A stretch of DNA of 64,000 nt from an uncultured Clostridiaceae bacterium (lineage in GTDB: Bacteria; Bacillota; Clostridia; Monoglobales; Firm-18). Numbering within the stretch: position 1 is the first letter of the stretch; each line of letters starts with the position of its first letter. The position numbers and the translations under genes are program-made. The notes beneath the pieces were generated by a model. It ran no database searches. It had not been told where the DNA came from and was given only the letters and a program-made list of their open reading frames with translations. Below are positions 1 to 64,000 of the stretch, one piece after another. The stretch is taken from contig CAZNKU010000003.1 in NCBI GenBank assembly GCA_964573775.1, forward strand, positions 2,997-66,996, in the 5' to 3' direction.

Positions 1-857
1 TAGGTCATGAAATTCTTGGTATAGTTGAAGAAATCAATTCAGATTTCCCAACAGACATTAAGGTTGGCGACAGAGTTACTGTAAACCCACTTATCGGTTG
101 CGGTCACTGTGAACCTTGCAGAAAAGGTATCCACGTTTGTAAGTCACTTAAACTTCTTGGTATCCACGAAAACGGCGGTTACGCTGAATACACAAAGGCT
201 GACATCAGAAAGGTTGTTAAAATCAACGAAGGTATTTCTGATAAAATTGCTGCACTTGCAGAACCTTTCGCAGTTGGTTACCACGTAACAATGCGTGCAG
301 GCGTTAAAATGGGTGACAGCGTTCTTATCATCGGTGCAGGTCCTATCGGTATGGTTCTTGCTCTTTCTGCTAAAGCAGCAGGTGCTGATAAGATTATCAT
401 TTCCGAACCTGCAGAAACAAGACGTTCAGTTGCTGACGAATTTGGTTTTGAAACAATCAACCCAATGGATTATGATGACGTTATGACAAAAATCAACGAG
501 CTTACAGACGGTAACGGCTTTGATGTTGTATACGAAGTTTCAGGCTCTAAGGCTGGCGTTCTTCTTACAACAAAAGCTTGTAAAATCCGTGGTACAATCA
601 TCTCTATGGGTCTTTCAGGTCTTGAATATCCATTCCCAATCGGTCAGATTTCATTTAAGGAACAGACTTTGGTTGGTTCACGTACCTATTCTGAACCTAA
701 CTTCATTGGTGGTGTAAGAATGCTTGAAAAACTTGACAAGGAATATGACCTTAGCAAGCTAATCAGTGATGAACTTACTATCGACCAGGCTCAGGAAGCT
801 ATTGATATGATGATTAACAAGACTAATAATGGTAAAATCCTTATCAAATGCAACTAA
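1..857 (+). CDS. Zn-dependent alcohol/polyol dehydrogenase (MDR family), 5' end outside the window
   Basis: The frame is open from nt 3 and starts GHEILG (catalytic Zn GHE motif). It has a structural-Zn Cys cluster CGHCEPC and a Rossmann motif LIIGAGPIG. The stop is at 855-857. Confidence 0.8.
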   Translation, partial: GHEILGIVEEINSDFPTDIKVGDRVTVNPLIGCGHCEPCRKGIHVCKSLKLLGIHENGGYAEYTKADIRKVVKINEGISDKIAALAEPFAVGYHVTMRAGVKMGDSVLIIGAGPIGMVLALSAKAAGADKIIISEPAETRRSVADEFGFETINPMDYDDVMTKINELTDGNGFDVVYEVSGSKAGVLLTTKACKIRGTIISMGLSGLEYPFPIGQISFKEQTLVGSRTYSEPNFIGGVRMLEKLDKEYDLSKLISDELTIDQAQEAIDMMINKTNNGKILIKCN

Positions 858-863
858 AAAACT

Positions 864-952
864 TGTGCTTTTGGCGATGACCGTTCAAAAGCGATTTATA
901 GCATAATAAATGTTATATAAAGTAGAAATCCGTATGATTACATACGGATTTC
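864..952. repeat. 89-bp direct repeat, copy 1; contains two hairpins, the second followed by a T-run (terminator of the ADH gene)
   Basis: Near-identical to 1066-1154 (2 mismatches). Hairpins are GCTTTTG..CAAAAGC and GAAATCCGTATG..CATACGGATTTC, followed by TTTTTT. Confidence 0.85.
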
Positions 953-1065
953 TTTTTTGCTTTTGAACTATAAACAAACTTCACCCTCGACATACCTTTG
1001 TATGCCTTCGGGTAACCCTTCGGTTCAGTTTGTTTATTCCTCATCCAAAACCCCTGCGTTTTGGA

Positions 1066-1154
1066 TGTGCTTTTGGCGATGACCGTTCAAAAGCGATTTA
1101 TAGTATAATAAATGTTATATAAAGTAGAAATCTGTATGATTACATACGGATTTC
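1066..1154. repeat. 89-bp direct repeat, copy 2
   Basis: Near-identical to 864-952. It abuts the stop of the DUF1653 gene. Confidence 0.85.
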
Positions 1155-1155
1155 T

Positions 1156-1359
1156 TTATTCTACAAACTCAAATCTTCTTACCTTTTTTCCGTCAACCTC
1201 TACTTCTTCCTCCCACATATATGCAGGACGTACCCAAACCTTTTGTTCTCCATAAAGTGCACGGTATACAATCATTTCTTCCAATGTTTCGCTGTGTAAT
1301 GCAACATCTATAAGTTCATATTCATTACCCTTGTAATGTCTGTAAATTCCTTTTTTCAT
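1156..1359 (-). CDS. DUF1653 family small protein
   Basis: The 67-aa sequence YRHYKGNEYELI..ALHSETLEEMIVYRALYG matches my recollection of the DUF1653 pattern. Confidence 0.65.
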   Translation of the reverse strand: MKKGIYRHYKGNEYELIDVALHSETLEEMIVYRALYGEQKVWVRPAYMWEEEVEVDGKKVRRFEFVE

Positions 1360-1490
1360 AATATCAACCCCTTCCTTTACATTATAACATATTTATGCCA
1401 ATAATAAAAGATATTGTATTTTATCATTGACTTTTTAAGTTCATAATGATATAGTTGTCTAAAATGATTATTTAAAAAAGGAGTCGAATT

Positions 1491-1991
1491 ATGTTTATAG
1501 CAGGTCAAATTGCGGGCATTTTCAATACAATATTCGCTATACTTTCACTGCAGTGCAAAAGTATGAAGCGTTTACTTATATTGCAGATTATTTCAAACGG
1601 ATTGCTTATGCTTAATTTCGCCTTACTGGATGCATGGTCATTAATTGGTATAATAGCAGCGGTACAAACAGTAATTACCTTCGTATTCAAAGTAAAAAAA
1701 TTGAAAATACCGTCTTTTGTTATAGTTTTGTATATAGCTTCCTTTATAACAAGTACAATATACATATATGAAGAATTTTTAGACATTCTGCCGGGTATAG
1801 CTGCTATGATATACACATTAAGTATTGTACAGAAAAAATCTTCAGACTGCAGAATACTCACAATTTTCATTGCAATTTTATGTATTATATTTGACATAGG
1901 TTCAGGAATATGGATAAAAGTAATACCACATACATTCTTGCTTTGCTGTACGATAGTTGGAATAATGAGGTTAGACACAAAAAAACGTTAA
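1491..1991 (+). CDS. YgjV-like inner membrane protein
   Basis: 166 aa with multiple TM helices. The N-terminal pattern (IAGIFNTIFAILSLQCKSMKRLLILQIISNGLLMLNFALL) resembles the YgjV family. An RBS (AAGGAG) lies upstream. Confidence 0.5.
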   Translation: MFIAGQIAGIFNTIFAILSLQCKSMKRLLILQIISNGLLMLNFALLDAWSLIGIIAAVQTVITFVFKVKKLKIPSFVIVLYIASFITSTIYIYEEFLDILPGIAAMIYTLSIVQKKSSDCRILTIFIAILCIIFDIGSGIWIKVIPHTFLLCCTIVGIMRLDTKKR

Positions 1992-2061
1992 AAAACAAGG
2001 ACTGGCAAAAGCGACTTCTCACTATGTGAACGCCGCTGATGTCGGTCCTTTTTAAATTTAT

Positions 2062-2586
2062 TTACTTACTAAAAACAAAGCTTGCCTTTGTGTCGTCCAT
2101 TATATCAGGTTGCACCTGAATTTCCAAATCATTCCATTCACTTGATATTTCAACCGCATAATAGCCTATTAACTTTTTGCCCGGTGCAATTGTTCCATCA
2201 AGTGTGGTCGAACCGTCTTCAAATGCCATCATACCGGAAAGTGAATAATCACATGCAACATCATTATTGTATGCCTCAAACATTAATAATGAACTGATGT
2301 TTTGATCTTCATCAGAAACATTTTCAATTTCAAATTTTACACCAACAAAGACATTTCCGTCTGCCGCCTCAAAAAATTCAACACCGTCAGACTCCTGCAA
2401 ATCGGTTGCAGTAATTTTCAAATTATCAAATACTGCAGTTTCATTAAGTCCAAATGTTGTATCTTGTGTTGTAGTAACTTCACCGTTTGAATCCGTTACT
2501 TCCTTTTCCACACCTTCATCACATGCTGTTATACATAAAGCCAGCACAACAATCAGCCCCAAAACCAACATTCTTTTAATTTTCAT
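2062..2586 (-). CDS. Lipoprotein, DUF4352-like
   Basis: Signal peptide with lipobox LCITAC. The beta-rich C-terminal domain has a VGVKFEIENVS pattern typical of DUF4352. Confidence 0.6.
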   Translation of the reverse strand: MKIKRMLVLGLIVVLALCITACDEGVEKEVTDSNGEVTTTQDTTFGLNETAVFDNLKITATDLQESDGVEFFEAADGNVFVGVKFEIENVSDEDQNISSLLMFEAYNNDVACDYSLSGMMAFEDGSTTLDGTIAPGKKLIGYYAVEISSEWNDLEIQVQPDIMDDTKASFVFSK

Positions 2587-2603
2587 GATATTTTCCTCCT
2601 TTT

Positions 2604-2675
2604 TATAACCTAACGGTTATAATTTAGTATATTATAGCATATTATTTGGTACAATGTCAATAACCAAACGGTTAT
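2604..2675. promoter_or_regulatory. Two copies of the inverted repeat ATAACC-N4-GGTTAT in the divergent XRE/lipoprotein intergenic region (candidate operators)
   Basis: TATAACCTAACGGTTATA at 2604-2621 and ATAACCAAACGGTTAT at 2660-2675, both seen directly in the sequence. Confidence 0.45.
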
Positions 2676-2699
2676 CAAAAAATATTAGAGGGTGTTTTC

Positions 2700-2906
2700 G
2701 TGAATTATTATCCACGTATACGAGATTTAAGAGAGGACAATGACCTTACCCAATCAGATGTTGCCAGTATGCTTTCAATGAAACAATCACAATATTGCAG
2801 ATACGAAAAAGGTTACAGGGATATTCCTACAGATATTCTGATAAAACTGGCTGACTTTTATAAAACCTCTACAGATTATATTCTTGGCAGAACAAATGTA
2901 AAATAA
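2700..2906 (+). CDS. XRE-family helix-turn-helix transcriptional regulator
   Basis: 68 aa with a GTG start. LREDNDLTQSDVASMLSMKQSQYCRYEKG is a classic Cro/CI HTH pattern. Confidence 0.8.
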   Translation: MNYYPRIRDLREDNDLTQSDVASMLSMKQSQYCRYEKGYRDIPTDILIKLADFYKTSTDYILGRTNVK

Positions 2907-3003
2907 ACCATTTACCTTTGTTGACAATAATCAGTAAAAACATTATAATAAAAATTGCAGTGATATTAATGCTCTGCAATTTTTTTATGAAAGGTGATGT
3001 AAG

Positions 3004-4173
3004 ATGTTAGATTTCACATATAACACACCTACCAAGGTGTATTTTGGAAAAGGAAAACACAAAGAAGTCGGAAATATAATTAAAGAATACGGCTTCGACA
3101 CAATTATGATGCAATACGGTAAAAGCAGTATAAAGGCAAATGGTCTTTATGATGATGTTATGTCATCACTTAACGAAAATGGTATAAAAGTAATTGAAAT
3201 GGGTGGTGTAGAACCTAACCCTAAACACACATTTGTTCGTGAAGCCGTAAAGGTTGCAAAAGAAAACAATGTTCAGATGATACTTGCTGTTGGCGGTGGC
3301 AGCGTTATAGATTCCTGTAAATATACCGCACTTTCCGTTGCAAATAACTGTGACGTATGGGATATTGCAACAGGCAAGGCTAAGGCTACAAAGACTATAC
3401 CCGTAGGTTGTATTCTTACAATTTCTGCGGCAGGCAGCGAAATGAGTAAATCTGCCGTTATTACAAATATGGAAGAAAATCAGAAAAGAGGCTATGCGCC
3501 TGAAATTAACAGATGTATTTTTGCAATAGAAAATCCCGAGCTTACATATACAGTAAGCAAATATCAGACAGCCTGCGGTGTAGTTGATACTATGATGCAT
3601 ACCATGGAAAGATACTTTACAGTTGGCGAGCCTACCGACCTTACAGACAGAATATCCGAAAGTATCATAAAGGCTGTTAAGGACGCAGGTACGGTTGCAA
3701 TAGAAAAGCCTGATGATTATGAAGCCCGTGCCACAATAATGTGGGGCTCCTCCCTTTCTCATAACGGTCTTACAAACTGTGGCAGAAACCTATACCTTGC
3801 TGTACACCAGCTTGAACACGCACTTAGTGGAGAATATGACCATATTGCCCACGGTGCAGGCCTTGCAGTTTTGTACCCTGTATGGTGCAGATATGTTTAC
3901 AGGGAAAATACTTCACGTTTTGCACAACTTGCACGCCGTGTATGGGATGTTGTTGAAGCCGATGACGAAAAGGCTGCTTTAATGGGTATTGAGGCTATGG
4001 AAGAATACTTCAAATCTATCGGTATGCCTTCAAAATTAGGCGAATTTGGCATAACAGAAGATTGTATAGACAGACTTGCAGACCTTTGCACATTTGGCAA
4101 GACACGTACAATAAACGGCTATATCGAGCTTGATTATGACAAAGTAAAAGAAATATTCAAATTAGCTTTTTAA
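3004..4173 (+). CDS. Iron-containing (group III) alcohol dehydrogenase, butanol dehydrogenase/YqhD-like
   Basis: 389 aa with the GGGS(V)ID NAD(P)-binding motif (AVGGGSVIDSCK) and His-rich metal site segments (HxxxH: HQLEHALSGEYDHIAHG). Confidence 0.85.
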   Translation: MLDFTYNTPTKVYFGKGKHKEVGNIIKEYGFDTIMMQYGKSSIKANGLYDDVMSSLNENGIKVIEMGGVEPNPKHTFVREAVKVAKENNVQMILAVGGGSVIDSCKYTALSVANNCDVWDIATGKAKATKTIPVGCILTISAAGSEMSKSAVITNMEENQKRGYAPEINRCIFAIENPELTYTVSKYQTACGVVDTMMHTMERYFTVGEPTDLTDRISESIIKAVKDAGTVAIEKPDDYEARATIMWGSSLSHNGLTNCGRNLYLAVHQLEHALSGEYDHIAHGAGLAVLYPVWCRYVYRENTSRFAQLARRVWDVVEADDEKAALMGIEAMEEYFKSIGMPSKLGEFGITEDCIDRLADLCTFGKTRTINGYIELDYDKVKEIFKLAF

Positions 4174-4239
4174 CAACAAGATCCGAATGGTTGTGTCAGG
4201 TACTGTTAAGGACAGTTTTTTAAAATAACGAAAAAGAAT

Positions 4240-4870
4240 ATTTATGTACTTTTGGAGTCAAAAGTACCAAAAACGCGAGGGTTTCGATTCCCTCGCGCTC
4301 CTAAACGACAAGGGCTCTGCCCTTGACCCGTTCCGGGGGTTTCTTTATTTTATAAATTAATACTTTGTTCTTTCTGTCAAATCCAAAAAACTACAGGTCG
4401 GGGCTATACGAAAACTTATTTCGCTAGCCCCTAAAATCATTGTCCTGCAGCGGAAATTGATAACAATGATTTTTCCTTTGTTTTTGGATTTTCTGTTTGT
4501 GTTTTTTCTGTGACACAAAGTATCACTCAAGCAAGAACGCCGTAGAGTGAGGGATTGCAAATCGTTTCGAGGTTTTGAAAAAATTGGCGTAAAATTGCGC
4601 ATATCATTTCCCTCTGCTGCGGATGAGTCCAAATCTTTGATTTGGCTAACGAATCCCATGCAAAGGATGTCCAAGAAAACGAGCATTTGCGAAGTTTGAT
4701 TGGAAACAGCCGACTGTTGATGCGTAATTTTAGGAGTCAGTGCGATAAGTTCGCATATGACGACGGCGACAATTTTAAGAAACTGACGAATTACGAGTTG
4801 CTGACCGAACGTCCCGGCGCCGATTTTTTGCTTACTTTTTGTCGGGGCAAAAAGTAAGTCCCACGCGGAT
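4240..4870. repeat. Mosaic island A of short hairpin modules (M2 4537-4618, M1 4619-4716, M5 about 4717-4765, M3 4766-4863 and others)
   Basis: Long stretches are near-identical to 50871-51193 and 20372-20464. There is no credible ORF. Confidence 0.8.
4619..4716 (+). repeat. Module M1 copy A (about 95-nt GCGGATGAGTCC...GGAAACAGCCGACTG element)
   Basis: Matches 51075-51166 (+) and 20372-20464 (-) with a few substitutions and a variable 6-nt patch. Confidence 0.8.
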
Positions 4871-4938
4871 AGCGTAAAAATTAAAAAGGATAGTTAAAAC
4901 TATCCTTAAGGGTACTTCTCATAATTATTCGGATTTTT

Positions 4939-5598
4939 TTAATAAACATAGAGATAAACACAGAAAAATTGTAATATGCTTCCTGCAAGTACAAATATGT
5001 GCCATATAAAATGAAAAAATTTAAGCTTCTTGTTTTTGTAGAATATAATACCTACTGTATATGCCACACCGCCTGACACTAAAAACACAAGTGCCGCTGG
5101 TGTAAAAGAAAGTATTGATTTTATGGAGAAAACTATCATCCAACCCATAATTACGTAAAGAGCAAGGGATGCTTTTTTCCACTTTTCCATATTTATTGCA
5201 TTAAATACTATACCAAGCACCATACACCCTGCCTGAATACCGAAAATCGTCCAACCCAAAGCACCTTTTATATAGTTAAGTGCAATAGGAGTATATGTGC
5301 CGACAATTAAAATAAAAATTGAACAGTGGTCAAGTATCTGAAACACTTTTCTTGCACCTGTTTTTGCCAATGCGTGGTACAAACAGGAAAGCAGATACAA
5401 AAGCACAAGACTTCCGCCGTAAATGCACGCACTTACAACCCCGAGCGCACCCGAATTATGTGCAGCTTTTACTATTAAAAGCACCAGTGCAGCAACGGAA
5501 AGACCTGCTCCTATACCGTGTGAGATTGAATTTGCTATTTCCTCACCCAATGTCTGCGTTTTAACTTGCTTTAACATTCCCATAGTTTTCGCCTCCAA
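4939..5598 (-). CDS. Hemolysin III / PAQR family membrane protein
   Basis: 219 aa with 7 TM helices and conserved His positions (SHGIG.., DH(C)SIF.., FHFIWH). Confidence 0.8.
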   Translation of the reverse strand: MEAKTMGMLKQVKTQTLGEEIANSISHGIGAGLSVAALVLLIVKAAHNSGALGVVSACIYGGSLVLLYLLSCLYHALAKTGARKVFQILDHCSIFILIVGTYTPIALNYIKGALGWTIFGIQAGCMVLGIVFNAINMEKWKKASLALYVIMGWMIVFSIKSILSFTPAALVFLVSGGVAYTVGIIFYKNKKLKFFHFIWHIFVLAGSILQFFCVYLYVY

Positions 5599-5661
5599 TA
5601 ACCGTTCATCAGTTTTTCAATACCATATTACCACTTTTTAGTTAACTTGTCAAACGTTTAT

Positions 5662-6393
5662 TCAAAAATTCGGCTTAAAACTTGGCATAAGTTCAAGCTT
5701 AAACAGGTTCATTTTATGCTTTCTGTCTATAATTTCTTTTTTATCTTTATCCTCTATTACACCTGTGCGGATGTAAACGTCAAGCTCTGCATAGGTAAAG
5801 CCTAAGTTTTCCTCATCAGTTTTACCGCAAAGTCCGTCTATTGGTACTTTGTCAACCAACACATCAGGAAGACCCAAAAGTCTGCCTATTTCCTTAACCT
5901 CTGTTACTGTAAGGTGTGACATAGGTGAAAAGTCACCTGCCGCATCACCGTAACGTGTAGAATAACCTACCCAGTCTTCAGAAAGGTTACAGGTATTGCA
6001 AACTCTGCCGTTACAGCTTTGGGAAATTGCATAAAGTGTAGTCATTCTCACTCTTGGAGGAATATTTGTTACAGTCTGTGTAGAAATTTCCAAATCCTTT
6101 GGCATACTGTTTTTAAGACCTTCAACAGCGTCCTTTATGTTTACAACATAGTGCTTTATACCAAGGTGGTTTACCAAAAGCTCTGCCATGTCAATATCGT
6201 GCTGTTCACCGCAGGGCATTAAAACACCTATAACTCTGTCCTTGCCAAGAGCCTCAACACAAAGTGCCGCCGCAATTGAGCTGTCCTTTCCGCCGGAAAT
6301 CCCAACAACAGCATTACAGCCTTTTCCGTTTTCCTCAAAAAAATTCTTAATCCATTCAACACATTGATTTTTTACTTTTACAGCATCAAACAT
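5662..6393 (-). CDS. nadE: NH3-dependent NAD+ synthetase
   Basis: 243 aa with the PP-loop SGGxDS motif (GISGGKDSS). Confidence 0.85.
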   Translation of the reverse strand: MFDAVKVKNQCVEWIKNFFEENGKGCNAVVGISGGKDSSIAAALCVEALGKDRVIGVLMPCGEQHDIDMAELLVNHLGIKHYVVNIKDAVEGLKNSMPKDLEISTQTVTNIPPRVRMTTLYAISQSCNGRVCNTCNLSEDWVGYSTRYGDAAGDFSPMSHLTVTEVKEIGRLLGLPDVLVDKVPIDGLCGKTDEENLGFTYAELDVYIRTGVIEDKDKKEIIDRKHKMNLFKLELMPSFKPNF

Positions 6394-6405
6394 AAATTAT
6401 TCCTC

Positions 6406-7845
6406 CTATTTTAGGCTTATTTCATAATCCTTCACACAGCCGTGTGCACCGAATATCTGCCATTTACCTGCACCCAACCTTTGCATAACTGCATTACGCT
6501 CAACTGCACAAAGCTCAGGATTGGTATCCACAGATGTCATAAGTATCGGTGCATATTGATTATACTGCTTTTGTTCGGAAGTCATACCCTTCAAATTAAC
6601 ATAAACGTCACCGGTAAATGTGATATGATGTTCATAATCTATAAGCACAATTTCACCGGGCAAGTGTCCTCCTCTTCCCTCGTAAACTTCAAAGTGCAAA
6701 TCACCGAAATCAAAAAAGCCAATTTGCCACAAATCCCCGCTTTTTGGGTCATTTTCATTCCACATAACCTTAATTTTTTCAGGATTTGGTGGCATATAGT
6801 CTGTCAAAGTCTTGCATATACGAATGTAAGGCTTGTGCAGAATATTTTGTTCACGGTAGCCATCCTTACCATCAAATTCCGCCTTAAGACTTTGGGCACT
6901 TTTAGCACTTGCAAAAACTTCATCAAACATTGCGAGAAGTCCGCAGTGGTCAACATCTGCATGGGTTATAAGTGCTCTTTTTTTCATTTTATCAAAACCT
7001 GGAATAAGCTTTCTGAACAAGTCTGTCATTTCGTCTTTGTAATAAGCATACCCCGTATCTACAAACAAATATTCATCCCCGCTTTTTATAATTGCCGTAT
7101 TACTTCCGCAGGGAGGTTCTATAAGTATAATTTCAGTATTTTCTGTTATTGTATGTTTTGTTATACGTGGAGAAAAGGCTTCACCTTTGCATTTTGCAAG
7201 CAGGTCTGCAAACTTACTTATGCTGTCAAAGGTTTTGTATGGTGAAAGCCCCTGTTCATCAAGTATCTGCATAGCAAGGTTTGTGTTTATCAAAAGGTCG
7301 TTTTTCTCACTTTCCGAAATTCCGCTTGCCTCAATAAGACTTGTAACAAAGGAATTGTAAAAAATACTGTTGTCAAAAACCTTTTCCGAACGGTTGTATT
7401 CCACAACGTTTACGTTACATATATTCTTTGCCTTATCAATAAAAAGTTTTATCTTTTCCGCATCTTCTACAAACAAGCCCATTTTAAAAAGCTGATGCTC
7501 TGTGTTACTTTCCTGATAGCTCATATAGGAAATATTAAAGCTGAATTTTTCAATAACCTCCAGAATTTTTGTTACACTGCCGGGGCGGTTTTCAAGATAA
7601 AATTCCAATAAAATAATATTTGACTCCGCTTGATTCCCCTGCAAATATCCTATTGCCTCAAGCTGCTTGTCCGCTTCTGCAAGAGCTTCAGCAGAACCTT
7701 CTGCATCCAAAAACAAAGTATGGGAATCCACAGCCTTGTTATAGCTTACCCTTGAAATATTAATACCCAAATCCGCAAAGCATTTGCTCGCCTGCAAAAA
7801 TGCACCAATGTGGTTAGGCATATTTGTTACATAAGTTTTTTTCAT
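6406..7845 (-). CDS. ACT-domain / metallo-beta-lactamase-fold fusion protein
   Basis: Two N-terminal ACT-like repeats and a C-terminal MBL motif HADVDHCG. The ATG at 7845 follows an AAGGTGA RBS; the ORF-track start at 7854 is a GTG inside that RBS. Confidence 0.65.
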   Translation of the reverse strand: MKKTYVTNMPNHIGAFLQASKCFADLGINISRVSYNKAVDSHTLFLDAEGSAEALAEADKQLEAIGYLQGNQAESNIILLEFYLENRPGSVTKILEVIEKFSFNISYMSYQESNTEHQLFKMGLFVEDAEKIKLFIDKAKNICNVNVVEYNRSEKVFDNSIFYNSFVTSLIEASGISESEKNDLLINTNLAMQILDEQGLSPYKTFDSISKFADLLAKCKGEAFSPRITKHTITENTEIILIEPPCGSNTAIIKSGDEYLFVDTGYAYYKDEMTDLFRKLIPGFDKMKKRALITHADVDHCGLLAMFDEVFASAKSAQSLKAEFDGKDGYREQNILHKPYIRICKTLTDYMPPNPEKIKVMWNENDPKSGDLWQIGFFDFGDLHFEVYEGRGGHLPGEIVLIDYEHHITFTGDVYVNLKGMTSEQKQYNQYAPILMTSVDTNPELCAVERNAVMQRLGAGKWQIFGAHGCVKDYEISLK

Positions 7846-7903
7846 AAATATCACCTTAGATTCAATTTTATCACATATTTTATAAAAAGTAAATTGTCAA
7901 TTA

Positions 7904-7929
7904 GAAAAAGCCTGAACTTTAAGTTCAGA
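7904..7929 (-). terminator. Rho-independent terminator after the his operon
   Basis: Minus-strand hairpin CTGAAC..GTTCAG followed by a T-run. It overlaps the stop of the histidinol phosphatase gene. Confidence 0.55.
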
Positions 7930-8728
7930 CCTTTCTGTCTACAAATCCGTCTTTAGTTAAAACCTTTACGGTTTCAAAACCGCACTTTTTCACACGTTCT
8001 ATGGCTTTATCATAGGCGTTACCAAGAGTTTCGGCATCGTGACAATCAGAAGTTATAACCACGTCACAACCACGTTTTTTAATTTCCTTTAATATAAATT
8101 CCGAAGGGTAAATTTTGTTATACCCTCGGCTTATTGCGCCTGTGTTTACTTCAAATACAGGTTTTGCTTTAGTAACCTCGTCCAAAGTATCAATTACACA
8201 TTTTTTATACCAATCGGCATCTTCATCAAAATATTTATTACCCTCGTTGAATTTTGCAACAAGGTCAAAATGCCCGACAATATCTGCATCTGTTTTCTTT
8301 GCAACATTTTTTACTGTTTCATAATAAAGTTCAACAAAAGCTCTGTAACTTCCGTCAAAATACTTTTCTATATTTTTCTCAAAAATATCATAATAATCAA
8401 CATCCACAAATTTACCGTCTTTTTTTACATAGTGAACTGAGCCTATTACATAGTCATATTCCTGACCGTCAGGGGTGAAATAATAATCTCTCTCAATACC
8501 TTTTAGAATATCAATCTGCGGATATTTTTCTTTTAAAACTTCTATTTCTTCACAATATTTTTTTGTATTTTCCAAAGACATACACCAACCACTATCAAAA
8601 TCCGTATATGAATGTCCTGAAAAACCAAGGGACTCAAAGCCAATTTCTATGGCCTTTTTTACCATATCTTCAAGTTTGGTTTTTCCATCACAATACGTAG
8701 AATGAACATGGATATCGGAATAAATCAT
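7925..8728 (-). CDS. hisJ: Histidinol-phosphatase, PHP family
   Basis: N-terminal DIHVHSTYCDG PHP motif. It is the last gene of the his operon. Confidence 0.75.
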   Translation of the reverse strand: MIYSDIHVHSTYCDGKTKLEDMVKKAIEIGFESLGFSGHSYTDFDSGWCMSLENTKKYCEEIEVLKEKYPQIDILKGIERDYYFTPDGQEYDYVIGSVHYVKKDGKFVDVDYYDIFEKNIEKYFDGSYRAFVELYYETVKNVAKKTDADIVGHFDLVAKFNEGNKYFDEDADWYKKCVIDTLDEVTKAKPVFEVNTGAISRGYNKIYPSEFILKEIKKRGCDVVITSDCHDAETLGNAYDKAIERVKKCGFETVKVLTKDGFVDRKV

Positions 8729-9369
8729 TTTGTCATCTTCTCCTGTTTAACCTTATGGTCAATAATATGACGTGAAGCAAGCTCCTTCATAACGTCGTCA
8801 ACACTTATACCCATTTCAACCATCATAACCATTGTATGATACATAAGGTCTGCAATTTCATAAATTGTTTCTGCCTTGTCGTTATCCTTTGAAGCAATGA
8901 TAACTTCTGTACATTCTTCACCAATTTTTTTAAGAATTTTATCAATGCCCTTCTGGAAAAGGTATGTTGTGTATGAGCCTTCGGGAAGTTCAGCCTTTCT
9001 GCCCTGAAGCATTTCGTAAAGTCCCTGTACGGAAAATGTATTTTCTTCACCAAAAACTATGTTTGTAAAGCAGGAATCTGTACCCTTGTGGCATGCAGGA
9101 CCGTCCTTTGTAACAGTTACGGTAAGGGCATCCATATCACAGTCTGCTACAATGCTTTCAATGTGCTGGTAGTTACCTGATGTTTCGCCCTTTCTCCATA
9201 TTTCTTGTCTGGAGCGTGACCAGAAGCAAGTCTTCTTTTCCTTAATGCTTATTTCAAGGCTTTCCCTGTTCATATATGCAAGTGTTAAAACCTTTTTACT
9301 TTGTGCATCCACAACTATTGCAGGGATAAGTCCTTTTTCGTCAAATTTCAAATCATTTATATTAACCAT
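8725..9369 (-). CDS. hisIE: Bifunctional phosphoribosyl-AMP cyclohydrolase / phosphoribosyl-ATP pyrophosphatase
   Basis: 214 aa with an N-terminal HisI pattern (LIPAIVVD..LTLAYMN..FWSRSR) and a C-terminal HisE pattern (ELPEGSYTTYLF..KILKKIGEE). Confidence 0.9.
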   Translation of the reverse strand: MVNINDLKFDEKGLIPAIVVDAQSKKVLTLAYMNRESLEISIKEKKTCFWSRSRQEIWRKGETSGNYQHIESIVADCDMDALTVTVTKDGPACHKGTDSCFTNIVFGEENTFSVQGLYEMLQGRKAELPEGSYTTYLFQKGIDKILKKIGEECTEVIIASKDNDKAETIYEIADLMYHTMVMMVEMGISVDDVMKELASRHIIDHKVKQEKMTK

Positions 9370-9371
9370 TT

Positions 9372-10130
9372 TTACAACCTCACATTAATATTATTGTTTT
9401 TAAGCTCCTGCTTCAAATCCTTAATTTCCACTTCACCAAAATGGAAAATCGAAGCCGCCAATCCTGCATCAATATCAGGAATTTCGTTAAACAAATCCAC
9501 AAAGTGTTGAATACTTCCCGCACCGCCTGATGCAATAACAGGAACATTAACAACATCGTTTACAATCTTTAAAAGCTCTATGTCAAAGCCCTGCTTAACA
9601 CCGTCGGTATCGATGCTGTTTACCACAATTTCGCCTGCACCGTTCTTTTCACCCTGTTTAATCCACTCTATGGCATCCATTCCTGTGTTTTCTCTGCCAC
9701 CCTTTGCAAATACGCAGAACTTACCGTCCACGCGCTTTACATCCACGGAAAGTACAACACACTGGTCACCGTACTTTTGGGCCGCCTCGTAAATAAGCTT
9801 TGGATTTTTAATGGCACCTGAATTTACGGAAACCTTGTCGGCGCCGCATTTTAAAACTCTGTCAAAATCATCAAGTGTGTTTATGCCGCCGCCTACTGTA
9901 AGAGGGATAAATATTTTGCTTGCAACCTCTGTTAAAATATCGGTAAAAAGCTTTCTGCCCTCAAAGGATGCTGTAATGTCGTAAAACACAAGCTCGTCTG
10001 CACCGCATTGGCTGTAAAATTCAGCTAATTTTACAGGTGATGAAACATCTGCAAGCCCCAAAAAGTTTACGCCCTTTACCACTCTGCCGTCCTTTACATC
10101 AAGGCACGGAATAATTCTTTTAGTTATCAT
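9372..10130 (-). CDS. hisF: Imidazole glycerol phosphate synthase, cyclase subunit
   Basis: KRIIPCLDVKDGRVVKG start and TIM-barrel HisF motifs. Confidence 0.95.
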   Translation of the reverse strand: MITKRIIPCLDVKDGRVVKGVNFLGLADVSSPVKLAEFYSQCGADELVFYDITASFEGRKLFTDILTEVASKIFIPLTVGGGINTLDDFDRVLKCGADKVSVNSGAIKNPKLIYEAAQKYGDQCVVLSVDVKRVDGKFCVFAKGGRENTGMDAIEWIKQGEKNGAGEIVVNSIDTDGVKQGFDIELLKIVNDVVNVPVIASGGAGSIQHFVDLFNEIPDIDAGLAASIFHFGEVEIKDLKQELKNNNINVRL

Positions 10131-10840
10131 TTTGCCACCTCTATTGCTTCCTTCAAATCTATGGCATTTGTATATATTGCCTTACCAAGTATTGCACCGT
10201 ACATATTCATATTCGCAAGTGCTTTAACATCATCAATAGAAGAAACACCGCCTGATGCAATAATATCCATGCTGTATTTTTCCGAAAGATATTTATACAG
10301 TTCAAGGTTTGTACCCTGCATTGCACCGTCTTTGGAAATATCTGTGCAAATAACAGTTTTTACACCGTCCTTTTCAAGCTTTGCAAACATATCATCGCAG
10401 GATATTTCGGAAACCTCTGTCCAACCGTGAATGGCTACCATACCGTCGGAAATATCTACACCCACAGCAATTTTATCACCGTATTTTGCAATCATATCTG
10501 TTGCAAACTGTGGGTTTTTAATAGCTATTGTGCCAAGTATTACCCTCATAACACCTGCATCAATGTACTTTTTTATAACCTCTTCTGTACGGATGCCGCC
10601 GCCAACCTCAATTTTAAGGTTTGTGTTATCTGCAATCTCTTTAACTATATCATAGTTTGGATTATTGCCGTCCTTTGCACCGTCAAGGTCTACAATATGG
10701 ATGTATTTAGCACCTGCCTCCTCAAAGGATTTTGCAACCTCCAATGGATTATTGCCGTAAACTGTCATATTGTTGTAGTCACCTCGAAGAAGGCGTACCA
10801 CATTTTTATCTTTTAAATCTATTGCCGGAAAAATATTCAT
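10127..10840 (-). CDS. hisA: ProFAR isomerase
   Basis: IFPAIDLKDKNVVRL pattern. The start at 10840 (MNIFPAIDL) is preferred; the longer ORF reaches 10864. Confidence 0.9.
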   Translation of the reverse strand: MNIFPAIDLKDKNVVRLLRGDYNNMTVYGNNPLEVAKSFEEAGAKYIHIVDLDGAKDGNNPNYDIVKEIADNTNLKIEVGGGIRTEEVIKKYIDAGVMRVILGTIAIKNPQFATDMIAKYGDKIAVGVDISDGMVAIHGWTEVSEISCDDMFAKLEKDGVKTVICTDISKDGAMQGTNLELYKYLSEKYSMDIIASGGVSSIDDVKALANMNMYGAILGKAIYTNAIDLKEAIEVAK

Positions 10841-10850
10841 AACTTCACCT

Positions 10851-11471
10851 TTATTCAATTTCACAAAATGCTTTTAAAATTTTCATACCCACTTCACCGC
10901 TTTTTTCGGGGTGGAACTGTGCACCGTACACATTTTTATAGGCAACTGCCGCTGTAAGCTCTGCACCGTATTCAGTAGTGGCAATTACAGATTCGTCACA
11001 GTTTGTACCAAAATATGAATGTACAAAGTATACACAGTCATTTTCATTTATATACTTAAAAAGCTCGTTCTTTGGCTTATCCGCAGGGAAGTGCAGACCG
11101 TTCCAGCCTATGTGAGGTATTTTGTAGTTTGCAGGTACAACGCCCTCCATAGATACAATGTCACCTTTTATAAGCCCCAAGCCTTTATGCTCACCGTATT
11201 CAAAGCTGCGTTCAAAAAGCATCTGCATACCAAGGCATATGCCAAGCAGGGGCTTTCCGTTTTTAACCTCTTCCACTACCACATCTGCAAGACCACTTTC
11301 GTAAAGCTTTTTAGCCGCATCTGCAAAAGCACCTACACCTGGAAGTATAATTTTATCTGCCTTTTTAATTTCTTCAGGGTCAGATGTCAAAATAACCTCT
11401 GCACCAATGTATTTAAAGGAGCTGTAAAGAGAAAAAATATTACCTACTCCATAATCTACTATTGCAATCAT
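10851..11471 (-). CDS. hisH: Imidazole glycerol phosphate synthase, glutaminase subunit
   Basis: MIAIVDYGVGN start, the nucleophile Cys in GICLGMQ, and the HPEKS motif. Confidence 0.9.
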   Translation of the reverse strand: MIAIVDYGVGNIFSLYSSFKYIGAEVILTSDPEEIKKADKIILPGVGAFADAAKKLYESGLADVVVEEVKNGKPLLGICLGMQMLFERSFEYGEHKGLGLIKGDIVSMEGVVPANYKIPHIGWNGLHFPADKPKNELFKYINENDCVYFVHSYFGTNCDESVIATTEYGAELTAAVAYKNVYGAQFHPEKSGEVGMKILKAFCEIE

Positions 11472-12058
11472 TATAAAACTCCTTTAGTTGATGGTATCTC
11501 GTTTTTAAATTCCTCATCAATTTTTACAGCCTTTGCCATAGTTCTGCCCAAAACCTTGAACATACCCTCTATAATGTGGTGAGAATTTTTGCCGGCCATT
11601 TGTTTAAAGTGCAAAGTAACATTTGCGTTTCTTACAAATCCAAACATAAATTCCGAAACAAGCTCTGTATCAAAATCCCCAACCTTTGAAGTTGGAATTT
11701 CAACGTCGTATCCAAGATAATCTCTGCCGGAAATATCCACGGCACAAAGTATCAACGCTTCATCCATTGGAAGTATTATATCACCGTAGCGGATAATACC
11801 ACGCATATCACCCAAGGCATCTGCAAAAGCCTTACCCAAGGCTATACCAATGTCCTCAACCGTGTGGTGATAATCCACCTCAATGTCACCGTCACATTTA
11901 ACATCAAGGTCAAATCTGCCGTGCTTTGCAAAAAGTGTCAGCATATGGTCTAAAAATCCACACTTTGTATCAATATTGCTTTTGCCTGTACCGTCAAGAT
12001 TCAAGGAAAGCTTAATGTCTGTTTCCGCAGTTTTTCTTATAATTTCACTTGTTCTCAT
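11471..12058 (-). CDS. hisB: Imidazoleglycerol-phosphate dehydratase
   Basis: RKTAETDI.. and DxHHxxE motifs (DYHHTVED). The ATG at 12058 follows a GAGGGTGA RBS. Confidence 0.9.
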   Translation of the reverse strand: MRTSEIIRKTAETDIKLSLNLDGTGKSNIDTKCGFLDHMLTLFAKHGRFDLDVKCDGDIEVDYHHTVEDIGIALGKAFADALGDMRGIIRYGDIILPMDEALILCAVDISGRDYLGYDVEIPTSKVGDFDTELVSEFMFGFVRNANVTLHFKQMAGKNSHHIIEGMFKVLGRTMAKAVKIDEEFKNEIPSTKGVL

Positions 12059-12062
12059 AAAT

Positions 12063-13124
12063 TCACCCTCTGACAATTTCAGTTATTTTTTCAATAAATA
12101 TTTTCATCTGCTCACATGAGCCGATTGTTATTCTGTTATACTGGCAAATACGCTCATTTGTAAAATGACGTACCAAAATGCCTTTGGCCTTTAATTCATC
12201 ATAAATCTTTTGACCGTCAAAATCAGGATGCTTTGCAAAAATAAAGTTTGTTTTTGAATCTATAACCTCAAAGCCAAGCCTTTCAAGCTCTTTGGTTGTG
12301 TACTCTCTTGTATTGCAGATTTTTTTGCAGTTTTCCATGTAATAATCGTTGGAATCCACCGCAGCCTCACCTGCAACCATTGTAAGTCTGTTTATGTTAT
12401 ATGGATTTGTGGAATACTTAATTTTTTCCAAGTCTTCTATAATACCTTCGGAAGCTATTGCAAACCCAAGTCTTGCACCTGCCATACTGCGTGACTTTGA
12501 AAAAGTTTGTACAACCAAAAGGTTGTCATATTTTTTTGTTAGTTTGTATGCACTCTCTCCACCAAAGTCTACATATGCCTCGTCAATAAGTACTACGTTA
12601 TCAGGATTATTCTTTATAACCTCTTCAATTGCATCCAAAGGAAGATTTAACCCTGTTGGAGCATTAGGATTTGCTATCACAACCATACCTTTTGCATTAA
12701 AATACTTTTTATAGTCTATCGAAAAGTCATTTTCAAGCGGCAAGGCTGTATACTTTACACCATGTAGTTCTGCAAATACCTTATAGAATCCATAGGTAAT
12801 ATCAGGAAACAAAGCTTGCTTACCATCACCGCAAAAAGCCATAAACGCAAAGTTTAAAATATCATCAGACCCATTTGCAAGATATATGTTCTTTTCAGTT
12901 ACGCCATGTAAAGCCGCAAGCTTTACTTTAAGCTTTTTAGCCTCAGGGTCGGGATAAAGCTTCAAAAGCTCAACCTCACTTTTATTTATAGCCTCCAGCA
13001 CCTCTTTTGAAGGAGGATACGGAGATTCATTGGTATTTAGTTTTATATACTCCATATCCTTTGGCTGTTCACCGGGGGTATAGGCTTCCAAATTTTTATA
13101 TTTAGAATTAAAAAATCTACTCAT
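12063..13124 (-). CDS. hisC: Histidinol-phosphate aminotransferase
   Basis: 353-aa class-II aminotransferase. The PLP Lys lies in the TFSKS context, and the gene is in the his operon. Confidence 0.9.
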   Translation of the reverse strand: MSRFFNSKYKNLEAYTPGEQPKDMEYIKLNTNESPYPPSKEVLEAINKSEVELLKLYPDPEAKKLKVKLAALHGVTEKNIYLANGSDDILNFAFMAFCGDGKQALFPDITYGFYKVFAELHGVKYTALPLENDFSIDYKKYFNAKGMVVIANPNAPTGLNLPLDAIEEVIKNNPDNVVLIDEAYVDFGGESAYKLTKKYDNLLVVQTFSKSRSMAGARLGFAIASEGIIEDLEKIKYSTNPYNINRLTMVAGEAAVDSNDYYMENCKKICNTREYTTKELERLGFEVIDSKTNFIFAKHPDFDGQKIYDELKAKGILVRHFTNERICQYNRITIGSCEQMKIFIEKITEIVRG

Positions 13125-14404
13125 TAATTTTCATCCTCAAATCGTATTGTAGCACTTTTAGCGTGTGCAGACAAGCCTTCTTTTTCTGCAAAGTATGCTA
13201 TGTCGTCTGCCACCTTTGAAAGGGCATCTTTTGTATAATAAGTATACTGTGTTTTCTTCACAAAATCATCTACCGAAAGGGGACTTGAAAATCTTGCTGT
13301 ACCGCTTGTAGGCAGTGTGTGGTTAGGTCCTGCAAAGTAGTCACCCAAAGCCTCAGGGCAATATTTACCCATAAATATTGAGCCTGCATGCTTAATGCTG
13401 TCAAGGTAATCAAACGGATTATCAACACAAAGCTCTAAATGTTCAGGAGCAATTTCGTTAGCAATATCTATAACGCATTTTATATCGTCTGCAACAATAA
13501 TTTTACCGTTGTTATCTATTGATGCTCTTGCAATCTCACATCTTGGGAGCATCGGTATCTGTCTTTCAAGTTCAGCACTTACAGCCTTTGCAAAGTCCAT
13601 ATTGTCTGTAACTAAAACAGCACTTGCCATTTTGTCGTGCTCCGCCTGTGAAAGCAAATCTGCCGCTACATATTTGGGGTTGCAGGTGTTGTCTGCAACA
13701 ACAAGTATTTCACTTGGTCCTGCAATCATATCAATTGATACAATGCCGAATACCTGTTTTTTAGCCTCTGCAACAAATGCGTTACCAGGACCTACAATTT
13801 TATCAACCTTTGGTATACTTTCAGTACCGTAAGCAAGTGCCGCAACCGCCTGGGCACCGCCTACCTTGAATATTTTATCAACTCCTGCAATTTTAGCGGC
13901 AGTAAGTATTACAGGGTTAACCTTGCCATCCTTCATGGGAGGTGTAACCATTACAATTTCACTGCAGCCTGCAATTTTGGCAGGAATACTGTCCATCAGC
14001 ACTGTTGACGGATAAGCCGCTGTACCACCAGGCACATATAAGCCTACCTTTTCAACGGGTATAACCTTTTGCCCAATAACAACGCCGTTTGTTTCGCTTA
14101 TAATAAAGCTGTTGCGTACCTGACGCTTGTGGAAGTTACGGATATTACAAGCCGCATCCTCTAAAATTCTTACAAATTCTGCGTCCATAGACTTGTATGC
14201 TTCCTCTATTTCTGCATCTGTAACCCGCAAGGTGTCAAGCTTTACACCGTCAAACTTCTCGCAGTAGCCCTTTACAGCCTCATCCTTACGTTCTATAACG
14301 TTTTTAATGATGTCAGCAACAACATCCTCAATATTTGTCTTCATATTAACACGGGCAAAAATTTCGCTGTTCGGAACCTCACCGTATTTCATTATTTTAA
14401 TCAT
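13124..14404 (-). CDS. hisD: Histidinol dehydrogenase
   Basis: HisD motifs are present (GPGNAFVAEAK, SQAEHD). The start at 14404 overlaps the hisG stop in an ATGATTAA junction; the ORF track extends to 14449. Confidence 0.9.
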   Translation of the reverse strand: MIKIMKYGEVPNSEIFARVNMKTNIEDVVADIIKNVIERKDEAVKGYCEKFDGVKLDTLRVTDAEIEEAYKSMDAEFVRILEDAACNIRNFHKRQVRNSFIISETNGVVIGQKVIPVEKVGLYVPGGTAAYPSTVLMDSIPAKIAGCSEIVMVTPPMKDGKVNPVILTAAKIAGVDKIFKVGGAQAVAALAYGTESIPKVDKIVGPGNAFVAEAKKQVFGIVSIDMIAGPSEILVVADNTCNPKYVAADLLSQAEHDKMASAVLVTDNMDFAKAVSAELERQIPMLPRCEIARASIDNNGKIIVADDIKCVIDIANEIAPEHLELCVDNPFDYLDSIKHAGSIFMGKYCPEALGDYFAGPNHTLPTSGTARFSSPLSVDDFVKKTQYTYYTKDALSKVADDIAYFAEKEGLSAHAKSATIRFEDEN

Positions 14405-15029
14405 TTTTATCAACCACCTGTTGTTCCAATCCTGTACGGATTTTTTCAATCATTTCATTTTTAAACTTAAAGCTTGATTTGTTGGCAATTAGTCTTGCAC
14501 TTATGGGCACAATGTCTGTAAATGGCTTTAAGTCATTTTCAAGTAGAGTTTTTCCTGTTTCTACAATATCGACTATAACGTCTGAAAGGTCAAGTATAGG
14601 TGCAATTTCAATTGAGCCGTTAAGCTTTATAATGTCAATATCACGGCCTATGCCTGCATAGTAATTTTTTGCAATATTAGTAAACTTTGTTGCTACACGA
14701 AGTGTTCTGTCCGTGTTGTCACGGAAGTCGCATTTAGCGGCAACAGCCATACGGCATTTACCGATATTAAGGTCAAGAAGTTCATACACATCGGGTTCGT
14801 ATTCAAGCAAAATATCTTTACCTGCAACGCCAATGTCTGCCGCACCACGTTCAACATAAATTGCAACGTCGGAAGGCTTAACCCAAAAATATCTTACGCC
14901 AACTTCTTCATTTTCAAAAATAAGCTTTCTGTTATTTTCCTTTATAGACGGACATTCAAAACCCGACTTTTCAAACATATCATACACCTTTTCACCAAGT
15001 CTGCCCTTGGGAAGTGCAACATTAATCAT
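14397..15029 (-). CDS. hisG: ATP phosphoribosyltransferase, short form
   Basis: ALPKGRL start pattern and about 210 aa short form, paired with hisZ. The start at 15029 overlaps the hisZ stop (ATGATTAA). Confidence 0.9.
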   Translation of the reverse strand: MINVALPKGRLGEKVYDMFEKSGFECPSIKENNRKLIFENEEVGVRYFWVKPSDVAIYVERGAADIGVAGKDILLEYEPDVYELLDLNIGKCRMAVAAKCDFRDNTDRTLRVATKFTNIAKNYYAGIGRDIDIIKLNGSIEIAPILDLSDVIVDIVETGKTLLENDLKPFTDIVPISARLIANKSSFKFKNEMIEKIRTGLEQQVVDKND

Positions 15030-16131
15030 TGTTTTCAAGGATTTCAAACCCCCTGTCCTTTAAACTTATAAGCTGTCTGTATTTCAAATTTTCAGGAATA
15101 GCCTTTACAGCAAGCACACTGTTGCCGTTGTCGGTAAACATCTTAATCAAGTTTGCAATGTTCACCTCGTCAGCACCTGTGTTGTACAGCAACACTGTAT
15201 CAACATCGTATTTCTTTACATCTTCGTTTAATCTCTCTAACATATCAAGATACACTGCAAAGCCTATTGCACCGCATTTTCTGCCCATTTTAGCCATCAG
15301 CTTGTCATACTGACCGCCAGAAAGTATACCTGTGGGAATACCCTCCACAAAACCACGGAAAACAATACCGCTGTAATAATTCATATCATTAACTATTGAA
15401 AAATCAAGGTTAATGCACTTATCAAAGCCCTCGTGCTTCATAAATGAATTTATCTTTTCAAGTTCGGAAAGTGCAACCTCAAAACCGCAGTTCATCTGTT
15501 TCAATTTATCAATAACAGTATCAAGACTGCCGTATGTAGAAACCAAAGCAACGATGTTTTCGCAACCTGCACCATATTCGTCACATATCTTTTTAATGTC
15601 GTGTGTATTCTTTTCGCCTATACATTTTAAAATTTCTGCCTTTGCATCATCAGGTACATCAATACCATCTAAAACTGCTGAAACAACACCCATATGTGAA
15701 ATATCAAGTACAAAGCTGTCACTTATGGCATTAAGACTCTTAGCTGCCAAAGCCACAACCTCACATATATTGAATGTATCTATGTCACCAACACATTCAA
15801 GACCTGTCTGCATAATTTCCTTGAATGTATGTGTACCCTTTGAAACACGGTATACGTTTTCATTATAATACACTTTTTGCACACTGTTTTTTATATCCTG
15901 AGTATTTTTTATAATGGATAAAGTAACGTCAGGCTTTAGTGCCAACAGCTTGCCGTTTGTATCGTTAAAAGTAATAATACTGTCGGAAACCAAAAAGTCC
16001 TTGTTTTTAACATACAGGTCATATTCTTCAAACTTACTCATTTTATATTGAACAAACCCATATTTTTCATATAGCGAACGAAGCTCAAAAATAGCTTTTT
16101 CATCAGTTTTCAAAACATTTGCGTAGTTCAT
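15022..16131 (-). CDS. hisZ: ATP phosphoribosyltransferase regulatory subunit
   Basis: HisRS-like paralog lacking an anticodon domain, located directly upstream of the short hisG. The ATG at 16131 follows an AAGGGTGA RBS; the track start at 16140 is a GTG. Confidence 0.85.
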   Translation of the reverse strand: MNYANVLKTDEKAIFELRSLYEKYGFVQYKMSKFEEYDLYVKNKDFLVSDSIITFNDTNGKLLALKPDVTLSIIKNTQDIKNSVQKVYYNENVYRVSKGTHTFKEIMQTGLECVGDIDTFNICEVVALAAKSLNAISDSFVLDISHMGVVSAVLDGIDVPDDAKAEILKCIGEKNTHDIKKICDEYGAGCENIVALVSTYGSLDTVIDKLKQMNCGFEVALSELEKINSFMKHEGFDKCINLDFSIVNDMNYYSGIVFRGFVEGIPTGILSGGQYDKLMAKMGRKCGAIGFAVYLDMLERLNEDVKKYDVDTVLLYNTGADEVNIANLIKMFTDNGNSVLAVKAIPENLKYRQLISLKDRGFEILENND

Positions 16132-16132
16132 A

Positions 16133-16420
16133 TTATTCACCCTTTATTCGTTCTAAAATTTCCTTATATCCGCCTGTACCATACATAAGGCACTTGTTAA
16201 CACGGCTTATGGTAGCACTGCTTGCACCTGTAATTTTAGCAATTTCGCTATATACCTTACCTTCGGAAAGTAATCTTGCAACATCCATACGCTGTGCAAG
16301 GTCCTGCATTTCCTTAATGGTGCAGATATCTTCAAAAAATTTGTAGCAATCCTCAATATTTTCAAGGGATAAAACAGCCTTGAAGAAATAATCCATATCT
16401 TTTGAATGCCCAATACCCAT
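16133..16420 (-). CDS. YerC/YecD (TrpR-like) family DNA-binding protein, candidate histidine-operon regulator
   Basis: 95 aa. The pattern C..FF.DICT..E...L.QR..VA..L..G..Y..I...TGAS.ATISRV is typical of YerC/YecD. It is translationally adjacent to hisZ. Confidence 0.7.
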   Translation of the reverse strand: MGIGHSKDMDYFFKAVLSLENIEDCYKFFEDICTIKEMQDLAQRMDVARLLSEGKVYSEIAKITGASSATISRVNKCLMYGTGGYKEILERIKGE

Positions 16421-16476
16421 ATCAAATACTTCCTTTACTTATATTTATAACTTTCACTTTTAACTTTCACTTTCAC

Positions 16477-16505
16477 ATTTTACCACACTAAAGTGCTAAA
16501 GTCAA
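16477..16505 (-). promoter_or_regulatory. Sigma-A-type promoter of the yerC-his operon
   Basis: On the minus strand, TTGACT is followed by 17 nt and then TAAAAT, about 60 nt upstream of the yerC-like start. Confidence 0.45.
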
Positions 16506-16520
16506 TATAAAAACCATAAA

Positions 16521-16556
16521 AAAAGCGATATCGTCAACTTTTTAGACGATATCGCC
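16521..16556 (-). terminator. Rho-independent terminator of the SLH protein gene
   Basis: Minus-strand hairpin GGCGATATCGTC..GACGATATCGC followed by TTTTTTT. Confidence 0.65.
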
Positions 16557-16564
16557 AATAGATA

Positions 16565-18199
16565 TTACTTTACGTAGTCAATTGTTGTAAATTTTGCATT
16601 ATTTGCAGGAATTGATGTACCGTTAAACTTTGCACCTGTTGCCAAAGTCATATACATTACAGGCAATTCCTTAAGGTCAGGCTTTTCACCCTTCACAATA
16701 TCAGGGAATATTTCATCAAATGACTTTGTATCATCAAAAGCCATAGTTGAAACTCTAACCTTCATAACGTAGCCGTTTTCAGTTTCACATACCAAAGACG
16801 GATAGAAAGTAACAGATGCATAAATACCTGCTTCAAGCATATTGTACTGTAAATTTTCAATAAAGAATTCAAAAAGGTCTTTGTGGTCGCGTGCAAATTC
16901 AAAAGTATCCTTTGTTGAAGATGTAGCAGCATTACCGTCAACATCTATAAAATCAGAATGATAAACAGCATTAGGAACATCCTTTAAAATCATATTGAAC
17001 TTGTCGCTGTTATTAGGATAGTTAAGAATTTCTGTTCTTATAGGTGTATCAATTTCAGCACTTATATCAAGATTTACAACAAGCGCAGAGTTAAAACCGC
17101 CAAGCATATCAAGCTGAGTCAAAATCAAGGCAAGGTTTTTACCTGTAAGCTCCTGATTAGGATAAATGTTGTCTGAGTTATCAAGTCTTATACCATTTTT
17201 ATGTGCCCCGGAAACACAAACATTCATGGTACTGTTATCAACAGCTTTTACGTCAGCATAAAAATCGTTTGTTGAACCGTCAATCAATGATTTGTATGAC
17301 TTGTTATGCATTACAAAAGTGAAAAGTGCAACTGCATCAAGGTTTGTAGCCTTTGCATCATAGAATGCTTCAGTCATTTTATCCTCACCCCATACGTGAT
17401 TACAAGCCGCACTGAAAGCAAGTACATTTGAACGATTAAAAGGAATTTCTACTGTAACACCGTCAAACATAGGTAGCGATGTTCCATACAAAAGCTGCAT
17501 TGCATAACCTGCAAGCTCACCGTTTGTATATGTTTTATCGGGATTATATTCACCAAGGAAACCCATACCCTCGTAAACATTTTCAACAATATCACTGTTT
17601 ACTGTTGAAGCAAAATCTTTTTTAGAACCTGCATCAACTGTTCTTGAACGACAAATTAAAGCCGCGGCCTCTGCACGTGTAACACCGTCGGAAAGACGCA
17701 TTGTAACACCGTCATCACCTGTCATAATACCGTAAGCATATGCCCATGCCGCAGCTTCAGGCTTTGCAGACTGATTTGTAATAACACCTGGTGCATAAGC
17801 CTTTGGAGAACCTGCACGTTTCCATAAAAGACGAATAACATCATCACGTGTAATTGCTACGTCAGGGTTAAACTTTGTACCCTCAACATCCATATCGGAA
17901 TACATTATGTAGTCATAAGCCCAATGACCTGAAATATCTTCAAAAGGTGTAGAAAATGACTTGTCTGTCATACCAATCATTTTTACAAATTCAGCACGTG
18001 TAACATTGGAATTAGGGCGGAAAGTGCCGTCCTGATAACCGTTTATTGTGCCATCACCAACAAGGGTCTGTACGTAAGAGTATGCCCAGTGGTTTGTTGA
18101 AAGGTCTGAAAAAGACCTGTCCGCATTAACTATGGTAACTGTACCCAAGGTAAGTACAAATACCAAAAGTAAGGATAAAATTTTTGTGAAATTCTTCAT
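16565..18199 (-). CDS. SLH-domain cell-surface protein
   Basis: Signal peptide, then three S-layer-homology repeats (FSDL..HWAY.Y...L...G...GY.DGTFRP....TRAEF). Confidence 0.8.
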   Translation of the reverse strand: MKNFTKILSLLLVFVLTLGTVTIVNADRSFSDLSTNHWAYSYVQTLVGDGTINGYQDGTFRPNSNVTRAEFVKMIGMTDKSFSTPFEDISGHWAYDYIMYSDMDVEGTKFNPDVAITRDDVIRLLWKRAGSPKAYAPGVITNQSAKPEAAAWAYAYGIMTGDDGVTMRLSDGVTRAEAAALICRSRTVDAGSKKDFASTVNSDIVENVYEGMGFLGEYNPDKTYTNGELAGYAMQLLYGTSLPMFDGVTVEIPFNRSNVLAFSAACNHVWGEDKMTEAFYDAKATNLDAVALFTFVMHNKSYKSLIDGSTNDFYADVKAVDNSTMNVCVSGAHKNGIRLDNSDNIYPNQELTGKNLALILTQLDMLGGFNSALVVNLDISAEIDTPIRTEILNYPNNSDKFNMILKDVPNAVYHSDFIDVDGNAATSSTKDTFEFARDHKDLFEFFIENLQYNMLEAGIYASVTFYPSLVCETENGYVMKVRVSTMAFDDTKSFDEIFPDIVKGEKPDLKELPVMYMTLATGAKFNGTSIPANNAKFTTIDYVK

Positions 18200-18252
18200 T
18201 TCTTTTTCCTCCGTTTGTTAATATATTATTTTATATTGTTTACAATCTCATT

Positions 18253-18280
18253 GCGGTACGTCGAAATCGCCGTACCCTAC
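18253..18280 (-). repeat. REP unit flanking the 3' end of RAYT-1
   Basis: The minus strand reads GTAGGGTACGGCGATTTCGACGTACCGC. The TAG of GTAG is the stop codon of RAYT-1. Confidence 0.8.
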
Positions 18281-18801
18281 ATATTATAAAAACAGTCCTG
18301 TTTCCATTTCAAAACATTTGTATCTATGTATTCCCAAATTTTACGGTAATCCTCATCACCGCGTATTATGTGATCGTGGAATGATGATTGGAATAATTGC
18401 CTTTCTTCCAAACCCCTTTTTCTGCACAACCTTGTTGTTATAGATTTAAATGCACATATAACATCGGAAATTGTAGGGCAGGGGCTTGCTCCTGCCGCCA
18501 TTTCATAATTAGAAATCAAAACATGTATGTGATTTGGCATAATAACATATTTTTCTATTTTAATTCCTTTATAACGTTCTTCCAATAATTCTATTTGCTT
18601 TCTTGCAATATCTCCATATTTTGTTAATATGTTTTCGGCAGGAGCAAGCCCCTGCCCTACGATTATATTTGACAATATACATTTTCTGTCCTTTACACAT
18701 ATTGTAACAAAATATGTTCCGGGTGTTGAGTAATCATAATTTTTTAATCTTGTAGACTTTCTATTTGGGAGTTCATTTACCATATAATTACCTGTTTTCA
18801 A
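18277..18801 (-). CDS. REP-associated tyrosine transposase (RAYT, IS200/IS605-like Y1 HUH family), copy 1
   Basis: HUH motif PNHIHVLI, a C-terminal Tyr-helix (YRKIWEYIDTNVLKW), and an N-terminus RLKNYDYSTPGTYFVTICVKDR. The likely start is M7 at 18783. Confidence 0.8.
   Translation of the reverse strand: MKTGNYMVNELPNRKSTRLKNYDYSTPGTYFVTICVKDRKCILSNIIVGQGLAPAENILTKYGDIARKQIELLEERYKGIKIEKYVIMPNHIHVLISNYEMAAGASPCPTISDVICAFKSITTRLCRKRGLEERQLFQSSFHDHIIRGDEDYRKIWEYIDTNVLKWKQDCFYNM
18473..18497 (+). repeat. REP unit inside the RAYT-1 ORF
   Basis: GTAGGGCAGGGGCTTGCTCCTGCCG. It encodes ..AAGASPCPT.. on the minus strand. Confidence 0.8.
18636..18660 (-). repeat. REP unit inside the RAYT-1 ORF (inverted partner)
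   Basis: CGGCAGGAGCAAGCCCCTGCCCTAC on the plus strand. It encodes ..VGQGLAPA... Confidence 0.8.
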
Positions 18802-18804
18802 ATA

Positions 18805-19662
18805 TCAAAAATCCAATTTGCTTTTAACAACCTCAACCGCATCTCTTGAAATATTGCATTTTAAAAGATATGCAGGAACTGTTTTAAACAACTTATTGTA
18901 AAATTCAAGCAAAAGGTCTGACTGCTTTTTAAACACGGATATAGAGATTTCTCTCATCATACGAATAACTGCCTCCATAGGCTCTATTTCAGTAATTGAA
19001 CATTCTTCTGCACGCTCTATAAACACCATTGCATGAAGGGGAGCAGACATATTTTTATTGATAAATGTCTTTCCTGCCCAGGGTGTACCAAAAGCATGAA
19101 AAACACCGTCCACACAACGTATTGCAGGCATATCGTCATTTATTATGACTGTTTCAGGATAATATTTTTGCCACAATCCTGTATGGGTGGACTTTCCTGT
19201 ACCTGAAGCGGCTGTAAAGGTTACAGCCTTGCCATTATGCATTATGGTGGATGCGTGTAAAACTGCACCGTCAAAACATCTTAACCCCTGTGCAAAAAGG
19301 TGACCAAGCACGTTAACAGCAGTAAGGTCGGGGGCAATTCCGAAAAGCTCTGTAAGGTCGCTGTATGTATAGGAAAAATCATTCCATTTTTTATTAGTTC
19401 TCATAATCGAAACAGTTTTATCAACCTCGGTTATGTAGTCATAAAAACCGCATTCTGTTTCCGTTTCAAAAAAGCTTCTGCCGTTTTTGGTAACAAAAGG
19501 CTCAGGTGTATTACGTACAATGGAATTGTTAAGCTCGAATTTAACAGATATATCCGTACTGTCAAATTTTTCAACCTCGTAATCCTTCATTCTTGAATTA
19601 AAATAATCATAATTTACACCGTCAACCGCAAGGTTTAAACCGGCAATTTTATAATATTTCAT
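18805..19662 (-). CDS. HPr-kinase-like (HprK C-terminal domain-like) P-loop protein
   Basis: The segment LHASTIMHNGKAVTFTAASGTGKSTHT...VIINDD parallels the HprK/P core (Walker A followed by a DD segment). The ATG at 19662 follows a GAGGT RBS. Confidence 0.65.
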   Translation of the reverse strand: MKYYKIAGLNLAVDGVNYDYFNSRMKDYEVEKFDSTDISVKFELNNSIVRNTPEPFVTKNGRSFFETETECGFYDYITEVDKTVSIMRTNKKWNDFSYTYSDLTELFGIAPDLTAVNVLGHLFAQGLRCFDGAVLHASTIMHNGKAVTFTAASGTGKSTHTGLWQKYYPETVIINDDMPAIRCVDGVFHAFGTPWAGKTFINKNMSAPLHAMVFIERAEECSITEIEPMEAVIRMMREISISVFKKQSDLLLEFYNKLFKTVPAYLLKCNISRDAVEVVKSKLDF

Positions 19663-19748
19663 AGCATACCTCGTAAGAAAAACTATACACATATATAATA
19701 CTATATTTTGATGAAATAAGCAAGGTTTTTTTAGTGAATAATTGATTT

Positions 19749-20371
19749 GATAAAAACGTAGGGGAGGGTTTCCACACCCTCCCGATAATATGTGCCTTTT
19801 GCGGGCGGGTACAGAGACCCGCCCCTACGTTTGTGTTTTCACATTTATTCGTAGGGTACGATGCCTTCATCGTACCGCATACATATACCTTTTCGGGCTG
19901 ATGTGGGCATCCGCCCCTACAATGTTGTTTTAAAAGATGTTACAATTAAAAAGAAACACAAGGTGTTTCTACCATAATTATTCATTATTAACTATTTGCA
20001 CTCATCCGTAGCGGGCACAGAGGCACCTCCCCTACGATGTTGTTGGTAAAATTGTAGGGGAGGGTTTCCACACCCTCCCGAATGATAAATGTTGTTGGTA
20101 AAAACATAGGGAGGGTTTCCACACCCTCCCGATAATATGTGCCTTTTGCGGGCGGGTACAGAGACCCGCCCCTACGTTTGTGTTTTCACATTTATTCGTA
20201 GGGTACGATGCCTTCATCGTACCGCATACATATACCTTTTCGGGCTGATGTGGGCATCCGCCCCTACAATGTTGTTTTAAAAGATGTTACAATTAAAAAG
20301 AAACACAAGGTGTTTCTACCATAATTATTCATTATTCATTATTCATTATTCATTATTAACTATTTGCAGTC
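19749..20371. repeat. REP array: 10 GTAGGG-hairpin units in alternating orientation, including a tandemly duplicated block of about 250 bp (19749-19999 and 20096-20357, period 347 bp) and a 7-bp microsatellite
   Basis: Units lie at 19758-83(+), 19801-28(-), 19851-78(+), 19894-920(-), 20008-35(-), 20054-80(+), 20105-30(+), 20148-75(-), 20198-225(+) and 20241-67(-). The heptamer TTCATTA has 2 copies in the first block and 5 in the second. Confidence 0.85.
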
Positions 20372-20464
20372 GGCTGTTTCCAATCAAACTTCGCCATCAC
20401 TCGTTTTCCTGGACATCCTTTGCATGGGATTCGTTCGCCAAATCACAGATTTGGACTCATCCGC
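20372..20464 (-). repeat. Module M1 copy C
   Basis: The reverse complement matches 4619-4711 and 51075-51166. Confidence 0.8.
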
Positions 20465-20493
20465 AAAAAAAAGACGGGTATAAAACCCGTCCT
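20465..20493 (-). terminator. Rho-independent terminator after the 67-aa peptide gene
   Basis: Minus-strand hairpin GACGGGTTTTATACCCGTC followed by TTTTTTTT. Confidence 0.65.
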
Positions 20494-20518
20494 TTAAAAT
20501 TTAACATTTCAATTTGGT

Positions 20519-20722
20519 TTAGCCTTCTACTGATGCAGGAAGTTCTTCTCCATTACCGTTACTTACTGTATTTGAGTAAATAGAAACTGCATAATCAGTA
20601 CTTGCTGTTCCATTCAAATAAGATTTAATCATCTGTTTTCTTAGGTTAGTAAATGAGGCTGCAATATCATTTGAAGATTTTAGATTTACAACCTTTACTG
20701 ATGGTTTTGTATACTTTTTCAT
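20519..20722 (-). CDS. 67-aa Ser/Thr/Asn-rich peptide with a KKYxKPxV N-terminus (candidate RiPP-type precursor)
   Basis: The ATG at 20722 lies 9 nt after a GGGAGGTG RBS that directly follows the stop of the upstream gene. The sequence is MKKYTKPSVKVVNLKSSNDIAASF... Confidence 0.5.
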   Translation of the reverse strand: MKKYTKPSVKVVNLKSSNDIAASFTNLRKQMIKSYLNGTASTDYAVSIYSNTVSNGNGEELPASVEG

Positions 20723-20739
20723 ACTATATTGCACCTCCC

Positions 20740-22095
20740 TTATTCTGTGTACTGTACTAAACGTTCTACTGTGTAGTACTTACCTGGTAAGTCAGTACCG
20801 TCACCAAGAACTGTAAGCTCTTTCCAAACCGGAGCATCTGTTGTACCTTCGTTGATTACAGGTGTAGCTTCGATATCCCACTGTGTAGGATCAAGAGCAC
20901 CTGTGTCAGCACCGTCAAACAACTGGATAGCGAAGTTAGTCTGACCTGTGTAAGCGTTAGCGCAGATACCAAGTTCTACAGCTTGATTTTTTGCATCCTT
21001 AGTAGTAACTTTTGTAGCATCCATAGAAACTGTACCCTTAGGATATGCAGTAATCTTAAGACCTGCTTTATCAGCGATATCTACGGTTGGAGCTGTTACA
21101 AGGAATGTAACTGAATCATACTCAGCACTACCATATTTACCATAGATAGGCTTAGAATCAATTGACATATACTGTTCCAAATCATTCTCTCCCGATGATT
21201 CCATTTTTCTATAAAGAGAAATAATTGCACCAGGTTCAAGAGTAATATTACCGAACATACCGTCTGTAATGTCGTCCTTATAGAAACCATTAACCATCAA
21301 GTTAGTTGAATTATTATCTAAAGTATTATAAATTGTGAATGTAGTACTATCATCGTTAAGTTCACCTGTTACAGAACCTGTTCTTTTTGTATATCTAATA
21401 CGAACGCTATCATAGTTGTTGTCTGTTTCATAGGCAGCCGCATTAACTACGAATGCTACAACATCATCAAGAGGAGCAAACGTCATACGGTTACTTGACA
21501 TGTCGCCGTCATACCAGTTAGGATCAAATCTACTAGCATTCATATTACCTGTTGGGGAAGCAGGAACAACCGTACCGTCAGTTTTAACATAGTACAAATC
21601 TGTTTTATTACCATTGTCGCCTTCGTTCATAAATGTGATACCTGTCAATACATCTGTGAACTTTTCAACGGACTGTATGTAGTCGTAAGGTGCTGTACCG
21701 CTTGTTGCACGAGAAAGTGTATCAACTGTAGATGTGAATTTAACCTTACCGCCTTTAAGGTCTGCATAAGCAGCAGTAAAAGTATCCATTGTAGCAACGC
21801 CATCCGCACCAACTGTAGCCTGGTCGATGTGAAGAATGTTTGAACCGTCTTCCAAAACATCGTAAGATGTTGTAGCTTCTTCACCTTCACCTGTTGTAAC
21901 AGGAGCAACGATAAGGTAAGAAACCATTGAATCTGCAGTACCGCCTGCGATTGCAGCGTTAACTGTAATGTTCTTTGTAGAAACATCATAAGTTGTTGTT
22001 ACATTGTATGTACCGTCAGCACTAACGGAACATACTGCGCATGTCATCACCAAAGTGAAGACAACCAAAGCTGAAATAATTCTTTTTAGCTTCAT
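20740..22095 (-). CDS. Secreted protein of unknown function
   Basis: 451 aa with a signal peptide (cleavage near SVSA/DG). It is Thr/Asp/Gly-rich and I recognise no motif. The ORF is strong and uninterrupted, and its codon usage resembles the SLH gene. Confidence 0.7.
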   Translation of the reverse strand: MKLKRIISALVVFTLVMTCAVCSVSADGTYNVTTTYDVSTKNITVNAAIAGGTADSMVSYLIVAPVTTGEGEEATTSYDVLEDGSNILHIDQATVGADGVATMDTFTAAYADLKGGKVKFTSTVDTLSRATSGTAPYDYIQSVEKFTDVLTGITFMNEGDNGNKTDLYYVKTDGTVVPASPTGNMNASRFDPNWYDGDMSSNRMTFAPLDDVVAFVVNAAAYETDNNYDSVRIRYTKRTGSVTGELNDDSTTFTIYNTLDNNSTNLMVNGFYKDDITDGMFGNITLEPGAIISLYRKMESSGENDLEQYMSIDSKPIYGKYGSAEYDSVTFLVTAPTVDIADKAGLKITAYPKGTVSMDATKVTTKDAKNQAVELGICANAYTGQTNFAIQLFDGADTGALDPTQWDIEATPVINEGTTDAPVWKELTVLGDGTDLPGKYYTVERLVQYTE

Positions 22096-22246
22096 TTTTA
22101 AACCTCCTTGAGTGTTAAAAAATTATAAAAATAATATTAATCATATTTTACAACTTTTTTACAGAAATGTCAATATGTTTTTTAACTTTTTTTTAAAAAA
22201 TATTTTTTAAGGGATAATTGTGGCAGAAACGCCTTGCGTTTCTTTT

Positions 22247-22274
22247 GCGGTACGATGTGGGCATCGTACCCTAC
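22247..22274 (-). repeat. REP unit flanking the 3' end of RAYT-2
   Basis: The minus strand reads GTAGGGTACGATGCCCACATCGTACCGC. Confidence 0.8.
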
Positions 22275-22282
22275 GATTATGT

Positions 22283-22774
22283 TTACATGTTGTTATAAAA
22301 ACAATCCTGCTCCCATTTTAAAACATTGGTATCTATGTATTTCCAAATTTTACGGTAATCTTCATCACCGCGTATTATGTGGTCGTGATAGGAACGTTGC
22401 CAAATAGATACACCAATTGTTTTTGTAACCATTATTTTAAATGAACGCACAATGTTTTCAATATTTACTGTAGGGGACGATGCCCTCATCGTCCCGTTAA
22501 GGACAATAATCAAATGTATGTGATTTGGCATAATCACATATTTATCAACCGTCACATTGTTGTATTTAATATTTATATTCTCAATGTACTTTTTGCATAT
22601 CAATCCACATTCAGATAAATTATTTTTCGGGACGATGTAGGCATCGTCCCCTACGATTATATTTGACAATAATTGTTTTCTGTCCTTTGTACATATTGTA
22701 ATAAAATATGCACCAGGTGTGGAATAATCAAAATTCCTTAATCTTGTTGGTTTTCTTTTTGGCAATTTTTCCAT
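22283..22774 (-). CDS. REP-associated tyrosine transposase (RAYT), copy 2
   Basis: 163 aa, paralog of 18277-18801, with HUH PNHIHLII and a C-terminus YRKIWKYIDTNVLKW. Confidence 0.8.
   Translation of the reverse strand: MEKLPKRKPTRLRNFDYSTPGAYFITICTKDRKQLLSNIIVGDDAYIVPKNNLSECGLICKKYIENINIKYNNVTVDKYVIMPNHIHLIIVLNGTMRASSPTVNIENIVRSFKIMVTKTIGVSIWQRSYHDHIIRGDEDYRKIWKYIDTNVLKWEQDCFYNNM
22470..22496 (+). repeat. REP unit inside the RAYT-2 ORF
   Basis: GTAGGGGACGATGCCCTCATCGTCCCG, with a 9-bp perfect stem. Confidence 0.8.
22628..22654 (-). repeat. REP unit inside the RAYT-2 ORF (inverted partner)
   Basis: CGGGACGATGTAGGCATCGTCCCCTAC on the plus strand. Confidence 0.8.
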
Positions 22775-22788
22775 AATATCATCAATTA

Positions 22789-24471
22789 TTATATTTTAGA
22801 TTTCGGGACGATGTGAGCATCGTCACATACGGTTATTATTTTTCCTTCATTTACAAAAATTTTCTTATCCATATACTCTTCCGCCGCATTTTTATGGGAA
22901 ATAAGTATGCAGGTTTTATCTTTAAGATTTTTTATGTTGCCAAGCATTTTTGCCTCTGTGGCAGAATCCAGTGCCGATGTAGCCTCGTCCAGAAGCAGGA
23001 CAGAAGCATTACGATACAAAGCCCTTGCAACTGCAAGGCGTTGCACCTGACCTTCGGAAATGCCGACACCGTTTTCACCAATTACGGTGTTAATGCCATC
23101 CGTCATTTCGGAAATATCGTCCCAAAGGCAAGCAATTTTAAGACATTCTTCTATTTTTTTGCTATCGGCATTTTCACCAAAAAAAACCACATTTTCCGCA
23201 ACGGTACCTGAAAGCACCATATTACCCTGTGGTACGTAGGAAAACAGATTTCTATAATCTGCACCGAGCATATGCTCGTTACCCTGTGTATCGGTAAGTA
23301 TTATTTCACCGCTATCGGGGCTGTACATAGCAAGCAGTAATTTTAAAAGTGTGCTTTTACCTATGCCTGATACTCCCGATATAAGTACAAAGTCGCCTTT
23401 ATTAATTTTAAGGTCTGTATTTTTAAGCACTGTTTCATCCTTATTATAAGAAAAGGAAACTTTTTTAAATTCTATGCTTTCAAAGTCTGTAATATCAACT
23501 GTATTTTTATCTTCGGCATATTGCACAATGTCCATTAGTCTTTCTGCAGATGCTATCATCTGATAATACTGTGGTATTACGGAAGCGATACCTTTAAAGG
23601 GTGACTGCACCTTACCTACAAGCTGTACCATAGCCATAAGGTTGCCGTAGCTTAGTGTGCCGAAGGCTATGCCGAAAGCACCCCAGCCAAGTGCCAGAAA
23701 GTAACCGAAGGTAAATGCAAATTCTGCCGCAAGGCTTGCCATAATATTATTGTTATTACGTTTTTTTAGTGCCTTATAGTTATTATTCTGTATGCCCTCT
23801 GCATGCTTTACAACTCTATGTTCATTTGCAAAGGATTTTATAACCAACAGGTTTTGTATACATTCCAGCATAAAGGAATTGCTTTTATCACTCCATTTGC
23901 GGCATATAAGGGTATACTTTTTAAGACGTTTGCCCCAAAGCATTGCACCTACACCGACAACTATACCAACAGCCGCACATACAAGTGCAAAAACAGGCTG
24001 TATAACAAGCAGTGCACCAAAGGCGGAAACAACGCCTGTTACAAATGCAAGTATCTGCGGAATTATGCCGATTATTGCACACATTACCACATCGGAATCT
24101 ACGGTGATGCGATTTAAAATTTCACCGCTGTGCATAGAAGTTGCGTGGGCATACTGCATATTTATTGCATTGGAAAATATCTGTCTTTGCAGTTTTAATG
24201 TATGCTTTGCAACAATATCTGCACTTATTTTCATATAAGAAAAGCTTAGCAAAAATTGCAGAATAATCAAAACGCCAAGTAATGTTGCGGATTTTATAAG
24301 TCCATCTTTGTTTTGTGCCACCGCAAAGTCTATTACACTTTTGGACTGCAGTGCAAGCACTACTCCACAAAATGAATTAAGTATTCCTACAATACTTATT
24401 ACGCAAATTCCAGGTATAGCGGGCTTTCCTATGCTTTTTATCCATTGGAGGACAGGATTTTTATTTTTCAA
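22789..24471 (-). CDS. ABC exporter, fused permease/ATPase (type I exporter; no C39 peptidase domain)
   Basis: 560 aa with 6 TM helices, then Walker A GVSGIGKST, the signature ISEGQVQR and Walker B LLLDEATS. The last 11 codons run into a degenerate REP (22804-22830). Confidence 0.85.
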   Translation of the reverse strand: MKNKNPVLQWIKSIGKPAIPGICVISIVGILNSFCGVVLALQSKSVIDFAVAQNKDGLIKSATLLGVLIILQFLLSFSYMKISADIVAKHTLKLQRQIFSNAINMQYAHATSMHSGEILNRITVDSDVVMCAIIGIIPQILAFVTGVVSAFGALLVIQPVFALVCAAVGIVVGVGAMLWGKRLKKYTLICRKWSDKSNSFMLECIQNLLVIKSFANEHRVVKHAEGIQNNNYKALKKRNNNNIMASLAAEFAFTFGYFLALGWGAFGIAFGTLSYGNLMAMVQLVGKVQSPFKGIASVIPQYYQMIASAERLMDIVQYAEDKNTVDITDFESIEFKKVSFSYNKDETVLKNTDLKINKGDFVLISGVSGIGKSTLLKLLLAMYSPDSGEIILTDTQGNEHMLGADYRNLFSYVPQGNMVLSGTVAENVVFFGENADSKKIEECLKIACLWDDISEMTDGINTVIGENGVGISEGQVQRLAVARALYRNASVLLLDEATSALDSATEAKMLGNIKNLKDKTCILISHKNAAEEYMDKKIFVNEGKIITVCDDAHIVPKSKI

Positions 24472-24502
24472 AATCTTTTCTCCCCTTTGTATAGTTATAA
24501 TA

Positions 24503-24648
24503 CGGGAGGGTGCAGAGACCCTCCCCTACGATTATATTTGACAGCAATTGTTTTCTGTCCTTTGTACATATTGTAACAAAATATGCACCCGGTTTGGAAT
24601 AATCAAATTTTTTTAATCTTGTGGCTTTCTTTTTGGCAATTTTTCCAT
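24503..24648 (-). pseudogene. Truncated, frameshifted RAYT N-terminal fragment
   Basis: The minus strand reads ATGGAAAAATTGCCAAAAAGAAAGCCACAAGATTAA... It is colinear with the RAYT-2 5' end but has a 1-nt deletion, and it ends at its first internal REP (24503-24529). Confidence 0.7.
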
Positions 24649-24677
24649 TATATCACCAATTTTTATATTTTGGATTT

Positions 24678-24761
24678 CGGCAGGAGTACCCACAGGGCAC
24701 AGGCAACCCTGTCCTACGATTGTGTTTTATCTTGCGGTACGTCGAAGTCGCCGTACCCTAC
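24678..24761 (-). repeat. Two REP-type units between the RAYT fragment and the S24 peptidase gene
   Basis: 24692-24717 has stem ACAGGG/CCCTGT plus CCTAC. 24734-24761 is GCGGTACGTCGAAGTCGCCGTACCCTAC, 1 nt different from 18253-18280. Confidence 0.75.
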
Positions 24762-24763
24762 GA

Positions 24764-25237
24764 TTATTTAGATTTATCTTTGCGTCTGAACTTCATTGCA
24801 AATTTAAATACAGACGGTCTTACAGGCAACACAAGGCACCACAAAAAGCTGTATATTCTGTACCAAAGACATTTAGTGCTATATTCCTTGCCCTTACGTT
24901 CAAAGGAAGTCATTACTGCCAATATATCTTCTTGCTTAACAGGATATTCTATGGCAACCTGGTCATCGCCGCAAAGCTTAAAACCAAGCTTGCCTTTGCC
25001 CACCACACGGTGCAAAACGTAACTTCCGTCTGCACGGCGATACAAAATTATATCACGCTTTTTAATTTTTTCTGCCCCTGCAACAGTAACCTTATCTCTG
25101 TTATTTATAAACAGGGGATACATACTGTTGCCAACTACCGTAAACTTTATTTCCCTGCCCATTTCTAAAAACGGCAAGGATATATTTACAATATCCTCCA
25201 TAGAGGTCAGTGAAAATCTACCAATTAAATCAGACAT
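24764..25237 (-). CDS. S24/S26-family (LexA/signal-peptidase-like) serine peptidase with a C-terminal hydrophobic segment
   Basis: GNSMYP Ser-nucleophile motif, downstream ..YVLHRVVGKG.., and a hydrophobic stretch IYSFLWCLVLPV. Confidence 0.65.
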   Translation of the reverse strand: MSDLIGRFSLTSMEDIVNISLPFLEMGREIKFTVVGNSMYPLFINNRDKVTVAGAEKIKKRDIILYRRADGSYVLHRVVGKGKLGFKLCGDDQVAIEYPVKQEDILAVMTSFERKGKEYSTKCLWYRIYSFLWCLVLPVRPSVFKFAMKFRRKDKSK

Positions 25238-25505
25238 CTATTACTCCTGCTGCCGCAAGCTCTTTTATAAATATTTTAATATCTCCTGCTGCAGTTTCTT
25301 TATCCACATCATATTCTTTTAAAACAGCTTTAAGTAAATCGCCTTCTGTTTTATCCTCTAAAAGCTGTAACCACAAAAATGCACTTACATCGTTAAGCAT
25401 TATCATAGAGCTGAAATCCAGAACATTGCTTTCGGTAGGTATTACAACGTAGTTGTCGGCAATTTCTCTTAGTTCAAAGCCAGGTTTGATTTTCAATACA
25501 TTCAC
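25230..25505 (-). CDS. PqqD-family protein (RiPP recognition element-like)
   Basis: 91 aa. The pattern ..Y.V.P.......MI.LNDVSAFLW..L....T...L........Y.VD.E.A..DI..FI..L...G is typical of PqqD/RRE proteins. Confidence 0.7.
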   Translation of the reverse strand: MNVLKIKPGFELREIADNYVVIPTESNVLDFSSMIMLNDVSAFLWLQLLEDKTEGDLLKAVLKEYDVDKETAAGDIKIFIKELAAAGVIDV

Positions 25506-25510
25506 CCCAA

Positions 25511-26962
25511 TTATTTAATATTTTTTGCAAGACTCAAAGCTCTTTCATACTGTTTATCTACCAAAACCTTTGAAATCTTTAGTTCGTCATTTAATCTTAT
25601 CTGAGTTGTTATATCCGCAACGCCGTATGGAAAAAGTCCTGTGTTAGCCTGAAAGTTTTTAACAGCATTTGCGGTAAGTTCGTCATATACGTCGTTTACC
25701 TCAAGTCTGTAACCCAAAGCATTGAGTCTTTCTTTTACAGCGTATACATCTTCACCTGTATCACCGATATTGAGTGTTCTTGTAACCGAATAAGATGTTA
25801 CTGTGCTCATATCAAAATCAGCATATTTGTTTGAAACTGCATAATCGGGCTCTATCCCTACTTTATGTATATTATTATGGCTTGGTGTATAATATTCCGC
25901 TACAGTGTACCACATATAATGATTACTTCTAAGGGGAACAGTTGTCTGCACAGTACCCTTACCGTAGGAGGTTTCACCGACTATTATACCTGTGCCGTAG
26001 TCCTTTATTGCACCCGATACAAGCTCTGATGCAGATGCACTGTATTCATTTATAAGTATAACACCGTTAAACTTATACTTTGTTTCATCAGCATAATGCT
26101 TTTTGTTGTTCTTTTCATTTTTATATTCCTCTGTTGCAATAAGCTTGCCGTCGGGTATAAAGTAGCTTGCAACCGATATTGCCGCATTCATATAACCGCC
26201 AAGGTTATTTCTAAGGTCAAGAATAACTGTCTTTACATTTTTTTCACCAAAATAATCCATTGCCTGTGCAACAGACTCTTCAGTGTTGGCATTGAAAGAA
26301 GATATTTTAAGATAACCCACATTACCGTCTTCTATTATTTCATATGTAACAGGATTAATCTTTATAGTAGCTCTTTTTAATGTATATGTATAATTAACAC
26401 GGTTTCTTGAAACAGTAATGCTTACTTCTGTTCCCTCTTCACCCTTAATAAGTGAGGTAACCTTATCAAGACCAAAACCTTCAACACTTTCGCCGTCAAC
26501 CGCTACTACAATATCACCAACCTGAAGCCCTGAATTTTCAGCAGGTGAATTTGGAAGTGCTTCACCAAGAATAACATATTCTTCATCAAAGTATACGTTT
26601 ATACCTATTCCCACATAAACACCGGAAACATCCTCAAAGCGGGCTTCAAATTCCTCGGCACCGTAAAACATTGAGTTTTCGTCAAGTGCCTCAAATGCAC
26701 CCTTACCGAAATCCTCCAAAAGCTCGGGATGGTCTGTTAAAATCTTGGTAACAGCCGCTTCCATAAGCTCTTCTCTTGTAATATCATATCTGTAATATTT
26801 AACAATGTAGTCCAAAAGGTTGCTGTAAAATTCCGATACAACCTCACCGTTTGTTGTGTCAATTCCGTTAAGTATATGTACTCCTTCCGCATTTACGCTT
26901 ACACAGGAAAGCAACATAACAATACAAAGTATTGTTGCAAATATTTTTTTAACATTTAACAT
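25511..26962 (-). CDS. S41 C-terminal processing peptidase with PDZ and C-terminal peptidoglycan-binding domain
   Basis: Signal peptide, a PDZ segment (GLQVGDIVVAVDGESV), an S41 core (NEYSASASE ... GKGTVQ) and a PG_binding_1-like end (G.DV..VKERLNALGY). Confidence 0.8.
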   Translation of the reverse strand: MLNVKKIFATILCIVMLLSCVSVNAEGVHILNGIDTTNGEVVSEFYSNLLDYIVKYYRYDITREELMEAAVTKILTDHPELLEDFGKGAFEALDENSMFYGAEEFEARFEDVSGVYVGIGINVYFDEEYVILGEALPNSPAENSGLQVGDIVVAVDGESVEGFGLDKVTSLIKGEEGTEVSITVSRNRVNYTYTLKRATIKINPVTYEIIEDGNVGYLKISSFNANTEESVAQAMDYFGEKNVKTVILDLRNNLGGYMNAAISVASYFIPDGKLIATEEYKNEKNNKKHYADETKYKFNGVILINEYSASASELVSGAIKDYGTGIIVGETSYGKGTVQTTVPLRSNHYMWYTVAEYYTPSHNNIHKVGIEPDYAVSNKYADFDMSTVTSYSVTRTLNIGDTGEDVYAVKERLNALGYRLEVNDVYDELTANAVKNFQANTGLFPYGVADITTQIRLNDELKISKVLVDKQYERALSLAKNIK

Positions 26963-26977
26963 ATAAACACCTCCGTA

Positions 26978-27700
26978 TTATTGGGAAATACCCATTACTT
27001 TAATATTTCCACCATAGCTATCGGCAAAAACATAGATGTATTTATCAAGATTTTGCATAACAAAACCTGTACTTATTCCAACATTCGAGCTGTCAAGTTC
27101 AATGTATGAGCCTGTACTTTCATTAATCCACAAATCATATTCTTTTCTGTATATATCGCTGACTATCATTTGCTTTCCCTCTGCCCAATAAAGCTTAACT
27201 TTATACAAGGCAGGCTGTACAATTTCACCGGGCTTCCACACAAAAAGTGCCTTACCGTCCTTATCTGCCACGCAGGTACATATTTCTGCAGTTTTAATAT
27301 CGGACTGTCTGCCCTTTTCCGTAACATAAAAAGTATCCTTGTCAAAAACTATATTTTTGTTTTTCAACTCTTCTGCTGTTCCGGATACAAATATATAATT
27401 GTCATCATTTATATATCTTTTAATAATACCGTCTGTTAAAGGAGTAAAGTCTGTGCCTGTTTCATTAACAATACCACTTCTCGAAACAATTATACCATTT
27501 TTAATTGCAGCCGATATAAGCCTTGGATTTTTCAGGTTACGCCTGTTTTGTAACTTGCTTATTCCACTTACATCCTCTGTAACCTTTACATCATAGTACT
27601 TTAAAAGTTTTTCAGTCATTTCAGTCAAATCCGTTGCACTGACATTTATACTCAAAAGCAATATACATACGGTCAATATACATAATATTTTTTTCATCAT
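26978..27700 (-). CDS. Secreted hypothetical protein
   Basis: 240 aa with an N-terminal signal peptide. I recognise no motif. Confidence 0.5.
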   Translation of the reverse strand: MMKKILCILTVCILLLSINVSATDLTEMTEKLLKYYDVKVTEDVSGISKLQNRRNLKNPRLISAAIKNGIIVSRSGIVNETGTDFTPLTDGIIKRYINDDNYIFVSGTAEELKNKNIVFDKDTFYVTEKGRQSDIKTAEICTCVADKDGKALFVWKPGEIVQPALYKVKLYWAEGKQMIVSDIYRKEYDLWINESTGSYIELDSSNVGISTGFVMQNLDKYIYVFADSYGGNIKVMGISQ

Positions 27701-27703
27701 AAA

Positions 27704-29365
27704 TCACATTTTTTCGGGTGCTTCAACCTTCAAAAGTTCAAGCACATTTGCAAGAGCAATTCTTGCACAGTCGATAAGTTTTAGTCTTGCATTTAAAAGT
27801 TCTTCATCTTCAATATTCACATGACATTCGTTGTAGAATGAATGGAATGAATTTGCAAGCTCTACTGAATATCTTGTAAGCTTTGAAGGCTCTAAAGTTT
27901 CAGCCGCCGCCTTGATTTCGTCAGGCAATTCCGCAATTTGACGAAGAAGGTTGAATTCTTCTTCCTTTACAAGAATTTGGCTGTTTATTTCGGTTGCAGA
28001 CTTAACCTTTTTGCCCGATTCCTCCAAAAGACGTATAATACTGCAAATTCTTGCATGTGCATACTGAACATAGAAAACAGGGTTGTTGTTTGACTGTTCA
28101 ACAGCCAAGTCAAGGTCAAAGTCAAAGTGACTGCCTGCATTTCTCATATTAAAGAAGAAACGTGCAGCATCTATGCCAATTTCTTCAAGCAAGTCATCAA
28201 GTGTTATAGCTTTACCTGTACGCTTTGACATTCTTGCAACCTCGCCGCCACGCATAAGACGTACAAGCTGCATCAAAACAACCTCAAGCTTTTCACCGTC
28301 TACACCAACGGCATCCATAGCATACTTCATACGTGCTACGTGACCGTGGTGGTCTGCCCCCCACACGTCAATTACTCTGTCAAAGCCACGGGTTACGAAC
28401 TTATTTCTGTGGTATGCAATATCTGCCGCAAAGTATGTAGGAATACCGTTAGCACGTACCAAAACGTCGTCCTTTTCTTCCTCATCTGCGGATTTTAGCC
28501 ATATTGCACCGTCTTTTTCGTAGGTATAGCCCTTTTCCTTCAATATTTCAACGGTTTTCATAACCTCACCGCTTTTGTGAAGCTCGCTTTCGTAAAACCA
28601 AACATCATAGTTTACACGGTAGTCACCCAAGGTCTTTTTCATAAGCTCTACGTTTTTATTAAGAGAATATTCTACCAAAGCCGCTTTACGTTCTTCACTT
28701 TCCGCATTTACGAATTTGTCACCGTTAATTTCTATAAATTCCTTTGCACGTTGTGTAATATCTGCACCCTGATACCATTCTTCTTCAAAAGGTACATCTA
28801 TGCCACATTCCTGCAAATATCTTGCTTCAAGTGAGCAAGCAAACTTTTCAACCTGATTGCCTGCATCGTTAAGGTAAAATTCACGGGTTACATCAAAGCC
28901 TGCAAAGTCAAGCACAGCCGCCATGGAATCACCCAAGGCACCTCCCCTTGCATTACCCATGTGCATAGGACCTGTCGGGTTGGCACTTATGAATTCAACC
29001 ATAACCTTTTTGCCCTTGCCATAGTCTATGCTACCGTAGCGGTTACCCATTTTTTCAACAAGATTAATCACGTCATAAAGCCAGCTTTTGTTAAGATAAA
29101 AATTAATAAAGCCGGGACCTGCAATTTCTACCTTTTCAATATAAGTGCCGTTGCAGTCCATTTTGGAAACAAGCTCTTCCGCAATCATTCTCGGAGCTTT
29201 TTTCGCAATTTTCGTTAAAAGCATTGCCGCGTTTGTGGAAAAGTCACCGTTTGCCTTTTCACGCGGTGTTTCAACCTGATAATTAACTGCTTCAAAGCCA
29301 CAGTCTGCAATTGCTTTATCTACAAGATTTGAAATCTGACTTCTTACTGTTTCTTTTATATTCAT
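27704..29365 (-). CDS. argS: Arginine--tRNA ligase
   Basis: 553 aa with the class I HIGH-type motif (PTGPMHMGNARG), the MSKRTG (KMSKS-like) motif and a DALR anticodon-binding C-terminus. Confidence 0.95.
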   Translation of the reverse strand: MNIKETVRSQISNLVDKAIADCGFEAVNYQVETPREKANGDFSTNAAMLLTKIAKKAPRMIAEELVSKMDCNGTYIEKVEIAGPGFINFYLNKSWLYDVINLVEKMGNRYGSIDYGKGKKVMVEFISANPTGPMHMGNARGGALGDSMAAVLDFAGFDVTREFYLNDAGNQVEKFACSLEARYLQECGIDVPFEEEWYQGADITQRAKEFIEINGDKFVNAESEERKAALVEYSLNKNVELMKKTLGDYRVNYDVWFYESELHKSGEVMKTVEILKEKGYTYEKDGAIWLKSADEEEKDDVLVRANGIPTYFAADIAYHRNKFVTRGFDRVIDVWGADHHGHVARMKYAMDAVGVDGEKLEVVLMQLVRLMRGGEVARMSKRTGKAITLDDLLEEIGIDAARFFFNMRNAGSHFDFDLDLAVEQSNNNPVFYVQYAHARICSIIRLLEESGKKVKSATEINSQILVKEEEFNLLRQIAELPDEIKAAAETLEPSKLTRYSVELANSFHSFYNECHVNIEDEELLNARLKLIDCARIALANVLELLKVEAPEKM

Positions 29366-29369
29366 AGTA

Positions 29370-29789
29370 TTAACACTCCCTTACCTGCATATGGAAATCA
29401 TTTTTTCCAACCAAATTATTGTCTACATCTATACTGTAATCGGCAAATATTTCACCGCCGTTGTCGTCAAGTTCAATTTTAACATTCTGCGCCCAAACAC
29501 CTACGGATATTGCACCGTACATAGTGTCGTAGCAACAAACATGGTGCTTGCCCTTTTCAAAAATGAGCTGTGTGTTGTTGGTACCAAAACGAAGTATTGT
29601 AACCTTTTTGTCCTGAACCTTTACGGTTGTGGTAGTACCATCCATACCCGTAAGCTCCGATTCCTTATAAGTAATATAGTAGGCATCGCCTTTTTTATAC
29701 ATACTGCCTTCTGTTATAAGCTCTACCTTATCTTTTTCACCGTCATTATCCTGTGTGCCCACAAGAGTAATGAGTACATCCTTTTTCAT
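29370..29789 (-). CDS. DUF1934 (YwiB-like) protein
   Basis: Small beta-rich protein directly upstream of argS, as in Bacillus ywiB-argS. The ATG at 29789 follows a GGAGA RBS. Confidence 0.65.
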   Translation of the reverse strand: MKKDVLITLVGTQDNDGEKDKVELITEGSMYKKGDAYYITYKESELTGMDGTTTTVKVQDKKVTILRFGTNNTQLIFEKGKHHVCCYDTMYGAISVGVWAQNVKIELDDNGGEIFADYSIDVDNNLVGKNDFHMQVREC

Positions 29790-29931
29790 AAAAATCTCCA
29801 TTCCGCCGCCATACGTCGGCACAAAAAGTAATTAAAGTTCTCTTATCCGTATGGCAAGGAGTTGTAAATAATACTCCAAATTATATTGTAACAGATTTAT
29901 TGATAAATTTCAATAGATATATTAGGGAATT

Positions 29932-30387
29932 TTATTTTTCGTCAATTGCTTTTAAAAGCGCCCTGCAACCTGCAACTACATCACGGTATGTTACATCAAA
30001 ATTGCCCGTATACCAAGGGTCTGCGACATCTGCATCGGAATCTGTAAATTCCAGCAATTTATAAATTTTGCTTTCGGTGTCAGCACCCACAATACGCAAG
30101 GTATTACGCACATTTGCCTTGTCCATACATATTAAATAATCGTATTTTGCATAGTCACTTTTTTCAAGATGCACAGCACGCTTGCCCTTGTAAGAAATTC
30201 CAAGTCCGTCTAAAATCCTTGCTGTACCGTAATGGACACCGTTTCCGATTTCCTCATAGCTTGTAGCGGCAGATGCCACATAAAACTCATCACTCCTGCC
30301 AAGCTTTGCAACCATATCCTTAAAAATAAATTCCGCCATAGGACTGCGGCATATATTACCGTGACATATAAATAAAATACTTGTCAT
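29932..30387 (-). CDS. Low-molecular-weight protein-tyrosine phosphatase
   Basis: CHGNICRS P-loop (CX5R-S) at the N-terminus and a DPWY/DP motif near the C-terminus. Confidence 0.85.
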   Translation of the reverse strand: MTSILFICHGNICRSPMAEFIFKDMVAKLGRSDEFYVASAATSYEEIGNGVHYGTARILDGLGISYKGKRAVHLEKSDYAKYDYLICMDKANVRNTLRIVGADTESKIYKLLEFTDSDADVADPWYTGNFDVTYRDVVAGCRALLKAIDEK

Positions 30388-30549
30388 AAAACCACCTCAT
30401 TTCATCATTACTACTTTAACACAAAAAATAAATGTTTGCAATACATTGCCAATAGTGATTAAGATAAAAAAACAACGTCAAATAACAAGAAATTGAATGT
30501 AGAGGTATTTTGCCTCCGCTTTCATCATATCATCAAAAGAGGTGATTTG

Positions 30550-31716
30550 ATGATAACTTTAAGACTTGGTGAAATAGGACCAATAGTGGAAATGCTACAG
30601 CTGGCTTTACAAAGAGCAGGATATGATACAGAGATAAACGGTAATTTTAATGAGGAACTTGAAAACACCGTAAAGGAATTTCAACAGACAAACGGTCTTA
30701 CCGCTGACGGAATAGCGGGAAAAAGCACCTGGGCAAAATTAGAGCCTTATTTACGTGGATATACAACAGACCCACAGGGTAATGTGACACAGCTTGACTT
30801 TAATATAGTACCAACAAACATCCGATATGTATGGGAGCTGATTTCGTACATTATAGACGGTATGGCTGTACGGTATCCCTTTATAGAAACAGGCAACATA
30901 GGTAAAAGCATAATGGGCAAGGACTTATTTTACATAAAAATCGGCACAGGTCCTGTGGAGGTTATGTACAATGCCACCCATCACGGTAATGAATGGATAA
31001 CCACTCCTCTGCTTTTGAAGTTTGCAGAACAGTATGCAGACGCTTTTGCAAATAACGGTGAAATAGCAGGAAAGTCCGCAAAAGAACTGTATGACACCAA
31101 AACACTGTACATTATCCCCTGCATAAATCCTGACGGAATGGATGTTGTAAACGGCGGACTCCCCGCAGGAGAATTTTACAACCGTGTACTTGAAATAAGC
31201 GGTAATTATCCCCAAATCCCTTTTCCCGACGGTTGGAAGGCAAATGTTGCAGGGGTGGATTTAAACCTTAACTACCCCGCAAACTGGCAAAGAGCAAAGG
31301 AAATAAAATACGAGCTTGGATTTACTACCCCTGCACCCCGTGACTTTGTAGGTGAAGAGCCTCTTTCAGAACCCGAAAGTCTTGCAATGTATAATTTTAC
31401 GGTTGCACATCAGTTTGCACTTACACTTTCTTACCACACTCAGGGAAAGGTTATATACTGGAAATATCTTGACTATATGCCTAAAAACTCATACACCATA
31501 GCTCAGGCGCTGGCAGATGTATCAGGCTACACCCTTTCGCTTACACCTGCCGAATCTTCATACGCAGGATATAAGGATTGGTTTATTCAAGCCTTCAACA
31601 AGCCAGGCTATACCGTAGAAGCAGGCATTGGCGTAAACCCACTGCCATTAGAACAGTTTGACGAAATTTATACCGACAACATAGGGCTTTTGGTTACAGC
31701 ACTTGAAATGGCATGA
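30550..31716 (+). CDS. M14 zinc carboxypeptidase-family peptidoglycan hydrolase (gamma-D-Glu-diamino acid endopeptidase-like) with an N-terminal PG-binding domain
   Basis: PG_binding_1 pattern (VEMLQLAL..AGY....NGNF...L...V..FQ..NGL..DG..G) and the HHGNEW zinc motif. The ATG at 30550 follows an AGAGGTGA RBS. Confidence 0.8.
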   Translation: MITLRLGEIGPIVEMLQLALQRAGYDTEINGNFNEELENTVKEFQQTNGLTADGIAGKSTWAKLEPYLRGYTTDPQGNVTQLDFNIVPTNIRYVWELISYIIDGMAVRYPFIETGNIGKSIMGKDLFYIKIGTGPVEVMYNATHHGNEWITTPLLLKFAEQYADAFANNGEIAGKSAKELYDTKTLYIIPCINPDGMDVVNGGLPAGEFYNRVLEISGNYPQIPFPDGWKANVAGVDLNLNYPANWQRAKEIKYELGFTTPAPRDFVGEEPLSEPESLAMYNFTVAHQFALTLSYHTQGKVIYWKYLDYMPKNSYTIAQALADVSGYTLSLTPAESSYAGYKDWFIQAFNKPGYTVEAGIGVNPLPLEQFDEIYTDNIGLLVTALEMA

Positions 31717-31763
31717 TTTTTGTAGTAAAATAGTATCCAATAGAATAACAGGTTGGTGATTTT

Positions 31764-32933
31764 ATGGGACTATTACTTTGGTTTCAATCTATAAGCAACA
31801 TTTTTTTGGATATATTATTTAAAATATTCACCCTTATGGGAGAAGAATATTTTATAATGCTTATTTTCTGCTGGCTTGCATGGAACGGACACAAGACCTT
31901 TGCTCACAAAACAGGGTTTGCATTCTGCTTTGGTATGGGAATAAACCAGGTTTTGAAAATTATATTCTGCGTACAGCGTCCCTGGATTTTAGACAACAGA
32001 ATTAAGGCATCGTCTTACGCACTTGAAAGTGCTACAGGATATTCCTTCCCAAGCGGACACACCCAAAGCGGGGTAACGGTATTCGGTTGTCTTGCAAAGG
32101 AATTCGGCAATAAAGTATTTAAGGCAGTATGTATATTTCTTGCTGTAATGGTTGGCGTATCCCGTCTGTACTTCCGCGTACACACACCATGGGATGTAGC
32201 AACATCCTTTGTAATAGGCATATTGGTAATACTTGCAACCGAAAAAATATACAAATTGTGCGACAAACATGACTTTGCCACATTGCTTACAGGTTTTGCA
32301 GTTTCAATTGCTATGGTGATTTTTACACTTACAAAACCGTATCCTGCCTATCATCTTCCGGAATATTCATACGACTGCATAAAAATTGCAGGTGCAATAG
32401 GTGGCTTTATTATAGGTTGGTTTGTGGAAAGGCGTTACATCAAATACAAATCAACAGGTAATACTTTACAAAAAATATACAAAACAGCCCTGGGACTTAT
32501 ACTTCTTATTGCTATAAAGCTTGCATTTAAAAAATTTGTAGATGAAACATATGCGGTAATGTATATACAAAATTTCATACTGATTTTCTGGTGTATTGCA
32601 ATGTACCCATTTTTGATGAGCAAAACAGGTCCTCAGAAAAAAATAATTAAAATCCTTTCCGTATGTGTACTTATACTGTTTATTTTAACCGCTTCTCTTT
32701 TTGCCAACAGCGGTGATGTTACCATTGATGAATACAACAAGCTACACGAAGGCATAAGCTACAAAGAAGCCGTAAGAATTGTCGGAAGTGAAGGCAGTGT
32801 TGTTCACACCTACTCAAAGGGAAATTACAACACTGTTGTATATGAATGGTACGGCAAAGAGGACGATTCATACGTATCTGCCATATTTATAAACAACCAA
32901 CTGGTAACAAAAGAAAAGTATAATTTTGACTAA
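31764..32933 (+). CDS. PAP2-family phosphatase membrane protein with a C-terminal extracytoplasmic domain
   Basis: Acid-phosphatase motifs KIIFCVQRPW, PSGHT and SRLYFRVHTPWD, with multiple TM helices. Confidence 0.7.
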   Translation: MGLLLWFQSISNIFLDILFKIFTLMGEEYFIMLIFCWLAWNGHKTFAHKTGFAFCFGMGINQVLKIIFCVQRPWILDNRIKASSYALESATGYSFPSGHTQSGVTVFGCLAKEFGNKVFKAVCIFLAVMVGVSRLYFRVHTPWDVATSFVIGILVILATEKIYKLCDKHDFATLLTGFAVSIAMVIFTLTKPYPAYHLPEYSYDCIKIAGAIGGFIIGWFVERRYIKYKSTGNTLQKIYKTALGLILLIAIKLAFKKFVDETYAVMYIQNFILIFWCIAMYPFLMSKTGPQKKIIKILSVCVLILFILTASLFANSGDVTIDEYNKLHEGISYKEAVRIVGSEGSVVHTYSKGNYNTVVYEWYGKEDDSYVSAIFINNQLVTKEKYNFD

Positions 32934-32937
32934 AATA

Positions 32938-32974
32938 AATGCAGTGAAAGAATCATCCTTTCACTGCATTTGTT
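32938..32974. terminator. Hairpin between convergent genes (bidirectional terminator candidate)
   Basis: AATGCAGTGAAAG-aatcatc-CTTTCACTGCATT. It overlaps the last codons of the radical SAM gene. Confidence 0.45.
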
Positions 32975-34536
32975 ATATCTTTTAATATTTTATTTCTATA
33001 ATCCATCATATAAACCTTTTCGCCTATCGGTTCAAAGCGTATATATTCCAAAGCCTTGCGGTCTTCAACAAACGAACTACACATTTTTTTAAACCCATCA
33101 GGATATTTAACATTCGCAAATGATGGCATAGGTCGGTTTGGACTGTTTTCAATAAAATCAAGACAAAGCTCTTCATAAACCGTATTGCCGAAAATTTTAT
33201 AAATTTCTCCGTAAATATCAAAACGGCTTAACGTCTTATTTGTATCAAATATTACAGACAATTTTTCAAAAAATCCAAAGGCATCATTACCCACAAGCTT
33301 TTCAACCGTTCTTTTAAAAGCACCGCTGTTGTTTATAGCATCAACTGCTTTGTCTATAAGTTTAAGCTTGCATATTTCAAGAGGGCTTATCCATTTGGTG
33401 GACACAACCTCGTATGGAGGAAAATCAGCGTAGACAATATCCTCATTTTCCTGAATAGGAGTACCGTGAAGCACCTTTAAAAAACCAAGCTGCAACATAT
33501 CCGGCTTTAAGTAATACACATAGTTAAAAGACTTTTTAAAGCTTTCGTAATCCTCATATGGTAATCCTGCAATTAAATCCAGGTGTATATGCATATTGTC
33601 TGCTTTTTTAAGCCTTGCTATATTATTTGCAACTGTATTTAGCTTATCATTTCTGTTAACAGCCTTTAAGGTTTCGGGGTTTGCAGACTGTATGCCCATT
33701 TCCAGCTGAAACAAATCTTTTGGTGCACCTGCAAGAGCATCAATAAGTTCATCACTGAGTATACCAGGGTCAACTTCAAAATGTACCTTTGTAGATTTGG
33801 AATTTTCAATTATATAATTAATTATTTCTATTGCACGTTTGCTGTCTGCATTAAAAGTTCTGTCTATCAGCTTAACAAGAGGTATATTGTTTTCAAAAAA
33901 CACATCAAACCCTTTTTTTACGTATTCCATAGGAAAATAACGTATACCCTTTTCTATACTTGAAAGGCAGTACGAACACCTGAAAGGGCAACCTCTTGAG
34001 GTTTCAAAATAAACAATTTTATTTTTTACATCTTCAAAGTTTTCGTAAGGGAATTTTACAGTATTCAAATCCACACAGTCAGCAATTTGCGATATGTCAT
34101 TTCTTGTAGCTACACCTTTTATTTTAACATCCCTGTCATTTTCTAGAGCATCTATAAGACAACCTGTTATATATTCTCCCTCACCCCGTAGCACATAGTC
34201 CAGAAAATCATGCTTTTTAAAAAGCTCTTTGGGGCAGTAACTGCATTCAGGTCCACCAAAGGTTATAATTACATCAGGCTTTGCCTTTTTTAGCATCTGT
34301 GCAACCTTTAAGGTTATTTCCACATTCCATATATATACGGAAAAGCAGTACATATCCGCATCCTTTTTAAGGAGTGTTGAATAAGCGTGCTGTATGTGGT
34401 CATTTATGGAAAACTCTGCTATATCAATATTCTTTTTTGAATTATAAGTCTTTATATACCTTAGTGCTAATGAAGAATGCGAAAACCTTGCATTAAAGGC
34501 AACTAAAACAGTTTTCAAAAAATCACCTTGCTTCAA
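32953..34536 (-). CDS. B12-binding-domain radical SAM protein (DUF4080-type)
   Basis: N-terminal cobalamin-binding-like domain and the radical SAM cluster motif CPFRCSYC. Confidence 0.75.
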   Translation of the reverse strand: MKQGDFLKTVLVAFNARFSHSSLALRYIKTYNSKKNIDIAEFSINDHIQHAYSTLLKKDADMYCFSVYIWNVEITLKVAQMLKKAKPDVIITFGGPECSYCPKELFKKHDFLDYVLRGEGEYITGCLIDALENDRDVKIKGVATRNDISQIADCVDLNTVKFPYENFEDVKNKIVYFETSRGCPFRCSYCLSSIEKGIRYFPMEYVKKGFDVFFENNIPLVKLIDRTFNADSKRAIEIINYIIENSKSTKVHFEVDPGILSDELIDALAGAPKDLFQLEMGIQSANPETLKAVNRNDKLNTVANNIARLKKADNMHIHLDLIAGLPYEDYESFKKSFNYVYYLKPDMLQLGFLKVLHGTPIQENEDIVYADFPPYEVVSTKWISPLEICKLKLIDKAVDAINNSGAFKRTVEKLVGNDAFGFFEKLSVIFDTNKTLSRFDIYGEIYKIFGNTVYEELCLDFIENSPNRPMPSFANVKYPDGFKKMCSSFVEDRKALEYIRFEPIGEKVYMMDYRNKILKDITNAVKG

Positions 34537-35890
34537 TCTTTTTCATCCATTTTCTGCTGTGAAGCCTATAAACACACCAAATACACTTTATAACCTGGTC
34601 GATTTTAAGAAGTGTATAAATCCAAAATTCAGGCCAATGGAAAACCAAACCTGCCAAAGCACCGAAGGGCACAGATACAACCCACAAAAACAAAATATCT
34701 CCTGCCATTAAAAATTTTGTATCTCCGCCTGCACGAAGCACACCCTTTGTAAGTATAGAGCTTACTGCCTGGAAAATAGTAATAAAAATAATAGCATTCA
34801 TAAGCTCACCTGCAATAAGCTTTGCCTCAGGTGAAACCTTATAAAAGTCTATAACAGGCTTTTTGAGAATAAATATTAAAAATGCTGCAAAAAAGCCAAT
34901 TAAAAATCCTATAAGTATAAAAGTATAACCCTGTTTTTGCGCCTTTTCAAAATCTCCTTCACCCATTGTATGGCTTGTTATAATACCGCTTGCATTACCG
35001 ATACCAACGGCAAGCACATTGCTAAGCTGTTGCACAACCATAGTTACAGAATTTGCGGCAACAAATGTTGTGCCTATATGTCCCATAACTATTGCAACCG
35101 CAGTGTTACCAAGTGCTAAAAGGCCGTCACTTATAAGTACAGGAATACTAAGCTTCATATATTCCCCATACATTTCCTTACACTTCATTTTAAGGTCGCG
35201 TAATCTGTAGCCTATTTTTTTATCTATAAAAAACAGATAACCGCACATAATACACAGTTCAAAAATACGGGAAACAAGTGTAGCCAAAGCAGCACCGCCT
35301 ATTTCCATTCTCGGTGCACCAAGGTTACCAAAAATAAATACCCAGTTAAAAAACAAATTTATAAAAAAGGCTGTTATTGAAGATATAAGCGGTATCTTTA
35401 CCTGACCTACGCCACGCAGTACAACCATAGTTGTAGTGGAAAATCCCATTGTAAAAAATGTAGGCGTAAGCCATCTTAAATATAATGTACCGTAACGGAT
35501 TATTTCCGGGTCAGATGAAAAAATCCTCATAATTCCCTCGGGGAACAAAATTGTTACCACTGTAAACAATGCACCGAAGGCAAAGCTAAAGCGCATCATT
35601 ATAGTAAGAGCTTTTTTAAGAGAGCCTATCTCCTTCATGCCCCAATAACGGTTAGTAAGTACCGAAGCACCCATACCTATACCCATACAACAAATCATAA
35701 AAAATGTTACAAACTGTGAAGCAAGTGAGGATGCTGAAAGCTGTGCATCACCCATACTTGAAAGCATCAGTGTATCCAAAAGATTAATGCCCACATTTAT
35801 TAAAGACTGTGCAGATATTGGAATAGCAATTCTAAGCATCAGTTTATATAAACTTTTATCCCCTAAGTATTCTCTGATATTTACGTTCAA
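34523..35890 (-). CDS. MATE-family efflux transporter
   Basis: 455 aa with 12 TM helices and a typical MATE N-terminus (L..IA.P......L......L.DT.M.....). Confidence 0.8.
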   Translation of the reverse strand: MNVNIREYLGDKSLYKLMLRIAIPISAQSLINVGINLLDTLMLSSMGDAQLSASSLASQFVTFFMICCMGIGMGASVLTNRYWGMKEIGSLKKALTIMMRFSFAFGALFTVVTILFPEGIMRIFSSDPEIIRYGTLYLRWLTPTFFTMGFSTTTMVVLRGVGQVKIPLISSITAFFINLFFNWVFIFGNLGAPRMEIGGAALATLVSRIFELCIMCGYLFFIDKKIGYRLRDLKMKCKEMYGEYMKLSIPVLISDGLLALGNTAVAIVMGHIGTTFVAANSVTMVVQQLSNVLAVGIGNASGIITSHTMGEGDFEKAQKQGYTFILIGFLIGFFAAFLIFILKKPVIDFYKVSPEAKLIAGELMNAIIFITIFQAVSSILTKGVLRAGGDTKFLMAGDILFLWVVSVPFGALAGLVFHWPEFWIYTLLKIDQVIKCIWCVYRLHSRKWMKKIEAR

Positions 35891-35905
35891 TTTAAACCCT
35901 TCTTT

Positions 35906-37612
35906 TTATAAATTTTCATTTGCCTCTTTTTCAAGAACGGTATAAGCAACCTTGCCAACCAAGGTTTTCGGCAGACTTTCACGGAATTCTATATCGTATG
36001 GCATAGCATACTTTGCAATATGCTTTTTACAATGCTCCAATATACTCTGTTTTGTTTCTTCGTCGGGCTTGTGACCTTCCTTTAAAACAACATAAGCCTT
36101 TATCTTCTGCATTTTATATTCGTCCTTAACACCTATAACACAGCTCATAACTACTGCATCGTGTGCATCTATTATATTTTCAAGCTGTGACGGATAAACA
36201 TTGTATCCGCTGGTGATAATCATTCTTTTAATACGCTGTTTAAAATATACAAAGCCTTCGTCGTCCATATATCCGAGGTCACCTGTATGAAGCCATACCT
36301 CACCGTCGTCATGCTTTTGCAATGTGTCGGCAGTTTCTTTAGGGTGGTTTATATATTCCATCATAACAGTAGGACCGCAAAGGCATATTTCACCATCTGT
36401 AGCGTAAGGTACCTCCTCTGTTGTGCCTGGCTTGCATATTTTAAAATATGTATCAGGGTATGGAAGACCAATACTACCCTCTTTTTCAATATGATAAGGT
36501 GTAAGACAACAAGCTGTTACACACTCGGTTGTACCGTAGCCTTCACGTACACGAATGCTTGCATTGTGATTTTTCAAAAATTCATCAAACTTCTTTTTAA
36601 GTTCTATTGAAAGCGAATCGCCACCTGAAAATACACCCATAAGGTGACTAAGGTCTGCACCGTCAAGATAGTCACTGCGTATAATAGCCTCGTAAAGTGT
36701 AGGCACACCTGCAATGTAGTTTGGCTTTTCCTTTTTAATAAGCTCGGAATAGCTTTTAACATTAAATTTGGGTACAAGTATCGAACAACCGCCCACAACA
36801 AGCATAGTATGTACACATACACCCAAGCCAAAGCCGTGAAACATAGGCATAGCCGCAAGCATTCTTTTACCGCACACCTCTGCATTACACATTACGGCAG
36901 TCTGTATTGCCAAAGCATTAAAGTTATAATTTGAAAGTAATATACCTTTTGTTACACCTGTTGTACCGCCTGAAAAAAGTATAACGGCAGCATCTTCACC
37001 CTTTTTATCAACCTTCACTTTTCCTGCATAAAGCTTGCCTGCGTTTATAAATTCCTTCCACTTTTTAGTATCTTCACCGTACTGAGGCTTTGTAAACTTT
37101 CGTTCGGTTAAATTACGGTATGCAAATGCCTTTACAGCACCAAGCTCGTCGGAAACACTTGCAATTACAAGTTTTTTGACACTTATATTTTTACGAACTT
37201 CTGTAAATTTATCATAAAACTGGTCAACAGTTACAACACAGCAGCTTTCAACTTCCTTAAGGTAAAATTCTATTTCACCTACTGCAGAAAGAGGATGTAT
37301 CATACTTGCAACAGCACCAATTTTATTAAGTGCATAAAGGCAATATACAGTCTGCGGAATATTTGGCATACAAAGTGTTACTCTGTCACCCTCACAAATA
37401 CCATATGCTTTAAATGCACGTGCTGTAGCGTCAATACTCTTTACAAGGCTGCTGTAAGAAATATGTCTGCCCATAAAGGCAAGTGCTGTGTAATCAGGAT
37501 ATTTTTTTGAAATTTCCTCCACCGCATCATACATCGAATGTTCAGTATATTCAAGATTAAAAGGAATATCTCCGTAATATTGAAGCCATGGTGTTTTTAT
37601 ATTTTCTTTCAT
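35906..37612 (-). CDS. AMP-dependent synthetase/ligase (acyl-CoA ligase-like)
   Basis: AMP-binding motif LFSGGTTGVTKG, GYGTTE, and a C-terminal conserved Lys region. Confidence 0.8.
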   Translation of the reverse strand: MKENIKTPWLQYYGDIPFNLEYTEHSMYDAVEEISKKYPDYTALAFMGRHISYSSLVKSIDATARAFKAYGICEGDRVTLCMPNIPQTVYCLYALNKIGAVASMIHPLSAVGEIEFYLKEVESCCVVTVDQFYDKFTEVRKNISVKKLVIASVSDELGAVKAFAYRNLTERKFTKPQYGEDTKKWKEFINAGKLYAGKVKVDKKGEDAAVILFSGGTTGVTKGILLSNYNFNALAIQTAVMCNAEVCGKRMLAAMPMFHGFGLGVCVHTMLVVGGCSILVPKFNVKSYSELIKKEKPNYIAGVPTLYEAIIRSDYLDGADLSHLMGVFSGGDSLSIELKKKFDEFLKNHNASIRVREGYGTTECVTACCLTPYHIEKEGSIGLPYPDTYFKICKPGTTEEVPYATDGEICLCGPTVMMEYINHPKETADTLQKHDDGEVWLHTGDLGYMDDEGFVYFKQRIKRMIITSGYNVYPSQLENIIDAHDAVVMSCVIGVKDEYKMQKIKAYVVLKEGHKPDEETKQSILEHCKKHIAKYAMPYDIEFRESLPKTLVGKVAYTVLEKEANENL

Positions 37613-37633
37613 ATACAGTTACCAATCTTTCTA

Positions 37634-38518
37634 TCAATATTCTATTTCTGTTTTAATAGGCTTATCCAGAATTTCAGGATTTTTCAAAATTGCACGCAAA
37701 AGTCTTATACTCTTTGCAAAGTATACGCCGTCTGCAATACGTTCGTCTATTGTAAGGCCTAAATCCACACATTCGTGTAACTCCATATTTCCCTCTTCAT
37801 CATATACAGGGTGTTTGTGCTTTTCACCTATTACAACAAAAAATGAATTTGTACCCCAGTTTGCAAGATGATGATAATTTGCATTCATCTTTATACTGCC
37901 GAGGTTGGAAAGAAAAACGCTTGAATGGTAAGGGTCAATCTTTAAAAAGAAGCTTGGTAACCAACCGTGGTATTCCAAAAAATTAAGTACCTTGACAAAA
38001 ATCTTCAAAAGCCATCTTGGAAGCTTTGCAAGAACGCCCATAACATCCGTTGCACCGTCGTTTTTATTTTCCTTACGTACACTGTATACTATCTTTTTAA
38101 TCTTTTCCCTTATCTGCACCATTGGTGATTCTTCACTGTCACGGTCAACATTTACAATTGCCAATGTTTCGGGAGCATTATCCGTAAACTTCTTTTTAAC
38201 AGTAAATGCAAGCACAAGGTCTTTTTTCTCGTACAATCTGTAACCCGAATAAAAATAATTCATTTTAGGACGCATAGTCATAACCTTTGCTACAGCCGCA
38301 CAAAAGACGTGAAACAAAGTATATTTAAATTCAGGATTATCCTTGTTTTTTTCTTCAAGATATTTCATTACTGCAGTAAGGTCTACTTTTTCATTTAAAA
38401 CCGCCTCATTATCTGCACGGTTTGGTAATAAATAGGGCATAAAATTATGCATAGGGGCCGTTTCTCTTATACGGTATGCATCCTTTCTATCTCCCCATCT
38501 TTTCTTTCTCTCTTCCAT
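37634..38518 (-). CDS. CAT/2-oxoacid-dehydrogenase-E2-catalytic-domain-like acyltransferase
   Basis: 294 aa. A C-terminal DERIADG lies at the position of the family DHRxxDG motif, with typical preceding beta-strand patterns. Confidence 0.5.
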   Translation of the reverse strand: MEERKKRWGDRKDAYRIRETAPMHNFMPYLLPNRADNEAVLNEKVDLTAVMKYLEEKNKDNPEFKYTLFHVFCAAVAKVMTMRPKMNYFYSGYRLYEKKDLVLAFTVKKKFTDNAPETLAIVNVDRDSEESPMVQIREKIKKIVYSVRKENKNDGATDVMGVLAKLPRWLLKIFVKVLNFLEYHGWLPSFFLKIDPYHSSVFLSNLGSIKMNANYHHLANWGTNSFFVVIGEKHKHPVYDEEGNMELHECVDLGLTIDERIADGVYFAKSIRLLRAILKNPEILDKPIKTEIEY

Positions 38519-38738
38519 GGACTTACCTCCATAAGCACACGGGAGTCGAACTCCGTGTGCTCAAATATTTACATAATTGTATCACAATATGTAGTATGTT
38601 GTCAAATTAAGGCATACAACATGGTAAAATCCATCTTAGTAGCTTTCATTTACATAAGAAAAAGGCAAAGCGATGCTTTGCCTTCAGACCGTCGAAAAAG
38701 TCGTTCTACCTCAAGTGATTTAATAATAATATTCAATT

Positions 38739-38763
38739 GTAGGGCAAGGGCTTGCTCTTGCCG
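38739..38763 (+). repeat. Isolated REP unit
   Basis: GTAGGGCAAGGGCTTGCTCTTGCCG. It belongs to the same stem class as the units inside RAYT-1. Confidence 0.7.
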
Positions 38764-38966
38764 AAAAAGAATTATAACTATAAAACCGCAAGGAAAACAT
38801 CGAATTTTCCTTGCGGTTACTTGCTTTTTGCCAATTTGAACTCTACCGTACCATCGTACGCCGACGAATTCAAATTGACAAAATATAACTTCCTTTTTCG
38901 AAATCTGCCAGCGTGTCGATAGGTTTATCGACACTCCGAAGGCAAAGCGATGCTTTGCCTTTTAAT

Positions 38967-40250
38967 TTAGAACAATATAATTAAGAACTGTGAAATCAGT
39001 ACTACCGCAATAAGAGCTATTGGGTATGTAGCCGCATAAGCAGCCGCAACATCTTCAGTACCTGCAACACCTATAAGTGTACCAAGAGCAGGAGTACTTG
39101 TCATACCGCCTGTAATTGAACCAAGGTTGTTAAGAAGACTAAGCTTCAATACATACTTAGCAAACAAGAAACCAATGATTAGAGGTACTATTGTCATAAT
39201 AACACCGTATACAAAGTACATTGGGTCGAAGTTAGCAACAAAGTCTGCACCGCCCGGGATACCTGCACCTACAAGGAACAGTACAAGACCAAGCTCTCTG
39301 AAAAGCTTTAATGTATGTGTATCGGGCATAATGCAAAGCTTACCTATTCTGCCGAAGTGCCCCATCACAAGTGCAACAAGCAGACAACCACCTGTTGTTG
39401 TAAGAGCAAAGCATGTACCCGAAAGACCTGCGCCCGAAAGAGGTATCTTAATTGCACCTACAAGTATACCCAACACAGCCGCAAGGGAAAATGCCGCAAA
39501 GCCGTGTCCGTCAAGATGCAAAAGTTTAAGGTTATTACTTTTTGATTCCGCTTTTTCATCCTTTATTGCAATTTTTGCTCGCTCAACTTCCATATCAGCC
39601 TTTGCCATTTTTGGAATAATCTGAACAAATAATACAACACCGATAACACCGAATATGTAAGCTATACCGTGACCTACAGAAACCAGACTTGTATAATCAA
39701 CGCCCAATGTTGCCGCTTCACTAGCAACAGTTGCCTTAGCAGCAGAAAATGCAGGAGTTGATGTAAGTGAGCCTGAAAGCAAGCCTACAATCATAGCTGT
39801 AAAGCCTTCTGATGTGCCTGCAGGACCAAAGCCAATACCTTTACCCATATAAATACAAGCAACAGCAGCAAGACCTCCCGCAATGATTATAATAAGACCA
39901 AGCAAAACGTATGATTTAAAGTTTTTCTTCATATTACCGAAGAACTTAGGTCCTGCAATGAAACCAACTGATGTTACAAATAGGATAAGGCCTATTTTTT
40001 CAATAATATCTAATGCCTTTTCAGTAAAGTTAACAGCTTCTGCTTCCCCCTTTATAATAAGTTGGCTTGCCAACGGGTCAAACAAAAGTGCCCCGAAAAC
40101 AAGAGCAACAACGAATACGCCTGCATCACCAAGACATACACCTTTGATTGTAATACGTCCCAATGCATAACCTACAAAAAGAACTGCAAAAAGACAGAAC
40201 ATCAAAAATGTAGTGCCTGTAACGGGAATAACTCCTCCAAATAATGTCAT
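38967..40250 (-). CDS. AAE-family (aspartate:alanine exchanger / YidE-YbjL / SucE-like) permease
   Basis: 427 aa. The Asp-Al_Ex-type pattern GRITIKGVCLGDAGVFVVALVFG is repeated in the second half (FGRIGKLCI..). The ATG at 40250 follows an AAGGAAG RBS. The 588-aa ORF-track version overlaps the upstream gene. Confidence 0.65.
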   Translation of the reverse strand: MTLFGGVIPVTGTTFLMFCLFAVLFVGYALGRITIKGVCLGDAGVFVVALVFGALLFDPLASQLIIKGEAEAVNFTEKALDIIEKIGLILFVTSVGFIAGPKFFGNMKKNFKSYVLLGLIIIIAGGLAAVACIYMGKGIGFGPAGTSEGFTAMIVGLLSGSLTSTPAFSAAKATVASEAATLGVDYTSLVSVGHGIAYIFGVIGVVLFVQIIPKMAKADMEVERAKIAIKDEKAESKSNNLKLLHLDGHGFAAFSLAAVLGILVGAIKIPLSGAGLSGTCFALTTTGGCLLVALVMGHFGRIGKLCIMPDTHTLKLFRELGLVLFLVGAGIPGGADFVANFDPMYFVYGVIMTIVPLIIGFLFAKYVLKLSLLNNLGSITGGMTSTPALGTLIGVAGTEDVAAAYAATYPIALIAVVLISQFLIILF

Positions 40251-40311
40251 TTTTATCTCTTCCTTTCTAAATATACCACAGGGCCGAACAAAATTCGTCC
40301 TGTAAGTTTTA

Positions 40312-41907
40312 TTATTTTCTACGTGTATAATCAGGCAACAGTCTTGGTGAAACAGTTGTTGTTTCAACACCTGCGGCCTTTCTTTCAGCATCAAACTTGT
40401 TGATGTGTTCCAAAGTAAGTGTGCCAACCTTAACATCCTTAGATTTTGCAGATGCATTTTTACCTGCATTTCTGCCAAATACGATAATGTCAAGCAACGA
40501 GTTACCCATAAGTCTGTTTCTGCCGTGGATTCCGCCAACAGCTTCACCTGCAACATAAAGGTTTTCAATGTTTGTAACACCTTCAGCGTTAATCTTAAGA
40601 CCACCGTTCTGGTAATGGAGTGTTGGGTAAACAAGGATAGGTTCTTTACGAATATCGATACCATACTTAGCGAACATTCTCCACATAGCAGGGATTCTCT
40701 TAATAATAGTACCTTCACCATGAATCTTTTCAATCATCGGAGTATCAAGCCATACAGCTCTGCCGTTAGGAGTTTCAACACCGTTTCCTCTTTCGCTGCA
40801 TTCACGAATGATAGAAGCTGCAGAAACGTCACGGGTTTCCAACGGATGCATGAATACTTCACCGTTTACGTTAATAAGCTTAGCACCCAATGAACGTACC
40901 TTTTCAGTAACCAATGCACCGAAAATCTGGTCAGGGAATGCCGCACCTGTTGGGTGATACTGTAAGGTATCAGCATATATAAGCTCTGCACCTGCACGAT
41001 AACCAAGTACTAAACCATCAGCTGTAGCACCGTAGTGGTTTGATGTGGGGAATCCCTGGTAGTGAAGTCTGCCTGCACCACCTGTTGCAATAACAACTGT
41101 TTTAGCCTTTGCAACAAGGATTTCCTTTGTTTCCATGTTCATCAAAACTGCACCTGCAGCCTTGCCTTCATCGTCAAGAATAAGTTCAATAGCAGATGTA
41201 AAGTCAACAACTGTAATACCTCTGTTTAGAACCTCGTCACGAAGTGTACGCATAATTTCAGCACCTGAATAGTCCTTTGCAGCGTGCATTCTCTTTCTTG
41301 AAGTACCGCCACCGTGTGTTGTAACCATTCTACCATCTGCGTCTTTATCGAATTCTACGCCAAGGTCGTTAAGCCATTTAATAGCATCAGGAGCCTCGTT
41401 AACAAGCTTGTAAAGAAGCTCAGGAACAGCAGCGAAATGTCCGCCACCGAAAGCATCTATATAGTGGATAGCGGGGGAATCGTTTTCCTTATCAGCAGCC
41501 TGAATACCGCCTTCTGCCATCATTGTGTTAGCGTCACCGATACGAAGCTTTGTAACAATCATAGTTTTAGCACCGTTGTTGTCAGCTTCAATAGCAGCAG
41601 ATGAACCTGCACCGCCACCACCGATGATAAGTACGTCCACGTCATAATCAGGGTTTGAAAGGTCCACATCACCAGGCTTAATTCTGCTTTCGCCTTCAAG
41701 CAAAGCAACAAGCTCTGTTGGAACCTCACCGCCCTTGTTGGGACCAACTGTCAGTGTTCTGAATTCTTCCTGCTTGTAATCAGGATGGAAAGTCGCAAGC
41801 AATTTTTCTTTTTCTTCAGCAGTCATTCTGCGTGGTTCGTATGCTGTATTATTATCTCTTGCAGCTTCAACTTTCTTAATTGATTCTTGGAATTCTTTAC
41901 TGTACAT
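40312..41907 (-). CDS. FAD flavoprotein of the fumarate reductase / succinate dehydrogenase / L-aspartate oxidase family
   Basis: Dinucleotide fold DVLIIGGGGAGSSAA (residue 91 onward), QYHPTG, and HGRNRLMGNSLLD near the C-terminus. Confidence 0.75.
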   Translation of the reverse strand: MYSKEFQESIKKVEAARDNNTAYEPRRMTAEEKEKLLATFHPDYKQEEFRTLTVGPNKGGEVPTELVALLEGESRIKPGDVDLSNPDYDVDVLIIGGGGAGSSAAIEADNNGAKTMIVTKLRIGDANTMMAEGGIQAADKENDSPAIHYIDAFGGGHFAAVPELLYKLVNEAPDAIKWLNDLGVEFDKDADGRMVTTHGGGTSRKRMHAAKDYSGAEIMRTLRDEVLNRGITVVDFTSAIELILDDEGKAAGAVLMNMETKEILVAKAKTVVIATGGAGRLHYQGFPTSNHYGATADGLVLGYRAGAELIYADTLQYHPTGAAFPDQIFGALVTEKVRSLGAKLINVNGEVFMHPLETRDVSAASIIRECSERGNGVETPNGRAVWLDTPMIEKIHGEGTIIKRIPAMWRMFAKYGIDIRKEPILVYPTLHYQNGGLKINAEGVTNIENLYVAGEAVGGIHGRNRLMGNSLLDIIVFGRNAGKNASAKSKDVKVGTLTLEHINKFDAERKAAGVETTTVSPRLLPDYTRRK

Positions 41908-41922
41908 TACTTGCTCACCTCC

Positions 41923-42597
41923 TTATTTCTCTATTTCTCTGTTATTGTAAAGTTCTTTCATTTCTTCAATAGGCCTCTGCATCAATTCTTCAAGAAGCTT
42001 TACAAAATCGCCGTTTTCAATTTCCTTAACTCTGTTTTCAAGATGTTCTGTCTTTGGAGCAAGGTATTTACCTGTAATACGTCTTGCAAGCATAGCAACC
42101 TGAGGATGAGAGATACCTGCAGGACAACGGGAAGAACATACACCGCACATTACGCAGTCAAATGATTCTTCAGCGCATTTTTCAAATTCGCCACGCTGAG
42201 CATAAGCAATGTACTGCATAACGTTAAGCTCCTGAGTACAGCTCTTTGTACAAGCATTACAGCCGATACAAGCGTAAATTTCAGGATAAAGCTGCATCAT
42301 AACAGCTTCTGTAACAGGTATCTTTTCGATATCATAAACCTGTTTAACAAGTGGGAAGAAAGGAAGTGTTGCAATGAACATACCTTCTTCAACCTTTGTC
42401 TGGCAAGCAAGGCAAACCTTAAGTTCCTTGTCGCCCTGAATTCTGTATATTGTTGCACAGGCACCGCAGAAGCCGTTACGGCATCCGCAACCACGTACAA
42501 GCTGATAGCCGGCATATTCCATAGCGCCCATAATTGTAAGCTCTGATGGAACAGAATATTTTTTGCCGTATAAATAAATGTCAACAAATTTTTCCAT
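41923..42597 (-). CDS. FrdB/SdhB-like iron-sulfur subunit
   Basis: N-terminal 2Fe-2S-like cysteines (RGCGCRNGFCGAC), then CIGCNACTKSC and CVMCGVCSSRCP. Confidence 0.7.
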   Translation of the reverse strand: MEKFVDIYLYGKKYSVPSELTIMGAMEYAGYQLVRGCGCRNGFCGACATIYRIQGDKELKVCLACQTKVEEGMFIATLPFFPLVKQVYDIEKIPVTEAVMMQLYPEIYACIGCNACTKSCTQELNVMQYIAYAQRGEFEKCAEESFDCVMCGVCSSRCPAGISHPQVAMLARRITGKYLAPKTEHLENRVKEIENGDFVKLLEELMQRPIEEMKELYNNREIEK

Positions 42598-42618
42598 TGT
42601 CTTTGTCCTTTCTATCTA

Positions 42619-43446
42619 TTAATATTCATCCGGCAAGGCATCTAACTGGTCGAAACGGAAAACCGGACCGTCCTTGCAGACATACTTGGAACCGATGTTA
42701 CATCTGCCGCATTTACCCACAGCACATTTCATCTTAAGCTCCATAGTTGTGTAAACCTGTGTTTCCTTAAAGCCAAGTTCCTTAAGTGCTGCCAATGTGA
42801 ACTTAATCATAATTGGCGGACCGCACATCAAAACTGTTTTGCTAAGGTCTGGGTTAACTTCTTTAACGTAATTAGGAACAAAGCCAACGTGACCATCCCA
42901 GTTGTCCTGTTCACGGTCGATTGTAAGGTGAACGTTAATACCGTCCTCCTTCATCCATTCGTTAACTATTTCTTCATAGTCAACCAAATCTTCCTTAGAA
43001 CGTGAACCGTAGATAATATCAATAGTACCGTAGTTAGCACGGTTGTCACGGCAGTAGTTGATAACAGAACGTAGCGGTGCAAGACCTATACCACCTGCTA
43101 TAAACAGAAGGTCTTTACCCTTAAGGTCAGTTTCAACAGGGAAACCGTTACCGTAAGGTCCGCGTACCGTAATCTGCTGACCAACTTCCATAGCGTGTAG
43201 CCATTCTGTTACACAGCCGCATCTTTTAATGGAAAATTCCATATAGTTAGTCTGTGTCGGTGAAGAAGTAATTGAGAACAACGCCTCACCTACACCGGGC
43301 ATTGAAAGGAATGCACACTGTCCCGGCATATGCTTGAACATAACGCCGCCTTCAGGAGCTTCTACTCTGAAGGTTTTAACATCAGGAGTATCTGTTCTGA
43401 TATCTGTTACGATACCAACTTTTGGTATTAAAACATCTTCTCTCAT
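42619..43446 (-). CDS. FAD/NAD(P)-binding oxidoreductase with a C-terminal 2Fe-2S site (AsrB / PyrK / FlxA-like)
   Basis: Ferredoxin-reductase-type fold (FSITSSP, LLFIAGGIGLAPL) and C-terminal CAVGKCGRC..C. Confidence 0.75.
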   Translation of the reverse strand: MREDVLIPKVGIVTDIRTDTPDVKTFRVEAPEGGVMFKHMPGQCAFLSMPGVGEALFSITSSPTQTNYMEFSIKRCGCVTEWLHAMEVGQQITVRGPYGNGFPVETDLKGKDLLFIAGGIGLAPLRSVINYCRDNRANYGTIDIIYGSRSKEDLVDYEEIVNEWMKEDGINVHLTIDREQDNWDGHVGFVPNYVKEVNPDLSKTVLMCGPPIMIKFTLAALKELGFKETQVYTTMELKMKCAVGKCGRCNIGSKYVCKDGPVFRFDQLDALPDEY

Positions 43447-44471
43447 TATTCATTCACCCCCAAAGCCTTAATAACTTTTACAATGTTCATTGAAACAGGG
43501 CACTTCTGCAAGCATCTGCCGCAGCCTACACAGCCGTAAACGCCGTCGTTGTTAGCAGGGAAGTATACAAGCTTGTGCATAAATCTCTGTCTGAAGCGTT
43601 CTACCTGGCTGTTACGGTTGTTACCGTGTGCCATTTTTGTAAAGTCGGAATACATACATGAATCCCAACATCTGTATCTTTGGATACCATGACCTGTATC
43701 ATAGTCACGGATGTCGTAGCACTGGCATGTAGGACATATAAAAGTACAAGTACCGCATCCCAAGCATGATGATGAAAGTTCATTCCACAATGGTGAATTG
43801 AATTTTTCCATCATATGTTCTTCATCAAAGCCGTCAAGACAAAGGTCCTTTAGTGGAAGTTTGTCTAAAATCTTTTTAATTTCTTCCTGCTTGGCAGTAA
43901 CCTTTGCATCATCAGTTTCAGCAAGTACGTCTTTAGCAAGGTTCAGCGCCTTTTCGCCTTTTTCATTGTTAGCCCTGATGCAAAGCTCACCGTCTACAAT
44001 CCATGCAGTTGCATCTGCAACAGGGTTTGCAGGGTCGATACCAAAAGTTGTACAGAAGCAAGTTTCTTCAGGCTCGCCGCAAGCAAGTGCAACGATTACT
44101 ACCTTTTCTCTTCTTTCAGCATAAAAGCTGTCAACAGGCTCTGCAAGGAATACCTTGTCAAGAATTTCAAAGCCCTTTAAATCACATCCGCGTACACCGA
44201 AAAGAATAGTAGGTTCACTTGGGTCACGGTTTTCAATAACTTCCACAGTTTTATCACCTGTTTTAAAAGCAACAAGATTTTCTGTCTGTGGGAAGAAAAT
44301 ATCCTTAGGAGATTTTATAGTATTAAGGTTTGTAAGGCAAACCTCCATACCTTCGCTCCACATTTTGTAGTTAGAGCTGTTATCATCCTGCTTAATGGGT
44401 GCGTATACAGCGTTTTCCTTTGAAAAAGCCGCAAATAACTTATCTATATCGTTAAGTGAAATCTTAAACAT
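43446..44471 (-). CDS. 4Fe-4S dicluster protein (AsrA / sulfhydrogenase-beta / FlxB-like)
   Basis: CLGCGTCTFICPTCQC and CVGCGRCLQKCP motifs. Confidence 0.65.
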   Translation of the reverse strand: MFKISLNDIDKLFAAFSKENAVYAPIKQDDNSSNYKMWSEGMEVCLTNLNTIKSPKDIFFPQTENLVAFKTGDKTVEVIENRDPSEPTILFGVRGCDLKGFEILDKVFLAEPVDSFYAERREKVVIVALACGEPEETCFCTTFGIDPANPVADATAWIVDGELCIRANNEKGEKALNLAKDVLAETDDAKVTAKQEEIKKILDKLPLKDLCLDGFDEEHMMEKFNSPLWNELSSSCLGCGTCTFICPTCQCYDIRDYDTGHGIQRYRCWDSCMYSDFTKMAHGNNRNSQVERFRQRFMHKLVYFPANNDGVYGCVGCGRCLQKCPVSMNIVKVIKALGVNE

Positions 44472-45448
44472 TACTGCGCACCCCTTTCTTTAACAATGCT
44501 TGGCTCTACATCTTCTTTAGTAAAGCTTGTAAGCGGAGGTACTGTTTCAAGGTCTGCACCTGCCTGATATTCGCCATAAAATTCATTTATATCCTTAATG
44601 AATTTACGGTTAAGCAAATGAAGCGGTATGTTCTGAGGACATACTCTTGCGCATTCACCGCAGTCTGTACAACGTCCGCAAACGTGGAAAGCTCTTATAA
44701 TATGGAACATATTTTCTTCAAAAGTATCCGCATTAGCCTTACTTGCTACGCCTGAATTTGCATTGTCAAATACACAAGTTGTGCAAGTACAAGCAGGGCA
44801 GGCATTTCTGCAGGCATTACATCTGATACATTTTGAAAGCTGACTTCTCCAGAATTCAAATCTTTCTTCTGATGTCATATTTTCAAGCTTTTCAACCATT
44901 TCAAAACGGTCAACTGTCGGTGTTTCAAATTCTTCACCAATTACTTCATCAGCGCAAACGTGCTTTTTACCTTTACAGCAAAGACACTTATCAAGCAAAA
45001 CTTCGTTTCTGTCAAGCTCCTTGTCACCGTACAAAGTAGATATTTTAAGTGTTTTACCGTCATCTTCAATCTTTTCGATACCCTTAATGCCTTTTGCCCT
45101 AATCTTTTCGATATCAAGCTTACCCTGGCAAGGAATACCTACGATTGTAATATTTTCTCTTTTAATCCTATGCTCTTTAATAAGCTGGTTAATACTGTAT
45201 GTATCACAAGGCTTCAAAAAGGCAAGGATTTTTTCATCGCCCTTTGTTTCACGTACAAGATACTTTGTAAGATTGCTACCGCAAAAGCTGTCATATGTGA
45301 AACCGTCAAGGCTGTCGTCTTTAGTAAACAAAGCAGGTGTAGGGTCATAGAAGAATTCGCCCTGTTTCCAGGCAAGTACTTTATTAACTGTACCGTCTGC
45401 AAGTAATTTTTCTGCTTTTTCTTTCATTAAATCGAAAACTCTTTGCAT
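44471..45448 (-). CDS. FeS oxidoreductase subunit (FlxC/FrhB-like)
   Basis: CIRCNACRNACPACTC and CGRCTDCGECARVCP motifs. A strong GGAGG RBS precedes the ATG at 45448. Confidence 0.55.
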   Translation of the reverse strand: MQRVFDLMKEKAEKLLADGTVNKVLAWKQGEFFYDPTPALFTKDDSLDGFTYDSFCGSNLTKYLVRETKGDEKILAFLKPCDTYSINQLIKEHRIKRENITIVGIPCQGKLDIEKIRAKGIKGIEKIEDDGKTLKISTLYGDKELDRNEVLLDKCLCCKGKKHVCADEVIGEEFETPTVDRFEMVEKLENMTSEERFEFWRSQLSKCIRCNACRNACPACTCTTCVFDNANSGVASKANADTFEENMFHIIRAFHVCGRCTDCGECARVCPQNIPLHLLNRKFIKDINEFYGEYQAGADLETVPPLTSFTKEDVEPSIVKERGAQ

Positions 45449-45876
45449 CTCAAATCCTCCAATCTCTTATTCTCACCTAATTCGTGGATTTTCTTTGCAA
45501 AATCATTCATTGTATCAGCAAACTTAGCACCTTCAGCTGCAGAAACCCATTCAACACGTGTACGGTCTCTTTCAATACCCAAAAAGTCAAGCATACTGAA
45601 CAACAATGTCATTCTTCTTCTTGTATAATAGTTACCTGTTGTGTAGTGGCAGTCACCTGGATGACAACCGCAAAGGATAACACCGTCTGCACCCCTCTGG
45701 AAAGCACGAAGGATAAACATAGGGTTAACACGGCATGAGCAAGGCACACGGATAATCTTTACATTTGCAGGGTAGTTAAGTCTGTTAGTACCTGCAAGGT
45801 CAGCGCCTGCATAACTGCACCAGTTACAGCAGAATGCAACAATCAACGGTTTGAATTCTTTGTTTTCTATTTGCAT
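45427..45876 (-). CDS. mvhD: MvhD/FlpD-like hydrogenase iron-sulfur delta subunit
   Basis: FCCNWCSYAGADLAG and CSCRVNP..GADGV...GCH.GDCHY patterns. Confidence 0.8.
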   Translation of the reverse strand: MQIENKEFKPLIVAFCCNWCSYAGADLAGTNRLNYPANVKIIRVPCSCRVNPMFILRAFQRGADGVILCGCHPGDCHYTTGNYYTRRRMTLLFSMLDFLGIERDRTRVEWVSAAEGAKFADTMNDFAKKIHELGENKRLEDLRCKEFSI

Positions 45877-47852
45877 ATTGCATCCACCTCCGCCATGATT
45901 TGTCTGTTAGAAAATCCCTTAAGGTCCATAGCGCCTGAAGGACAAGCTACTGTACAAGCACCGCAGCCCTGACATACTGCTTCGTTAACCTGTGCAACAC
46001 GTCTTACCTCCATACCTCCCGGGATTCTGAATTCCTTATCTGCATACGTAATAGCACCGTAAGGACATACCTTTTCACACTGTGAGCAACCGTTACAAAG
46101 CATTTCATTAGACTGAGAAACGCATGGGTTACATGTAAGCTTATCTTTTACAAGCAAGCCTATAACCTTAGCAGCAGCGGCAGAAGCCTGAGATACTGTT
46201 TCAGGAATATCCTTAGGACCCTGACACATACCCGAAAGGAACACCCCTGCTGTTGGGCTTTCTACAGGGCGAAGCTTTGGATGAGCTTCTGTGAAGAAGT
46301 CGTTTGTATCCATACTTGCTGTAAGCTTTGTAGCAAGAGGACGTGCAGTTTCATCAGGTTCAATAGCAGCAGCCAAAACTACCATATCAGCACTGATGTG
46401 TAGCTGTTCGTTTGAAATAAGGTCTGAAGCCTGAACTTCAAGCTTACCGTTTGAAGGAACAACCTTGCCAACCATACCCTTGATGTAATGTACACCGTAT
46501 TCTTCAACAGCACGGCGGTAGAATTCATCAAAGTTCTTACCGGGAGTACGTACGTCAATATAGAATACATAAACGTCCGTATCGGGATATTTTTCTCTTG
46601 TAAGCATAGCATGCTTTGCTGTATACATACAGCAAACCTTTGAACAATAAGGCTTACCGCAGCCTGAAGTATCACGTGAACCTACACACTGCACGAAAAC
46701 AATTGTGTGTGGATGTTCACCGTCAGAAGGTCGAAGTAAAGTACCGTTTGTAGGACCTGCCGCGTTCATAAGTCTTTCATATTCAAGTGATGTAACTACG
46801 TCAGGACTCTGCTTATAAGCAAATTCCTCGTATTTATCAAGATTAATTGTGTTAAAGCCTGTTGCAACAACAATTGCACCATATTCTCTTTCCACAAATT
46901 CATCCTTTTGAGTATAGTCAATAGCCTTAGCACCGCAAACCTTTGAACAAACACCGCACTTACCTGTTTTTAACATTGTGCAGTAGTCAGGGTCAATTGT
47001 AGCAACCTTAGGTACAGCCTGTGCAAAAGGAATGTAGATTGCACGCTTTGTATCCATACCCATATTAAAGTCGTTAGGAACTTTTTTCTGTGGGCATTTT
47101 TCTGTACATACGCCGCAACCTGTACATAAATCTTCGTTTACATAACGGGCTTTTTTTCGTATTGTAACGTTAAAGTTACCTACGAAGCCCTTAACATCTT
47201 CAACCTCACTGTAAGAGAAAATGTTAATCTTTTCATTCTGTGCAACGTCAACCATTTTAGGTGTAAGGATGCATGCCGCACAGTCAAGTGTTGGAAAAGT
47301 CTTGTCAATCTGCGCCATTTTACCGCCGATTGTAGGCTTTTTCTCAACGATATCAACTTCAAAACCTGCTTCTGCAATGTCAAGAGCAGTCTGAATACCT
47401 GCAATACCGCCACCGATAACCAAGGCTCTCTTTGTAACAGGGCTTTCACCTGCTTTAAGCGGTGTGTTAAGCTGTACTTTAGCGATAGCAGCTCTGCCAA
47501 GTATAACCGCCTTTTCAGTAGCAGTTTCCATATCCTTATGAATCCATGAGCACTGTTCACGGATGTTTGCAATTTCAACCATATATGGGTTTAAGCCTGC
47601 TGCCTGAGCAGTCTTACGGAATGTAGCTTCGTGCATACGAGGTGAACATGAACATACAACGATACCTGTAAGGTTATGCTCCTTAATGGCATCCTTAATC
47701 ATATTCTGACCTGCTTCAGAGCACATGTACTGATAGTCAACAGAGAAAACTACGCCCGGTTCATTTTTAAGTGTTTCAGCAACCTTATGCACATCAACAG
47801 TAGCAGCAATGTTACTTCCGCACCAACATACAAATACGCCTATTCTTTGCAT
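45867..47852 (-). CDS. hdrA: Heterodisulfide reductase subunit A-like flavoprotein
   Basis: 661 aa with an N-terminal VFVCWCGSNI, the FAD fold VIGGGIAGIQTALD, and four ferredoxin-type CxxCxxCxxxCP motifs. Confidence 0.85.
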   Translation of the reverse strand: MQRIGVFVCWCGSNIAATVDVHKVAETLKNEPGVVFSVDYQYMCSEAGQNMIKDAIKEHNLTGIVVCSCSPRMHEATFRKTAQAAGLNPYMVEIANIREQCSWIHKDMETATEKAVILGRAAIAKVQLNTPLKAGESPVTKRALVIGGGIAGIQTALDIAEAGFEVDIVEKKPTIGGKMAQIDKTFPTLDCAACILTPKMVDVAQNEKINIFSYSEVEDVKGFVGNFNVTIRKKARYVNEDLCTGCGVCTEKCPQKKVPNDFNMGMDTKRAIYIPFAQAVPKVATIDPDYCTMLKTGKCGVCSKVCGAKAIDYTQKDEFVEREYGAIVVATGFNTINLDKYEEFAYKQSPDVVTSLEYERLMNAAGPTNGTLLRPSDGEHPHTIVFVQCVGSRDTSGCGKPYCSKVCCMYTAKHAMLTREKYPDTDVYVFYIDVRTPGKNFDEFYRRAVEEYGVHYIKGMVGKVVPSNGKLEVQASDLISNEQLHISADMVVLAAAIEPDETARPLATKLTASMDTNDFFTEAHPKLRPVESPTAGVFLSGMCQGPKDIPETVSQASAAAAKVIGLLVKDKLTCNPCVSQSNEMLCNGCSQCEKVCPYGAITYADKEFRIPGGMEVRRVAQVNEAVCQGCGACTVACPSGAMDLKGFSNRQIMAEVDAICK

Positions 47853-47869
47853 TTTACGTTTTCTCCTCC

Positions 47870-48262
47870 TTACTTACTGTATTTTCTGAACGCACTTACA
47901 ATAGCCTGCTGTGGCAAATCCTCATCAAGCAAGCCAGGAACGTCGTTAGGTGTCATGTGGTTTGCACCCTGCTGTCTTATCTTCATAAGTCTTACAGCTT
48001 CAATAACATTTGCAGGTTCAACACCTCTTGGGCATCTTTCAACACATGCAAAGCATGACAAACACTTGTAGATTGATTTTGATTCCATCAAAGGTTCAAT
48101 GTTGCCCTTTTCAACCATATATACGAATTCATGTGGATGATATTCCATTTCATCGTACGAAGGACAAGTTGCGGAGCATTTACCGCATCTCATACATTTC
48201 AGAACATTAACACCACTTGTACGGAGGATTTGTTCTGTTTTTTCAGGGTTTTTGTTATACAT
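47870..48262 (-). CDS. hdrC: Heterodisulfide reductase subunit C-like
   Basis: Two 4Fe-4S motifs, CMRCGKCSATCP and CLSCFACVERCP. Confidence 0.75.
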   Translation of the reverse strand: MYNKNPEKTEQILRTSGVNVLKCMRCGKCSATCPSYDEMEYHPHEFVYMVEKGNIEPLMESKSIYKCLSCFACVERCPRGVEPANVIEAVRLMKIRQQGANHMTPNDVPGLLDEDLPQQAIVSAFRKYSK

Positions 48263-48276
48263 TTTAAAATCCTCCT

Positions 48277-49059
48277 TTATTTAACATCCAAAGCTTCAGC
48301 TAAAAGCTCTGTGAAATAGTAAACGGGAACATCATATTCTGTGCCATTCTTTTTAAGATTGTACATACAAAGCGGACAAGCTGTAATAACCATTTCAGCA
48401 CCGTTTTCAACAGCATCTTTCAAAACGTTGTTGCTCTTTTTCTGTGCCAATGCTTTGTCCTCCATTGTAACGTAACCGCCACAGCATTCGTTACGCATTG
48501 GATAAATTACAGGCTCACCGCCAAGTGCACGGATAAAGTCCTCAATAATTGTAGGATTTTCCGGATTATCCATCTGCATAGTTTTGCTTGGACGAAGAAG
48601 CATACAGCCGTAATAAGCCGCAATCTTCTTTCCTTCAAAAGGTTTTTTAACAGCTTCAGCAATTTTGTCAAAGCCGATTTTATCTCTTAACATTTCAAGG
48701 TAGTGAATAACATTTGTTTCACCTGCATAAGGTTCTTCAAGCTGCATATAGTTGTTAGCCTTTGTGCGGATGTTGTCATCATTTTTCATATCGTCATTAA
48801 CTCTTTTAATAACGTGATGACAAGCAGAACAAACGGTTACAAGGTCCTGCCCCTTTTCTTTGGAATAAGCAAGAGCACGTACGGATGAAAGTTTGGATGC
48901 GACTTCGTCCTTACCCATTGTGTAGACGCCGCCGCAGCACTGCCAATCCGGTATTTCTTCTAAAGTTACCCCTAAAGCTTCTGCAGATTTTCTTGCATAT
49001 GTATCAAGGTCAACCGCTTTAGTTTTAAGAGTACAACCAGGATAATAACTAAATACCAT
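48277..49059 (-). CDS. hdrB: Heterodisulfide reductase subunit B-like (two CCG domains)
   Basis: YYPGC...CCGG...C and YYGC...CCGG...CPLC patterns. Confidence 0.8.
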   Translation of the reverse strand: MVFSYYPGCTLKTKAVDLDTYARKSAEALGVTLEEIPDWQCCGGVYTMGKDEVASKLSSVRALAYSKEKGQDLVTVCSACHHVIKRVNDDMKNDDNIRTKANNYMQLEEPYAGETNVIHYLEMLRDKIGFDKIAEAVKKPFEGKKIAAYYGCMLLRPSKTMQMDNPENPTIIEDFIRALGGEPVIYPMRNECCGGYVTMEDKALAQKKSNNVLKDAVENGAEMVITACPLCMYNLKKNGTEYDVPVYYFTELLAEALDVK

Positions 49060-49096
49060 AACTCTTTTCCTTTCAAAAATTATTTGTTGAAAAACT

Positions 49097-49131
49097 TCGA
49101 TAGAAACGGCATATGGCGTCTCTATCGAAAA
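49097..49131 (-). terminator. Hairpin between ldh and hdrB (terminator or attenuator candidate)
   Basis: Minus-strand hairpin TTCGATAGAGACGCC..GCCGTTTCTATCGAA followed by GTTTTT. Confidence 0.4.
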
Positions 49132-49164
49132 TTTTTACTCATTTTTAAAGTACCTTAAAAGATT

Positions 49165-50118
49165 CTACAAGTTAATACTTTTAATAACTTCTTTAAGCTT
49201 ATCTGCACTTGCACGAAGCTTTGCAATTTCATCATCTGTAAGTGGAAGGATAACCTTACCGCTTGCACCTTTGTCATCGATAACAGCAAGTGTGCTTATA
49301 CATACATCATCAATGCCGTATTCACCGTTGTGCATTGTAGAAACAGGAAGTGCTGTCTGCATATCGCCGAAAATACATGAACAGATGTGACATACACAGG
49401 TTGCTACTGCATAGAAAGTAGCACCCTTTCTTTCAATAATAACACCACCGGACTTTCTTACAAATTCAATCATTTCGTCATAGTCAAATGATGAAGGTTG
49501 TTCGTCTCTGTACTTAACGGAATCCCAGTACTTTTCAAAAGGTACATTTGAAATTGTACTTACTGACCACGGAACAAACGATGTGTCACCGTGTTCACCC
49601 AATACAAGTGCGTGTACGTTCTGTGGGTTAATTGAATAATTGTCTGCAATTTTTGCACGAAGTCTTGCAGTATCCAAAAGTGTACCTGAACCGATAATCT
49701 GATTTCCAGGCAAACCTGAGAACTTAGCAAAAGCATAAGTCATTACGTCAACAGGATTACTTACTATAATATATATAGCATTTGGAGCATACTTAACAAT
49801 TTTTTCAGTAATACTCTTCATAGTATTTACGTTAGTCTGTGCAAGCTCCAATCTTGATTGACCGGGCTTTCTTGCAATACCTGATGTGATAATTACGATA
49901 TCAGAATCCTTAGCATCAGGATAGTCACCTGCATATATGTTTACAGGACTGCAATAAGGAGTACCCTGAGCAATATCCATTGCTTCCCCCTTTGCTTTTT
50001 CCACATTAATATCTATCAGACAAATTTCTGAAGACAAACCTTTTGTTACCATTGTGTAGGCGATAGTAGAGCCAACGCTACCTGCACCTATAATCGTCAC
50101 CTTATGACTCATTTTCAA
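49165..50118 (-). CDS. ldh: L-lactate dehydrogenase
   Basis: KVTIIGAGSVGS Rossmann motif and a catalytic-loop/His region (GEHGDS-type: LGEHGDTSF). Confidence 0.9.
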   Translation of the reverse strand: MKMSHKVTIIGAGSVGSTIAYTMVTKGLSSEICLIDINVEKAKGEAMDIAQGTPYCSPVNIYAGDYPDAKDSDIVIITSGIARKPGQSRLELAQTNVNTMKSITEKIVKYAPNAIYIIVSNPVDVMTYAFAKFSGLPGNQIIGSGTLLDTARLRAKIADNYSINPQNVHALVLGEHGDTSFVPWSVSTISNVPFEKYWDSVKYRDEQPSSFDYDEMIEFVRKSGGVIIERKGATFYAVATCVCHICSCIFGDMQTALPVSTMHNGEYGIDDVCISTLAVIDDKGASGKVILPLTDDEIAKLRASADKLKEVIKSINL

Positions 50119-50529
50119 ATCCTCCCTATAATTCAGTCAAAAGCAAATGATTGTCAATTTTTTAACAAAGACATACAAGCCAATAAGGGTGAAATACCCA
50201 CCCTTTTCAAAAAAAATACAATATATTTATAACTTTTTACTATTATTTGTTCCCGAAAACCTCCGAGGATACATTACTACGAATTATAACACACATTCTG
50301 ACAAAATTCAATACCTTTTTGTTAAATTTTTATCAGGTTTTTTATATCTATTACATATTATTAAATATGGAACAAAAATTCCATGGTTTTGTGGCAATTT
50401 TACACATAGAGTTAATATTTGTGTATTTCAAAAAAGCTTTCTTTGTTACTAAAGATAATGCATTGATTAACATTACAAAGGTAACGCGATGTGGAGTGTA
50501 ATCTGAAGGACAGTAATTGTAAGTTACTA

Positions 50530-51193
50530 TCCTTTTTGGGTACTTAAAGATATAATAATGTCTCCGACGGGGCACTTTTTTTGAAAAAAGTACCAAAAAA
50601 ACTTCAAGTCGGTTCTGTCGGTAAGAAAATGTAGTTGCTCAGCTCGTAATTGAGCCGTCGGGAATATTCGCGACCTTTCGCTCAGAGTCCCTAAAACCGC
50701 CCGCCAGCAGCGGAAAATGATACGGGCGGTTTTTCGCCTCAATCAACATCGCTTTCGCATACATTTTCTAAACCTCCGCCACAGACTTGTTTTTTCGTAG
50801 GAAAGTATGTGGCACTGAATAAAGATAGTTTTAAAATTAAAATGTGGCACATACTTTCCCATAAGTCAACACGCCGTAGAGAGAGGGATTGCAAATCGTT
50901 TCGAAGTTTTGAAAAAATTGGCGTAAAATTGCACATATCATTTCCCTCTGCTGATGTGCAATTTTAGGGGCTCGCGCAATGGGTTTGCGTATAGCCCCGT
51001 GCGACAATTTTAAGAAACTGACGAATTACGAGTTGCTGACCGAACGTCCCGGCGCCGATTTTTGCTTACTTATTGCGGATGAGTCCAAATCTTTGATTTG
51101 GCTAACGAATCCCATACAAAGGATGTCCAAGAAAACGAGCAGAGCGAAGTTTGATTGGAAACAGCCCCTGCTGTCGGCGCAAAAGTAAGTCCC
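50530..51193. repeat. Mosaic island B of short hairpin modules (M2 50871-50953, M5 50954-51000, M3 51001-51072 plus 51167-51193 interrupted by M1)
   Basis: Module-by-module match to island A (4240-4870). Confidence 0.8.
51075..51166 (+). repeat. Module M1 copy B, inserted in the terminal hairpin of module M3
   Basis: GCGGATGAGTCCAAATCTTTGATTTGGCTAACGAATCCCATACAAAGGATGTCC...GGAAACAGCC. Confidence 0.8.
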
Positions 51194-51619
51194 CCGCGGA
51201 CAGCGGAAAAACTTGTTGCATTTTTAAATTTTGTATGGTACAATTAGTTTGCGACACAACTTAATAGAGTTACCAACATAGGGTGTTTTTTTGTTTTGGC
51301 AAAAATGCACGCTCTCTTTTACACGCTTATGTTGGTGTCTAAAAGTTGTGTCGCAGCAAACGAGCTGTGCATTTTTCGGTGTACGGCTTATGTCGTGCAC
51401 CTTTTTTATCTTATAGGAAATTACTACACATGTGGTGTATGTAATTTCCTATATTACACAAAAGTGCACCTTAATCCCCTCAAGATTGAGGGTTGATGCT
51501 TGCCGGTGGCAAGCGCCTATCAACGACCGTAGCGGACAGCGTAGACCAGGGGAGTTGATGTGTTTTTCAAAACACTTTTTTATTTATAAAACGTAAGCTT
51601 TATCATTGCGACTTGAAAA

Positions 51620-51655
51620 AGAAATCCGCAGAAATTTATTACTCTGCGGATTTCA
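51620..51655 (-). terminator. Terminator of the THUMP methyltransferase gene
   Basis: Hairpin GAAATCCGCAGAG..CTGCGGATTTC followed by TTTTTC on the minus strand. Confidence 0.6.
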
Positions 51656-51658
51656 ACC

Positions 51659-52795
51659 TTATCTGTATTCATTTTTAAAATACTGGTATATATTACATTT
51701 AAGCATACCGTTATATAATTTTCGTTTTTTATCAGCCTTTTTGCCATAATACTTTTCAAAATTTTCATAGGATGTAAGTATATATTTTTTAGCATTCGGA
51801 AACTGCGAAAATTTAACGCCCATATCGTGATAAAGCCTCTGCACCGTCTTTTCCTCCATAAGTCTTTCACCATATGGAGGATTGCAGATTATAACACCCT
51901 TATCCTCAAAAGGTACGGCATCTTTCATATCGCACACTTTAAAGTCAATGTAGTCAAGCACACCTGCCGCTTTGGCATTGAGCTTAGCGGTTTCAATACA
52001 GTTTGAGGAAATGTCCGATGCAAATATAACGGGCTTTACATCCTTAATTATATTATCCTGTGCCTCTTCCCTTGCAGATTTCCACAGTGATTTATCAATC
52101 TGCCCCTTCCAGTTTTCCGCCACAAAGCTACGTTTCATACCCGGTGCAATGTTAAGGGCATACATAGCCGCCTCAATTGGAAGTGTGCCGCTACCGCAGA
52201 ATGGGTCCATAAAAGGTCTGTCACCCTGCCAACGGCTAATGTCTATCATTGCGTAGGCAAGAGTTTCTCTCATAGGTGCAACAACACCTTTTTGACGGTA
52301 TCCCCGCTTATACAGATTTTCACCTGTTGTGTCTATATATATTGTAACTATGTCCTTCATTATGGCAAACTGTATGGGGTATAAAGGCCCTGTTTCCTCA
52401 AACCACTCTATACCGTACTTTTCGGAAAGACGGCTTACAACAGCCTTTTTGATTATAGACTGACAATCGGGCACACTGTGGAGTGCAGATTTTAACGAAT
52501 GCCCTTTTACGGGAAATGCACAGTCCTTGCCTATATACGCCTCCCACTCTATTGCCTTTACATTTTCAAAAAGCATTTCAAAGGTAGTTGCCTTGAACTC
52601 CGCCATCTTAATCATTACACGTTCTGCACATCGTAAATTTATGTTGGCAAGACAAACTGCCTCTGCATCACCTTCAAAGGTTACTCTGCCGTCTACAACT
52701 TCGGTTGTTTCGTAGCCTAAATTTCTAACCTCATTTGCCACTATGGATTCCGTACCCAAAAGGGTAGGTATACAAAGCTGAAGTCTTTTATTCAT
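51659..52795 (-). CDS. THUMP-domain class I SAM-dependent RNA methyltransferase (RlmL/YpsC-like)
   Basis: SAM motif DPFCGSGT and motif IV NPPYGERL, with an N-terminal THUMP-like region. Confidence 0.8.
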   Translation of the reverse strand: MNKRLQLCIPTLLGTESIVANEVRNLGYETTEVVDGRVTFEGDAEAVCLANINLRCAERVMIKMAEFKATTFEMLFENVKAIEWEAYIGKDCAFPVKGHSLKSALHSVPDCQSIIKKAVVSRLSEKYGIEWFEETGPLYPIQFAIMKDIVTIYIDTTGENLYKRGYRQKGVVAPMRETLAYAMIDISRWQGDRPFMDPFCGSGTLPIEAAMYALNIAPGMKRSFVAENWKGQIDKSLWKSAREEAQDNIIKDVKPVIFASDISSNCIETAKLNAKAAGVLDYIDFKVCDMKDAVPFEDKGVIICNPPYGERLMEEKTVQRLYHDMGVKFSQFPNAKKYILTSYENFEKYYGKKADKKRKLYNGMLKCNIYQYFKNEYR

Positions 52796-52797
52796 AA

Positions 52798-55632
52798 TTA
52801 TTTCCTTTCCAGATACTTCTTTAAATACATACCTGTGTATGACTTTTTGTTCTTAGCAACCTCTTCAGGAGTACCGCAGGCAACAATTTCGCCACCCTTG
52901 TTACCCCCCTCAGGGCCTATGTCTATAATATGGTCAGCAACCTTTATAACGTCAAGGTTATGTTCTATAACCACCACAGTATTACCTGCATCCACCAGCT
53001 TTTGCAACACTTCGATAAGTCTGTGTACATCTGCTGTGTGAAGACCTGTTGTAGGCTCGTCAAGAATATAGATAGTCTTGCCCGTACTGCGTCTGCAAAG
53101 CTCTGTTGCCAATTTAACACGCTGTGCCTCACCACCTGAAAGGGTAGTTGACGGCTGACCTATTTTTACATAGCCAAGACCTACATCAAACAAAGTCTTT
53201 AACTTTCTGTGAATTTTCGGATGGTTTTCAAAAAAGCTTACACCCTCCTCTACAGTCATATCAAGTACTTCGTGAATATTTTTACCCTTAAACTTTACTT
53301 CTAAAGTTTCACGGTTGTAGCGCTTACCTTTACATACCTCACAAGGTACATAAATATCAGGCAAAAAGTGCATCTCTATTTTTATAATACCATCACCTGT
53401 GCAGGCTTCGCAACGTCCGCCCTTTACGTTAAAGCTGAAACGCCCTGCCTTGTAGCCACGCATTTTTGCCTCATTTGTTGTTGCAAACAATTCTCTTATA
53501 TCAGCGAACAGCCCTGTATATGTTGCAGGGTTTGAACGTGGTGTTCTTCCTATTGGTGACTGGTCAATATCTATTATGCTGTCAAGGTGTTCAATACCCT
53601 CAAAACGGTCAAACTTACCTGGTTTCTTTTTGCTGTGGTTAAGCTTGTTTGAAAGGTGCTTGAACACAACTTCGTTGATAAGTGAAGATTTGCCCGAGCC
53701 TGAAACACCCGTTACCGCAATGAATTTACCTAACGGAAATTCAACATCCACATTTTTAAGGTTATTCTGTGCCGCACCGTAAACCTTAAGCACATTACCG
53801 TTGCCCTCACGTCTTACGGCAGGTACGGGTATCTGCTTTTTACCGCTAAGGTAAAGACCTGTCTGTGAATCCTCACACTTTTTAATATCGTCTATTGTAC
53901 CCTGTGCAACCACATGCCCGCCGTGTATACCTGCACCGGGACCTATGTCTATAATGTGGTCTGCGGCGTACATTGTATCCTCGTCGTGTTCAACAACTAT
54001 AAGAGTATTTCCAAGGTCACGTAGCTTTTTAAGTGTTTCTATAAGCTTGTCATTATCACGTTGATGAAGGCCAATACTTGGCTCGTCAAGGATATAAAGT
54101 ACACCCATAAGTGATGAGCCAATCTGCGTTGCAAGGCGTATACGCTGAGCCTCACCGCCTGATAACGTGCCTGATGAACGTGCAAGTGTAAGATAGTCAA
54201 GACCTACATTTTTAAGGAATGTCAGACGCTCTGTAATTTCCTTTAAAATCTGTTTGCCTATAACCATATCCCTTTCACTAAGCTTAAGATTTTTAAAAAA
54301 TTCAAGTTCTTCGTCTACCGAAAGATGTGTAAGTGAATCAATATTCATATCTGCAACGGTTACTGCAAGTGATTCCTTTTTAAGTCTTGCACCGTTACAT
54401 TCCTCACACACAGTGTCGGTCATATACTTTTCAAGCTCTGCCTTTATCATATCGGACTGTGTTTCGGCATGTCTGCGGCGGATATTGTTTGCAACACCCT
54501 CAAAACGTGCGATGAAAGACCCACTGCCGTATTTTCTTTCGTATGAAAAACGTACTTTTTCCATACCTGTGCCATAGAAAATTTTGTTTATATGCATTTC
54601 GGAAAGCTGTGACATAGGTGTATCAAGGCTAAAGCCGTAATGGTCGGCAAGACCTTTTAAGTGCATGCCTGCCATATTATCCTCCGAAAACTTCCAACCG
54701 CTTGCAGAAATTGCACCCTCGTTTATGGACTTGTCCCAATCATCAACCAATAAATTAATATCCACCTTTAACTGATGCCCCAAGCCCGTACAAGCAGGGC
54801 AGGCACCAAATGGGTTGTTAAATGAAAAGCTGCGTGGCTGTAGCTCGTCAATACTTATTTCACAGTCAGGGCAAGAACAGTTCTGATTAAAGATAATTTC
54901 CTTATTTTCCGTAAGGTTTTCTATTATAACCATACCGTTGCCGTGTTTAAGTGCAGTTTCCAGCGAATCTGTAAGACGCTTTTTAATATCTTCTTTTACG
55001 ATAAGTCTGTCTATAACAATTTCAATACTGTGCTTTTTATTTTTTTCAAGCTTTATTTCTTCGGAAAGCTCGTACATTGTACCATCTACACGCACACGTA
55101 CAAAACCGCTTTTCTTTGCACTTTCAAAAAGCTTTACATATTCACCCTTTTTGCCTCGAATTACAGGTGCTAGAATATTCATCTTTGTTCTTTCGGGCAG
55201 TGCAAGTATTTTATCAACTATACTGTCTATTGTCTGGTGTTCAATTACCTTGCCACAGTTTGGACAATGAGGCACACCTACACGAGCATACAAAAGACGC
55301 AGATAGTCATAAATTTCCGTAACAGTACCAACAGTAGAACGTGGATTTTTACTTGTAGTCTTCTGGTCAATTGAAATTGCAGGTGATAAGCCGTCAATGC
55401 TGTCTACATCAGGCTTGTCCATCTGACCTAAAAACTGTCTTGCATATGCGGAAAGAGATTCCACATAACGTCTTTGCCCCTCTGCATACATTGTGTCAAA
55501 TGCAAGGGAAGACTTACCCGAACCGCTAAGACCTGTTATAACAACAAGCTTGTCACGTGGTATTGTAACATCTATATTTTTTAAATTGTGCTCTCTTGCA
55601 CCCTTAATTACTATACTGTTATTTATTGCCAC
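52798..55632 (-). CDS. uvrA: Excinuclease ABC subunit A
   Basis: 944 aa with two ABC modules ([24 protein letters not shown]) and zinc-finger Cys quartets. Confidence 0.97.
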
Positions 55633-57583
55633 TTAATTTTGCCTCCAATTCGCTTATTCTGTCACGAAGCTGTGCCGCAAGCTCAAATTTAAGCTCATAA
55701 GCCGCCGCCTGCATCTGACCTTTAAGCCTTTCTATTTCCTTTGCAATATCCTCTGTTGCAATATATTCTTCAATACTTTCTGTTTCAACCGCTTTTGTAA
55801 TTTCGATATTTTCATGTATCTTTTTAATAATGGTCTGTGGTACAATACCGTTTTCTTCATTATACCTCTGCTGTTTTTCACGTCTGCGGTTTGTTTCGTC
55901 AATGGCACGTCGCATACTGCCCGTTACCGTATCCGCATACATTATAACACGTCCGTTTGCATTACGTGCCGCACGGCCGATAGTCTGTATAAGTGATGTT
56001 TCGGAACGTAAAAAGCCTTCCTTGTCCGCATCAAGTATTGCCACCAATGAAACCTCGGGAATATCCAGACCCTCACGCAAAAGGTTAATACCTACAAGCA
56101 CATCAAATTCATTGGACCGAAGTGCATTTATTATCTCCGTTCTCTCAAGTGTATCAATGTCGGAATGCAAGTATCTGACCCTTACACCCATATTTTCAAA
56201 ATATGTTGTTAAATCCTCCGCCATTTTCTTTGTAAGTGTGGTTACAAGCACCTTTTCACCCTTAGCAGTTGTGGCATTAATTTCACTGTACAAATCGTCC
56301 ACCTGACCGCTTACGGGGCGTATATCCACCATAGGGTCTAAAAGTCCCGTTGGACGTATAACCTGCTCTGCTATCTGTGTGGAAAGTCCTTTTTCATAAT
56401 CACCGGGTGTAGCACTTACAAAAACTGCCTGATTTATTCTCTGTTCAAATTCCTCAAAGTTAAGAGGTCTGTTGTCATAAGCCGATGGCAGACGGAATCC
56501 GTTTTCCACCAGTGAAGTCTTACGTGCTCTGTCACCGTTGTACATACCCCTTACCTGTGGCAAAGTAACGTGTGATTCATCCACCACAAGCAAAAAGTCG
56601 TCAGGAAAATAGTCCATAAGTGTATATGGAGCTGAGCCAGGTGCTCTTCCGCTTATTACCCTTGAATAGTTTTCAATACCCTGACAAAAGCCAATTTCTT
56701 CAAGCATTTCTATATCGTAGCTTGTACGCTGTTTAATTCGTTGTGCTTCAAGCAATTTATTTTCCGCCTTGAAGTTTGCTTCGCACTCTTCCATTTCACG
56801 TCGAATTTCTTCAATCGCCCTTTTCATTTTACTGTCTGTTGTAACGTAGTGGGAATTAGGATAAATTGCCGCATGGCTCATAACACCAATTACTTCACCT
56901 GTAAGCACATTTATTTCCGTAATGCGTTCAATTTCATCACCGAAAAATTCTACACGTATTGCATTGTCAGACTGTGATGCAGGAAAAATTTCCAACACGT
57001 CACCACGTACACGGAACTTGCCTCGTACAAAGTTTATGTCATTTCTTTCGTACTGTATTTCAATAAGCTTTTCTATAACCTCGTCACGGTCCTTTATCAT
57101 ACCGGGGCGCAGTGAAACCACCAAGTCCGTATAATCCTCAGGGTCACCAAGACCGTAAATACAGCTTACACTGGCAACTATTATAACATCACGGCGTTCA
57201 AAAAGCGCCATAGTTGCGGAATGGCGTAATTTATCTATTTCGTCATTAATTGCCGCATCTTTTTCTATAAAAGTATCAGTAGATGCAATATATGCCTCGG
57301 GCTGATAGTAGTCATAATATGAAACAAAAAACTCCACACAGTTATTGGGGAAAAATTCTTTAAATTCACCGTAAAGCTGTGCAGCAAGAGTTTTATTATG
57401 TGCAAGTATAAGTGTTGGCTTTTGCACCTTTTCAATGAGGTTTGCAACTGTAAAAGTCTTGCCCGAACCTGTTACACCCAAAAGAGTCTGGTATCTTTCG
57501 CCACGGTTTACACCATCTGCAAGCATATCAATAGCCTCAGGCTGGTCACCCATTGGTTTGTAGTCCGAATGAATCTTAAACAT
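55619..57583 (-). CDS. uvrB: Excinuclease ABC subunit B
   Basis: [10 protein letters not shown] helicase motif I, DESH box, and a C-terminal UVR domain. The ATG at 57583 follows an AAGAGGTG RBS. Confidence 0.97.
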
Positions 57584-57812
57584 ATTGCACCTCTTTTCAT
57601 TTAAAAATATATAGACAAAATATCGTATTTGTGTTAAAATACACATATAATTATTATACTTTTTTTGAATATAAATGTCAACAAATTAATACCTCTTTAC
57701 ATAATATGTAATGGTATATGAAAATGCAGAATTTAAATCAAAAGCAAGCATAGCTTGCTATCCATAATTCTTCATTCTGCATTCTTAATTCTTCATTAAC
57801 ATATACGGAGGT

Positions 57813-58562
57813 ATGCTGATGCACATAGTATGGATTACAGCTTTAGGAGTAGGCGGTGCAACCATTGCAGGTTCACTGTTGGGTTTTATATTTAAAAACA
57901 TTTCAAAAAATTTCAGTAATGTTATTTTATCCTTTGCGGCAGGAGTTATGCTTTCAGCATCGGTTATAGGTCTGGTATTGCCATCTTTACAATATGGTGG
58001 CACATTTGCACTTCCTGTTACCGTTGCAGGTATTTTTACAGGTGCTCTTTGTGTAAATATGCTTGACAAATTGGTGCCAAAACTCAATAAGCTTGCAGGC
58101 GTAGACGATAAAAATTCAGCGCAGCTTAACAGTGTTTTGCTTTTTGTGCTTGCAATAGCAATTCACAATTTACCTGAAGGCATTGCGGCAGGTGTAGGCT
58201 TTGGTACAGGCAACATAAAAGATGCTCTTACGGTGGCAGGCGGTATAGCATTACAAAATTTACCCGAAGGTATGATTATTATAGCACCTATGCTTTCCGC
58301 AGGAATATCCGCAAAAAAAACTTTACTCTGTGCTGTGGGAACAGGTGTTATTGAAATAATCGGTACATTAATCGGCTATTACGCTGTAACACTTTCAGGC
58401 GTGATATTGCCCTTTGCCCTTGCACTTGCAGGTGGCACAATGCTTTACGTAATAAGTGACGAAATTATACCTGCAACCCACACGGACGGTTGCGAACGAA
58501 GTGCAACCTTTGCTCTTTTCTTAGGCTTTTGCGTAATGCTTGCTACAAGTTATTATATTTAA
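57813..58562 (+). CDS. zupT: ZIP-family divalent metal (zinc) transporter
   Basis: Two HNLPEG / QNLPEG motifs and 8 TM helices. Confidence 0.8.
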   Translation: MLMHIVWITALGVGGATIAGSLLGFIFKNISKNFSNVILSFAAGVMLSASVIGLVLPSLQYGGTFALPVTVAGIFTGALCVNMLDKLVPKLNKLAGVDDKNSAQLNSVLLFVLAIAIHNLPEGIAAGVGFGTGNIKDALTVAGGIALQNLPEGMIIIAPMLSAGISAKKTLLCAVGTGVIEIIGTLIGYYAVTLSGVILPFALALAGGTMLYVISDEIIPATHTDGCERSATFALFLGFCVMLATSYYI

Positions 58563-58586
58563 TTAACATAAAAGGAGGACAACAAA

Positions 58587-59123
58587 ATGTCAAAGTACGC
58601 AGGAACTCAAACAGAAAAAAATCTACAGGAAGCTTTTGCAGGCGAATCTCAGGCAAGAAACAAGTATACTTACTTTGCTTCAGTAGCTAAAAAAGAAGGC
58701 TACGAACAGATGTCTGAAATTTTCTTAAAAACTGCTGAAAACGAAAAAGAACACGCTAAAATGTGGTTTAAGGAACTTGGTGGCATAGGTAATACTGCTG
58801 AAAATCTTGCAGAGGCTGCAGCAGGAGAAAACTATGAATGGACAGATATGTACGCAGGCTTTGCTGAAACTGCCGAAAAGGAAGGTTTTACGGAGCTTGC
58901 TGCAAAATTCCGTCTTGTAGCTGCTATTGAAAAATCACACGAAGAAAGATACCGTGCATTACTTAACAACATAGAACTTGCTGAAGTATTCGCAAAAAGC
59001 GAAGTTCAGATATGGGAATGCCGCAACTGCGGACACATTGTAGTTGGCACAAATGCTCCTGAAGTTTGCCCTACATGCAACCACCCACAAAGTTATTTTG
59101 AACTAAGAAAAGAAAACTACTAA
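58587..59123 (+). CDS. rbr: Rubrerythrin
   Basis: Di-iron ExxH motifs (EKEH, EERY region) and a C-terminal rubredoxin-like CRNCG...CPTC. Confidence 0.9.
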
Positions 59124-59173
59124 GGCTTGAAAAAATGCACAGACTGAAATCATACAAGAAGCAATTATAAACT

Positions 59174-59206
59174 AAAGGACTGTAACTTAAACGGTTACAG
59201 TCCTTT
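59174..59206. terminator. Bidirectional terminator hairpin between rbr and sfsA
   Basis: AAAGGACTGTAAC-ttaaacg-GTTACAGTCCTTT. Confidence 0.6.
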
Positions 59207-59885
59207 ATAATTTTACATCTACAAATGTATTTATCTCTAAACTATCCTCTTTAACCTTACAATTTACACACAAAATTTTTACACCCTTGTCTTTTGCCTC
59301 CGAAAGTGCATCTGCAAACTGCGGATGAGTACGTCTATTTGTTGTAAAGTATTTTACCTTGTCGGTTTGAATTACAAAGCAAACATAGGCTTCATATCCA
59401 TCATCAATACATTTGCAAAGTTCATTTATATGTTTTACCCCTCGTTCCGTAGGTGCATCAGGAAACATCAGCACACCGTTTTCTTCTAAAGTAACGCCCT
59501 TTACTTCAACAAAAATGCGACGGTTTTGTGCCTCTATATAAAAGTCAAAACGTGAATCTCCATATTTGCATTCAGGCTTTATTAAATCTGTTTTGCCAAA
59601 ATAACCGCTTTTTAAAACCCATTCGTAAAAAACCTTATTTGGCGCCTGACTGTCTATATTGTAAAGTTCTTTCCCTTTACAAACTCCAATTAAATCAAAC
59701 TTAGTCTTTCGGCTTGTATTTTCAAACTCCTGAACAAAAACGGTTACTCCCTCTGTCAAAAGTTCCCTGCATCTGCCTGTATTTTTGACGTGTACTACTT
59801 CCACTTTGCCATCTATTTCCACATTGGCAATAAAACGGTTAGGACGGTCAATAAATATTCCCTTTTTTACATTTTCGTATTTCAC
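59205..59885 (-). CDS. sfsA: Sugar fermentation stimulation protein SfsA (nuclease-fold DNA-binding protein)
   Basis: The 226-aa pattern RPNRF.A.V..DG....VHV.NTGR..ELL..G is typical of SfsA. Confidence 0.8.
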   Translation of the reverse strand: MKYENVKKGIFIDRPNRFIANVEIDGKVEVVHVKNTGRCRELLTEGVTVFVQEFENTSRKTKFDLIGVCKGKELYNIDSQAPNKVFYEWVLKSGYFGKTDLIKPECKYGDSRFDFYIEAQNRRIFVEVKGVTLEENGVLMFPDAPTERGVKHINELCKCIDDGYEAYVCFVIQTDKVKYFTTNRRTHPQFADALSEAKDKGVKILCVNCKVKEDSLEINTFVDVKL

Positions 59886-60541
59886 TTTAACACCTCAAAC
59901 AAATTCCACGGTTTTTCATCAGGCGGATTTTTGGAAAAGCTTTTGCCGTCTGTTTCTATTTTGTGGGAAAACAAAGCTATTGGACAATTTATTTTACTGC
60001 CGTATTTTCCGTCACCCAAAAGCGGATGCTTACGACTTGCAAACTGTACACGTATCTGGTGACTTCTTCCTGTTTTTAATGTAACCGAAACAAGTGAGCA
60101 TTCCTTGCCGTTAAATTCACCTCTTTTTAAAACTTTATACGTAAGGCACGCTTTTTTCACACCCTTACGTTCCTTTTTAACAACAAAGCTTTTATTTTTA
60201 CGGGAATCCTTAAACAGCGAATCCTCCATTACACCTTCAGCTTCTTCAAAAACGCCCTCACATACTGTAAGATATGTTTTTTCAAAGTCAGAATTTTCTG
60301 CAATTTTTTTGCTGAATTTTGCCGCTGCCGATTTATTTTTGGCGTACACCATAACACCGCCCACAGGTGTATCAAGACGGTGCAGAGTATATATTTCACT
60401 TTTCAGTTGTTCTGCAAGTGCTTTTGGTAAATCCTCCTCAGAAGATATACCCACAGGCTTTACACAGAATACAATATCTTTATCTTCACATAATATTTCT
60501 ATCATAACATACCTCAATGTATTTTTGTAATATTGTACCAC
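59882..60541 (-). CDS. RluA-family pseudouridine synthase
   Basis: HRLDTPVGGVMV catalytic Asp motif and the RSHQIR motif. Confidence 0.8.
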   Translation of the reverse strand: MVQYYKNTLRYVMIEILCEDKDIVFCVKPVGISSEEDLPKALAEQLKSEIYTLHRLDTPVGGVMVYAKNKSAAAKFSKKIAENSDFEKTYLTVCEGVFEEAEGVMEDSLFKDSRKNKSFVVKKERKGVKKACLTYKVLKRGEFNGKECSLVSVTLKTGRSHQIRVQFASRKHPLLGDGKYGSKINCPIALFSHKIETDGKSFSKNPPDEKPWNLFEVLK

Positions 60542-60654
60542 AAAATATGTTATAATGCAATTCGTATCTTGACAAATTAAACAATAAATAGTATATTTTA
60601 TTTAGGTAAATTGTCACAATTTATCAAATAAAGTACGAAATGAGGATTAATGTT

Positions 60655-62019
60655 ATGAAACTTGTTTACGGGGTTAATGACAAACCCAAATTCGCACAAC
60701 TTATTATTCTGGCGTTCCAGCAGTTACTATCCATCATAACAGCAACATTGGTTGTTCCTGTTATAATTAACGGAACTTGCGGAACAAATATGTCTTCTGC
60801 TGCAGCACTTGTAGGCGCAGGTGTAGGTACACTTTGCTACATTTTATTTACACAGAAGAAATGTCCTGTATTTTTAGGTTCATCATTTGCTTTTATAGGC
60901 TCTATGACTGCCGCGTTTGCAGGCGGTGTATCAATGGCACTTGGATTTTTAGGTCTAATAATCGGTGCTGTATTTGCAGGTCTTGTTTATGTAGTTATCG
61001 CTATTATTGTTAAATTTGCAGGTGTTAATTGGCTTAATAAGATTATGCCTGTTGCAGTTATAGGTCCAACAGTTACAATTATCGGTCTTTCACTTGCAGG
61101 AAATGCAGTGGGTGACATTTCAAAGGGCAGTATCCCTGACGTAGCTGCTTCACCGTTAGCAACAGTTTTCTGCGGTCTTGTTACACTTATTATAGTTGTA
61201 TTTTGTGCCACATACGGCAAGAAAACTGCAAAACTTATTCCATTTATTATCGGTATTTTAGGCGGTTACGCTGTTTGTGGTATATTCACAATTATTGGTT
61301 ATACAGCTAACATTGATGCTATTAAAATTCTTAATGTTCAGCCATTTATTGACTTGGTTGCAAACGGTGTTAACTTAAACACATTCCTTTCGGTTCCCGA
61401 ATTTACATTTGTAACAGCGTTTAAAGGTATTGGTGAACTTAACGGAGCATACATTGCTACAATTGCAGTTGCTTACATTCCTGTTGCATTTGTTGTATTT
61501 GCTGAACATATTGCAGACCACAAAAACATTTCTACAATTATTGAAGAAGATCTTCTGGAAAATCCCGGTCTTCACAGAACACTTTTGGGTGACGGTATAG
61601 GCTCAATGCTTGGTGCATTCTTCGGTGGATGCCCTAACACAACATATGGTGAATCTGTTGGTTGCGTAGCTATTACTCGTAATGCTTCAGTTGTTACAAT
61701 TATAACAGCTGCAATTTTAGCCATATTAATTGCATTTGTTTCACCATTTATTGCATTTGTTAATTCTATTCCATCATGTGTAATGGGCGGTGTATGTATG
61801 GCACTTTACGGATTTATTGCAGTTTCAGGTCTTAAGATGGTTCAGCAGGTTAACCTTAACCTTAACAAAAACTTGTTTGTTGTTTCCACAATACTTATTT
61901 CAGGTATAGGCGGACTAACACTTAACTTTGGTAAAGTAACAATCACATCAATCGCATGTGCACTTATTTTGGGTATTATAGTAAACTTAGTTGTATCAAA
62001 GGCACCCGATCAGGAATAG
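60655..62019 (+). CDS. uraA: NCS2-family uracil/xanthine permease
   Basis: Multi-TM protein with an NCS2 signature region (..EHIADH..). It lies immediately upstream of upp. The ATG at 60655 is preferred over 60640. Confidence 0.75.
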
Positions 62020-62030
62020 GAGAAAAAACC

Positions 62031-62660
62031 ATGAAAAACGTTACAGTATTTGACCACCCGTTAATTCAGCACAAAACTACAATTCTTCGACAGAAAACCA
62101 CTTCAAATAAAGAGTTTCGTGAATCTGTTGAAGAAATAACAATGCTTATGTGCTACGAAGCTTTAAGAGATTTACCACTTGAAGACATAGAAATAGAAAC
62201 GCCAATTAAAAAGACTGTACAAAAAATAATAAAGGGCAAGGATATTGCAATTGTCCCGATTCTTCGTGCAGGTCTTGGTATGGTAAACGGAATGCTTAAC
62301 CTTGTTCCCACTGCAAAAGTAGGTCATATAGGTATGTACAGAGATGAGGAAACAATGTTGCCTCAGCCATATTACTGCAAGCTTCCTGCTGACATAGACA
62401 AAAGACTGGTAGTTGTTGTAGACCCTATGCTTGCAACAGGAGGCTCGGCAATTGATGCTATTGCACAAATAAAATCCCACGGTGCAACAAACATTAAGTT
62501 CCTTTGCTTGATTGCCGCACCGGAAGGTATTGAGGCACTTACAAAGGCTCATCCGGATGTTCAGATATACTGTGCAAACGTAGATGAAGGACTTAACGAA
62601 AACTGCTACATTGTTCCCGGCTTGGGGGATGCAGGAGACAGAATTTTCGGCACAAAATAA
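62031..62660 (+). CDS. upp: Uracil phosphoribosyltransferase
   Basis: HPLIQHK start, the PRPP-binding loop [11 protein letters not shown], and a C-terminal GLGDAGDR. Confidence 0.95.
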
Positions 62661-62668
62661 ATTTCATA

Positions 62669-62702
62669 AAGGCGGTGTAAAAAATTTACACCGCCTTTTT
62701 AT
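62669..62702 (+). terminator. Rho-independent terminator of upp
   Basis: AGGCGGTGTAAA..TTTACACCGCCT followed by TTTTT. Confidence 0.75.
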
Positions 62703-62748
62703 TTGACTAAAAATAAGTGTTTTGGTATAATAAAGTGAGGTGAAATTT

Positions 62749-63675
62749 ATGAAAATCTACACATCCGTTGACCAGCTTATTGGCAAAACACCAATTTTAG
62801 AGCTTACAAATATTGAGGAAAAACTTAATCTTAAAGCAAAAATTTATGCAAAGCTTGAATATTTTAACCCTGCAGGCTCGGTAAAGGACAGAGTTGCAAA
62901 GGCTATGATTGACGATGCCGAGGCAAGTGGAAAACTTAACAAGGATTCTGTAATTATAGAACCTACAAGCGGTAATACAGGCATAGGACTTGCGTCCGTG
63001 GGTGCATCAAGAGGTTACAGAGTAATTATAGTAATGCCCGATACAATGTCAAAAGAGCGCAGAATGTTAATGACTGCATATGGTGCAGAGCTTGTGCTTA
63101 CAGACGGCAAAAAGGGTATGAGCGGTGCAATTGAAAAAACCGAGGAGCTTGCAAAGGAAATTCCAAACAGCTTTGTTGCAGGTCAGTTTGTAAACCCTGC
63201 AAATGCAAAGGCACATTTTGACACAACAGGTCCGGAAATATGGGAAGATACTGACGGCAATGTGGATATATTTGTGGCAGGAATAGGTACCGGCGGTACA
63301 ATTACAGGAACAGGTGAATTTTTAAAGTCTAAAAAAGCTGACGTTAAAGTTATAGGTATAGAGCCAAAGGATTCTGCCATACTTTCAGGTGGCAGTGCAG
63401 GACCTCACGGTCTTCAGGGTATAGGTGCAGGCTTTGTGCCTGAAGTTCTTAACACAGAGGTTTATGATGAAATAATAACGGTTTCCACAGATGAAGCTTA
63501 TGAAGCTTCAAGACTTCTTGGTAAAACCGAGGGTGTATTGGTTGGTATATCCTCAGGTGCGGCACTGCATGGTGCAATTAAACTTGCTATGTTGCCTGAA
63601 AACGCAGGCAAAAACATTGTTGTCCTTTTACCTGATACAGGTGACAGATATTTGTCAACAGAGCTTTTTTTATAG
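62749..63675 (+). CDS. cysK: Cysteine synthase A (O-acetylserine sulfhydrylase)
   Basis: The PLP Lys lies in NPAGSVKDR, with TSGNTG and GIGTGGT motifs. Confidence 0.9.
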   Translation: MKIYTSVDQLIGKTPILELTNIEEKLNLKAKIYAKLEYFNPAGSVKDRVAKAMIDDAEASGKLNKDSVIIEPTSGNTGIGLASVGASRGYRVIIVMPDTMSKERRMLMTAYGAELVLTDGKKGMSGAIEKTEELAKEIPNSFVAGQFVNPANAKAHFDTTGPEIWEDTDGNVDIFVAGIGTGGTITGTGEFLKSKKADVKVIGIEPKDSAILSGGSAGPHGLQGIGAGFVPEVLNTEVYDEIITVSTDEAYEASRLLGKTEGVLVGISSGAALHGAIKLAMLPENAGKNIVVLLPDTGDRYLSTELFL

Positions 63676-63722
63676 TCTACTGTCAACTTATACGAAATCT
63701 ATATATAAAATGGAGGCTATCA

Positions 63723-64000
63723 TTATATCATAGCCTCCATTTTATATGTATGATCCAAAGGACCGTGACCCTTTCCCAAATCAAGCATTGCACCTATTGC
63801 ACCTGTTAAATATTCTTTTGCATTTTTAACAGCTTCCTCCATAGTTTTACCCTGTGCAAGATTACAGGCAATTGCAGAAGAAAGTGTACAGCCTGTACCG
63901 TGGGTGTTTGGATTATCTATCTTTTTAGTTTCAAACCACTTTATTTTTCCATTGTCAAAAAGTAAGTCCGAAGCATCACACACCATATGCCCGCCCTTTA
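63723..64000 (-). CDS. thiD: Hydroxymethylpyrimidine/phosphomethylpyrimidine kinase, 5' end outside the window
   Basis: The C-terminal segment HGTGCTLSSAIA..LAQG is typical of ThiD. The ORF is open to the window edge. Confidence 0.8.
   Translation of the reverse strand, partial: KGGHMVCDASDLLFDNGKIKWFETKKIDNPNTHGTGCTLSSAIACNLAQGKTMEEAVKNAKEYLTGAIGAMLDLGKGHGPLDHTYKMEAMI

Follow-up and report, generated by a model that had tools for sequence, protein, structure and literature searches.

A dispersed, clade-restricted extragenic repeat of uncultured gut Clostridia whose function depends on one strand folding as a three-way junction

In the window analysed here, the whole stretch of 64,000 nt, two islands situated at gene ends carry hairpins that share their flanks and loop and differ in their stems, which raises the question of what kind of element keeps its loops while its stems are exchanged, and in which molecule the structure is maintained. 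Extragenic repeats with compensated stems are already known in bacteria; the active molecule and the reason for the structural selection have been settled for few such families. On re-reading of the sequence, the matching hairpins reported in an earlier note were located precisely, hairpin A at nt 4434-4472 (AAATCATTGT-cctgcagcggaaattgata-ACAATGATTT) and hairpin B at nt 50694-50732 (AAACCGCCCG-ccagcagcggaaaatgata-CGGGCGGTTT). Both possessed the 5' flank CCCTAAAA and a 3' T-run, their 19-nt loops were unlike at 2 of 19 positions, and 6 of the 10 stem positions were changed, with compensation in all six. The module M5, described as conserved flanks around two-tier stems of different sequence at nt 4726-4765 and 50961-51000, was also accurately portrayed.

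The loop pattern, with up to 3 mismatches allowed, was found 4 times in the window versus 0.07 expected by chance, and its recurrence by chance is excluded. The two additional matches, at nt 4602-4620 and 50936-50954, were inverted copies. Hairpins A and B were the H2 arms, and M5 the H1 arm, of one repeat unit of 95-140 nt, a three-way junction consisting of H2, H1 and a closing helix, P0. On the folding strand the order was P0 arm, GTAAAA, H2, TTTTAG, H1, GACGGCG and P0 arm; read in the orientation of hairpins A and B, it was GCCGTC, H1, TAAAA, H2 and TTTT. H2 had a variable stem of 7-8 bp and an invariant loop of 17-19 nt (TATCAWTTYCCNCTGCNG on the folding strand), H1 had a two-tier stem with the loop TAAGT, and P0, of 10-27 bp, was built from flanking sequence and unrelated between subfamilies. 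The two loops, the four basal A-T pairs of H2, TTTTAG and GACGGCG were constant; the H2 stem, both tiers of the H1 stem and P0 were particular to each subfamily. The motif 5' of H1 was TTTTAG (TCAG in subfamily F5) and never GTAG, and CGTC/GACG adjoined H1 in most subfamilies, with CGTC on the non-folding strand. A three-way junction with a family-specific P0 was obtained for 18 of 18 representatives and for the units of the window.

Four units were present in the window, two per island and head-to-head, with the minus strand as the folding strand of A-left and B-left and the plus strand as that of A-right and B-right. The features are as follows.

4246-4324, minus strand: modules a, b and c, downstream of A-left on the folding strand
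4246-4267, minus strand: hairpin c
4274-4297, minus strand: hairpin b, loop AATCGAAA, followed by TTTTT at 4269-4273
4310-4324, minus strand: hairpin a
4379-4491, minus strand: unit A-left, subfamily F2, three-way junction (cmsearch, 79.5 bits on minus)
4379-4391 and 4480-4491, minus strand: P0 arms of A-left
4400-4431, minus strand: H1 of A-left
4434-4472, minus strand: H2 of A-left (hairpin A)
4537-4880, plus strand: element E1, copy A-right, subfamily F1 (aligned to island B)
4571-4779, plus strand: unit A-right, split by a 100-nt insertion (split cmsearch hits at 4586-4675 and 4721-4774)
4590-4602 and 4720-4731, plus strand: H2 arms of A-right, with the H2 loop at 4603-4619
4620-4719, plus strand: module X, the 100-nt insertion in the H2 loop of A-right (repeat families D12, I1 and I2)
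4733-4765, plus strand: H1 of A-right (M5)
4886-4907, minus strand: T hairpin AAGGATAGTT..AACTATCCTT with T-run, outer edge of island A (terminator-like call)
18277-18801 and 22283-22774: RAYT ORFs with GTAGGG hairpins on their flanks
20367-20470, minus strand: module X copy 3, directly after a terminator hairpin within the RAYT/REP cluster
50506-50534, plus strand: T hairpin AAGGACAGTAATTG..TTACTATCCTT with TTTTT, outer edge of island B
50648-50743, minus strand: unit B-left, subfamily F3 (cmsearch, 70.1 bits on minus)
50648-50657 and 50735-50743, minus strand: P0 arms of B-left
50660-50691, minus strand: H1 of B-left
50694-50732, minus strand: H2 of B-left (hairpin B)
50871-51212, plus strand: element E1, copy B-right, subfamily F1, tail GCGGACAGCGGAAAAAC
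50906-51014, plus strand: unit B-right (cmsearch, 89.9 bits on plus)
50924-50965, plus strand: H2 of B-right, stem TTGCACAT, loop ATCATTTCCCTCTGCTG
50967-50998, plus strand: H1 of B-right (M5)
51076-51173, plus strand: module X copy 2, within the loop of the E1 hairpin GCTTACTT..AAGTAAG

Hairpins A and B belonged to different subfamilies, F2 and F3, and for this reason look like one module with an exchanged stem. A composite of about 230 nt at two loci had been proposed; that description was incomplete, since each island consists of two different units arranged head-to-head, each of 250-340 nt, together with additional hairpin modules. RNAfold gave unit A-left -40.1 kcal/mol (z = -7.1) on the minus strand versus -34.9 on the plus strand, and unit B-left folded as a three-way junction at -38.4 kcal/mol (z = -3.1). 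The F1 units sit within E1, an element of roughly 270 nt. Its A-right copy comprised the leader ACGCCGTAGAG, the unit at nt 4571-4779, interleaved helices at about nt 4815-4860 and the tail GCGGATAGCGTAAAAA, and the element was also present in loci of the MAG JAZQIO. The two island copies of module X are inserted in hairpin loops: the island B counterpart of the H2 loop that it splits in A-right was uninterrupted (ccctctgctgatgtgc), and the E1 hairpin that it interrupts in island B was uninterrupted at nt 4830-4860 in island A and in loci L034 and L017.

A species-representative genome collection, scanned once with a degenerate loop pattern, yielded 43 loci, 8 of which were chance matches without a stem. 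The 35 real loci all belonged to MAGs of uncultured "Clostridia bacterium" from the guts of animals and humans, representing about 12 species. A metagenome collection contributed no more than three real loci, each carrying an F5-F4 pair, and scanning of plasmid, phage and viral-contig collections for the unit gave zero matches. The unit is restricted to a single clade of uncultured gut Clostridia. A total of 26 copies served to build a covariance model, which detected 53 units in the window and the recovered loci, 46 of them distinct. These units scored 56-104 bits on one strand; where the opposite strand was matched at all, it reached no more than 14-20 bits. At least 11 subfamilies (F1 to F11) were distinguishable. 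At least 15 copies were found in the fragmentary MAG JAZQIO and at least 12 in JAZORN, all intergenic; copies number in the tens per genome. Copies were often located at contig ends, as expected of repeats that break assemblies; in practical terms, the unit breaks short-read assemblies of these MAGs.

Rfam 15 gave no match in the window at gathering thresholds and nothing credible for either island at E <=10 (best sub-threshold E >=0.14), and ARAGORN predicted no tRNA or tmRNA gene in the window. A hammerhead match (HH9) on module X in Rfam (E = 1.3) was weak and without catalytic core, and was discarded. Coding was also considered for ORFs running through some E1 copies (nt 4357-4686 on the minus strand; L016), but 1-nt indels break the frame, and it was rejected because compensated changes between two stem arms have no coding rationale. 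A recurring gene family beside the units was sought in the loci; only syntenic housekeeping genes were found, with no adjacent transposase or recombinase.

Selection on structure, as the earlier note had suggested, was borne out by the 46 distinct copies, in which 97.6% of the stem cells formed standard pairs versus 72.7% in column shuffles, a value reached in none of 500 shuffles. Compensated cells numbered 209 versus 65 in shuffles, counts taken from an alignment that was itself fitted to the covariance model and overstating independent events, as many copies are recent duplicates and the approximately 11 subfamilies are the safer count. Sixteen of the 19 stem pairs had compensated changes on both sides, and pairing fell to 32-51% when the partner columns were slid by 1-3 positions. 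RNAalifold on an independent MAFFT alignment recovered the same two helices; compensation was seen in 14 of 21 pairs.

These data bear on whether the hairpins are ordinary diverged intrinsic terminators, the outcome that the earlier note had named as fatal to its proposal, or chance palindromes, with a shared loop that has no function. An intrinsic terminator has a GC-rich stem, a loop of 3-8 nt and a 3' U-tract. A-runs and T-runs do flank H2, the islands do lie at gene ends, and one stem is GC-rich (CCGCCCG). However, the loop is 17-19 nt long, the terminator scan called neither hairpin A nor hairpin B, the stem of hairpin A is AT-rich, and orientation to the neighbouring genes is mixed. The H2 loop, TTTTAG, the H1 loop and the tail are conserved over about 12 MAG species, three helices covary, and four loop matches stand against a chance expectation of 0.07. 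Covariation was present, and together with the conservation it refutes this reading, which we regard as scarcely credible.

The stem cells also indicated which strand folds. Non-Watson-Crick cells comprised 36 G.U pairs, in 6 columns, versus 1 A.C on one strand; since 36 G.U pairs on that strand would be 36 mismatches on its complement, it is that strand that folds as a single strand. Among 18 subfamily representatives analysed with RNAfold, the folding strand was the stabler in 15, by 4-21 kcal/mol, and the two strands were about equal in 3. It is strongly supported that selection acts on the structure of one defined strand: the stems are free to vary so long as this strand pairs, and the loops and junctions are constant. 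With three helices covarying over at least 11 subfamilies, invariant loops and an unambiguous strand, the signal is unusually clear. The asymmetry between G.U and A.C cannot separate RNA from single-stranded DNA, because folded ssDNA also tolerates the G.T wobble.

How the variants spread among copies was indicated by locus L027 of the MAG JAZQIO, which was syntenic with nt 47-55.6 kb of the window at 87-91% identity. It possessed the E1 of island B, including an identically placed module X, and lacked the left-hand unit (B-left). Relative to the E1 of B-right, 97 consecutive nt left of H1 were identical and about 168 nt to the right had approximately 5 differences, while H1 itself differed at 13 of 32 positions and matched exactly the variant of island A in the window. 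This difference points to cassette exchange between copies rather than to stepwise compensation in place, and gene conversion probably shuffles the variants between copies. Generation of the stems from the target by inverted duplication was rejected, as H2 stems differ among copies embedded in the same element. Other changes included a truncated copy in L023 and a foreign inverted-repeat element inserted in the H1 of L026. The case of L003 was explained by a deletion between short direct repeats.

All 14 pairs of adjacent units at the genome loci, and all 3 at the metagenome loci, were head-to-head, with the folding strands running outward from a short central segment, itself a hairpin; L015 had one tandem pair, about 400 nt apart. 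The partners were always of different subfamilies (F5-F4, F2-F1, F3-F1, F2-F3 and F10-F9), so that a long hairpin of the REPIN type is impossible. Their loops formed inverted repeats of 17-19 bp spaced 170-330 bp apart, and with respect to one shared neighbouring gene the F4 units of L024 and L026 pointed in opposite directions. Both observations would suit a reading in which the conserved "loop" acts as duplex DNA, for example as a protein operator or as the core site of a recombinase or invertase; the inverted pairs would then be invertible or recombining segments and the palindromic arms incidental. Recombinase sites of the lox/FRT type have conserved arms and a variable spacer. The unit is the reverse, with varying arms and a conserved spacer, and such a site would leave unexplained the compensated changes in three separate helices and the excess of 36:1 of G.T over A.C on one strand; moreover, no recombinase gene lay beside the units. 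A lox-like site or inverton was rejected on the strand asymmetry and the variable arms, and we consider a dsDNA site very unlikely.

The islands were mosaics of the BIME type, a class in which palindromic units alternate in orientation and share a few conserved linkers: units of F1 to F5 were combined with the modules a, b, c and T and with a central hairpin, in orders that recurred across loci and species. Hairpin b had an invariant loop AATCGAAA and a covarying GC-rich stem followed by TTTTTGG, and conformed to the definition of an intrinsic terminator; in island A, the terminator-like call covered nt 4304-4267 on the minus strand. Among the scored copies, it followed the unit on the same strand, 86-96 nt away, in 4 of 4 F2, 6 of 6 F5, 1 of 1 F7 and 1 of 12 F4 units, and no folding-strand terminator was found for the scored F1 units. 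T hairpins pointing inward, against antisense entry, flanked 6 of 12 F1 (E1) copies. In the window, the T hairpin at nt 4886-4907, homologues of which flank E1 copies at other loci, opposes transcription arriving from the neighbouring gene, and that at nt 50506-50534 was scored as a terminator opposing the folding strand of B-left. The 3' part of E1 contained two interleaved helices that covaried in three variants. Upstream of the units no conserved sigma-70-type promoter was found, and promoter-like sites were no commoner than in shuffles. A sigma-54-like sequence, TGGCAC-N5-TTCC, upstream of some E1 copies was dismissed, since it lacked the GC of the -12 box and was missing in L027. The E1 leader (GAGGGA) and tail (CAGCGGAAA) are complementary to the H2 loop, but pairing with either was likewise rejected, since no covariation accompanied the change of CCCTC to CCGC in the loop.

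The unit is thus established as a structured extragenic repeat, dispersed and clade-restricted, whose function depends on one strand folding as a three-way junction with invariant loops. We estimate a probability of about 0.5 that it is a new REP/BIME-like repeat acting as RNA rather than serving an HUH enzyme as an ssDNA substrate. The molecule that folds is most likely an RNA made from the G.U-tolerating strand. In several subfamilies this RNA would end about 90 nt downstream at the terminator-like hairpin. Terminators facing outward would stop antisense read-through, and a protein or another nucleic acid would make contact through two loops, that of H1 and the invariant C/U-rich loop of H2. 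Three features argue for RNA: the terminator-like hairpin at a fixed distance on the wobble-favoured strand, the inward-facing terminators that would block antisense read-through, and the elaborate build, with a junction, a long invariant loop and interleaved helices. Counting against it are the lack of a conserved promoter, the F1 units without a folding-strand terminator, and traits typical of mobile DNA repeats such as REP/BIME: the copies are numerous, some are truncated or carry nested insertions, and they form head-to-head dimers. In a more specific form, which we put forward only tentatively, the repeat could be an undescribed multi-copy structured RNA of about 250 nt, in which a three-way junction with an invariant, C/U-rich loop of 18 nt is followed by a spacer and then an intrinsic terminator, and which spreads as head-to-head gene pairs.

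The main alternative is that the unit is a REP-like folded ssDNA recognised in trans by a Y1/HUH enzyme, a RAYT or an IS200-like protein, that copies or maintains the units. REPs of the GTAG type are imperfect palindromes of 20-40 nt with a conserved 5' GTAG tetranucleotide and a cognate RAYT gene flanked by the repeats. The window encodes two RAYT-like Y1_Tnp proteins and one fragment, and its GTAGGG REPs likewise have variable stems. The strand asymmetry would suit a single active strand, and the units are dispersed, multi-copy and frequently at contig ends. On this reading, H1 with a 5' TTAG tag, or CGTC on the other strand, would be the hairpin equivalent to a REP: the conserved TTTTAG 5' of H1 resembles the GTAG tag, CGTC/GACG lies beside H1 in most subfamilies, and alpha-type H1 stems (TTAGGGGC...GCCCCG) resemble the local REPs (GTAGGGGC...GCCCG).

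The RAYT link itself, however, was not supported by the sequences compared here. Both RAYT genes of the window were flanked by GTAGGG repeats and not by units, and no three-way-junction unit was present within the RAYT cluster of the window. Searching of all fetched loci with the window RAYTs (tblastn) gave no match outside the window, and the unit-bearing loci contained no Y1 gene, nor any other protein family recurring beside the units. JAZORN carried at least 12 units and no GTAGGG repeat in the 60 kb sampled. The unit is, in addition, far larger and more elaborate than any described REP, with its junction, 18-nt loop and terminator-like hairpin at a fixed distance, and neither a cleavage site, a target motif nor a clean insertion boundary was definable. 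We therefore hold the ssDNA reading to be possible and rather unlikely. It and the RNA reading are not fully exclusive, as a mobile repeat may also act in transcripts.

Among known systems, the organisation is closest to that of REP/BIME mosaics. Similar to REPs, BIMEs and REPINs, the units are extragenic, multi-copy hairpins with variable, compensated stems, arranged as inverted head-to-head pairs with conserved linkers in mosaic islands; as in REPs, a short motif precedes the hairpin on one strand (TTAG in the unit, GTAG in REPs), and RAYT genes occur in the same genome. They differ in that the unit is a three-way junction of 95-140 nt with a 17-19 nt loop instead of a hairpin of 20-40 nt, that the loops are its conserved part and the GTAG tag is absent, and that the local RAYT genes are flanked by another repeat, GTAGGG. 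Of the properties of GTAG REPs, high copy number, extragenic location and inverted pairing were found, whereas a short GTAG palindrome and flanking of RAYT genes were not.

CGTC REPs offer a second comparison. They occur mostly in Alphaproteobacteria and have no second hairpin (Di Nocera et al. 2013, PMC3733652): CGTC stands unpaired at one end, the single stem of 8-9 bp opens with two A-T pairs, and a loop of 4-5 nt and a CCA-like tail complete the element. For these repeats no dedicated transposase is known, and head-to-head dimers predominate (PMC3733652). Such dimers, and nesting in long palindromes, are described for both GTAG and CGTC REPs (PMC3733652), which lends some support to the ssDNA reading. 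The unit resembles CGTC REPs in the CGTC beside H1 on the non-folding strand, the 5-nt loop, the short CC-containing tail, the predominance of head-to-head dimers, the nesting of some families in long palindromes and the lack of a known dedicated transposase. Its H1, however, has a two-tier stem with no A-T pairs at its start and with CGTC partly inside its outer tier, and it forms a single arm of a junction.

Two further classes share parts of the architecture. Transcribed MITE-like repeats that fold as RNA include Correia/NEMIS of Neisseria, BOX and RUP of pneumococci and ERIC of enterobacteria. Like the unit, they are 100-300 nt long, modular and intergenic, with variable combinations of modules and long terminal inverted repeats, comparable to P0, that pair in transcripts; unlike it, they have conserved terminal inverted repeats and target-site duplications. 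In the unit, the P0 arms differ wholly between subfamilies while the interior is conserved, and similarity extends beyond P0. The ends were thus not marked by P0, as would be expected of a MITE derived from a DDE transposase, and no target-site duplication was seen at the single filled/empty comparison (island B versus L027), a pair in which local divergence blurs the exact insertion boundaries. With the orphan "motifs" of Rfam the unit shares constant loops and junctions, covarying helices, a terminator-like 3' hairpin, the lack of an associated protein and the limitation to one clade of uncultured bacteria. It differs from them in its much higher copy number per genome and in copies that are truncated, nested and paired like mobile DNA, and it had no Rfam match at E <=10.

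The separate GTAG-REP/RAYT system in the same genome means that two repeat systems can be compared side by side. A multi-copy RNA of about 250 nt would, if true, be a self-spreading family of non-coding RNA, or the substrate of an unrecognised mobilising enzyme distinct from the GTAG-REP/RAYT pair. If the unit acts as an HUH substrate, the known substrate shapes would be widened from simple hairpins to three-way junctions; if it acts as RNA, it would represent a new and abundant class of structured RNA in the Clostridia of the rumen and gut.

Downstream of the three-way-junction unit, on the folding strand, hairpin modules a, b and c have swapped stems and conserved loops (4246-4324; homologs in the unit-bearing loci L010, L025, L030, L032 and L036 of Clostridia MAGs). 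Copies of hairpin b differ in their stem, which is CGCGAGGG, CGGGGG or GTGGGGG, and all have the loop AATCGAAA; the stem of hairpin c is GTACTTTTG or GCCATTTTG. Hairpin c also seems to pair, through its loop, with the nucleotides immediately before b, as CUCC/GGAG in the window and as CACC/GGUG in L025.

In the 3' part of E1, the element of about 270 nt around the F1 subfamily of units, two helices are interleaved in the order A-B-A'-B', GGCGCCGA .. GCTTACTTTTG - TCGGCGC - CAAAAGTAAG. A and A' covary in three variants, CGCCGA/TCGGCG, GGTGGG/CCCAC and CCGT/ACGG, and the arrangement is a pseudoknot or, alternatively, a pair of hairpins that exclude each other. The E1 tail, GACAGCGGAAAAA (4865-4880 and 51198-51212), repeats the core of the loop of unit arm H2, CAGCGGAAA, in inverted orientation, and 9-10 nt of tail and loop are complementary on one strand; the tail is constant though the H2 loop varies.

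Features discussed here, with window coordinates
4620-4719, plus strand: module X, in island A
4815-4860: E1 interleaved helices; equivalent region in L005, L008, L011, L015-L019, L033 and L034
18250-25240: RAYT/REP cluster
18277-18801, minus strand: Y1_Tnp ORF
20367-20470, minus strand: module X, in the RAYT/REP cluster
22283-22774, minus strand: Y1_Tnp ORF
24485-24646: Y1_Tnp fragment
51076-51173, plus strand: module X, in island B

Comparison of the E1 copy at 50871-51212 with L027, the ortholog of the island B locus (reverse strand, about 4050-4601), showed that the repeat element was better conserved between the two species than the adjacent unique DNA, with 98% to 100% identity over long stretches of E1 versus 87% to 91% in the flanks. 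The exception was the cassette of arm H1, which was swapped as a whole. The centre of island B (50801-50860) is a near-perfect long palindrome, GGAAAGTATGTGGCAC ... GTGGCACATACTTTCC, whose half-site TGGCAC-N5-TTCC occurs again at other loci, upstream of their E1 copies.

The two Y1_Tnp ORFs of the RAYT/REP cluster share 54% identity. Hairpins tagged with GTAGGG and having variable stems number 17 in the whole window and are densest in this cluster, their repeat families lying at 18.2-24.8 kb, with one similar hairpin at 38735. The cluster also contains a 235-nt duplication (19762-19996 and 20109-20343, 99% identity). Near the window start, a 95-nt direct repeat (864-958 and 1066-1160, 97% identity), closed by a terminator-like hairpin, GAAATCCGTATG..CATACGGATTTC, is unrelated to the three-way-junction units.

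Module X is about 100 nt long, has the form CGGATGAG...GAAACAGCC..CTG and has CGGATGAGTCCAAATC and GATTGGAAACAGCCG as weak inverted repeats at its termini. YTG precedes the insertion point of each of its three window copies, which lie in a hairpin loop (H2 of the right-hand island A unit; an E1 hairpin in island B) or directly 3' of a terminator, and the same E1 site is occupied in L021 and L027. At about 19992-20008 (minus strand), a remnant, CGGATGAGT|GCAAATAG, looks like module X from which the interior has been deleted. In locus L026 (about 300-700), an element of roughly 400 nt, bounded by terminal inverted repeats of 20 bp, TAACCATCGAAGGACTATCC / GGATAATCCTTCGATGGTTA, is inserted in the H1 loop of an F4 unit. 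Taken with module X, this element suggests that insertions preferentially target the loops of hairpins in these islands.

Follow-up and report, generated by a model that had tools for sequence, protein, structure and literature searches.

The repeats and their stems

The 64-kb window (the whole stretch of DNA that was analysed) carries, between 18253 and 24761, a crowd of hairpins tagged with GTAGGG in and around two transposase-like genes. A scan for GTAGG with a single hairpin within 4 nt (DNA dG <= -5 kcal/mol) revealed 17 strict units in the window, 16 of them in this region. Dinucleotide-preserving shuffles gave a mean of 0.68 units for the window (40 shuffles) and a mean of 0.07 with a maximum of 1 for the region (100 shuffles), in line with the enrichment that the initial annotation had expected. 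Four degenerate copies were recognised by eye and alignment: 20004-20035, 20106-20131 (anchor ATAGGG), 22802-22830 (anchor GTATGT) and 24686-24717. The total is thus about 20 units in 18.25-24.76 kb, so that the earlier figure of more than 20 within 6.5 kb was right to within one, and the stray copy noticed near 38739 was found again at 38739-38762. It should be noted that the count is partly inflated because a 235-nt block with four units is present twice as a direct repeat (19762-19996 and 20109-20343, 99% identical, spacing 347). In this window alone, the 21 REP copies are clustered rather than dispersed.

The five examples quoted earlier have the coordinates and stems given for them. The stems had been called unrelated; instead, those of the region fall into three architectures, namely A with a 9-bp stem and a 4-nt loop (GG[GT]ACGATG, GGGCGGATG, GGTACGGCG), B with an 8-bp stem and a 6-nt loop (GGGAGGGT, GGGCGGGT) and C with an 8-bp stem and the loop CTTG (GGCAGGGG, GGCAAGGG). 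Variants inside one architecture differ through compensated changes. In some hairpin classes the stem has a conserved irregularity in the form of a G.A mismatch, and in all regular units a G stands directly 3' of the 3' arm ('...CCG'). The units had been described as flanking the genes. Flanking units do exist (Table 1), but six units lie in coding or gene-copy sequence: two in ORF1, two in ORF2, one at the end of a truncated copy and one in the tail of an ABC exporter.

Table 1. Genes, gene copy and hairpin units, by position in the window
Feature	Position	Strand	Details
REP unit, ORF1 3' end	18255..18280	-	GTAGGGTACGGCGATTTCGACGTACC, dG -7.8, G.A mismatch in stem; its GTAGGG contains the stop codon (TAG) of ORF1
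RAYT gene ORF1	18277..18801	-	Pfam Y1_Tnp E 1.2e-6, above gathering score
ORF1 in-gene unit 2	18473..18497	+	exact reverse complement of unit 1; encodes AAGASPCPT
ORF1 in-gene unit 1	18636..18660	-	GTAGGGCAGGGGCTTGCTCCTGCC, dG -6.2; GTAGGG-hairpin on coding strand; encodes VGQGLAPA
BIME-like array, four REPs, alternating orientation	19758..19920		19758-83 (+), 19803-28 (-), 19851-76 (+), 19895-920 (-); stems GGGAGGGT, GGGCGGGT, GGTACGATG, GGGCGGATG; tail-to-tail spacers 19 and 18 nt
Degenerate and regular unit	20004..20079		20004-35 (-) degenerate, 20054-79 (+) regular; between the duplicated-block copies
Second four-unit array copy	20106..20267		20106-31 (+, ATAGGG), 20150-75 (-), 20198-223 (+), 20242-67 (-)
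REP unit 8 nt 3' of ORF2 stop codon	22249..22274	-	GTAGGGTACGATGCCCACATCGTACC, dG -9.5; 5' flank ATAATC, matching that of ORF2 in-gene unit 1
RAYT gene ORF2, 163 aa	22283..22774	-	Pfam Y1_Tnp E 5.5e-6, above gathering score
ORF2 in-gene unit 2, inverted	22470..22495	+	GTAGGGGACGATGCCCTCATCGTCCC, dG -10.3; encodes GTMRASSPT
ORF2 in-gene unit 1	22629..22654	-	GTAGGGGACGATGCCTACATCGTCCC, dG -10.6; encodes VGDDAYIVP
Degenerate REP unit upstream of ORF2	22802..22830	-	GTATGT anchor; followed by a 35-nt leader common to ORF2 and the truncated copy; provides the 13 C-terminal codons (TVCDDAHIVPKSKI) of ABC exporter ORF 22789-24471
Truncated, frameshifted RAYT 5' fragment	24504..24648	-	alignment to ORF2; tblastn match 24464-24646
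Two REP units upstream of truncated copy	24686..24761	-	24736-61 regular, GGTACGGCG class; 24686-717 irregular, 3' arm fits ORF1 class
Isolated intergenic REP, ORF1 class	38739..38762	+	GTAGGGCAAGGGCTTGCTCTTGCC, dG -5.4; one compensated pair apart from the ORF1 units; between two minus-strand ORFs

The two RAYT genes and a broken copy

The mechanical start of ORF1 is TTG 18801; by homology it is likely ATG 18783 (MVNELPNRK...), giving 168 aa. Against NCBIfam REP_Tyr_transpos both proteins score under the curated cut-off (ORF1 E 7.6e-19, 68 bits against a cut-off of 80; ORF2 E 2.7e-16, 59.8 bits). Residues 75-153 of ORF2 align to 4ER8, the E. coli TnpA-REP bound to a REP hairpin, and the alignment places H85-I-H87, W125 Q126, D131 H132 R135, Y146 and N150; the roles of these residues (HUH, catalytic Tyr, GTAG contacts) are taken from PMC6006769. 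The AF2 model of ORF2 (pLDDT 76) has 4ER8_A as its top PDB match in a fold search (TM 0.62, rmsd 2.9 A). In a protein alignment ORF1 displays the same motifs, HIH, YIDTN and FQ..DH..R, with F where W is conserved. Thus, the HUH and catalytic Tyr that had been attributed to the two ORFs hold up in a family alignment. The Y motif is YIDTNV rather than the class 2 YxxxNP. About 8000 homologues of ORF2 exist at E <= 1e-5; ORF1 is 79% identical to one homologue (L031) and only 54% identical to ORF2. By their motifs, ORF1 and ORF2 are predicted Y1 HUH proteins with HIH, a YxxxN catalytic-Tyr motif and the putative GTAG-reading WQ..DH..R residues (F for W in ORF1). Both genes are classed as RAYT / TnpA-REP genes for predicted Y1 HUH ssDNA endonucleases, nearest to subclass 2.4 / RAYT Group 4 as judged from shared motif and REP features.

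It is scarcely credible that the ORFs are IS200/IS605 transposases and the hairpins IS ends. The Y1 HUH fold is common to both families, and after 4ER8 the structures that best fit the ORF2 model are those of the IS608 and ISDra2 transposases. However, NCBIfam transpos_IS200 matches ORF1 only, at E 1.8e-4 and far under cut-off, the Y...N motif is that of class 2 whereas IS200 has Y...Q, copies just 54% identical are unlike IS copies, a TnpB-sized partner ORF was not found in 16-27 kb, and the hairpins bear a REP-type GTAG tag.

The third, broken copy breaks off precisely where its unit 1 (24504-24529, GGGAGGGT class) ends on the 3' side, ORF2 homology stopping just past the unit, and it has a 1-nt deletion. 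Its 5' part is 90.8% identical to ORF2 over 152 nt, yet its hairpin is of the class carried by another homologue (L076). Taken as a whole, the region is a REPtron-type cluster, set in a Clostridia genome of low GC and made up of two diverged RAYT / TnpA-REP genes, what is left of a third copy (a 5' pseudogene fragment) and about 20 REP hairpins with the GTAGGG tag.

An inverted hairpin pair inside each gene

Each intact gene contains, in frame, two copies of the hairpin of its own lineage, which point outward and flank the HUH-coding segment; the four units thus form one inverted pair per gene, bracketing the HUH motif. This in-frame pair was absent from the initial annotation. The encoded peptides are predicted to fall in surface loops. 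In the AF2 model of ORF2, the unit 1 peptide is the tip of a beta-hairpin preceding helix A (residues 42-49, low pLDDT), and that of unit 2 is a disordered loop past the HUH strand (pLDDT < 50 at residues 97-100).

The comparison covered 80 homologous loci from other Clostridia, with genes of 46-86% protein identity. At least 72 of the 80 genes have the in-gene pair, at the same two sites, and GTAGGG keeps the same frame in 71 of 72; no presence/absence polymorphism was seen within this clade of 80. Units occur at 4.06/kb within the gene, at 0.45/kb over the 500 bp of flank next to it and at 0.11-0.19/kb beyond, against a shuffled expectation of 0.028/kb. This strong enrichment in and beside the genes, together with the Pfam Y1_Tnp matches and the 4ER8 alignment and fold match, bears out the proposed tie between GTAG-tagged REP hairpins and RAYT-type genes, also at loci elsewhere.

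It is also highly improbable, in view of these densities, that the hairpins serve adjacent operon genes as ordinary intrinsic terminators or as 3'-end stabilisers of their mRNA and have nothing to do with the Y1 genes. A terminator-like scan does flag some units, e.g. 19762-19783 and 20109-20130 on the minus strand, and E. coli REPs are reported to affect 3' UTRs. However, a T-run is missing from most units, coding sequence holds five or six units, the GTAGGG anchor is invariant across units, canonical terminators exist separately at 19952-19970 and 20299-20317, and enrichment over the 80 loci is maximal inside the RAYT genes.

Stems track gene lineages

The two units of one gene differ from each other by 0.76 mismatches, against 4.0 when permuted, and stems track the protein lineage (Mantel r 0.29, permutation maximum 0.21). 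The nearest ORF1 relatives carry the unit of ORF1, identical in sequence (unit 1 at the same site in L031, L055 and L059), and the nearest ORF2 relatives carry the ORF2 class with the same GGGACGATG stem. Each stem architecture would thus belong to one RAYT lineage, and it is because the copies appear to come from several lineages, left side by side, that the stems differ at this locus. Several stem classes at one locus had been considered unusual, which they are not: more than one REP subfamily flanks the gene in nearly half of the sample of Quentin et al. 2018 (PMC6006769).

It had further been proposed that structure is kept and sequence is not. Across gene lineages this is the case, since both sides change at 7 of 9 stem pairs and 91.6% of cells are paired, pairing statistics that are inflated by the picking of the hairpin sets with a folding threshold. 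Within a lineage it is not: third codon positions are conserved at 0.98 in the ORF2-lineage units against 0.68 in the rest of the gene, and at 1.0 in both ORF1-lineage units against 0.70 elsewhere, so that the in-gene hairpins are kept nearly constant at the nucleotide level. Where the units of a gene differ, 27 of the 33 differing pairs are compensated inside the unit. Selection is not the only possible source of perfect palindromes and double changes, which intrastrand templated correction or conversion from other REPs can produce as well.

The link between the in-gene unit and the local REP population is weak. Only 28 of 114 extragenic units near a gene are within 1 mismatch of the in-gene stem of that gene, and the mean distance is 3.96 mismatches against 4.48 when permuted. 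In other genomes the hairpin core is a dispersed repeat: only 2 of 82 metagenome matches fall within a RAYT homologue, for 62 there is no such homologue in the surrounding 500 bp, and the remaining 18 are within 250 bp of a contig end.

What the in-gene pair could be doing

Overall, a REPtron-type RAYT/REP cluster with a cognate hairpin pair inside the gene is the best explanation of the locus, and we consider it probable. The mechanism here rests on proteobacterial enzymes. By analogy with those of E. coli, S. maltophilia and Marinomonas, the enzyme would bind the folded REP on ssDNA; the WQ..DH..R motif would read the 5' GTAG, and the shape and irregularities of the stem-loop could be read as well. 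DNA beside the hairpin would then be cut and rejoined, which could create, move or recombine REPs. Tentatively, the in-gene pair may serve as built-in cognate substrates, recognised by the enzyme encoded in the same gene. Such substrates would keep enzyme and substrate co-inherited. They would also be hot spots of cleavage and rejoining, giving rise to truncated and HUH-deleted copies. Broken gene copies do break at the units: besides the fragment of the window, two loci have no HUH segment between the units (L057, L060), one gene begins at unit 1 (L042) and one ends at unit 2 (L072).

It could also be that the in-gene hairpins are tolerated, functionless passengers, although this we regard as rather unlikely. 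REPs would once have entered an ancestral RAYT gene in frame, at two of its surface loops, much as has been suggested for subclass 2.4, and would then have been kept perfect by intrastrand template switching and by overwriting from genomic REPs. Quentin et al. 2018 (PMC6006769) read in-gene REPs as loop insertions that hardly affect the protein, and the unit-encoded peptides are modelled as low-confidence loops. Relatives at 30-35% identity lack the in-gene peptides and appear to work, yet have flanking GTAG REPs. The broken copy, with flanks about 91% identical to ORF2 but a wholly different hairpin, resembles replacement rather than gradual change, and loop flips such as AGGG versus CCCT in L001 are a signature of palindrome-templated events. 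On the other hand, position, orientation and frame of the pair are the same in at least 72 of 80 genes across 46-86% protein identity, with no presence/absence polymorphism seen in the clade. Self-correction preserves pairing and leaves the same sequence across species unexplained, and the synonymous sites of the units (conservation 0.98-1.0, the gene being at 0.70 elsewhere) speak for more than tolerance.

A role in mRNA, independent of RAYT binding, is less plausible still. The units would pair mutually or fold locally, limiting translation or marking the message for RNase III, and a potentially harmful nuclease would be kept low. Structure controls other IS200-type tnpA mRNAs. When the 206-nt segment of ORF2 is folded, unit 1 pairs with unit 2 in a 26-bp long-range stem (RNA -74.3 kcal/mol, z -8.9; DNA -41.5, z -7.9), and constraint at the nucleotide rather than the protein level is consistent with such a role. 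However, compensation falls within the unit (27 of 33 differing pairs), at the expense of the long-range duplex and in favour of the local hairpins, while the invariant GTAGGG and the identity with dispersed extragenic REPs point to recognition of DNA by the enzyme, not to generic RNA structure.

Comparison with known systems

The E. coli REPtron consists of TnpA-REP/RayT (YafM), REP and BIME (Ton-Hoang 2012, PMC3333891; Messing 2012, 4ER8). The present cluster has in common with it the Y1 HUH fold with aligned catalytic and GTAG-contact residues, the GTAG 5' of an imperfect palindrome and alternating, BIME-like REPs beside the gene; the G.A stem mismatch of some classes is comparable with the E. 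coli bulge. It differs in its short 8-9-bp stems, in REPs inside the gene, in proteins of about 20% sequence identity without the C-terminal tail, and in REPs that are few and clustered in this window, whereas E. coli has hundreds, dispersed. As in REPINs (Bertels and Rainey 2011, PMC3116915), two inverted REPs are able to form one long hairpin, here the in-gene pair in silico. Unlike in REPINs, the 'spacer' of that pair is about 140 nt of coding sequence with the HUH motif, and the extragenic dimers of the window combine different stems, so that a REPIN hairpin is out of reach for them. Tolerated in-frame palindromes that add 7-10 residues in loops are also known as Rickettsia palindromic elements (RPE) and as intragenic GTAG/CGTC REPs (Di Nocera et al. 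2013, PMC3733652). A further likeness is that a REP terminus provides a stop codon (ORF1) or a C-terminal tail (ABC exporter). RPE and GTAG/CGTC insertions are scattered over unrelated genes and sites; here the host gene encodes the presumed acting enzyme and a large clade shares the same sites.

The closest likeness is to TnpA-REP subclass 2.4 (Quentin, Siguier, Chandler and Fichant 2018, PMC6006769), which corresponds to RAYT Group 4 (Bertels et al. 2017, PMC5581495). Shared features are the HuH motif NHIH, the WQ motif, low copy number with diverged paralogues, and GTAGGG-type REPs, that of A. aphrophilus (PMC6006769 Table S1) being GTAGGG with an 8-bp stem and a 5-nt loop; the 'double foot' REP known from 2.4 also occurs with Bacteroidota relatives of the present genes (30-34% identity). 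In-frame REPs within tnpA-REP genes are also shared and were already reported for this subclass, and therefore the locus is not a new system. The hosts here are Clostridia, a group that PMC6006769 does not name among the main taxa of 2.4, and the Y motif is YIDTN[VP] as against YIxNNP. The in-gene insertions of subclass 2.4 are variable in length and sequence and mostly lie between HuH and Y (PMC6006769), unlike the present ones, which are exactly two, at fixed sites before and after HuH, inverted, with matching stems and near-invariant synonymous sites. The one unusual feature of the cluster is that each gene holds two copies of its own hairpin within the coding sequence, for which there is a single earlier report, from a related group.

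Results

REP units in the window

The cluster of GTAGGG-anchored hairpins described in the initial annotation is real. A unit was counted as strict when GTAGG was followed, at most 4 nt on, by a single hairpin with a DNA folding energy of -5 kcal/mol or lower. The sequence from 17.8 to 25.3 kb was inspected directly; the whole-window scan gave 17 strict units, 16 of them within 18253-24761, while dinucleotide-preserving shuffles gave a chance expectation of 0.68 units per window (40 shuffles) and of 0.07 units for the region, with a maximum of 1 (100 shuffles). Four degenerate units were added from a listing of all RTAGG sites and flank alignment, and the total is thus 21 copies in 64 kb, 20 of these inside 6.5 kb. 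The stray copy reported earlier is also genuine (Table), and the five stems that had been quoted as examples are correct. The palindrome consists of GTAGGG and a hairpin with an 8-9-bp stem and a 4-6-nt loop; every regular unit ends in CCG, and G1-G6 are invariant across 91 distinct units. The stems had been taken for five unrelated sequences, and this did not hold, as they represent three related architectures. Classes other than that of ORF2 itself include the ORF1 class and the GGGAGGGT class. ORF2 is flanked by units on either side and ORF1 at its 3' end, with arrays nearby, and these flanking units are mostly of other classes than the in-gene stems. The earlier statement that the units flank the RAYT genes was right for these sites and overlooked four units that lie inside the genes. 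The extragenic dimers in the window combine two units with different stems and so do not form the one long hairpin of a REPIN.

A 235-nt block with four units is duplicated (19762-19996 and 20109-20343, 99% identical). This 347-bp duplication is absent from the Tandem Repeats Finder output and was detected by a separate repeat search. At the end of the second copy there is a perfect 7-nt microsatellite, ATTATTC x 4.9 (20324-20357), and the first copy has a single stretch. No Rfam family match was found anywhere in the window, and a terminator-like scan led to dismissal of the terminator reading for most units. Two mechanical ORFs on the minus strand, 19649-19870 (73 aa) and 20032-20217 (61 aa), run over REP arrays and are almost certainly spurious. 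A direct repeat of about 90 nt (865-953 and 1068-1155) holds AGAAATCCGTATG...CATACGGATTTCT, a strong hairpin of terminator type with a T-run behind it in the first copy; its GTAG start is due to chance and the repeat is unrelated to the REP family.

Features of the REP/RAYT region and the isolated REP unit (positions in the window)
Feature	Position	Strand	Basis or remark
ORF1	18277-18801, likely start 18783	minus	Pfam Y1_Tnp
Degenerate REP unit	20004-35		RTAGG-site listing and flank alignment
Degenerate REP unit, ATAGGG anchor	20106-31		RTAGG-site listing and flank alignment
ORF2	22283-22774	minus	Pfam Y1_Tnp
Degenerate REP unit, GTATGT anchor	22802-30		RTAGG-site listing and flank alignment
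Third RAYT copy, truncated and frameshifted, 5' part	24504-24648
Degenerate REP unit	24686-717		RTAGG-site listing and flank alignment
Signal-peptidase-I-like protein	24764-25237	minus
PqqD-like protein	25230-25505	minus
295-aa P-loop protein		minus	Weak ScmC / HprK-related matches
Isolated REP unit	38739-62		Between two minus-strand ORFs

Identity of the RAYT genes

The locus had been recognised correctly as a REP/RAYT cluster. NF047646 (REP_Tyr_transpos) is the top NCBIfam match of both ORFs (E 8e-19 for ORF1 and 3e-16 for ORF2); the scores of 68 and 59.8 bits are under the curated cut-off of 80, with the other NCBIfam models far behind. ORF1 and ORF2 are RAYT-like yet outside that equivalog model. 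A phmmer search in PDB sequences gave 4ER8, the E. coli TnpA-REP bound to a REP hairpin, as the sole match. The HUH motif and the catalytic tyrosine are both present in ORF1 and ORF2. H85-I-H87 of ORF2 falls on the motif of 4ER8 (PNHIH versus PEHMH), PNHIH is invariant in 29 aligned homologues, and the HuH motif lies on a beta strand. The catalytic tyrosine sits in YIDTN, present in both genes, and Y146-IDT-N150 of ORF2 aligns with Y115...N119 of 4ER8; the window genes have V directly after the N, where many homologues have P. The tyrosine of 'SYHDH' was rejected as the catalytic residue, since the alignment places that region in the GTAG-reading motif. In E. coli, GTAG is contacted by W94, Q95, E/D100, H101 and R104 (Quentin et al. 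2018, PMC6006769; Corneloup et al. 2021). W125, Q126, D131, H132 and R135 of ORF2 align with the contacting residues of 4ER8, and in ORF1 the W of this set is replaced by F. An AlphaFold model of ORF2, built from 29 homologues (pLDDT 76), was compared with the PDB by Foldseek; 4ER8_A ranked first (E 3.9e-7, TM 0.62, rmsd 2.9 A, 146 columns), ahead of the ISDra2 and IS608 transposases.

IS200/IS605 insertion sequences are characterized by Y---Q, near-identical copies, subterminal hairpins at defined ends and often a tnpB partner. The class 2 signature is Y---NP, and IS200 has Y---Q (PMC6006769). Such an insertion sequence was rejected here because the Tyr motif is Y---N and the two genes are 54% identical, which indicates diverged paralogues and not IS copies. 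The NCBIfam model transpos_IS200 matches ORF1 only (E 1.8e-4), and no TnpB-like ORF was found in the 16-27 kb stretch of the window. P0075 is 99% identical to ORF2. By analogy with studied enzymes, the folded REP would be bound strand-specifically by the RAYT, which would read GTAG, and the DNA beside the hairpin would be cut and then rejoined. Cleavage and strand transfer on the single-stranded cognate REP are predicted activities of the window RAYTs.

An inverted pair of REP units inside each RAYT gene

ORF1 and ORF2 each contain two REP units. Unit 1 is read on the coding strand as ATC-GTA-GGG-stem-loop-stem-CCG and encodes the peptide VGDDAYIVP in ORF2 and VGQGLAPA in ORF1. Unit 2 is an inverted copy about 140 nt downstream (GTMRASSPT in ORF2, AAGASPCPT in ORF1). 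The segment coding for HUH lies between the two units, whose GTAG ends face outward; the stem is common to both units of one gene and differs between ORF1 and ORF2. In the ORF2 model the unit 1 peptide forms a beta-hairpin tip (residues 42-49, pLDDT about 51) and the unit 2 peptide a disordered loop past the HUH strand (residues 97-100, pLDDT < 50). In single-strand folding of the segment the two units can pair with each other into a 26-bp stem, comparable to the long hairpin of a REPIN. A weak antisense tblastn match of ORF2 residues 24-107 raised the idea of a coding palindrome or invertible cassette. It was discarded, as the match stems solely from the two unit-encoded peptides and there are stop codons between them, so that the inverted middle segment would encode no protein.

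Homologues of ORF2 number at least about 8000 at E <= 1e-5, nearly all in Clostridia / Oscillospiraceae metagenome-assembled genomes. From these, 80 loci were sampled, one genome per species, at 46-80% identity. At least 72 of the 80 genes contain exactly this in-gene pair: the coding strand bears unit 1 around nt 100-130, and the opposite strand bears unit 2 around nt 240-320. The frame of GTAGGG is identical in 71/72. The stem itself varies, with 33 distinct 5' arms in the sample. Over 10 nt, the mates in one gene show 0.76 mismatches and permuted partners 4.0 (permutation minimum 3.4). Stem distance correlates with protein distance after removal of the hairpin codons (Mantel r 0.29, permutation maximum 0.21). 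The closest relatives of ORF1 in other species (66-79% identity) carry an identical 24-nt unit, and those of ORF2 carry GGGACGATG. In-gene units are absent from relatives of 30-35% identity (Leptolinea, Spirosoma, Fulvitalea), which have flanking GTAGGG REPs or 'double-foot' REPs. At seven of the sampled loci (L010, L020, L023, L032, L042, L060 and L062) at least two RAYT paralogues occur within 6 kb, tandem or close, as in the window, and clustering of paralogues seems to be common in the clade. Gene neighbourhoods are hardly common to different loci, which at such divergence is no evidence for or against mobility.

Constraint on the nucleotides of the pair

Third codon positions were compared among ORF2 and nine relatives: the majority base has a frequency of 0.98 in both units versus 0.68 in the rest of the gene. 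With codons for invariant amino acids it is 0.98 in the units (n=12) versus 0.70 elsewhere (n=52), and in the ORF1 lineage third-position conservation is 1.0 versus 0.70. The constraint on the in-gene units thus acts on nucleotides. Among 91 distinct 26-nt units, 91.6% of stem cells are paired and 7/9 pairs show both-sided changes, a count that is partly circular because the units were chosen by a folding threshold. The comparison of the units within a gene is less circular: 27 of the 33 differing stem pairs are compensated inside the unit, so it is the local hairpin that is kept, despite the possible 26-bp stem between units. The in-gene architecture and its conservation can be read directly from these genes, and what maintains them could be explained in three ways. 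Tentatively, and at somewhat less than an even chance, we consider the units to be functional cognate sites. The main rival explanation makes them passengers that palindrome self-correction and conversion keep intact; we regard it as possible but rather unlikely. A role at the mRNA level is improbable.

A non-Watson-Crick G.A or A.G occurs at one fixed stem position in 39/91 distinct units (column pair 11-20 of their alignment, A2). The classes are GGCG/CGAC and GACG/CGGC, and they include the window units 18255-80 and 24736-61. Proteobacterial enzymes read stem irregularities, and the fixed G.A of the GGCG/CGAC class recalls these; the mismatch kept in the 39 units could be a recognition irregularity like the bulge of the E. 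coli REP. Variants that differ solely by an inverted loop were also seen, AGGG versus CCCT (unit 1 of the homologous locus L001) and GTAGGC versus GCCTAC (A2 rows GTAGGGGCGGATGTAGGCATCCGCCC and GTAGGGGCGGATGCCTACATCCGCCC), and are a signature of hairpin-templated flipping.

REP units outside the genes

The association was examined in the 80 related loci and by a pattern scan of metagenomes. Unit density is 4.06/kb in the gene; it drops to 0.45/kb over the 500 bp of flank next to it and to 0.11-0.19/kb beyond, against a shuffled expectation of 0.028/kb; the proposed link between hairpins and RAYT genes thus extends beyond the window, and enzyme family and hairpin family occur together. GTAGGGGACGATGNNNNCATCGTCCC is present in at least 120 metagenome stretches. 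In the 80 metagenome loci examined there were 82 matches, in 78 distinct contexts, dispersed and for the most part remote from RAYT genes: 2 fall inside a RAYT homologue, no homologue is present up to 500 bp from 62 others, and 64 of the 82 are outside any ORF of at least 120 aa. Some form regularly spaced arrays. In these loci (L084-L163) the GGGACGATG units outside RAYT genes form same-orientation arrays with gaps of 42-43 nt, and the extragenic unit is often embedded in a longer stretch of conserved sequence, ...AAAC.CTGCAAA..ATTT[unit]GC.G..GGGCCTTGCC, which suggests a larger repeat element around GGGACGATG in some gut genomes. A local REP population matching the in-gene stem had been expected. 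Only 28 of 114 extragenic units up to 6 kb from the gene are within one mismatch of the in-gene stem, and with so weak a match no such correspondence is claimed.

Breakpoints and neighbouring genes

The truncated RAYT copy of the window matches ORF2 in the upstream unit, in a leader of 35 nt and in the part coding for the N terminus (152 nt, 90.8% identity), and has a hairpin of another class. The homology stops exactly past its hairpin, just upstream of the ABC exporter gene. In other genomes, RAYT paralogues at L057 (4126-4480, minus) and L060 (4051-4365, plus) have lost the HUH segment between the units; the L060 copy is in frame and would encode a protein with the Tyr motif and without HUH. 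The copy at L042 begins at unit 1 and that at L072 finishes at unit 2. At L057 the product is a unit, 12 nt and half a unit, similar to the tail-to-tail dimers of 19758-19920 in the window, which have spacers of 18-19 nt. E. coli TnpA-REP is reported to cleave and rejoin at REPs in vitro (PMC3333891). The breakpoints at units fit such cleavage and rejoining, and palindrome-stimulated replication errors would fit as well.

REP/RAYT copies are interspersed in minus-strand genes (18805-19692, 20519-22095, 22789-25505) that look like a peptide-maturation and export cluster (Table). The ABC exporter ORF (22789-24471, minus) passes at its 3' end (22789-22830) through a degenerate REP unit, from which it derives its final 13 codons (TVCDDAHIVPKSKI), read in the frame of RAYT unit 1. 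The cluster also includes a 451-aa secreted protein with a 71-aa ORF, for which there was no family match.

Discussion

The nucleotide constraint together with the breakpoints at units suggests that the enzyme may act on its own gene; if true, this would add something new to domesticated-transposase biology. Self-action may serve autoregulation, may give rise to new REP dimers when the HUH segment is excised or collapses, or may guarantee a cognate substrate after horizontal transfer. A bolder proposal, that the RAYT gene of this clade is a self-contained module of enzyme plus substrate with the REPs of its own gene as sites of enzyme action, is put forward as a speculation that we think rather doubtful. 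If it is true, thousands of gene sequences each carry their own substrate, and such self-labelled enzyme-hairpin pairs could reveal the recognition code of Y1 HUH enzymes. As each gene has two copies of the lineage hairpin, the pairing of enzyme and substrate is readable from the gene alone, without a complete genome, and co-variation between protein residues and hairpin bases is thus directly testable. By analogy with 4ER8, specificity residues would be expected above all in helix alpha-C and in the strand preceding WQ. Experiments on the function of RAYTs and REPs, and on the way in which the enzyme selects its hairpin, cover three proteobacterial enzymes, and the present clade is abundant in gut metagenomes. 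For annotation, the hairpins create spurious ORFs, give neighbouring genes REP-derived tails and mark rearrangement hot spots; REP arrays could in this way seed false gene calls.

Earlier work (PMC6006769 among others) has established GTAG REPs, RAYTs and REPtrons, as well as the presence of several REP classes around a single gene. In the openly accessible literature no description was found of a fixed two-site inverted pair bracketing HUH, and the same holds for lineage-specific stems, synonymous near-invariance and breakpoints of decayed copies at units. The nearest known system is subclass 2.4 (RAYT Group 4), where in-gene REPs are variable insertions, mostly between HuH and Y, and are viewed as tolerated loop insertions, and where the key motifs are NH[IFV]H, WQ and YIxNNP (PMC6006769). 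The window genes resemble it in carrying NHIH, WQ and in-frame REPs within the gene. By the motif table they approximate its Tyr motif, which in the window clade reads YIDTN[VP], T replacing one N of the signature; the Leptolinea relative has YIINNP. In kind the cluster is an ordinary one; as a member found in Clostridia it is new, and it has one distinctive, partly known feature.

Follow-up and report, generated by a model that had tools for sequence, protein, structure and literature searches.

Inverted REP pairs around the HUH-coding segment of Clostridial RAYT genes: candidate cognate sites of the encoded enzyme

Two transposase-like genes, RAYT-1 and RAYT-2, in a 64,000-nucleotide stretch of DNA from an uncultured Clostridiaceae bacterium (hereafter the window) each carry within their reading frame two REP elements in inverted orientation, one before and one after the segment encoding the HUH motif (Table 1). 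RAYT, or TnpA-REP, enzymes bind and cut the REP, a GTAG head with a G+C-rich stem-loop, as single-stranded DNA. Our favoured reading, to which a probability of roughly 55% is given, is that the internal REPs are kept as cognate substrates recognised by the encoded enzyme, the peptides they specify being passengers. The core phenomenon, REPs inside RAYT genes, is already in print, for tnpA-REP genes of subclass 2.4 (Quentin, Siguier, Chandler, Fichant 2018, BMC Genomics 19:475; PMC6006769), and so was not, as a preliminary description of the window had it, unexplained. What is apparently new is the second, pre-HUH REP of the Clostridial clade, by which HUH comes to lie within a split inverted pair, and the evidence that the internal REPs are conserved in concert as nucleotide sequence.

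Table 1. RAYT genes, REP elements and related features of the window.
Feature	Position	Strand	Sequence	Encoded peptide	Remarks
RAYT-1 coding sequence	18277..18801	-			TTG start; intact Y1 HUH transposase-like gene (ORF list)
RAYT-1 alternative ATG start	18783				
RAYT-1 site-1 REP	18637..18660	-	GTAG GGCAGGGG CTTG CTCCTGCC	VGQGLAPA	sense strand, pre-HUH
RAYT-1 site-2 REP	18473..18496	+	same as site 1	AGASPCPT	GTAG head antisense, post-HUH
Extragenic REP at RAYT-1 3' end	18255..18280	-	GGTACGGCG ATTT CGACGTACC		other stem class
BIME-like REP cluster	19758..20267	.			several stem classes, orientation alternating
RAYT-2 coding sequence	22283..22774	-			intact
RAYT-2 site-1 REP	22629..22654	-	GTAG GGGACGATG CCTA CATCGTCCC	VGDDAYIVP	
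RAYT-2 site-2 REP	22470..22495	+	GTAG GGGACGATG CCCT CATCGTCCC	GTMRASSPT	GTAG head antisense
Extragenic REP immediately 3' of RAYT-2	22249..22274	-	GGTACGATG CCCA CATCGTACC		related stem
Degenerate RAYT-2-class REP	22805..22830	-			head GTAT, one stem mismatch
Truncated, frameshifted RAYT 5' fragment	24503..24648	-			
Site-1 REP of the fragment	24504-24529		GGGAGGGT CTCTGC ACCCTCCC		RAYT homology stops at REP 3' edge
Lone extragenic REP, RAYT-1 stem class	38739..38762	+	GGCAAGGG CTTG CTCTTGCC		intergenic, two genes either side

To what family do these genes belong? Both exceed the Pfam Y1_Tnp cutoff (PF01797; 29.1 bits for RAYT-1 and 26.9 for RAYT-2 against 23), and PNHIH (the HUH motif) and the Y of ..EYIDTN.. 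(the catalytic tyrosine) do not vary in the two alignments made (A1, A2). The best NCBIfam match is REP_Tyr_transpos (NF047646) at 68 and 59.8 bits, an equivalog with a curated cutoff of 80; the two belong to a divergent branch of the RAYT / TnpA-REP family. GTAG-headed REPs lie within and beside both genes, and the closest solved structure is that of E. coli TnpA-REP (4ER8, E = 3.7e-6). An IS200/IS605 insertion sequence was rejected: the hairpins lie within the gene, identity between the two window copies is just ~54%, and NCBIfam transpos_IS200, whose cutoff is 55, gave 21.7 bits. Some database entries for such proteins begin at an internal codon just ahead of the first REP. In the AlphaFold model both REP-encoded peptides are low-confidence (low-pLDDT) surface loops, site 1 forming a beta-hairpin tip before helix A and site 2 the loop after the HUH strand. 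The peptides are passengers tolerated in loops, not protein motifs.

The four internal elements, each with GTAG head and G+C-rich stem-loop, are genuine REP units. The preliminary description had the inverted pairs, their coordinates and their translations right, as it did the gene-specific stems: RAYT-1 and RAYT-2 cores differ, and both RAYT-2 cores read GTAG GGGACGATG nnnn CATCGTCCC, the four loop letters varying. In RAYT-1 the inverted repeat is 29 nt long and 97% complementary (arms 18469-18497 and 18636-18664, 138 nt between), and the downstream REP supplies, within its GTAG head, the stop codon TAG, as had been noticed. Window REP stems start GGC, GGG or GGT. How much of this does the protein sequence require? 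Arm complementarity is 28/29 in RAYT-1 and 25/27 in RAYT-2, above the maxima among 5000 synonymous recodings (26 and 23). Whether hairpin stability, too, exceeds coding needs, a check suggested earlier, depends on the gene: RAYT-2 hairpin energies are matched by <=4/5000 recodings, but in RAYT-1 the hairpin energy by itself is, given the peptide, only weakly unusual (127-841/5000 recodings reach the same level). Against dinucleotide shuffles the isolated RAYT-1 strand folds as RNA with z = -8.6, and that of RAYT-2 as DNA with z = -7.9. In the isolated strand a long-range 25-bp stem is thermodynamically preferred over two local hairpins; it is the minimum-free-energy RNA fold of RAYT-1 (-78.7 kcal/mol) and is also seen in the RAYT-2 DNA fold.

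Those folds, and arm complementarity above all synonymous recodings, would suit control at the level of mRNA. The inverted arms would pair in the transcript as a duplex of ~25 bp around the HUH-coding segment, and RNase III cleavage, or a block to translation, would then lower the amount of RAYT, in spirit like IS200; that hairpins may lower the expression of RAYT and IS200 has been raised in discussion (PMC3733652). We nevertheless regard such control as unlikely, for reasons that come from comparison of the two sites among homologs (below). Attenuation, proposed earlier, finds no support in the window genes themselves, with no U-run after either hairpin on the sense strand.

Among 78 Clostridial homolog loci both REPs, site 1 (+) and site 2 (-), are present in 70 and one in 8, with no locus of the 78 lacking both; the site-2 REP is present in 76. 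Wherever both occur their orientation is the same; in the loci with both whose spacing was read, the spacer is 129-170 nt and the inverted repeats are 24-32 nt. Synonymous-codon identity is 0.88 within the REPs, against 0.50 in the remaining codons (p = 1e-7; 28 genes, median protein identity 57%), and class-A REPs show 100% identity between genes whose proteins have a median identity of 57%. The site-2 REP is read in three frames, its peptide ending ..PT, ..PP-L or ..PY. In 50 close RAYT-2 homologs the stem codons are near-invariant and the central loop residue (positions 46, 97) varies.

Could the peptides be what is selected, the palindromic DNA being incidental? They are conserved inside each clade, but between classes they are wholly different while hairpin and GTAG head are retained, distant homologs carry unrelated loops at the same positions, and the segments fall in low-pLDDT loops. 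The three site-2 frames, together with conserved synonymous sites, effectively refute this reading, to which almost no credence is given. What had been claimed, a constraint on the hairpin and not on the peptide, is borne out by these two observations and by compensation within hairpins, to which we now turn.

One stem class per gene had been described for the window and extends to the homologs: site-1 and site-2 stems are identical in 44 of the 70 loci with both, and mostly near-identical in the remainder. In stems of equal length that differ, 15 positions are compensated within the hairpin and 5 are changed on one side only. Most such differences thus preserve the local hairpins and break the long-range duplex, and there are zero cases where the duplex is preserved at the cost of the local hairpins, the opposite of what control through a transcript duplex would favour. 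Against such control, too, the loops differ between sites in 33/70 loci, in class D systematically (CTCTGY vs TTCCAY); the G.T pair that most class-A genes preserve at site 1 and site 2 alike, as read on the strand with the GTAG head, is an A.C mismatch in site-2 mRNA and goes unrepaired; and distant relatives have the post-HUH REP only. In five loci (L009, L071, L025-L027) this G.T has become G-C in both copies jointly. Protein identity is 0.64-0.81 within REP classes (B, C2, D, E) and <=0.67 between classes. REP class tracks protein clade, the two copies of a gene evolve together, and each is kept, as nucleotide sequence, in the form of a local hairpin plus GTAG head. Head, lower-stem positions and stem irregularities are what TnpA-REP enzymes recognise, the role of the loop being system-dependent (PMC8266576).

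A different explanation has more to commend it, though it too is doubtful. REPs may insert preferentially, in cis, near or inside the gene of the enzyme that mobilises them, only insertions in frame within permissive loops surviving, as tolerated passengers that have no function at the gene and are homogenised by the genomic pool; this is essentially the view taken of such inserts in the text of Quentin et al. 2018. Indeed, overwriting by the pool could yield conservation without function, which counts against the cognate-site reading. The two sites are loops of low model confidence; some relatives have REPs in tandem array at one or other of them (P0128, P0152, P0184, P0191, P0268, L019/L020); and among family representatives clustered at 50% identity many show REP signatures at a single site or at neither, with none found in three plasmid-borne relatives. 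Since many relatives are without REPs, these are dispensable for the protein family. REPs are known inside unrelated genes (PMC3733652), and in the window the degenerate REP 22805-22830 supplies the final codons (..VCDDAHIVPKSKI), and so the C-terminus, of the upstream ABC-transporter ORF. Mere tolerance, however, does not sit easily with an orientation that is fixed wherever both REPs occur and is not imposed by coding constraints, nor with the 120 closest RAYT-2 homologs (72-86% identity), all of which keep both REP-encoded peptides and among which no presence/absence polymorphism was seen. The identity of class-A REPs despite divergence of the proteins is a further difficulty, as is the supply of donors, there being no extragenic REP within 3 kb in 44 of 80 loci. 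In favour of the cognate-site reading, and in line with a check suggested earlier, extragenic REPs that match the internal stems exist: stems are identical in 15 of 82 REPs in locus flanks, and in the window the lone REP 38739-38762 is of RAYT-1 class, with one compensated pair different.

Inverted repeats of 24-32 nt on either side of the catalytic-motif segment also bring to mind a switch, in which recombination or RAYT action between the REPs would invert or delete the HUH segment and turn the enzyme off or on. Three RAYT gene fragments are broken at their site-1 REP, and the truncated copy in the window does end there as described, homology ceasing at the REP's 3' edge, with a frameshift besides. 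As breakpoints, then, the REPs have support, though it is anecdotal. A switch is very improbable: the inverted or HUH-deleted variant is absent from the window and from 163 fetched loci (L001-L163), a weak test as these are best-matching loci only and sampling favours intact genes, and representatives without a PNHxH match have PDH or related motifs instead.

How far do known systems anticipate the arrangement? As in the main text of Quentin et al. 2018 on subclass 2.4 (PMC6006769), the RAYT gene contains GTAG-headed REPs with its frame unbroken, the REP-encoded segment is variable and peripheral, and the REP type is the one described, GTAG with a G-C stem base and in some members a "double-foot", the latter occurring here in relatives fetched. 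The odd inserts after HUH mentioned earlier for related COG1943 proteins are real and REP-derived: 71 of 75 distant relatives have GT[AG]G-type heads post-HUH, the insert often being a "double-foot" REP, e.g., GTAGGGGCGACC..GGTCGCCCCTAC. The paired layout does not extend to the whole family, as had been suggested it might; it characterises the Clostridial clade and is seldom found outside it. In that clade a REP is also fixed ahead of HUH, at the beta-hairpin tip, giving the inverted pair, and the main text of that paper makes no mention of pairing, covariation between copies, synonymous-site conservation or frame variation. The E. coli REPtron (4ER8) shares the HUH/Tyr Y1 fold, GTAG-headed imperfect hairpins as substrates, and physical association of gene and REPs; its REPs flank the gene, whereas those of RAYT-1 and RAYT-2 are inside it, and more than half of the homolog loci counted above have no extragenic REP nearby.

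The REPIN of Bertels and Rainey (2011) is reportedly a doublet of REPs that folds as a hairpin. Here also two inverted REPs are foldable into one long hairpin, but the spacer is coding sequence with HUH (131-138 nt in the window genes), not short non-coding DNA, no further copy of the whole two-REP unit was found within the window, and the evolutionary pattern favours two local hairpins; membership was rejected. In IS200 the ribosome-binding site is masked by a hairpin in the mRNA leader, whereas the RAYT hairpins lie deep within the reading frame and represent a dispersed repeat. Common to both is a Y1 transposase gene with a stable stem-loop potentially limiting expression (PMC3733652). Rickettsia palindromic elements and REPs in ORFs are likewise translated as extra loop peptides with the protein intact, but in comparison with the cases of Di Nocera et al. 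2013 (PMC3733652) the host gene here encodes the enzyme presumed to act on the repeat, and position and orientation are conserved across a clade.

To return to the cognate-site reading, the encoded RAYT would recognise its internal REPs, and this would account for the nucleotide constraint. If the enzyme does so, the gene always bears one recognisable REP per DNA strand. Probable consequences are that the enzyme would be permanently linked to a seed or reference copy of its own REP class, that binding in cis may limit or regulate it, and that occasional cleavage would turn internal REPs into rearrangement breakpoints. The paired layout itself is inherited in a Clostridial branch of a REP-insertion-prone RAYT group, probably subclass 2.4, which equals RAYT Group 4 of Bertels et al. 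2017. A more specific proposal, doubtful and put forward tentatively, is that the split inverted pair is a functional cis-element, REPIN-like with a loop encoding HUH, to which the enzyme would bind in cis on single-stranded DNA and so regulate itself, and which would serve as a protected master copy of the enzyme's REP class; were that so, enzyme and substrate would be inseparable by recombination or transfer.

The arrangement bears on how each RAYT is matched to its own REP class and on how both persist long-term. If the gene states its own cognate REP, as proposed, sequence would suffice to assign RAYT paralogs to their REP classes, which in this clade should be workable even in fragmentary metagenome assemblies. 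For annotation, REP-encoded peptides should not count as protein motifs. Concerted conservation turns what was a curiosity of tolerated insertion into a testable claim, that the enzyme recognises sites in its own gene.

The two Y1 HUH transposase-like genes of the window, RAYT-1 and RAYT-2, each contain one GTAG-headed DNA hairpin (REP) twice, in inverted orientation, on either side of the segment coding for PNHIH: on the sense strand at site 1, before HUH, and on the antisense strand at site 2, after it. Re-examination of the sequence bore out the coordinates and translations of the preliminary description, and also its statement on where the truncated RAYT copy ends. For both genes the top NCBIfam model is REP-associated tyrosine transposase, at a score under the curated cutoff, alignment with homologs shows invariant HUH histidines and an invariant tyrosine, and by sequence the nearest solved structure is that of E. 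coli TnpA-REP, 4ER8. Are the internal elements foreign to this genome? Units of like build, in which a conserved head, (A)AT(C/T)GTAGGG, is combined with a G+C-rich stem that varies and a tail reading CCG, stand outside genes at several places in the window, and so the internal elements are part of the genome's REP repertoire.

RAYT genes and REP elements in the window, with stem sequences for the internal copies
Feature	Position	Strand	Remarks
RAYT-1	18277-18801	-	intact ORF; Pfam Y1_Tnp above gathering score
RAYT-1 internal REP, site 1	18637-18660	-	GTAG GGCAGGGG CTTG CTCCTGCC
RAYT-1 internal REP, site 2	18473-18496	+	same hairpin
RAYT-2	22283-22774	-	intact ORF; Pfam Y1_Tnp above gathering score
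RAYT-2 internal REP, site 1	22629-22654	-	GTAG GGGACGATG nnnn CATCGTCCC
RAYT-2 internal REP, site 2	22470-22495	+	same hairpin
Extragenic REP	18255-18280		overlaps RAYT-1 stop codon
REP cluster	19.76-20.27 kb		orientations alternating
Extragenic REP	22249-22274		
Extragenic REP	24.7 kb		upstream of truncated RAYT copy
Single extragenic REP	38739-38762		

In the REP cluster, which is BIME-like, REPs of at least four stem classes alternate in orientation at a spacing of about 45-48 nt, and 235 nt are duplicated in tandem (19762-19996 and 20109-20343; 99% identity, 347-nt spacing). The final 12 or so codons (..VCDDAHIVPKSKI) of an ABC-transporter ORF (22789-24471, minus strand) consist of a RAYT-2-class REP in degenerate form (22805-22830), so that the C-terminus annotated for that protein is probably REP-derived. 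Elsewhere, some 75 nt are directly repeated (about 880-955 and 1083-1158, 202 nt apart), and each copy closes with a 12-bp hairpin, GAAATC[C/T]GTATG ATTA CATACGGATTTC, after which comes T-rich sequence; pairing in the hairpin is perfect in copy one and includes one G.T pair in copy two. The repeat resembles a segment that holds a terminator and has been duplicated, without kinship to the G+C-rich REPs. Downstream of RAYT-1 a secreted protein is encoded (16565-18199, minus strand) whose N-terminal part by eye resembles S-layer-homology repeats (..HWAYSYVQTLVGDGTINGYQDGTFRPNSNVTRAEFVKMI..), a resemblance that would agree with an origin in Gram-positive bacteria (Bacillota). Rfam gave no family match across the whole window.

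Do the internal hairpins exceed chance and the needs of the protein? Folding of the isolated strands gave z = -8.6 and -7.9 relative to dinucleotide shuffles, and the complementarity of the arms, 28/29 in RAYT-1 and 25/27 in RAYT-2, was attained by none of 5000 synonymous recodings. As regards hairpin energy, the synonymous shuffling earlier proposed as a check was decisive for RAYT-2 (attained by at most 4/5000 recodings) but weak for RAYT-1 (127-841/5000), whose hairpins are only weakly unusual given the peptide, because this G/A/P-rich peptide already imposes G+C-rich DNA. The recoding, whose codon table took in REP codons too, is a conservative test because the peptides themselves result from REPs. 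More informative is a comparison of synonymous sites across species: among 28 RAYT-1-class genes, of median protein identity 57%, pairwise comparison puts synonymous-codon identity at 0.88 within REPs versus 0.50 elsewhere (p = 1e-7). An attenuator or terminator role, which the preliminary description had entertained, was discarded, the sense strand having no U-run 3′ of either hairpin.

Scanning a single genome for each species yielded the 80 best-matching loci, nearly all from metagenome-assembled genomes of Clostridia / Oscillospiraceae, with 48-79% protein identity. In the 78 with an HUH motif in the called ORF, 70 have a sense REP before HUH and an antisense one after it, eight have only one and none has neither. 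There are at least seven stem classes; the site-1 and site-2 stems are identical in 44 of the 70 two-REP loci, and among stems that differ at equal length, both partners of the base pair are altered at 15 positions and one partner alone at five, so the local hairpin is retained even when arm-to-arm complementarity is gone. In none of the 70 was arm-to-arm pairing kept at the cost of the local hairpins, and in 33 the loops are unlike between the sites, systematically in some classes. In most genes of class A, the stem class of RAYT-1, the GTAG strand of both copies keeps a G.T pair, which at site 2 becomes an A.C mismatch in the mRNA; in L009, L071 and L025-L027 it has become G-C in both copies together. 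A long-range mRNA duplex between the arms, though thermodynamically favoured by the isolated-strand folds, is thus improbable, as the pattern of compensation, loops specific to each site and an A.C mismatch left unrepaired all disfavour it. The site-2 REP is read in three frames, its peptide ending in ..PT, ..PP-L or ..PY. Across 50 close relatives of RAYT-2, codons of the stem hardly change but the residue at the centre of the loop does, and REP class tracks protein clade when REP-coded columns are masked. Taken together, stem compensation, frames, synonymous sites, the G.T pair and clade tracking show that GTAG and the local stem are under nucleotide-level constraint, that the copies evolve in concert and that they are co-inherited with the enzyme; the same results rule out a protein motif as the selected feature, a proposal that is effectively refuted.

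What does the protein make of these inserts? AlphaFold models RAYT-2 at a mean pLDDT of 76.6 and places residues 41-49, the peptide of the first REP, at the tip of a beta-hairpin; the second peptide, residues 93-104, with pLDDT below 50 for residues 97-100, lies in a loop joining the HUH strand to the next helix. REP-free relatives have a tight turn (e.g. ..IVNGEM..) at the first place and unrelated loops at the second. The two permissive loops hold cognate-type REPs that are conserved as hairpins in the DNA and whose copies evolve in concert. At least two tandem REP units occupy one site in loci L019 and L020 (site 1) and homolog proteins P0128, P0152, P0184, P0191 and P0268, sometimes in a different frame, which yields repetitive low-complexity inserts (e.g. 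..RAGACSCRLPNSRLAPAE.., repeated GRLIIAPT). Database gene calls for P0075 and P0121 begin at an internal TTG/ATG just 5′ of the first REP (MSNIIVG.., MSKIIVG..) and omit the first 35 or so residues; these short starts look like annotation truncations.

REPs within tnpA-REP genes, with preservation of the reading frame, are described by Quentin et al. 2018 (PMC6006769), where the hosting region is termed variable and peripheral and the authors consider that it may have little impact on activity; subclass 2.4 is equivalent to Bertels' RAYT Group 4, and these authors describe 'double-foot' REPs for it. Starting from a Chloroflexota relative, a scan of metagenomes gave 80 loci, 75 with a usable ORF, and GT[AG]G-type heads follow HUH in 71 of these 75, on both strands in 58, with a clear first-site REP only in L098 and L157. 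Given the published insertions and these distant relatives, the post-HUH insert, mentioned in the preliminary description for COG1943-type proteins, is real and widespread, but it is already accounted for as REP insertion and not, as had been suggested, unexplained. Among the best 150 cluster representatives, at the protein level only, site-1 and site-2 peptides could be reverse complements over a run of at least 24 nt in 32/139 real versus 8/686 shuffled pairs (p = 4e-10), uninterrupted-run scoring under-counting loci with differing loops; many of the representatives are without this signature and some have tandem REP arrays at one site. Plasmid tblastn gave four distant matches, and the three examined (Leptolinea, Fulvitalea, Spirosoma) are without internal REPs. 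The split inverted pair around HUH is a special feature of the window's Clostridial branch; the hairpin-level constraint originally proposed stands, while the paired layout is typical of that branch and the phenomenon is of a published kind. The running text of the related literature consulted says nothing of pairing, of covariation or of conserved synonymous sites, and the HUH-bracketing pair and its concerted nucleotide-level conservation appear to be new.

In 421 kb of homolog flanks there are 82 extragenic GG-stem REPs, 15 with a stem identical to the internal REP of the neighbouring gene, and 44 of the 80 loci have none within 3 kb, so that among the REP associations of these genes only the internal pair is constant; in classical REPtrons, by contrast, the gene is flanked by REPs. 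(Two loci hold another, divergent RAYT paralog less than 3 kb from the first, at L030:6020-6478 and L045:1909-2424, a clustering of RAYT classes as in the window.) That the REPs are tolerated passengers, merely borne by the gene, is rather unlikely: fixed orientation, the lack of any presence/absence polymorphism in 120 close homologs and perfect conservation in loci without a nearby donor are hard to explain on that basis.

Three breaks coincide with site 1: the truncated RAYT copy of the window is broken at the 3′ edge of the REP, a mid-gene fragment in L064 begins inside it, and an amplified array in L041 has its left end at the REP head. Anecdotally, these fit sites that are occasionally cut or recombinogenic. 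The array (L041:2375-3516) repeats a 358-bp 5′ portion of the RAYT gene, reaching from the start region to about 20 nt beyond the site-2 REP, three times in tandem, with six internal-type REPs in a row and a partial leftmost copy starting at a REP head; it was rejected as a clean REP-bounded event because the junction of the repeats is about 20 nt beyond the site-2 REP and a REP head coincides with the left end only. Ten candidate HUH-deleted proteins, sought as marks of REP-to-REP deletion, merely have PDH-type or mutated motifs. An inversion or deletion switch between the REPs is very improbable, no variant having been seen in the window or in the 163 loci, though the test is weak because sampling favoured the best matches.

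We infer, with a probability of roughly 0.55, that the conservation stems from the encoded enzyme's recognition of these sites. In published work (PMC8266576), TnpA-REP enzymes read the GTAG head, positions low in the stem and irregularities within it, whereas the part played by the loop varies, and the positions so read match those conserved here. With one REP per strand, a recognisable site would be exposed whichever strand became single-stranded. The likely consequences would be that the enzyme is permanently linked to a reference copy of its own REP class, and that it may bind its internal REPs in cis.
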